Origin: Sulfurimonadaceae bacterium
GTDB lineage: Bacteria > Campylobacterota > Campylobacteria > Campylobacterales > Sulfurimonadaceae
Reading direction: 5' to 3'
Assembly (NCBI GenBank): GCA_041548245.1
Contig: JBFESZ010000064.1
Coordinates: forward strand, 1 to 12,135
DNA: 12,135 bases
Part shown: in pieces, positions 1 to 12,135 of the stretch
How positions within the stretch are numbered: position 1 is the stretch's first letter
How the letters are laid out: every line of letters begins with the position of its first letter
Notes under the pieces: model-generated
Told to the model about the DNA's origin: nothing
The model's input: only the letters and a program-made list of their open reading frames with translations
The model's database searches: none
Made by a program: the position numbers and the translations under genes

Positions 1-344
1 AACAGTGGAATTGGTCTGATGAAGACCTTGATTCTACTGAACTAGGGATGAACTATGAACTTGTCATCTCTCAAGAAGGATTTGACCCATATTTTGGGGT
101 AGAACTTGGTAGAGGGAGTTCAAAATTTGATGTAGCAGGTTCCCCTGATATGGATTATACAAGTTTTGGATTATATGCTGGTTTGTTATTCCCTATTAAT
201 GAGAGTCTCGAGTTTTCTGCACGTTTAGGATATAAAAGTCGTTCATATGATGACTATACTGAAGTTGTAGGTGGTACTACAGTAACCGAAGAGATGAGTT
301 ATTCAGGTGTAGACCTTAAAATAGGACTGGCTTACACTTTTTAA
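1..344 (+). CDS. Outer-membrane beta-barrel protein (OmpA/porin-like), 5'-truncated by the window edge
   Basis: The frame is open from position 3 (QWNWSDEDLDSTELGM...), so ATG 48 is internal. It has alternating amphipathic beta-strands (PYFGVELG, FGLYAGLLF, LEFSARLGY) and ends in GLAYTF, a C-terminal Phe beta-signal. Confidence 0.8.
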   Translation, partial: QWNWSDEDLDSTELGMNYELVISQEGFDPYFGVELGRGSSKFDVAGSPDMDYTSFGLYAGLLFPINESLEFSARLGYKSRSYDDYTEVVGGTTVTEEMSYSGVDLKIGLAYTF

Positions 345-531
345 TTCTTTGATTGATAGTAAGTATTTTGAATTAAAGAAAAAAGAGTATTTACTGACAG
401 TGACAACTTTTTCATCTATTCTCATGTCACTGTGGGTATCTTGATAGAAATTACATAATCTGATTACTTGAAATAATTCATTCTTACTAAATAAGCTCCT
501 GTAATCATATATAAAACTCCTAGAAAAACCA

Positions 532-540
532 TGTTATACT
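532..540 (+). promoter_or_regulatory. Extended -10 promoter (TGtTATACT) for the 577 gene
   Basis: TGTTATACT lies upstream of SD AAGGAG (566-571) and ATG 577. Confidence 0.55.
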
Positions 541-576
541 TCTTCAGTTCTGTTGTTATCTTGTGAAGGAGCCCTG

Positions 577-849
577 ATGATACCTTGGGATGAAAAGATG
601 TTCACAACGACCAAATACCTTTTTGACGTCTCGACTACGTGGCAGTATATGGTTCTGGCAGCAGCGGGGATGTTCATTCTTTGGATAGTAGTCTCAATTG
701 TAGAAAACTTCATGAACGCGAAAATGACTAGGATGGTTGAGCAGTATATTTACCGGCCTCTGCTGTTTATCGTTTCAATAGTGATTATTGTCGGAATGCT
801 TTTTTATTTGATAGTCGTTTTAAAAGATTACATATGGGGCGTCGGTTAA
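577..849 (+). CDS. Small hypothetical membrane protein (2 TM helices, 90 aa)
   Basis: SD AAGGAG at 566-571 favours ATG 577 over TTG 553. Two hydrophobic segments (YMVLAAAGMFILWIVVSIV; PLLFIVSIVIIVGMLFYLIVVL). Its stop overlaps the stop of the convergent gene (TTAA 846-849). Confidence 0.7.
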   Translation: MIPWDEKMFTTTKYLFDVSTTWQYMVLAAAGMFILWIVVSIVENFMNAKMTRMVEQYIYRPLLFIVSIVIIVGMLFYLIVVLKDYIWGVG

Positions 850-1286
850 ACAAAGACATCAAAACCGATACGTTCTGCCAGACTCATACCTTTGGCGGTA
901 ATCTCTATCTCCTTGTTCTCATTGGCAAACAACAGTCTATATTTGGCCATCGCATTGATAATCTCTCTGAACTCCTGTATGCTTGTGCCTGTCAGTTTAA
1001 AAAGATTGCGAGCTTGTATTACTTCGGTCTTTGCAAGCACATACAGAACAGTCAATGCCTTATGATGGTTAAAGGCTCCGGGATATTGGTTCAGGATGTC
1101 CAATATTTTGATACTGCGTAAAATATCGCTCTCGTCAAGGTCATATTGAGAGAGTCTAAGTTCAGTCTCGATCTCATTGACCAGCTGCTGCTCCAATGCA
1201 ACGGTATCGAGCTTATATGATGTCTGAGACGGAGACTCTAGGCGTACTGCATTGAGTCTGGCTTGTAATTCTTCCTGATAACCCAT
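846..1286 (-). CDS. Hypothetical protein with probable C-terminal winged helix-turn-helix; likely leaderless
   Basis: 146-aa ORF. The C-terminal pattern (ARNLFKLTGTSIQEFREIINAMAKYRLL...EIEITAKGMSL) resembles a wHTH with wing and 'lT.kG' end. TGATATAAT lies 7 nt before the ATG. Confidence 0.7.
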   Translation of the reverse strand: MGYQEELQARLNAVRLESPSQTSYKLDTVALEQQLVNEIETELRLSQYDLDESDILRSIKILDILNQYPGAFNHHKALTVLYVLAKTEVIQARNLFKLTGTSIQEFREIINAMAKYRLLFANENKEIEITAKGMSLAERIGFDVFV

Positions 1287-1293
1287 GGAAGTG

Positions 1294-1302
1294 ATTATAT
1301 CA
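1294..1302 (-). promoter_or_regulatory. Extended -10 (TGaTATAAT) of a leaderless transcript
   Basis: Minus strand reads TGATATAAT-CACTTCC-ATG with no SD. Confidence 0.65.
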
Positions 1303-1330
1303 AAGTAGCGGTAATAAGACCATTTGGCTG

Positions 1331-1336
1331 TATAAT
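1331..1336 (+). promoter_or_regulatory. -10 element (TATAAT) for the VF530 gene, back-to-back with the 1294 promoter
   Basis: TATAAT at 1331-1336, followed by SD AAGGA near 1352-1356 and ATG 1370. Confidence 0.55.
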
Positions 1337-1369
1337 ACGATACGGATTTAAAAAGGACAATATTCAGTA

Positions 1370-1648
1370 ATGAGCGAAGAGCATAAAAACAACCCTTTCC
1401 ACGGAATAACGTTGAAGATGATACTTGAAGAGCTGGTACAGTATTACGGTTGGAGGGTATTAAGAGAACGTGTAGAGATAAGATGTTTTTGGAATGACCC
1501 TTCTATCAATTCAAGTTTGAAGTTCTTGCGTAAAACACCATGGGCGAGAAAGAAGGTTGAAGAGCTCTTCCTTGAGATGCTTAAATCCAAAGAGGATATC
1601 AAAAAGAAGCAGGAACTGTTTTTTCCAAAAGGCAAGGAAGATAAATAA
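1370..1648 (+). CDS. VF530/DUF2132 family putative DNA-binding protein
   Basis: Family signature [22 protein letters not shown]...[31 protein letters not shown]. Confidence 0.9.
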
Positions 1649-1653
1649 GAGTT

Positions 1654-2283
1654 CTAAAATAGCTCTATGAGCTCTTCAAGTCTCTTGATACGGTGGCTTG
1701 CATCAGAAAAATCATGCAAAGCAGTGAAGTGGTTTTCGACAATGACGCATTCGATTCCGGCGTTGACAGCCGAACGTAATCCGCGCTGTGAGTCTTCTAC
1801 GATAAATGTTTCATTTTTTTCTCCACCCAGGAGTTCGAGACCCTTGATATAGGGATCGGGATGAGGTTTGGAACGTTTATATTCGCCACTGCACAAAACA
1901 AACTGCATATGATCTGTGATCGTGCGTGAGGCATGGATCAGTTCAAAGTCTTCCCGTCTGGCAGAGGTGACAATGCCCATTTTATAAGTTGCTTTAAGGG
2001 ATAAAAGAACATCCTCTACGCCGGGGATAGTGATCTCTTCGGTACGAATATAGTGCTGATAGAGTTGGTTGCGTTTGTTTCGGGCTTTTTCAATCGTATC
2101 GCTGTCATAACCTTCCTCTTCTGCAAGTAAAAAAGCACTTTCTCCACTGATCATTATCTCGCGGTAGCGTTTTTCATCCAGGGTGATGCCCATGCTCCGA
2201 AGTATTTCGTAGTTGGCAGTAAAATACCATTTCTCTGTTTCGACTAAAACACCGTCATTATCGAATAGAATATATTTTTTCAT
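1654..2283 (-). CDS. HAD-IA family hydrolase/phosphatase; likely leaderless
   Basis: Motif I FDNDGVLVETE, motif II VTS, motif III KPHPDPY, motif IV VEDSQRG. Confidence 0.92.
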   Translation of the reverse strand: MKKYILFDNDGVLVETEKWYFTANYEILRSMGITLDEKRYREIMISGESAFLLAEEEGYDSDTIEKARNKRNQLYQHYIRTEEITIPGVEDVLLSLKATYKMGIVTSARREDFELIHASRTITDHMQFVLCSGEYKRSKPHPDPYIKGLELLGGEKNETFIVEDSQRGLRSAVNAGIECVIVENHFTALHDFSDASHRIKRLEELIELF

Positions 2284-2289
2284 AGATGA

Positions 2290-2297
2290 ATTATAAC
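2290..2297 (-). promoter_or_regulatory. gnTATAAT -10 of a leaderless transcript
   Basis: Minus strand reads GTTATAAT-TCATCT-ATG (6-nt spacer) with no SD. Confidence 0.65.
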
Positions 2298-2448
2298 TGA
2301 TTTAACATGCGCATTTTCCATTGGCTCTGTGGCTATTAAAAAACTATAGGCGAGATAGATATTAAAGCCTATCCATAGAGTCACCAATTTGACTATTTTT
2401 TTAAAGTTATTAACTTCTTTTGCTACACTGTTACAAAAGGAGTTGATG

Positions 2449-2781
2449 ATGGAAGGCCAGGTAGAGGTTCAGTTCACAGTACTATGTGAGAATGATTTTA
2501 ATAAGACGATTGAATTATCAGAGTTGCTTGCATCTGAGAAAGTCATAAAGGCTATTAAGAGCGAGTTTGGAGAGGGAGCAAGAAATCTTGTGGTCAGTAC
2601 ACACAGCGGTGATGTAAAAGTTAGTCTACATTCTGAGAAAAAGACACACACCCACTTTATCGAAAAAAATGATATTCAAGATATCTTGGAGATGACCGAA
2701 GAGTATGCGCGTTCTCACAAACTTCTAAAAGGAAACTGTATGAGAATAGAACTCAAGGACTTCTCAACGCTTGAATCATAG
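2449..2781 (+). CDS. Hypothetical cytoplasmic protein (about 110 aa)
   Basis: TGCTACACT (-10-like) at 2421-2429 and SD AAGGAG at 2437-2442 point to ATG 2449 (or 2446) rather than TTG 2389. No family recognised. Confidence 0.7.
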   Translation: MEGQVEVQFTVLCENDFNKTIELSELLASEKVIKAIKSEFGEGARNLVVSTHSGDVKVSLHSEKKTHTHFIEKNDIQDILEMTEEYARSHKLLKGNCMRIELKDFSTLES

Positions 2782-2885
2782 GTTCAAAAAGCGCACAGCA
2801 CGATTCTGCACTCTTGTTTTATCTTGCTCTTACATCTTTTAAGATTTACACTATTGGGATAGTTGAGTTAGAGTAAGAGGAGATG

Positions 2886-3521
2886 TCAATTCTCTTTGGA
2901 CTGTTTTTCTTTCGGTATCTTGATCGTACGGGGTGCGCGTTTATCAGGATTTGTATGTTTATTGCGATAGTCATGAGAAGCGGTTTTCTTGTTCCACTCT
3001 TTTTTTGCACTGAACTGTTTTTCTTTATCGACTTGATTTCTTTTCTTTTTATCATCATCTTCCGCTGAGCGTTTTTGAGACTTGGTTGGACGATGTTTGA
3101 TACTCGTCTTTTTGATTTCTGTCTTGGGCTCAAAGCCTTTAATGATCTCTTGTTTGATGTTTTTGCCCAGAAGTTTTTCTATGGAATACAGAAGGGCCTG
3201 CTCTTTTGTGTCCATCAGTATCAGGGCCATCTCTTTTGCGCAGGCAAAACGTGTTAGATAGTCTTCAGGTTTCACAGGAAGGTCAAAACTGATAAGGATG
3301 TCCCATTGACGATCGCCTAGCTCTTTTAATGAGGAATCATTGCTGAGGGTTATCTTCTGCTCTTCAATCTCGCTTGTTCCTGCATTGGCAGAGCTGATGA
3401 TCAAAATACTTTGATTAGGATAGAGTGTCGTAAGATGTTTTAAGAGCTCTTGTTTTTTTGAAGTTTCACAAGGGTGAATACGGTGGTTATGACGTTTGAT
3501 TGTGCTTGATATGGCTGACAT
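2886..3521 (-). CDS. Stand-alone degenerate DEAD-box helicase C-terminal (RecA2-like) domain with basic tail
   Basis: Segments KKQELLKHL, ILIIS, ILISFDLPVKPEDYLTRF and ALILMDTKEQALLYSIEKLLGKNI parallel the RhlE/CshA C-domain. There is no N-terminal ATPase domain and motif VI is absent. Lys/Arg-rich tail; SD AAGGA upstream. Confidence 0.7.
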   Translation of the reverse strand: MSAISSTIKRHNHRIHPCETSKKQELLKHLTTLYPNQSILIISSANAGTSEIEEQKITLSNDSSLKELGDRQWDILISFDLPVKPEDYLTRFACAKEMALILMDTKEQALLYSIEKLLGKNIKQEIIKGFEPKTEIKKTSIKHRPTKSQKRSAEDDDKKKRNQVDKEKQFSAKKEWNKKTASHDYRNKHTNPDKRAPRTIKIPKEKQSKEN

Positions 3522-3607
3522 GTGTGTCCTTGGAGGCTCAGGTGGTATTATTGGGTGAAAGTATACACCACTCCTTATGTAAAAGTGCTTACTGTATTGA
3601 GCTAACT

Positions 3608-3616
3608 TGTTATAAT
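3608..3616 (+). promoter_or_regulatory. Extended -10 (TGtTATAAT) of the ABC-F gene; a divergent TATACT at 3560-3565 (-) may serve the 3521 gene
   Basis: TGTTATAAT ends 19 nt before ATG 3636. Confidence 0.6.
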
Positions 3617-3635
3617 ACGCCTAAAAAAGAATCGC

Positions 3636-5471
3636 ATGATACAACTTTCAAATGTCTCCAAGAGTTTTGGTGAACAAGAACTGTTTACCCAGCTTAGTTT
3701 TAAACTCAATTCCGGGAACAGGGTCGGATTAGTCGGTCGAAACGGAAGCGGAAAATCGACACTGTTCAAATTGATACTCGGTGAAGAGCATTGTGACGAG
3801 GGTGAAGTGATCATTCCAAAAGGTTACCGTATAGGTGCTTTAAGGCAACATCTGAAGTTTACGGAGTCTACGTTGCGTGAAGAGGCTGCGCTTGCTTTGC
3901 AAGGCGATGCCAAATATGATGTCTATAAGGTAGAAAAGATCCTTTTTGGTCTGGGATTTGTTCAGGAAGATCTGGATAAGGACCCTTTATCCTTTTCGGG
4001 AGGCTATCAAATCCGTATAAACCTGGCCAAACTTCTGGTGACAGAACCCAATCTTCTGTTGCTGGATGAGCCTACCAACTACCTCGATATCCTCTCTTTA
4101 CGATGGCTGAGGTCTTTTTTACGCTCTTTTCAGGGTGAAGTCATCTTGATTACCCATGACAGAGATTTCATGGACGCCATCACAACACATACAATGGGGA
4201 TAGTACGCCGGTCATTAAATATTATTCCCGGAGATACACACAAGTTCTATGAACAGCTCAAAAGCAATGATGAACTTTATGAGAAACAGAAGGCTTCTCA
4301 GGAGAGAAAACGTAAGGAACTTGAAGAGTTTATTGCGAAAAACAAAGCCCGTGCCTCTACTGCAGCGCAGGCACAGTCTAAAGTCAAACAGTTAGAGAAG
4401 ATGGAGCAGATGGATGATCTTGGGTTCGATGCGACACTGAAGTTTGATTTTAACTTCCAAGAGACTCCGGCAAAGGTGCTTTTAGAGGTCAAAGACCTGA
4501 GTTTTGGATATACGCCTGAAAAGATTCTTTTCAAAGATATCGCCTTTGCTCTTGGAAAAGGGGAGTGCCTTGCAATCATAGGAAAGAACGGTACGGGGAA
4601 ATCTACCCTTTTAAACACCATCGCAGGTGAGTTGAAACCGTTAAACGGAGAGGTCTCATATCATCCTAGCACGGCTACGGGACATTTCGGTCAGACAAAT
4701 ATTGACAGGCTTGACCCCAACAACACGATAACAGATGAGATATATAATGCCAATCCAAAGCTCTCCACAGCTGCGGTTAGAAGTATCTGCGGAGGTATGA
4801 TGTTCAGTGGAAGCGCTGCGGATAAAAAAGTCTCCCTGCTTTCGGGAGGAGAGAAGAGCAGGGTAATGCTTGCCCAGATCTTGGCGCGCCCTGCAAACCT
4901 TCTTTTCCTGGATGAGCCGACACATCACCTTGACATGGACTCTATCGAAGCATTGACGAAAGCAATCAAAAACTTCAAGGGCTCTGTCATCATCGTCTCT
5001 CACTCCGAAGAGCTTTTACGCAGGGTCGCGGATAGGCTCATCATTTTTGCCAAGGACACGGCAGAGTACTTTGACGGAGGGTATGACCTCTTTTTAGAGA
5101 AGATCGGATGGGACGAAGAGGAAGAGGTAGAAAAGGTCAAGACAGTACCAAAGGTCAATAAAAAAGAGAACAAGAAGCTACGTGCGGCAATGGTACAAGA
5201 GCGGAATAAGCTGGCTTCTCCTTTGAAAAAAGAGATTGAGAAACTTGAGAACATGATTATGGAACTTGAAGAGATGGTTGCTCTGCATCATGATGAGCTT
5301 ATCACGGCTTCAAACGAGGGAGAAAGTTCTAGAGTAATGGAGCTTTCCAAACTTGTCTCGCAAGAGGAGAAAAAGATTGAAGAGGCGTTTGAAGGCCTTG
5401 AAATAAAACAGAACGCGCTGGATGATATTATGCATCAATATGAGCACAAGATTGCCGAGCTTGAACTATGA
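3636..5471 (+). CDS. ABC-F family ribosome-associated ATPase (YheS/Uup/YdiF-like)
   Basis: Two ABC domains: Walker A GRNGSGKS and GKNGTGKS, signatures FSGG and LSGGE, Walker B LLLLDEPTN and LLFLDEPTH. Helical inter-domain linker, C-terminal coiled coil, no TM segments. Confidence 0.95.
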   Translation: MIQLSNVSKSFGEQELFTQLSFKLNSGNRVGLVGRNGSGKSTLFKLILGEEHCDEGEVIIPKGYRIGALRQHLKFTESTLREEAALALQGDAKYDVYKVEKILFGLGFVQEDLDKDPLSFSGGYQIRINLAKLLVTEPNLLLLDEPTNYLDILSLRWLRSFLRSFQGEVILITHDRDFMDAITTHTMGIVRRSLNIIPGDTHKFYEQLKSNDELYEKQKASQERKRKELEEFIAKNKARASTAAQAQSKVKQLEKMEQMDDLGFDATLKFDFNFQETPAKVLLEVKDLSFGYTPEKILFKDIAFALGKGECLAIIGKNGTGKSTLLNTIAGELKPLNGEVSYHPSTATGHFGQTNIDRLDPNNTITDEIYNANPKLSTAAVRSICGGMMFSGSAADKKVSLLSGGEKSRVMLAQILARPANLLFLDEPTHHLDMDSIEALTKAIKNFKGSVIIVSHSEELLRRVADRLIIFAKDTAEYFDGGYDLFLEKIGWDEEEEVEKVKTVPKVNKKENKKLRAAMVQERNKLASPLKKEIEKLENMIMELEEMVALHHDELITASNEGESSRVMELSKLVSQEEKKIEEAFEGLEIKQNALDDIMHQYEHKIAELEL

Positions 5472-5502
5472 CCTTGTCTAGAAAGATATATAGCAGTACA
5501 GC

Positions 5503-6327
5503 TTATAGGGTCTTTTGCATATAGTGGGCAACGCCATCATCATCATTGCTCTGCTCCAGGATAATGTCCGCAACAGCCTTTGCCTCGTCCAAGGCATTCG
5601 AGACGGCAACAGAGGTTCCTGCACGTTGAAACATGCCGACATCATTAATACTGTCGCCAAATACCGTGATGTTATCAAGGGGAGTGTTGAGGTATTCACT
5701 AAGGCTTTTAAGCGCATAGCCCTTGTCGCCGAGCGGATGTAAAATAGTCAGAAAGTAACCTTGGGTATAGTTCTCTGGTGAGAGTTTAAACTCAAAAGTT
5801 TTGCTATAACGTGTTTTGAGATACTCAGTCAGTGGGAACATCTGCTCTTTCGAACCCATGAAAACAATCTTAAAGGTCTGTTTTGTGGCATGAACTCTAG
5901 AGCATCGTCTTAGTCTTGGATCATCCTTGAAATTGAGCAAAAGCTCTTTTTGGACCTCTGTCTGCTGCAGAGGAAAATCAAATGACTCATTAAGCATACT
6001 GTCTTTTAGTCCGATGACGAAGGGATGAAGAGAAAAATGGTTGATGGCCTCTTCGATGAGTTCATTGGCCGCATCATAATCGAGAAACTTGGTCTCTATT
6101 ATCTTTTTCTCAGTCGATACGACAAGTGAACCATCAAGAAGGATCATTGGTGCATTGATCTGAAATCCTTTAAGAAGGGTAGAAACAGAGTAGAAACTGC
6201 GTGCAGTCGCAACCGACAGAAAGGCTTTTTGGCTTTTTTCATTCCAGGTGTTTCGACTAAACTCGCTGATACTCAAGTCACTGCGTAAGAAGGTATGATC
6301 CAGGTCTGTAATATAAACGTTTTCCAT
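5503..6327 (-). CDS. Cof-type HAD-IIB hydrolase; likely leaderless, true start at 6327
   Basis: MENVYITDLDHTFL (motif I), ATAR (motif II), DKG and FGDSINDVGMF (motifs III/IV), SNDDDGVA. Motif I position and a TATAAT 7 nt upstream place the start at ATG 6327, not 6423. Confidence 0.92.
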   Translation of the reverse strand: MENVYITDLDHTFLRSDLSISEFSRNTWNEKSQKAFLSVATARSFYSVSTLLKGFQINAPMILLDGSLVVSTEKKIIETKFLDYDAANELIEEAINHFSLHPFVIGLKDSMLNESFDFPLQQTEVQKELLLNFKDDPRLRRCSRVHATKQTFKIVFMGSKEQMFPLTEYLKTRYSKTFEFKLSPENYTQGYFLTILHPLGDKGYALKSLSEYLNTPLDNITVFGDSINDVGMFQRAGTSVAVSNALDEAKAVADIILEQSNDDDGVAHYMQKTL

Positions 6328-6334
6328 TGATGAA

Positions 6335-6342
6335 ATTATAGC
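6335..6342 (-). promoter_or_regulatory. gnTATAAT -10 of a leaderless transcript
   Basis: Minus strand reads GCTATAAT-TTCATCA-ATG with no SD. Confidence 0.65.
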
Positions 6343-6481
6343 GTTCTTTGTCAATCGAAAGATGAGGATCAGTTTGGTCATTATTTCTTGAGACAGATCA
6401 TAAGAAAGAAAAGAGACATGCATTTGTAATAAGTTTTTGAGTTAATTTCTCTATAATACGGATTAAACTAGAAGGAATCAT

Positions 6482-6919
6482 ATGAAAATCATTTTATTAT
6501 TAATGACGATGCTTACATTCATGTTCGCTGCCCAGATTGATGAGTTCGCATCCGAGGTCAACTATCTACGAGACTATAATATGGCTTTAAAAACAGCGAA
6601 AGAACAACATAAGATGGTCATGGTGGTCGTTGTAGGTGACTATTGTCCATGGTGTAAAAAATTTGAGAGGAAGACATTGAAATCTTCTGAAGTAAAAGCA
6701 CAGGTGGATGAGAATTTCATCCCTGTTGTGATCGATAAGTACAAAGATAAAGGGAAGTATCCGGAAGCATATTATGCACCGCTTATTCCAGCGGTCTATT
6801 TTGTGGACCCTTCAAATGAAAAAGTACTTTTGACAACAGTCGCTTATATGAAAAAGGGAGAATATATGGAAAACATGGATGATGCATTGAGTCTTTTTTC
6901 TGAAGGAGAGAAGAGATGA
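6482..6919 (+). CDS. Exported thioredoxin-fold protein (CPWC; SoxW/thioredoxin-like)
   Basis: Sec signal peptide, ALKTAKEQHKMVMVVVVGDYCPWCKKF, cis-Pro loop LIPAVYFVD. TATAAT at 6452-6457 and SD AAGGA at 6472-6476. Confidence 0.88.
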   Translation: MKIILLLMTMLTFMFAAQIDEFASEVNYLRDYNMALKTAKEQHKMVMVVVVGDYCPWCKKFERKTLKSSEVKAQVDENFIPVVIDKYKDKGKYPEAYYAPLIPAVYFVDPSNEKVLLTTVAYMKKGEYMENMDDALSLFSEGEKR

Positions 6920-7356
6920 AAAAACTTTTTTTGTTAGCACTCCTATCTGCTCAACTCTTCTCACAGTCTTACTTTACCCTTGACAATGTTCGTTCACTTA
7001 ATCTTTATTTCGCAAGTGATGCCGAGTTTTTGACACAGGAACAAAAGGAAACTTTGAAAAAGACAGTTCGGAAGAAGCTTGAAAAAGCAGGTTTCGTCTT
7101 TGGAGAAACGGATGCCTATGTCTTTGTCGTTAAAATCGAATCTATCGGTATAGAAGAGTCTCAGGCCATTGACATTCAGGTCAAACTGGGTGAAGAGGTG
7201 ATTACGAAACGCAAAGACAATATCGAGACTTTCGCATACACTTATTTGGAACATAAGCTTGTAGAGGGTTATGATCCGTATGAAGATACTCGTGAAGCTC
7301 TTAGTTCTTTAGTTGATGGGTTCATTAATGCGCACAAAGATGACAACGAAGAATAA
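6916..7356 (+). CDS. Exported hypothetical protein, translationally coupled to the thioredoxin-fold gene
   Basis: ATGA start/stop overlap at 6916-6919; signal peptide MKKLFLLALLSAQLFS. Confidence 0.8.
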   Translation: MKKLFLLALLSAQLFSQSYFTLDNVRSLNLYFASDAEFLTQEQKETLKKTVRKKLEKAGFVFGETDAYVFVVKIESIGIEESQAIDIQVKLGEEVITKRKDNIETFAYTYLEHKLVEGYDPYEDTREALSSLVDGFINAHKDDNEE

Positions 7357-7412
7357 AGTAAAGTTAAACAGAACCTATTAAGCGATAGATTTAGTTAGAC
7401 TTGATGTTTACT

Positions 7413-7421
7413 TGATATACT
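7413..7421 (+). promoter_or_regulatory. Extended -10 (TGaTATACT) for the SOR-like gene
   Basis: TGATATACT, then SD AAGGA at 7441-7445 and ATG 7451. Confidence 0.55.
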
Positions 7422-7450
7422 TTCCGTAAACCTATTATAAAAGGAAGAGG

Positions 7451-7861
7451 ATGAAAAACCGTAGAGAATTTATTAAGTCATCATTGGTCGCTTCAACAGG
7501 CTTGCTCGCAGCGACTGCAATACCTGCAATCGCCAAAGAGAACAGTGTTAAAAATATTTTTGCGTATTCTGCAGATGAACCGGGCAGATGGGAAGGCAAA
7601 GCAGGCAGTCATGCTCCTGTCGTTACCGTGAATGGAAACAGGGTCACGGTAGAGACTAAGCATGGCATGGCTGAGATGCATTATATTGTCAAGCATACAT
7701 TGGTGACTGCTTCAGGTGAGGTGGTTGGTGAGAAAGTGTTTTTTCCAAAGAAGGATAAACAAGCTATCTCAACATACGAGATCAAGGGTGATCATAAGAA
7801 GCTGTTTGCTTTGAGCTTTTGCAACCTGCATGACCTTTGGGTAAGTGAGTTTAGTCTTTAA
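7451..7861 (+). CDS. Tat-exported 1Fe superoxide reductase / desulfoferrodoxin-family protein
   Basis: Twin-arginine signal NRREFIK...AIA. Iron ligands H(AP), H-x5-H (HGMAEMH) and CxxH (FCNLHDLW). Confidence 0.88.
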   Translation: MKNRREFIKSSLVASTGLLAATAIPAIAKENSVKNIFAYSADEPGRWEGKAGSHAPVVTVNGNRVTVETKHGMAEMHYIVKHTLVTASGEVVGEKVFFPKKDKQAISTYEIKGDHKKLFALSFCNLHDLWVSEFSL

Positions 7862-7869
7862 TCAGTGAG

Positions 7870-7907
7870 GCTATCCCTGCAAGGGGCTCATAGGGATAGC
7901 GCCTTTT
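7870..7907 (+). terminator. Probable intrinsic terminator between convergent genes
   Basis: Inverted repeat GCTATCCCT (7870-7878) / AGGGATAGC (7892-7900), followed by GCCTTTT. Confidence 0.6.
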
Positions 7908-7915
7908 GGTTTAAT

Positions 7916-8338
7916 CTACCACTCTTTTTTTAATTCGGCTTCGTCCAATACATCATAGAAACCTTTCACTTCTCGTCCACCCCAGGTATCATGGAAGACT
8001 CTTCCATTAGACTCTAGAAAATAGTGTCGAGGAACCCCTTTGGTCTGAAACCATCCTGGAATCTTATGTTGGTCTCTTGAGAGGTAGACAAGCACATAAT
8101 CTTTTTTGAGTTTCTCAATGACACCTTGGTCTGAGAGAGTTTTCTCTTTAAACCTCTTACAGAATTTACATTTGTCAGCACCAATAAAGAGGTAAACATC
8201 TTTGTTCTCTTTTTTTGCCTGAACCAAGGCTTTGTCATAGTCATGCAGCCAGTCGAGTTCAGTAGCATAGCCCGAAACCGCCATTGCTAATATTAATGCA
8301 AAAAAATTGATGATGGAAAATCTTTTTATATCGTTCAT
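7916..8338 (-). CDS. Exported thioredoxin-fold protein (CKFC)
   Basis: Signal peptide, LDWLHDYDKALVQAKKENKDVYLFIGADKCKFCKRF, cis-Pro loop GVPRHYFL. Confidence 0.88.
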   Translation of the reverse strand: MNDIKRFSIINFFALILAMAVSGYATELDWLHDYDKALVQAKKENKDVYLFIGADKCKFCKRFKEKTLSDQGVIEKLKKDYVLVYLSRDQHKIPGWFQTKGVPRHYFLESNGRVFHDTWGGREVKGFYDVLDEAELKKEW

Positions 8339-8462
8339 AGTTTTACCTAACTTATTTTAATTATAATATTTTACTAAAAATTAACTGATGAAATTCCTAA
8401 GTAATTGGCTTAGTCTATATTGTTATTGTGTGGTAAACGTGAGAATGAGATAGGGAAGAGGA

Positions 8463-8747
8463 TTAGTCTTCCTGAGGAAATTGATAGAAATAGTGGTTGA
8501 GATAATGAACGACATCATAGGTCTCATCATCAAACCAGTCCGCATCGTTTTGAAAGGCACACCATTGGACCTGTTTTTTCAGTCGTTTAAAGTTTTTTAT
8601 TTTTCGGTCTTCATCTATGAAGATATCATGACTGTGACATTTCGAGCATCTCTCTTTGTCATACAATACTTTCCCATTTTTTGTATCGGCTGGTAAAGAA
8701 GAAGGCAGGAAAAATGCAATGGCCAAACAAAATAGCTTTACGTTCAT
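8463..8747 (-). CDS. Small monoheme c-type cytochrome, probable His/Cys ligation (green-heme-protein-like)
   Basis: SD GAGG 6 nt before ATG 8747, signal peptide, CSKCH heme motif, RKIKNFKRLKKQVQWC...WFDDETYDVVHYLNHYFYQF. No Met in the mature protein. Confidence 0.82.
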   Translation of the reverse strand: MNVKLFCLAIAFFLPSSLPADTKNGKVLYDKERCSKCHSHDIFIDEDRKIKNFKRLKKQVQWCAFQNDADWFDDETYDVVHYLNHYFYQFPQED

Positions 8748-8935
8748 GAAAAACCTCTTCATCTATTAATAATACTAATAATATAACGAACTCTTATTCG
8801 ATCATTCCTTAAATATTTTTTTACGAGTATAGATAAAGGTTAATGCTTTCAATAAAATACCTTAAATATATAGCATTATATTATCTTATATTGTGTTATA
8901 ATTTTTTTTTATGATTTTAACATAGGGGTATACAG

Positions 8936-9361
8936 ATGGATACAGTGATGTTATTAATGGGTGGCGGACTTTTCTTTAGTCTTTTCGTGTTTTTCATCTG
9001 TGAAGAGAAATCTCTCAGAGATGCGAGTTTCTCTGATATGAAGTGTCTTATTAAAGAGAGAGTAGAGGTGTCAAAATGTTTTGAACAGTTTCAAACCATT
9101 CGATACATCATCACCTATTTTGTCATTCTGGTTATCTTTGACGTGCTCATTGCCAACTTTGTATATCTACCGCAAGGGTTTGGTCTGTTTGAAGTACTTG
9201 TCTATACCTTTGTTCCTTCTTTTGTCGGTTCGGGGATCATCCTGCTGATCAAATGGACCTATCAACCCATTATCAAACTGATTTCTTCGTTCATGTTTGG
9301 CTCAATTTTCATTGGTGCTTCAGCAACGGCCTTTGCGATTGTTTATCTTTTCAGTACATAA
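8936..9361 (+). CDS. Hypothetical membrane protein (about 4 TM)
   Basis: Four hydrophobic stretches; TGTTATAAT at 8894-8902 and AGGGG SD upstream. Confidence 0.75.
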   Translation: MDTVMLLMGGGLFFSLFVFFICEEKSLRDASFSDMKCLIKERVEVSKCFEQFQTIRYIITYFVILVIFDVLIANFVYLPQGFGLFEVLVYTFVPSFVGSGIILLIKWTYQPIIKLISSFMFGSIFIGASATAFAIVYLFST

Positions 9362-9460
9362 AGAGGGATGTTTCTGTCTGTAGATGAGGATAAGTTCAAA
9401 TAATTATTTTAGATGTTTGAATGTATAATCTAAAAAACTATTTCCGGTCTTAGGACTCTT

Positions 9461-10891
9461 ATGCATCAAGAACAAACCTCTTTTTTCACGGGATTTTTTG
9501 AGAGCGGTCACTCTTTTGGAAAAGATGAGATCCTTTTAAAGTTTCAATACCGTGTGATCAATATGGTCTTGTTGGTGATGGGTGTTTTTACTTTTATATT
9601 TGCCATGTTGAGTACGCTCGGCATCGATCCTCTTGGAATCATACAAACGGTTGCAAACTATATCCTGACTTTTGTCTCTTTTGTCATAATCATACGTCTA
9701 AGAGGTCCTAAAAAAAACTATCTTCAAAATGCCTACTTGATGTATGGTGCGGCTATGGCTAATTTTATAACCGCGCTGGTTTTTGTCCCGCATGATGAGT
9801 TTCGGATTATCTGGTTCTATCTGCTTACCTTTGCTGCATATATCACAGGCGGTATACGTGCAGGTAGTATGATTACGGCCTTGTCTATTTTCATTGTACT
9901 TACCACCAATGTGATATATGACCTTAAACTCTCCGAAACAGCGATTATCAGTTCCGTATTGGGTCTGATTATCGCAAGTCTGTTCTTTCGTTCTTATACA
10001 AAGAAGATTATGGATTTTGAGCAAGAGATTATGGCACAACAGCTTCAACTTGCAAAGTTTAATGAGGAGCTTGAAAATAAAGTCACCCAAAAGACAAAAG
10101 AGCTGCAGGATCTTAATGAGTCACTTGAGAGTATTGTGGCCAACAAAGTCGCTAAGATCACTGAACAAGAAAGGCTGATGATCGCACAGTCACGCCTGGC
10201 AACGATGGGTGAGATGCTGAGTATGATCGCCCATCAATGGCGTCAGCCCCTCTCAACGATGACACTTTTGATTACCAAAGAGAGGTTAAAGGCGATGGTG
10301 GAAGGAACTGAGCCAAGCGAGACTGATATGATCCTTGAGAAGATATCAGATATGCTGGTCTATCTTTCTGATACGATCGATGATTTCCAAACTTATTTCA
10401 AGCCGGACAAAGCCACGCAAGAGATAGCTGTGAGTATGCTCATGGAGCGCCTTGAGCATTTCATTGAACCAAGACTTCTTCAGGAAAAAGTGACCTTAGA
10501 TATTAAGCTGCATCAAGATATGAGAATCAATACCTATACGAATGAAGTTATTCAGGCCTTTATCAATATCATCAACAATGCGATCGATGTTCTGGTAGAG
10601 AAGCGTGAGAAAGAACGTCATATCTGGATAAAGGTGGACAGTGCTGATGAGAGTGTCATGATCAGCGTAGAGGACAATGGCGGAGGTATAGATAGCGAGA
10701 TTATTGATAGGATATTTGAACCTTATTTCAGCAAGAAGTCTAAAAATGGGACGGGATTGGGATTGTATATGGCGAAGATGATCATTGAAAAACATATCGG
10801 TGGAACTCTTGATGTTGTCAACACATCAAATGGTGCACATTTCAGCATTGTTTTGCCTGCGAAGACCATACCGATGGTGTATAACGCATAA
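9461..10891 (+). CDS. Membrane-bound sensor histidine kinase (about 6 TM, coiled coil, HisKA + HATPase_c)
   Basis: H-box IAHQWRQPL, N-box NIINNAID, G1 DNGGGI, F-box FEPYF, G2 GTGLGLY. TATAAT at 9424-9429 and SD AGGA at 9452-9455. Confidence 0.95.
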   Translation: MHQEQTSFFTGFFESGHSFGKDEILLKFQYRVINMVLLVMGVFTFIFAMLSTLGIDPLGIIQTVANYILTFVSFVIIIRLRGPKKNYLQNAYLMYGAAMANFITALVFVPHDEFRIIWFYLLTFAAYITGGIRAGSMITALSIFIVLTTNVIYDLKLSETAIISSVLGLIIASLFFRSYTKKIMDFEQEIMAQQLQLAKFNEELENKVTQKTKELQDLNESLESIVANKVAKITEQERLMIAQSRLATMGEMLSMIAHQWRQPLSTMTLLITKERLKAMVEGTEPSETDMILEKISDMLVYLSDTIDDFQTYFKPDKATQEIAVSMLMERLEHFIEPRLLQEKVTLDIKLHQDMRINTYTNEVIQAFINIINNAIDVLVEKREKERHIWIKVDSADESVMISVEDNGGGIDSEIIDRIFEPYFSKKSKNGTGLGLYMAKMIIEKHIGGTLDVVNTSNGAHFSIVLPAKTIPMVYNA

Positions 10892-10945
10892 ATAAAAGAA
10901 ATAGATGGGTTTTATGAGGGATTGTTGATGCTCGGTTGCAGATAA

Positions 10946-10954
10946 TGGTATAAT
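10946..10954 (+). promoter_or_regulatory. Extended -10 (TGgTATAAT) driving the leader ORF and receptor transcript
   Basis: TGGTATAAT, then SD AAAGGGG (10966-10972) and ATG 10978. Confidence 0.65.
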
Positions 10955-10977
10955 TGCGAAAAAAGAAAGGGGCTCGT

Positions 10978-11250
10978 ATGATCAAGAAAAAATATCGACT
11001 GTTCATACTTGCTCTTGTATTTGCCGGGACACTTCTTTCCAGTTTCCATTATCATGATGATATCTATGTGGATGATGACTGTCCAGTCTGTGTCATTCAG
11101 CATGTCTTCGCCATTGCGGATATCCCTGAAACTCTCAGTTTGGAAGAGCTGGCTCTTTTTATCCTGATCCCTCTTTTAGCAGGGGAGACTTATTTCTCGT
11201 TAAAGCTCATAAACAGCTGTCCTTCCCGCGCACCTCCCTCTTTTTCCTAA
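10978..11250 (+). CDS. DUF2946/CruR-like regulatory leader protein with HxH, CxxC and C-terminal RAPP arrest motif (90 aa)
   Basis: Basic N-terminus plus hydrophobic helix (res 1-23), H24-Y-H26, C35-P-V-C38, R84-A-P-P87, three residues before the stop. SD and -10 positions favour ATG 10978 over TTG 10954. Confidence 0.8.
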   Translation: MIKKKYRLFILALVFAGTLLSSFHYHDDIYVDDDCPVCVIQHVFAIADIPETLSLEELALFILIPLLAGETYFSLKLINSCPSRAPPSFS

Positions 11251-11290
11251 CTTTAATCAACCAAACAATTATTATCATTATTAGGAAAAA
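11241..11290 (+). promoter_or_regulatory. Anti-SD/SD hairpin (translational attenuator) of the downstream receptor gene
   Basis: TTTTTCCTAA (11241-11250) is the exact reverse complement of TTAGGAAAAA (11281-11290), which contains the SD AGGA of ATG 11293. Confidence 0.7.
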
Positions 11291-11292
11291 AC

Positions 11293-12135
11293 ATGAAAAA
11301 ATTTCTTTATCTAGCTCTGTATGCTAGTACACTACTTTATGCAGATGCACCTGCACTAAAACCTATGCAAGAGCGTACATTTGTACAGTCTCAATATATG
11401 CCTGATATCTCCTTGATAGCAGATCTTTCAATGGTCTCTCGCAATAAAGAACAGGATGAACTTCCAGCTTACAGTATTCCAGGTGTGAGTGAAGCATTTT
11501 TCGGCAGTGGAGATAACGAGCATTCTCACGGTACCTATAATGCAGAAAACGGGTTTAATCTTAATTATGCCGAACTTGTCATGTCATCAAGTGTAGACCC
11601 TTTTCTCAGTTTTGATGCCGTTTTTCATTTTGCACAAGAGGGTGTGGATATTGAAGAGGCCTACTTTACGACGACTGCTCTCGGGCATGGAGTGAGGATT
11701 CGCGGCGGGAAGTTCTTAAGCGGTTTTGGCAGGCATAATGCCCAACACCATCATATATGGGACTTCAGTGACGCGCCGCTGATCTATCAAGGGTTTCTGG
11801 GCGGGGCTTTGAACGAAAAAGGTCTGCAGTTTCAATATACGCCTGCATTGTCTGAATATGTGATGTTGGGAGCTGAGGTCTTACAAGGCGAGAATGAAAG
11901 TACATTCGGCAATAGGACACAAACGTTTGAGAACAATGATACGCTTAAAGGAGCAGAAGCCCCGTCGATGTTTGTCGCTTATGCCAAGACATCTTTTGAT
12001 ATTGGTGAAACAACAGTGATCCCGGGTCTCGCCTATGTCTATGGCGAGACAAGAAGTTATCATTTGCATGAAGGTGTTGAAGAAGCGTTTAGCGGAGTCA
12101 GTTGGATATACAATGCGGAACTGACAGTAAAGCAC
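11293..12135 (+). CDS. His-rich outer-membrane beta-barrel receptor/porin, probably for metal uptake (resembles proteins annotated 'zinc-regulated TonB-dependent outer membrane receptor'); 3'-truncated, absent from the ORF track
   Basis: Own translation, open for 281 codons to the window end: MKKFLYLALYASTLLYA|DAPALK...PDISLIAD...EHSHGTYNAENGFNLNYAELVMSSSVDPF...DIEEAYFTT...RGGKFLSGFGRHNAQHHHIWDFSDAPLIY...NEKGLQFQY...LGAEVLQGENE...YHLHEG. Confidence 0.85.
   Translation, partial: MKKFLYLALYASTLLYADAPALKPMQERTFVQSQYMPDISLIADLSMVSRNKEQDELPAYSIPGVSEAFFGSGDNEHSHGTYNAENGFNLNYAELVMSSSVDPFLSFDAVFHFAQEGVDIEEAYFTTTALGHGVRIRGGKFLSGFGRHNAQHHHIWDFSDAPLIYQGFLGGALNEKGLQFQYTPALSEYVMLGAEVLQGENESTFGNRTQTFENNDTLKGAEAPSMFVAYAKTSFDIGETTVIPGLAYVYGETRSYHLHEGVEEAFSGVSWIYNAELTVKH

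Follow-up and report, generated by a model that had tools for sequence, protein, structure and literature searches.

What the small open reading frame ahead of an outer-membrane gene does, which metal it might sense, and how a signal from it could reach the next gene are the questions raised by the end of the window, the whole stretch of 12,135 nt of Sulfurimonadaceae DNA that was analysed here. The preliminary description of this DNA had proposed a CruR/DUF2946-like leader preceding a gene for outer-membrane metal uptake, and this view is upheld wherever sequence comparison can test it. In our judgement the leader is rather probably a variant of the CruR-type arrest leaders, likely one that senses zinc and whose readout is a helix masking the ribosome-binding site (RBS) of the next gene.

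The leader ORF (P0002, 10978..11250, on the forward strand like all features described below) starts with an ATG at 10978 and comprises 90 codons and a TAA stop codon (11248-11250). The promoter postulated upstream of it is recognizable as a promoter-like site at 10925..10954, with TTGATG at 10925-10930, an 18-nt spacer and a TG-extended TATAAT at 10949-10954; in a consensus scan, which reports a consensus match only, 10 of 12 positions agree, plus the TG. TGnTATAAT or TGnTATAAA is found at the same distance from the leader ATG in five of seven aligned upstream regions (those of the window and four relatives), and inspection of these regions by eye did not reveal a Zur-box-like palindrome. A Shine-Dalgarno sequence, AAGGGG (10967..10972), can be read 5 nt upstream of the ATG, and the orthologues have AAGGAG or AAGG in its place. 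The protein begins with a basic MIKKKYR, followed by a hydrophobic run of 13-15 residues (L8-S22), where a putative export signal can be read (residues 8-22, 10999..11043). The hydrophobic N-terminus had been described as a signal or transmembrane helix; the hydrophobic stretch itself is retained in 41/41 aligned leaders, but it is short and hence resembles a signal peptide more closely than a transmembrane helix. A second hydrophobic stretch (residues 55-70) lacks conservation in divergent members. The putative metal-binding segment (11047..11091) consists of H24-x-H26, eight further residues and C35-x-x-C38, with codons at 11047-49 (H24), 11053-55 (H26), 11080-82 (C35) and 11089-91 (C38). 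It is followed by a spacer of 45 residues (residues 39-83, 11092..11226), the arrest motif R84-A85-P86-P87 (11227..11238), and finally S-F-S and the TAA. The 42-nt intergenic spacer (11251..11292) is free of G up to the Shine-Dalgarno sequence of the next gene, and no terminator-like hairpin was found in it. The ORF, the HxH, CxxC and RAPP motifs and the 42-nt gap are thus all located where the preliminary description had placed them.

Conservation singles out the same motifs. In an alignment of 27 homologous proteins including the query, S21, S22, F23, H24, H26, C35, C38, D48, S83, R84, A85, P86 and P87 are invariant. In a wider set of 41 sequences, with identity down to 24%, invariance is confined to H24, H26, C35, C38 and the four residues of RAPP; these features are thus not a matter of chance. 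H42, which had been listed along with the CxxC, has to be given up, since H, Q, N or S can occur at this position; Q41 and D48 are nearly invariant. The spacer between CxxC and RAPP measures 44-46 residues in 36/36 loci (45 in the window protein), and its residues 49-83 are free to vary in kind, but not in number. Three residues follow RAPP in all 36 loci, and one in distant relatives. Across 29 distinct loci, RAPP is encoded by 23 different nucleotide strings, and therefore selection acts on the peptide. The ORFs of at least 150 aa in this genome contain no RAPP in 601,422 residues (1.75 expected), and RAPP is described as depleted from proteomes (EMBO J 2025, PMC12992588). A six-frame profile search detected the leader in 69 of 201 Sulfurimonadaceae genomes; one candidate, L011, was discarded as a chance match without RAPP. 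In other genera, a HExxH-type histidine pair takes the place of HxH and is again accompanied by CxxC. As far as can be judged from its sequence, the HxH and CxxC segment of the leader would bind metal.

The suggested relationship to DUF2946 (PF11162) was confirmed at the level of the family, but not for the window protein on its own. P0002 matches no Pfam family at E<=10 and thus stays below the PF11162 gathering score (23.7 bits), and a PF11162 search of this genome at E<=10 gave no match. When the leader and the N-terminal part of the porin were scanned against Pfam and NCBIfam, nothing usable came up; the sole match, to DsbB (E 0.038), was judged to be due to chance. PF11162 is matched weakly by 15 of 27 close homologues (best E 1.5e-4), and 11 of the 27 also weakly match the unrelated DUF2645, so that, with no Pfam match for the window protein, the evidence from single-sequence HMM searches is weak. 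Profile searches carry the family link. A profile of 41 leaders led to 866 representatives at E<=1e-3; among the 113 of these that were scanned, 19 match PF11162 at E<=1e-3, and seven exceed 23.7 bits, all of them aligning to the end of the model. The only further match at that level came from a tandem-repeat protein and was treated as spurious; P0206 (905 aa, nine matching stretches) is a protein of this kind and has neither CxxC nor RAPP. Comparison of the leader alignment with the DUF2946-passing relatives by hhalign yields 99.7% probability and E 2.3e-25 over 90 columns, a result that is partly circular because the target alignment was drawn from the matches of the leader profile itself. 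These comparisons support the assignment of the leader as a remote homologue of DUF2946, of a divergent CruR type.

The gene downstream of the leader (11293..12135) encodes a porin-like outer-membrane barrel with conserved histidines. Its first 281 codons lie in the window, and it continues on contig C60 to a total of ~420 aa. TonB-dependent receptors combine a plug domain with a 22-strand barrel and are usually longer than 600 aa. The receptor of the preliminary description is thus replaced by a porin-type barrel: the protein has ~420 aa, no plug and no Pfam or NCBIfam match, and the AlphaFold2 model of an 84%-identical orthologue (pLDDT 89) is a barrel without a plug, for which Foldseek finds C. 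jejuni MOMP, chitoporin and OprP/OprO as the best matches. On the adjoining contig, the porin gene is followed by genes for a ZnuA-type binding protein and then an ABC-3-like permease. This synteny extends to relatives, with the order leader, outer-membrane protein (OMP), ZnuA and ABC-3-like in 6/6 full loci (tblastn), and in 19/21 larger loci according to gene size and position, in agreement with Pfam in the loci sampled. Among 20 further porin loci, in which the first profile had missed the leader, 16 do carry a CxxC...RAPP leader. A metagenome scan with a four-sequence leader alignment as the query identified distant soil and wetland relatives of the leader, which precede homologous OMPs in 16/16 tested cases; ZnuA, ABC ATPase or ABC-3 genes come next. 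Judged by these sequences, the leader-porin-ZnuA module is not confined to the Sulfurimonadaceae, and is also present in distantly related bacteria of soils and wetlands.

The binding protein offers a guide to the metal. It matches PF01297 (1.8e-43), and among solved structures it is closest to Synechocystis ZnuA (E 1e-21) and B. subtilis YcdH. The histidines of its DPH, NPH and FHxS motifs, which we take to be the metal ligands of a ZnuA-type binding protein, align with those of Synechocystis ZnuA; Mn/Fe-type binding proteins have a glutamate as the third ligand. Zinc gains support over copper because the binding protein of the operon belongs to the ZnuA family, has the three histidines and has zinc ZnuA proteins as its nearest solved relatives, in line with the earlier preference for zinc or a similar metal. 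From their sequences, the porin, ZnuA-type and ABC-3-like genes look like zinc-uptake genes, and the ligand sensed by the leader is probably zinc. A different sensed or transported metal (copper, nickel, cobalt, manganese or iron) is unlikely, but has arguments in its favour that deserve attention. CXXC motifs classically bind Cu(I), all characterized DUF2946 members (CruR and CutF) sense copper, and His-only CutF-like clusters adjoin HupE/UreJ nickel/cobalt genes. In NCBIfam, the zinc protein AztC scores best against the binding protein (2.7e-28), with the manganese protein MntC close by (6.8e-27) and all matches below the cut-offs. These arguments have to be set against the zinc-type histidines and relatives of the binding protein, the ligand set of the leader (His2Cys2, or HExxH and CxxC) and, for copper, the 21 larger loci, in which no copper-handling gene was seen. 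The permease matches ABC-3 weakly (30-38 bits), and an ATPase gene is absent from the operon in all 21 larger loci, both of which count against the proposed import of metal. A literature search did not turn up a report of a CruR/CutF-type leader linked to zinc or ZnuA; the sole link between DUF2946 and zinc that was found is a Caulobacter Zur-regulon table with DUF2946 genes beside czr efflux genes.

How the leader could act on the porin gene is suggested by the junction between the two. The last 2.3 codons of the leader and its stop codon form an anti-Shine-Dalgarno sequence, UUUUUCCUAA (11241..11250), which is the perfect 10-bp complement of UUAGGAAAAA (11281..11290), the segment that includes the Shine-Dalgarno sequence AGGA (11283-11286) of the porin gene. 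A complementary run this long is rare in this genome, being seen at only 3 of its 1054 gene starts. The local fold with the helix is thermodynamically ordinary (z = -0.07 vs shuffles), and at 27.5% of the gene starts of this genome an upstream duplex reaches a stability of -10.1 kcal/mol or more. In the comparison of loci, the mean duplex energy is -8.40 kcal/mol for cognate and -6.48 kcal/mol for non-cognate pairs (matched by 0/2000 permutations). The best duplex takes in the Shine-Dalgarno core in 28/28 distinct loci and at least two bases of the stop codon in 23/28; these pairings, like the compensatory pairs below, were fitted per sequence, and it has to be borne in mind that a pyrimidine-rich tail pairs with any Shine-Dalgarno sequence and that related genomes are not independent. 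Compensatory pairs are found at the last sense base (C-G 17, U-A 9), three bases before it (C-G 13, U-A 10) and just past the stop (A-U 9, U-A 10 and A-U 7, U-A 6); since the distance from Shine-Dalgarno sequence to start varies, the 3' arm is out of register in the MAFFT junction alignment, and the pairs were tallied per sequence, which leans towards structure. The terminal codon of the leader in 29 distinct loci is TCC (13), TCT (11), TTC (4) or TCA (1), so that TCC, TCT or TTC is used in 28/29, compared with 33% TCY among the serine codons of the genome. Within these bounds, the pairing between the leader end and the porin Shine-Dalgarno sequence covaries across the 28 loci, an observation new in this analysis, and the helix would control translation initiation of the porin.

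Taken together, leader and helix suggest the following course of events. [quoted passage not shown] The predicted positions, with codon 11233-35 (Pro86) occupying the P site and codon 11236-38 (Pro87) the A site, are modelled on the ApdA/ApdP structures and the CruR toeprint. A ribosome stalled in this manner would cover ~15 nt past the P-site codon, including most of 11241-11250, so that pairing with 11281-11290 would be prevented. The porin Shine-Dalgarno sequence (11283-86) would be left free and the porin translated; the following genes, which are closely spaced or overlap, would probably be translated as well. During the stall, the H24xH26...C35xxC38 segment would sit 48-62 residues from the peptidyl-transferase center, and hence outside the exit tunnel. 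Metal, probably Zn(II), would fold or trap the segment there and pull on the nascent chain, acting like any folding or translocation force on RAPP/RAGP arrests. After release of the arrest, three more codons would be read, and the ribosome would terminate at the stop codon inside the helix and depart; the helix would re-form and uptake would be off. We infer both that the ribosome stalls at the RAPP of the leader and that metal releases rather than induces this stall.

The closest characterized relative is CruR (Bp2923) of Bordetella pertussis, a DUF2946/PF11162 protein encoded by a copper-responsive uORF (Roy et al. 2022, PMC9426467); the earlier account of it, with CXXC and RAPP and a TonB-dependent transporter downstream, agrees with that publication. 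CXXC and RAPP are reported to be separated by 45 intervening residues in CruR and, within +/-1-2 residues, in >2000 DUF2946 proteins, over 95% of which have an N-terminal export signal (PMC9426467). Mutation of RAPP in CruR abolishes downstream expression and mutation of CXXC abolishes the copper response, and CruR acts through a long spacer and Rho, with a dispensable signal peptide (PMC9426467). The arrest has been shown in vitro, with the two proline codons in the P and A sites (EMBO J 2025, PMC12992588). As far as CruR is described in these sources, the window leader shares with it the small, here putatively exported, protein encoded first in an operon and followed by an outer-membrane uptake gene, the CXXC, a RAPP that ends three residues short of the C-terminus, exactly 45 residues between the two motifs, and the expected logic that metal switches uptake off. 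In contrast, the window leader has 90 aa and an extra invariant HxH, where CruR has 145 aa; its spacer has 42 nt and a likely RBS-hiding helix instead of 162 nt and Rho termination; porin and ZnuA/ABC-3-like genes take the place of a TonB-dependent transporter and a PepSY_TM protein; and the likely metal is zinc, not copper. Campylobacterota hosts of CruR homologues are not named in the main text of PMC9426467, nor do the names Sulfurimonas, Campylobacter, Helicobacter or Arcobacter appear in three of its supplementary files. CutF of Rhodobacter capsulatus, a DUF2946-like protein with a copper-induced stall, has the detoxifying oxidase CutO as its target (PMC9973294; 10.1101/2025.02.05.636593). 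According to these reports it resembles the window leader, as the latter is proposed to work here, in being an exported DUF2946-like protein that acts in cis only and by an mRNA stem that shields the next RBS, opened in CutF by a stall near the C-terminus and predicted to be so here. It differs in having CxxxC and an EF-P-dependent PPP repeat instead of CxxC and RAPP, and the 5' arm of the stem in the window is made of the last codons and the stop codon of the leader itself. CruR and CutF have opposite polarity, and one relies on Rho and the other on a stem-loop, so the characterized relatives disagree on mechanism. The Sulfurimonadaceae leaders may be among the 5,334 CutF-like proteins of Ozturk et al. 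2023 (PMC9973294, File S1).

In view of this disagreement, readout and polarity of the window system need to be weighed as well as the metal. A CruR-like readout would have the stall block Rho loading and its release lead to Rho termination before or inside the porin gene, with the helix incidental or secondary. The mechanism is demonstrated in the closest characterized relative, the spacer at 11251-11282 is rut-like in containing C but no G, and a porin ORF left untranslated would in any case be prone to Rho polarity, so that both layers could be combined. However, the spacer is short, having 42 nt in the window and measuring 36-66 nt in the majority of Sulfurimonadaceae loci, as against 162 nt in B. 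pertussis, and a model with Rho alone leaves the covariation of the helix and the bias of the last codon unexplained. We therefore consider the RBS-hiding helix the more likely readout, and the Rho alternative improbable. The helix would also serve a leader of CutF-type polarity, in which metal induces or prolongs the stall and the operon is on with metal, for sequestration or tolerance and not for scavenging; CutF (DUF2946) does stall when it binds copper, and thereby opens a stem-loop that covers the RBS of the following gene, the same readout as proposed here. Its CxxxC, EF-P-dependent PPP repeat and downstream detoxifying enzyme are all missing here, however, and CxxC, RAPP, the 45-residue spacer and the uptake-type genes match CruR. 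RAPP also stalls by itself with many upstream sequences, and we regard the CutF polarity as quite improbable.

It is also conceivable that there is no regulatory arrest on metal at all. With its putative export signal and conserved putative metal ligands, the leader could be a stable small membrane or periplasmic accessory that binds metal, such as a chaperone between porin and binding protein, with a structural role for RAPP. This is very unlikely: residues 49-83 vary and only their number is fixed, RAPP is invariant, stands three residues (one in distant relatives) before the stop and is avoided by proteomes, and the CruR and CutF proteins are undetectable in cells and act in cis. Least probable is an arrest that monitors the capacity for export or membrane insertion in the manner of SecM, ApdA and ApdP. 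It would account for RAPP and the putative N-terminal export signal, as in Sec-monitoring arrest peptides, but the downstream genes (porin, ZnuA, ABC-3-like) are not sec or yidC, and the invariant histidines and cysteines would be left unexplained.

In SecM, the stalled ribosome exposes the secA ribosome-binding site. As described by Morici et al. 2024 (PMC10951233), SecM and ApdA/ApdP have an N-terminal export signal and are released by pulling force, as proposed for the window leader, but they monitor export, precede sec or yidC genes and lack conserved metal ligands. A parallel for a force generated by zinc is artificial. In ADR1a zinc finger-SecM fusions, Zn(II)-dependent folding of the Cys2His2 finger releases the RAGP-type arrest, with half-maximal release at ~1 uM Zn (Nilsson et al. 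2015, PMC4571824). Both nascent chains carry two cysteines and two histidines, but the ADR1a finger is reported to fold while still in the tunnel, at a distance of 24-26 residues from the P site (PMC4571824). The last cysteine of the window leader is 48 residues from the P site, on a chain with a putative export signal, and the force would therefore be generated once the segment has left the tunnel, perhaps at the translocon or past it.

A bolder version of the preferred reading, an arrest leader sensing zinc with the helix as its readout, is that this is the first natural zinc-responsive arrest peptide, in which a His2Cys2 sensor generates the force that releases a RAPP stall, the stall serves only to hold the helix open, and the controlled genes are unrecognized His-lined outer-membrane zinc porins with an ATPase-less ZnuA/ZnuB-like pair. 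We put this forward tentatively, as a possibility to which we give somewhat less than even credence. Metal-sensing arrest peptides are a recent finding, with CruR in 2022 and CutF in 2023-2025; every characterized case senses copper, and the two prototypes differ in polarity, readout and the site of metal sensing. The clade described here offers a compact and testable third system, with a 90-codon leader, a 42-nt spacer, a simple His2Cys2 sensor and a different predicted metal, and its readout helix is amenable to compensatory mutation. If the reading holds, it would widen nascent-chain metal sensing from copper to zinc, provide a natural counterpart to the engineered zinc-finger/SecM force experiments, and point to outer-membrane zinc channels that form a new family. 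To our knowledge, little is understood of how zinc passes the outer membrane where no TonB-dependent receptor takes part.

A GTDB survey of small ORFs with RAPP or RGPP describes, from many phyla, exported leaders with C-terminal RAPP that stand ahead of TonB-dependent receptors and of copper genes (PMC12992588). The main text of this survey does not contain the word zinc, and no helix of the kind predicted here is described in the passages compared. Leaders of the window type may be counted in it, since some of the porin homologues are annotated as 'TonB-dependent receptor'; others are labelled 'hypothetical'. The locus thus also brings a gain in annotation, for a leader that is overlooked by Pfam and many gene callers and a porin that is inconsistently named.

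The leader is read from the sequence as 90 codons on the forward strand, from an ATG at 10978 to a TAA at 11248-11250. Its Shine-Dalgarno sequence, AAGGGG, lies 5 nt 5' of the ATG, and a promoter-like site with a consensus match (TTGATG, 18 nt, TG-extended TATAAT) occupies 10925-10954 of the same strand. The extended -10 element recurs in five of seven aligned upstream regions, those of the window and four relatives. A longer reading from a TTG at 10954 lacks support: homologues start at the MIKKK position with ATG or GTG. The product consists of MIKKKYR, 13-15 hydrophobic residues, SSFH24YH26, eight residues, C35PVC38, 45 residues (39-83), R84APP87 and a final SFS. The next gene starts at 11293 (+), 42 nt past the leader stop, and runs off the contig end. 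Each feature listed for this region in the preliminary description was found in its place when the sequence was re-read.

In an alignment of the 27 proteins (84-104 aa, query included) listed by a word-based search, S21, S22, F23, H24, H26, C35, C38, D48, S83, R84, A85, P86 and P87 are invariant. A six-frame profile search located the leader ORF in 69 of 201 Sulfurimonadaceae genomes, from 14 of 23 genera. ORFs were extracted from 36 loci (29 distinct) with a regular expression that required CxxC and R[AG]PP; in all 36, the spacer between the two motifs has 44-46 residues and the tail after RAPP exactly three. When 41 sequences were aligned, down to 24% identity, the sole invariant columns were H24, H26, C35, C38, R84, A85, P86 and P87. 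The CxxC and RAPP, on whose conservation the preliminary description had staked its reading, are thus both retained throughout, and H42, which it had named beside the CxxC, is not conserved. In the same alignment residues 49-83 are free to vary, and the second hydrophobic stretch of the window leader is no family feature. RAPP is written by 23 different nucleotide strings across the 29 distinct loci, which argues that selection sees the peptide. The motif has 0 occurrences in this genome's ORFs of at least 150 aa (601,422 residues; 1.75 expected), in agreement with the depletion of RAPP from bacterial proteomes described in the available text of PMC12992588.

According to the accessible parts of PMC9426467, CXXC and RAPP are the hallmarks of DUF2946, more than 95% of its members have an export signal, and their genes stand first in their operons; the preliminary description of CruR as a DUF2946 protein with CXXC and RAPP agrees with this source. 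The window leader resembles CruR in its CXXC, its RAPP, the exactly 45 intervening residues, the three-residue tail and the first place in the operon; its basic N-terminus with the hydrophobic residues behind it may be an export signal. In CruR, a spacer changed by +5 or -5 residues weakens the metal response. The leader itself has no Pfam match at E<=10, and a PF11162 (DUF2946) search of this genome gave none. Weak PF11162 matches are present in 15 of the 27 close homologues (best E 1.5e-4), and weak matches to the unrelated DUF2645 in 11 of them. A profile built from the 41 leaders and run against 1.84 billion representative proteins retrieved 866 at E<=1e-3 and 63 at E<=1e-10. PF11162 was matched at E<=1e-3 by 19 of 113 profile hits scanned, seven of them above the 23.7-bit cut-off, and the alignment of each matching relative covers the C-terminal half of the model up to the final position. 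The sole other match at that level among the 113, P0206 (a repeat protein of 905 aa with about nine tandem repeats; leader-profile E 1.5e-11), is without CxxC or RAPP and was set aside as most likely compositional and spurious. Profile-profile comparison of the leaders with 11 relatives gave 99.7% probability and E 2.3e-25 over 90 columns, and is partly circular because the target came from the same profile's hits. The expected link to DUF2946 is therefore missing at the level of a direct Pfam match and present as remote homology by profile methods. On this evidence, we assign the leader to a divergent subfamily of the DUF2946/CruR/CutF superfamily, below the Pfam threshold. That it is a conserved arrest leader of the DUF2946 type, with stalling predicted, we regard as very probable.

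The window is one entire contig (C64) of a 2.16-Mb assembly in 165 contigs. Its last 141 bases (11995-12135) are identical, in reverse orientation, to the end of contig C60 (12427-12567). This is an assembly-graph overlap, so that the operon is split over two contigs and the window holds its first 1.2 kb only. On C60 the barrel gene is completed (about 420 aa in total), and after it come a ZnuA-family binding protein (293 aa; PF01297, 1.8e-43), a membrane protein (262 aa) with a weak ABC-3 match (2e-9), and a PAS histidine kinase. The barrel protein has no match in Pfam or NCBIfam. More than 480 homologues of about 420-430 aa exist, most of them unnamed and a few labelled "TonB-dependent receptor" or "zinc-regulated TonB-dependent outer membrane receptor". 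Because the window copy is split, a structure was predicted for the full-length orthologue P0029 (84% identical), with a 113-sequence alignment. The model is a plug-less beta-barrel (pLDDT 89, pTM 0.85), and its best solved Foldseek matches are porins, namely C. jejuni MOMP, chitoporin and OprP/OprO (TM 0.57). Judged by the model, the gene product is a porin-type channel and not a TonB-dependent receptor. Invariant residues include N149, H152, H154, W156 and F158 (consensus QHHHxWDF), in a long loop between strands 134-142 and 174-182, and also C-terminal H415, H418 and F420. Strand order suggests that the QHHHxWDF loop corresponds to the constriction loop of classical porins.

Binding proteins of the zinc type have three histidines, and those of the Mn/Fe type His-His-Glu-Asp. 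The closest solved relatives of the binding protein are Synechocystis ZnuA (1PQ4, 2OV1; E 1e-21) and B. subtilis YcdH, and in the alignment its DPH, NPH and FHDS motifs each have their histidine matched by one in these proteins. In NCBIfam the zinc protein AztC scores best, with the Mn-type MntC close behind and all scores under the cut-offs. A canonical operon of znuA, ABC ATPase and ABC-3 genes is present elsewhere in the genome, on contig C97 (208 bits). The permease-like protein of the leader operon matches ABC-3 weakly (30-43 bits; ZnuA and ABC-3-like genes at 6357-7992 of the C60 locus), and an ATPase gene next to the pair is absent in all 21 larger loci. The pair may borrow the ATPase of the C97 operon or work without one.

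In each of six full loci, which belong to named Sulfurimonadaceae and Campylobacterales assemblies, tblastn finds leader, porin, ZnuA and ABC-3-like genes in this order. Gene sizes and positions give the same order in 19 of 21 larger loci, with Pfam confirmation in those sampled. One exception (L043) has the porin, a gap and ABC-3; the other (L057) has a different outer-membrane protein of the Phenol_MetA_deg type. Such a protein (337 aa, N-terminal CN(G/S)SH) follows the leaders of both L057 (genome G185) and L016 (genome G110), and G185 has a second leader copy (L058) ahead of the usual porin operon. The porin family is present in 123 of the 201 Sulfurimonadaceae genomes, compared with 69 that have a leader match. 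Upstream of 20 porin genes without such a match (L113-L132), 16 carry a small CxxC...RAPP ORF, two windows were misplaced, and one locus (L129) lacks the leader ORF; at L119, NAPP replaces RAPP. The histidines of the 16 are arranged as HExEH (HE[VIL]EHI, an HExxH-like pair), HELLPxH or HTLSAHH instead of HxH, and leaders of other genera missed by the first profile retain CxxC, spacer and RAPP. The leader is thus near-universal ahead of the porin, and of the two halves of the sensor it is the histidine one that varies.

Of 50 loci found in metagenomes with four DUF2946-passing relatives, 35 have a CxxC...R[AG]PP ORF by pattern, with leaders of the form FHHHxDGxDHxDCxIC ... RAPP plus one residue. 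The first ORF 3' of these leaders is homologous to the porin in 16 of 16 cases tested (blastp E 1.5e-6 to 8e-55), and ZnuA, ABC ATPase or ABC-3 genes then follow where the locus is long enough; one locus has a true TonB-dependent receptor in the porin's place. From this synteny, the leader-porin-ZnuA module is old and widespread. The proposal that CxxC-RAPP leaders precede homologues of the downstream gene holds in most loci examined, and the core of the preliminary interpretation, a CruR/DUF2946-like leader before an outer-membrane uptake gene, is backed by motifs, spacer, profile homology and synteny alike.

CruR controls Rho through a 162-nt spacer (PMC9426467, accessible text), whereas here the spacer has 42 nt, and no terminator-like hairpin was seen in it. 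Folding of 11190-11320 predicts instead a helix of 10 perfect base pairs with a 30-nt loop. Its 5' arm UUUUUCCUAA (11241-11250, +) takes in the last base of codon 88, codons 89-90 and the stop, and its 3' arm UUAGGAAAAA (11281-11290, +) contains the porin AGGA. The fold energy is no better than that of shuffled sequence (z = -0.07), and at 27.5% of 1054 gene starts of this genome the upstream duplex reaches -10.1 kcal/mol or better; a perfect complement of at least 10 nt is found at only three of the 1054. The same arrangement emerges when the junction is folded to minimum energy in the window, in six relatives and in most of the 29 distinct loci. The best duplex of the leader end with the 24 nt 5' of the porin start spans the Shine-Dalgarno core in 28 of 28 loci and takes in at least two stop-codon bases in 23. 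Cognate duplexes average -8.40 kcal/mol and non-cognate ones -6.48, and 0 of 2000 permutations reach the cognate mean. In these comparisons and in the pair counts below, duplexes were fitted per sequence, a pyrimidine tail pairs with any Shine-Dalgarno sequence, and the genomes are related and not independent.

The pairs vary between loci, with changes in both partners: C-G 17, U-A 9 and U-G 1 at the last sense base; C-G 13 and U-A 10 three bases before it; A-U 9 and U-A 10 at the first base after the stop; A-U 7 and U-A 6 at the second. The middle stop-codon base forms A-U in 20 loci and G-C in the single locus with a UGA stop. The last codon is TCC in 13 leaders, TCT in 11, TTC in four and TCA in one, and TCY accounts for 24 of 25 terminal serines, compared with 33% of serine codons genome-wide. 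Set against the free synonymous variation in RAPP, this bias points to selection on the RNA at the leader's last codon. The comparative support for the helix is stronger than that from the single-genome controls, which are mixed, and we think it rather likely that a helix hiding the Shine-Dalgarno sequence is the main readout. GC-richer relatives (L063-L111) have a one-residue tail and a spacer of 33-143 nt, and their Ala-Pro-Pro codons (GCUCCUCC) are complementary to the GGAGGAGC Shine-Dalgarno sequence of the next gene. The arrest-site codons may there double as an anti-Shine-Dalgarno sequence; the statistics are weak (cognate -13.35, non-cognate -12.04 kcal/mol; 68 of 2000 permutations as good).

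Ribosomes protect the mRNA for about 15 nt past the first base in the P site. By analogy with CruR, for which toeprinting places the two Pro codons in the P and A sites at arrest (PMC12992588, available text), the codon at 11233-35 would occupy the P site of the stalled ribosome. The ribosome would then reach about 11248 and cover eight of the 10 bases of the 5' arm, leaving the porin Shine-Dalgarno sequence, 35 nt further on, free and unobstructed. CutF offers a precedent, as its stall is described to melt a stem over the next gene's ribosome-binding site. At the predicted stall, 48 residues separate C38 from the P-site residue and 62 separate H24 from it; the exit tunnel takes up about 30 residues of extended chain (PMC4571824, accessible text), so that the His/Cys segment should lie outside it. 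The sensor may act only once it has been exported.

In CruR, the proposal is that copper bound to CXXC relieves the stall, and co-translational folding may be the means (PMC9426467, accessible text); in CutF, periplasmic copper is described to induce it. With uptake-type genes downstream and the motifs of CruR, not those of CutF, the CruR polarity is by analogy more likely: metal would release the stall, the helix would close, and uptake would be switched off. As to the metal, copper is a serious alternative, being the metal to which CruR and CutF respond, and nickel or cobalt, suggested together with zinc in the preliminary description, is another. Zinc is favoured by the leader's His2Cys2 ligand set (HExxH and CxxC in other genera), by the three aligned histidines of the binding protein and its nearest solved relatives, which are zinc proteins, and by the conserved porin histidines. 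Zn(II)-dependent folding of the engineered Cys2His2 finger ADR1a releases SecM arrest, with a half-maximum at about 1 uM (PMC4571824, accessible text). The case for zinc combined with release by metal appears evenly balanced; for the explanation as a whole, with arrest leader, zinc and helix readout, we lean modestly towards acceptance. In a table of PMC4176598, the Caulobacter DUF2946 gene CC2720 is listed with a predicted Zur box, immediately ahead of the zinc/cadmium efflux genes czrCBA. The entry is left without comment there and hints at a zinc connection for some DUF2946 leaders.

Metal-sensing DUF2946 leaders are already known from CruR and CutF (PMC9426467, PMC9973294). Two large surveys, in their available parts, describe thousands of related small ORFs before genes for TonB-dependent receptors, RND efflux, copper chaperones and HupE/UreJ, and both state that not all need be copper-specific. 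The word "zinc" has 0 occurrences in the main texts of Roy 2022, the Ozturk 2022 preprint and the EMBO J 2025 paper (PMC12992588). The homologue hosts named in the accessible text of Roy 2022 (PMC9426467) are alpha-, beta- and gammaproteobacteria, Planctomycetes, Firmicutes and Deinococcus, and no mention of a Campylobacterota member was found there. A helix formed by the leader's own stop-codon region, or a CruR/CutF-type leader linked to zinc or ZnuA, was not found described in the available literature; PMC9973294 File S1 and the PMC12992588 source data may list members of the clade, above all from loci whose porin bears the label TonB-dependent receptor. The system involves no new principle and is compact and widespread. 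If the explanation is correct, nascent-chain metal sensing could extend to zinc, and a new class of outer-membrane zinc channel could be revealed.

Histidine kinases flank the operon on both sides (9461-10891 of the window; 4558-6270 of the C60 locus), both with an HQWRQPLS H-box. They are not conserved beside the operon elsewhere, where GGDEF proteins, a Suv3-like helicase or a P-type ATPase are found instead. Further upstream in the window, genes for small exported proteins of redox type are clustered at 6482-8762. Two of them encode thioredoxin-like proteins (6482-6919, +; 7916-8338, -) and one a protein of 146 aa without a Pfam match (6916-7356, +). The other two products are a desulfoferrodoxin-domain protein with a Tat-like N-terminus (7451-7861, +) and a protein of 99 aa in which CSKCH resembles a haem-c motif (8463-8762, -).

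Follow-up and report, generated by a model that had tools for sequence, protein, structure and literature searches.

SecM (secA) and MifM (yidC2) are exported or membrane-inserted leaders whose arrest close to the C terminus opens a hairpin masking the downstream Shine-Dalgarno sequence (SD); they monitor the very secretion or insertion machinery under their control, and its pulling force releases the arrest. To our knowledge, CruR and CutF are the only metal-sensing arrest leaders to have been studied. Both are copper-responsive, CruR acting via Rho and CutF via an SD-shielding stem-loop (PMC9426467; PMC9973294). CruR (Bp2923) is a DUF2946 protein of Bordetella pertussis encoded 5′ of the TonB-dependent transporter BfrG, its hallmarks being an export signal, a CXXC motif, a 45-residue spacing that varies by no more than 1-2 residues and a RAPP placed three residues from the C terminus, with RAPP required for downstream expression (PMC9426467). 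Arrest of CruR occurs in the PURE system, its two Pro codons occupying the ribosomal P and A sites (PMC12992588). In Rhodobacter capsulatus, stalling on CutF was shown experimentally to melt the stem-loop shielding the SD (PMC9973294), mutation having proved the anti-SD role and copper prolonging the stall to induce a detoxifying oxidase, cutO (PMC9973294; bioRxiv 10.1101/2025.02.05.636593). RAPP arrests the ribosomes of E. coli and B. subtilis, the host ribosomes in the present case belonging to another phylum, and it is resembled by the RAG/P of SecM (PMC10951233). A survey has found C-terminal RAPP or RGPP in small exported uORFs 5′ of outer-membrane or metal genes (PMC12992588).

The locus described here lies in contig JBFESZ010000064.1 of a Sulfurimonadaceae bacterium (GCA_041548245.1), the window being the whole stretch analysed, positions 1 to 12,135 (12,135 nucleotides) of the forward strand. 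Its elements are as follows.

10925-10954, + strand: promoter-like site of the leader, TTGATG, 18 nt and a TG-extended TATAAT (10949-10954), by consensus match
10966-10972, + strand: leader SD AAAGGGG, 5 nt ahead of the leader ATG, read from the sequence
10978-11250, + strand: leader ORF of 90 aa plus stop, a divergent CruR/CutF-like (DUF2946) candidate regulatory uORF, from homologues and the PF11162 link
10993-11046, + strand: N-terminal hydrophobic segment (about residues 6-23), a putative signal anchor or export signal, by inspection
11047-11055, + strand: His-x-His (H24, H26), invariant in a 29-sequence alignment
11080-11091, + strand: CPVC (C35, C38), the CxxC metal-binding motif 45 residues ahead of RAPP, from the alignment
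11227-11238, + strand: RAPP codons, the predicted arrest motif, with the ribosomal site assigned by analogy
11241-11250, + strand: 5′ arm (anti-SD), the last 7 coding bases and the UAA stop, +9 to +18 from the predicted P-site codon
11251-11280, + strand: 30-nt loop, G-free and A-rich, containing TATTATCAT, from the sequence and motif enrichment
11281-11290, + strand: 3′ arm including the porin-gene SD AGGA (11283-11286), from sequence, folding and comparison
11293-12135, + strand: start of a porin-like outer-membrane beta-barrel gene of about 422 aa that continues on another contig

The putative leader promoter matches the consensus at 10/12 positions with the TG present, and a TGnTATAAT box is also found 5′ of the leader in most related loci. 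The leader ends with R at 11227-29, A at 11230-32, P at 11233-35, P at 11236-38, S-F-S at 11239-47 and the stop at 11248-50, and is separated by an AT-rich spacer of 42 nt from the porin gene, whose SD lies 6 nt 5′ of the ATG at 11293. No Rfam family matched positions 10850-11400 at E values up to 1.

As judged from its sequence, the leader is built like CruR and CutF (Pfam DUF2946), the published arrest leaders that sense metal, and its family, conserved in Sulfurimonas-type bacteria, runs from a membrane anchor through a His-rich patch, CxxC and a spacer of 42-46 residues to RAPP and a tail of 2-3 residues. Homologues occur in 76 of 201 family genomes, with 243 relatives in the database. Inspection of 29 aligned leaders identified a Lys-rich start followed by a hydrophobic stretch of about 18 residues, putatively an export signal or an N-in/C-out transmembrane segment, while C35 and C38 are invariant in that alignment. 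Across the comparison set of 68 non-identical leader loci the Cys motif is CxxC in 59 and CxxY in 9, the 16 residues ahead of it hold 2-6 His in every case, and the spacing to RAPP, 45 residues in the window, is 44-46 in all of the first 30 loci and 42-46 in all 68. The arrest motif reads RAPP in 56 loci, RSPP in eight, NAPP in two and QAPP and RDPP in one each (29 RAPP and one NAPP among the first 30, all with a 3-residue tail); it is followed by three residues in 50/68 loci and by two in 18/68, the window leader ending RAPPSFS-stop. The 2077 ORFs of the genome hold a single RAPP, that of the leader, in keeping with the avoidance of RAPP elsewhere in the surveyed proteomes (PMC12992588). Against a switch, the residues preceding RAPP are variable and the Arg is missing in 4/68 loci.

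The relationship to DUF2946 is observed among the relatives of the window leader. PF11162 (DUF2946) was the top Pfam family for 20/29 leaders, the matches being colinear (profile positions 49-54 to 117 of 117, ending at RAPP) and scoring 13.0-20.3 bits, with the curated cut-off at 23.7 bits; one leader relative exceeds that cut-off (24.5 bits) and matches the leader-family profile at E 3e-23. The window leader protein has no PF11162 match up to E 10, a PF11162 search of its own genome was likewise empty, and Pfam and NCBIfam gave no match for either the window leader or the porin fragment. Like CruR, the leader is the small, putatively exported first gene of a metal-uptake operon, and like ApdA, ApdP and SecM it has R-A-P-P near its C terminus. 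It differs from CruR, with its 162-nt GC-rich spacer and use of Rho, in having a 42-nt AT-rich spacer with an SD that pairs with the last leader codons, in an invariant His-x-His ahead of CxxC and in standing before porin-ZnuA-ZnuB, and its clade, the Campylobacterales, lies outside the range of CruR homologues listed in the available text, with a window protein that PF11162 does not recognize. Unlike CutF, which has CxxxC and a Pro-rich PPP tail, it combines CxxC with RAPP, its anti-SD consists of the leader's own last codons and stop, and the genes that it would regulate import metal.

The sequence-only reading had proposed that the end of the leader pairs 10/10 with a segment containing the SD of the next gene, its arm starting 2 nt past the final Pro codon. 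This pairing is directly observed, TTTTTCCTAA (11241-11250) and TTAGGAAAAA (11281-11290) being exact reverse complements, with AGGA (11283-86) within the 3′ arm; the reading frame places the final Pro codon at 11236-38 and therefore the start of the 5′ arm 2 nt after it. The folding check suggested with that reading returned the hairpin as the minimum free energy (MFE) structure of 111 nt by RNAfold (-8.8 kcal/mol, z -1.17, 25/200 shuffles as good), and the hairpin was likewise the MFE of 65 nt (-6.5 kcal/mol, z -1.80, 12/200 shuffles as good). A proposed TAAT/ATTA extension of the stem is present in the sequence but absent from the MFE at 37°C (-6.1 vs -6.5 kcal/mol), gaining a marginal advantage only at temperatures of 25°C and lower. 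The modelled window hairpin is thus weak (-6.5 kcal/mol), AU-rich and with a 30-nt loop, and taken alone is not significant. None of 100 dinucleotide shuffles paired as well when the 5′ window was set against the SD window (z -2.88), while the same duplex energy was reached by 7/36 same-strand gene pairs of the same genome, a crude background set, such that this genome-wide control of 36 pairs did not single out the window hairpin.

That the pairing exceeds chance follows from how it is conserved and covaries across related loci. In 49/68 loci the leader's last codons plus stop form a helix of 6 bp or more with the downstream SD that takes in at least 3 nt of the SD and starts no later than +16, as against 14.4 ± 3.0 (maximum 21) with shuffled 5′ regions and 30.3 ± 4.1 (maximum 41) with 5′ regions swapped between loci. 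In 56/68 loci the best helix shares at least 3 nt with the SD. Cognate arms had a mean duplex energy of -9.61 kcal/mol, compared to -6.81 when shuffled and -7.28 when the arms were non-cognate. Unconserved pairing, or an AU-rich stem with a 30-nt loop too weak to form, had been named as what would speak against the proposal; the pairing is conserved in these 49 loci, although the stem is indeed weak. Other observations weigh against the switch, in that 19/68 loci lack such a helix, only 33/68 beat 95% of their own shuffles, and an out-of-family relative (L103) has a 12-residue tail and a 19-nt spacer without a hairpin.

Covariation between the arms, a further check put forward with the original proposal, is observed. 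In a model-fitted alignment of the 68 loci, 69.4% of cells were paired compared to 59.3 ± 0.9 in shuffles and 38-54% in slid registers, with a covariation score of 0.273 vs 0.151 in shuffles that was reached by 0/500, while an unfitted MAFFT alignment of 25 loci gave 68.7% vs 62.0% paired, a value again reached by 0/500 shuffles. At the last coding base, 24 loci have a C-G pair, 18 a U-A pair and eight an A-U pair. The stop codon changes together with its partner, UAA stops being matched by UUA (30) or UCA (two) ahead of the SD and UGA stops by UCA (three) or UUA (one); other families of the order contribute two more UGA/UCA helices, and the helix between leader 3′ end and SD, with compensatory changes, spans four of the order's families. 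At the terminal Ser, 50/50 loci use UCN, with AGY making up 945/2324 (41%) of the other Ser codons there, and on this comparison the tail is under constraint in its nucleotides. In the loop region, ATTATCA occurs in 13/68 intergenic regions vs 1.4 expected. An internal promoter and a Fur-type operator were considered for the conserved loop motif, which does not have the TGnTATAAT seen in the promoters of the family itself.

The geometry of the 5′ arm relative to RAPP is constant, the arm starting about 8-12 nt after the predicted P-site codon and lying within about +8 to +18 of it in all cases. With the arrest site assigned by analogy with ApdA/ApdP and CruR (PMC10951233; PMC12992588), the start of the arm is predicted to fall inside the footprint of a stalled ribosome. 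In a local model the median accessibility of the SD rose from 0.06 to 0.51 once the mRNA up to +15 was removed, and from 0.00 to 0.46 for the window SD. When the arm was masked in a fold of 190 nt, the SD paired anew with positions 11160-11168, further upstream in the leader, such that there is little modelled de-repression in the full upstream context and the predicted effect is context-dependent.

The downstream gene, which the sequence-only reading had called a receptor, encodes instead a porin-like barrel followed by ZnuA and ZnuB; a TonB-dependent receptor was rejected since the fold matches porins and there is no Plug domain. Automatic Atlas cluster names for the gene are 'TonB-dependent' or 'zinc-regulated', and some leader paralogues do sit 5′ of TonB-dependent receptors. 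In its own genome the operon comprises leader, porin, ZnuA (PF01297, E 1.8e-43) and an ABC-3 permease (ZnuB homologue), the ZnuA and ZnuB homologues being found after the remainder of the porin on another contig of the same assembly. The gene order was identical in 15/20 sampled related loci, and no copper genes were detected among the downstream ORFs scanned in these 20. The porin probably heads a zinc-uptake operon, and from the ZnuA and ZnuB downstream of it the metal sensed by the leader may be zinc.

Since the pairing is kept in many related bacteria, the locus is most likely a new variation on the CruR and CutF metal switches, and on balance we favour the hairpin as the translational output of a metal-sensing leader of that type. 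The proposal that a stalled ribosome operates the ribosome binding site is supported, as it fits the conserved helix, the constrained tail codons, the position of the arm, the modelled accessibility and the CutF precedent, with stalling and the sign of control being inferred. During leader synthesis the membrane anchor and the His-x-His...CxxC patch would emerge first. A ribosome arrested at RAPP would cover the mRNA to about +15 (11247), and with it 7 bases of the 10-base anti-SD arm, leaving the SD at 11283-86 single-stranded and the porin translatable, and expression of ZnuA and ZnuB would follow porin translation by coupling or by protection from polarity. On release the ribosome would read the three tail codons and terminate, after which the arm would re-pair with the SD and initiation would fall. 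Metal bound to the nascent His/Cys patch may be what releases the arrest and turns uptake off, as in CruR, a sign that is likely because the operon imports metal. Like CutF, the stem-loop (in the same 49/68 loci) pairs the downstream SD with an anti-SD just past the predicted stall site. Likening the locus to SecM-secA and MifM-yidC2, as the sequence-only reading did, holds for the SD-masking hairpin, whereas the closest precedents are CruR and CutF and, unlike in SecM, MifM and VemP, the genes downstream encode a porin and an ABC importer of metal, and the leader has a metal-binding patch.

The masking of an SD by the end of the upstream cistron is a classical arrangement, which favours plain translational coupling, whereby any ribosome reaching the leader end would unmask the SD and RAPP would serve another purpose or merely slow the ribosome. 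By geometry a terminating ribosome covers the arm too, and the helix is weak enough for transient opening, yet coupling is unlikely, leaving unexplained why a motif seen in 1/2077 ORFs should stand, in RAPP-type form, 2-3 codons before the stop in 68/68 loci, why it is held 42-46 residues from the metal-binding patch, and why CruR needs RAPP for downstream expression (PMC9426467). There is only a very outside chance that the pairing has no switching role, and either arises incidentally where a pyrimidine-rich tail meets a purine-rich SD or aids mRNA stability or processing: the swapped 5′ regions that form the helix in about 30/68 loci and the 7/36 background gene pairs that pair equally well are set against the 49 cognate arms that exceed even the swapped maximum of 41, the compensatory changes in non-coding bases and in the stop codon, and the UCN at every terminal Ser (50/50) where 41% of Ser codons elsewhere are AGY.

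Rho-dependent termination might be the main output, the stalled ribosome blocking the loading of Rho on a G-poor spacer and the hairpin being secondary, for instance by turning the untranslated porin mRNA into a Rho target. The only CruR studied works this way and not by SD masking (PMC9426467), which counts against the switch; Rho is encoded in the genome, the intergenic regions of related loci are G-poor with C exceeding G (G 6.9%, C 14.5%), as expected for Rho-loading sites, and a masked SD would open the porin mRNA to polarity, silencing ZnuA and ZnuB too. The spacer is however 42 nt and AT-rich, as opposed to 162 nt and GC-rich in B. pertussis, and the covariation is aimed specifically at the SD, as the overlap of the best helices shows (56/68), and a primary role for Rho appears quite unlikely. 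Rho termination and SD masking are mutually compatible. It is highly improbable that the sign is that of CutF, with metal on the exported nascent chain prolonging the stall and switching the operon on; copper enhances CutF stalling and opens the SD-shielding stem-loop (PMC9973294), and here the putative export signal directly adjoins the metal patch, but the motif is the strong RAPP of CruR rather than the Pro-rich tail of CutF and the genes regulated form an uptake set (porin, ZnuA, ZnuB), which the very metal being imported would then induce in a positive feedback.

A more specific form of the favoured metal switch, which we propose tentatively as possible rather than probable, is that the clade has a zinc-sensing CruR-type switch in which the invariant His-x-His...Cys-x-x-Cys residues would make up a Cys2His2-type Zn site on the nascent chain, its metal-driven folding releasing the arrest and allowing the hairpin to shut the porin-ZnuA-ZnuB importer. 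The Cys2His2-type patch, 45 residues from the RAPP arrest point, would then stand just beyond the exit tunnel. Experiments with engineered zinc-finger/SecM force sensors have reportedly been done, and the leader, if this reading is true, would be their natural counterpart. In the available text of the CruR, CutF and RAPP-arrest literature no riboswitch or leader-peptide sensor for zinc is described, and the RAPP/RGPP survey, in its available portion, contains no SD-masking hairpin, ZnuA/ZnuB context or analysis of this clade (PMC12992588). A literature search yielded, among the matches listed, none joining 'RAPP motif' with zinc and ZnuA and none joining Sulfurimonas with arrest peptides or DUF2946, the search covering material other than the supplementary homologue lists of CruR and CutF.

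If true, the zinc reading would make this the first zinc-responsive cis-acting translational regulator; that zinc may be what such a device senses is suggested by its constant linkage to a porin lined with His and to a ZnuA/ZnuB importer. As a probable metal switch, the clade would join the strong RAPP arrest of CruR with a CutF-style SD mask formed by the leader's own last codons, and its dozens of natural compensatory variants are a ready-made mutational series. A family of 'hypothetical proteins' in Sulfurimonas-type bacteria that is missed by Pfam thereby gains a name and a likely function.

The leader frame runs through R-A-P-P (11227-11238) and S-F-S to UAA at 11248-11250, such that the 5′ arm consists of the last seven coding bases plus the stop codon. 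[quoted passage not shown]

11283-86, + strand: SD AGGA, within the 3′ arm, 6 nt 5′ of the ATG at 11293

Folding with RNAfold, one of the checks proposed in that reading, returned exactly the arm-SD hairpin as the MFE structure both in a 111-nt context (-8.8 kcal/mol, z -1.17, 25/200 shuffles equally good) and in a 65-nt context (-6.5 kcal/mol, z -1.80, 12/200 shuffles equally good). The further suggestion that TAAT/ATTA pairing could extend the stem fared less well, the extension being unfavourable at 37°C (-6.1 vs. -6.5 kcal/mol) and marginally better only at or below 25°C. The duplex energy in the window was never equalled when the 5′ window was shuffled 100 times, and was matched by 7/36 same-strand gene pairs of the same genome, taken as a crude background. 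At this single locus the hairpin is real but weak, and no Rfam family matched the leader/hairpin region (10850-11400) at E up to 1. A terminator-like hairpin (TCCCTCTTTTAGCAGGGG, then a T-rich tail) lies within the leader ORF at 11168-11185 as a consensus match only.

Comparison of related loci shows that the arm-SD hairpin is conserved and that its arms covary. The comparison set, after the addition of 40 more divergent loci, comprised 68 non-identical loci with a downstream gene, one identical locus and one without downstream DNA being left out. In folds from RAPP to the start codon the leader end pairs with the SD in most loci, even with 115-213 nt inserted between, and the mean duplex energy was -9.61 kcal/mol for cognate arms, -6.81 kcal/mol for shuffled 5′ windows and -7.28 kcal/mol for non-cognate arms. 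At most 5 of 100 shuffles matched the cognate duplex energy in 33/68 loci, and the cognate 3′ arm ranked in the best tenth by duplex energy in 29/68. The best ungapped helix had a median of 8 bp, and in 56/68 loci it took in 3 nt or more of the SD. With positions numbered as in the window (11233 as +1), 49/68 loci had a helix of 6 bp or more that overlapped the SD by 3 nt or more and started at or before +16, against 14.4 ± 3.0 with shuffled 5′ regions (maximum 21, 40 runs) and 30.3 ± 4.1 with swapped 5′ regions (maximum 41).

In a MAFFT alignment (25 loci, unfitted), the share of paired cells was 68.7% vs. 62.0 ± 1.3 when shuffled (0/500), with the +1 slid register also high at 63.3%. The covariance-model alignment of all 68 loci, which leans towards the structure, gave 69.4% of cells paired vs. 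59.3 ± 0.9 shuffled, 115 cells changed on both sides vs. 55.3 ± 5.5, and 38-54% pairing in slid registers. Its covariation score of 0.273 vs. 0.151 (0/500 shuffles) agrees with the covariation that the sequence-only reading had put forward as a check, such shuffle counts overstating significance because related sequences are not independent; the arm pairs amount to about a dozen sequence types over several genera and four families. At the last coding base this alignment has C-G in 24 loci, U-A in 18, A-U in 8 and no pair in 14. The triplet directly before the SD is UUA in 30 and UCA in 2 loci with a UAA stop, and UCA in 3 and UUA in 1 with a UGA stop. Five loci from other families of the order were inspected for the helix, two of which have UGA/UCA helices (one of 14 bp, one of 10 bp); in two others the R-S-P codons supply the arm, with one exception having a 12-residue tail and no hairpin. 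The terminal Ser codon is UCN in 50/50 loci, with UCC in 25, while AGY accounts for 945/2324 Ser codons elsewhere in the same loci; pyrimidines make up 83% of the 9-nt tail and G 3%.

Between the arms, the loop (11251-11280) contains no G and is rich in A, and the G content of spacers of up to 70 nt is only 6.9%. The loop carries a motif resembling A(A/C)(C/T)ATTAT(C/T)A that is shared by related loci (among L004-L073, L100 and L104), with ATTATCA in 13/68 spacers vs. 1.4 expected, and that is seen again in further families of the order; it may serve as an operator, as a ribosome standby site or as an RNA motif.

The 90-aa leader (ATG 10978) begins Lys-rich and continues with a hydrophobic segment, the motifs HYHDD and CPVC and a stretch that varies, before closing with SRAPPSFS. 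A homologue is present in 76/201 genomes of the same family, covering 13/23 genera, and a profile search with the leader family retrieved 243 database proteins, the organism-named ones being ‘hypothetical protein’ of Sulfurimonas. Pfam and NCBIfam searches with the window’s leader gave no family, and none of the 243 relatives carried a Pfam domain. In a 29-member alignment H24, H26, C35, C38, A85, P86 and P87 are invariant and R84 is conserved in at least 90%, with the linker free to vary. Of the 68 loci, 59 carry CxxC and 9 CxxY as the Cys motif, and the arrest motif is RAPP in 56, RSPP in 8, NAPP in 2, QAPP in 1 and RDPP in 1, followed by a tail of 3 residues in 50 and 2 in 18; all 68 have a spacing of 42-46 between the two motifs and 2-6 His in the 16 residues preceding the Cys motif. 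Among the genome’s 2077 ORFs of 80 aa or longer RAPP appears a single time, in the leader itself, and RGPP and RSPP are absent, the single RAPP fitting the proteome-wide avoidance reported in PMC12992588.

Leader sub-types associate with different cargo genes, RSPP leaders (L040, L044, L046, L050, L058, L059, L067) lying mostly 5′ of TonB-dependent receptors (Plug plus barrel) and several CxxY leaders (L039, L057, L061, L062, L072 group) preceding lipoprotein-like genes of ~300 aa. Inspection of ~110 nt before each leader revealed leaderless-looking mRNAs in many genera (L018, L020, L021, L023, L027, L029, L031, L042 and others), with the ATG 6-8 nt past a TGnTATAAT box and no SD; in the window’s genus a 23-nt stretch with an SD separates the box from the leader ATG.

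The leader architecture is that published for CruR, the DUF2946 leader of Bordetella pertussis (PMC9426467), and also fits the wider CutF-like group (PMC9973294). The sequence link between the leader family and PF11162 is weak but consistent. PF11162 was the top family for 20/29 members (best E 6.2e-4), and 14/16 inspected members had a colinear match from profile position 49-54 to 117 of 117, ending at RAPP. The scores, 13.0-20.3 bits, fall below the 23.7-bit cut-off, which was exceeded (24.5 bits) by a member belonging to a different family of the same order, with E 3e-23 to the leader-family profile; the PF11162 search with the window’s own leader protein gave no match.

The toeprint of CruR has the P and A sites occupied by its two Pro codons (PMC12992588). 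In the window the tail codons lie at +7 to +15, the stop codon at +16 to +18 and the 5′ arm at +9 to +18, and across the family the arm mostly starts at +8 to +12. Bacterial ribosomes cover the mRNA as far as about +15, so that 7/10 arm bases would lie inside the arrested ribosome. In a local partition-function model, removing mRNA up to +15 raised the predicted median probability of an unpaired SD from 0.06 to 0.51, and from 0.00 to 0.46 in the window, with a rise of at least 0.3 in 35/67 loci and a fall in 2. When 90 nt of upstream leader were included and the arm masked, the window SD re-paired with 11160-11168, which makes the predicted opening conditional on which other segments are free to pair. 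That segment (TATCCTGAT), inside the leader, is a second anti-SD-like sequence.

The window is a whole contig and the downstream gene runs on into another, with a 141-nt overlap; there, the genes next after the porin-like one encode a ZnuA-type binding protein (PF01297, E 1.8e-43) and then an ABC-3 permease. Downstream extension of 20 related loci gave the order outer-membrane protein, ZnuA, ABC-3 in 15 and ABC-3 alone (by ORF calls) in one; the remaining four carry an outer-membrane protein or TonB-dependent receptor gene on its own. Scanning 60 of the 104 downstream ORFs turned up no copper-homeostasis family. A ZnuC ATPase gene is absent from all 15 porin-ZnuA-ZnuB operons (L074-L093 contexts, L003 being this genome). 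The nearest match to this ZnuA is the Synechocystis protein (1PQ4/2OV1, E about 1e-21), with alignment of the DPH, NPH and FH motifs, the putative zinc ligands.

The first regulated product has no Pfam family and is predicted, from a model built on 19 homologues (pLDDT 76.3, pTM 0.76), to be a large beta-barrel, with best Foldseek matches to porins (C. jejuni MOMP, E 2e-11, then chitoporin, OmpT and OprP). The earlier description of this gene as a receptor was not upheld, since the porin-like barrel has no plug domain and a TonB-dependent receptor is ruled out. Look-alike clusters in the atlas are automatically named ‘TonB-dependent’, and one ‘zinc-regulated’, despite having no plug. Invariant His residues in the barrel are H116, H156, H158, H427 and H430 (L005 protein numbering). 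Upstream of the leader (6482-8338 and 9461-10891) lie genes for two thioredoxin-like proteins, for a desulfoferrodoxin-domain protein and for a membrane histidine kinase, the last ending 86 nt 5′ of the leader; no response regulator adjoining the kinase was seen in the window.

The best reading is the stall switch of the sequence-only reading, set within the CruR/CutF family, whereby arrest at RAPP would keep the SD open, while release and termination would let the hairpin close. The same hairpin is compatible with plain translational coupling, a possible explanation, and with Rho-dependent polarity, likewise possible, Rho being encoded in the genome and the spacers being G-poor. For the stall switch, the sign of control would be that of CruR, with metal releasing the arrest and turning the operon off, favoured because the operon imports metal; the CutF sign is a possible alternative. 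We infer the arrest, the sign of control and the metal, for which zinc is a serious candidate because the ZnuA/ZnuB context is constant and the His-x-His...CxxC patch invariant.

No paper linking RAPP leaders with zinc or Sulfurimonas was found in the main-text literature searched, and neither this clade nor the porin-ZnuA-ZnuB operon context of a RAPP leader was found described there. The leader is a RAPP leader of the CruR type whose own last codons form an SD mask of the CutF type.
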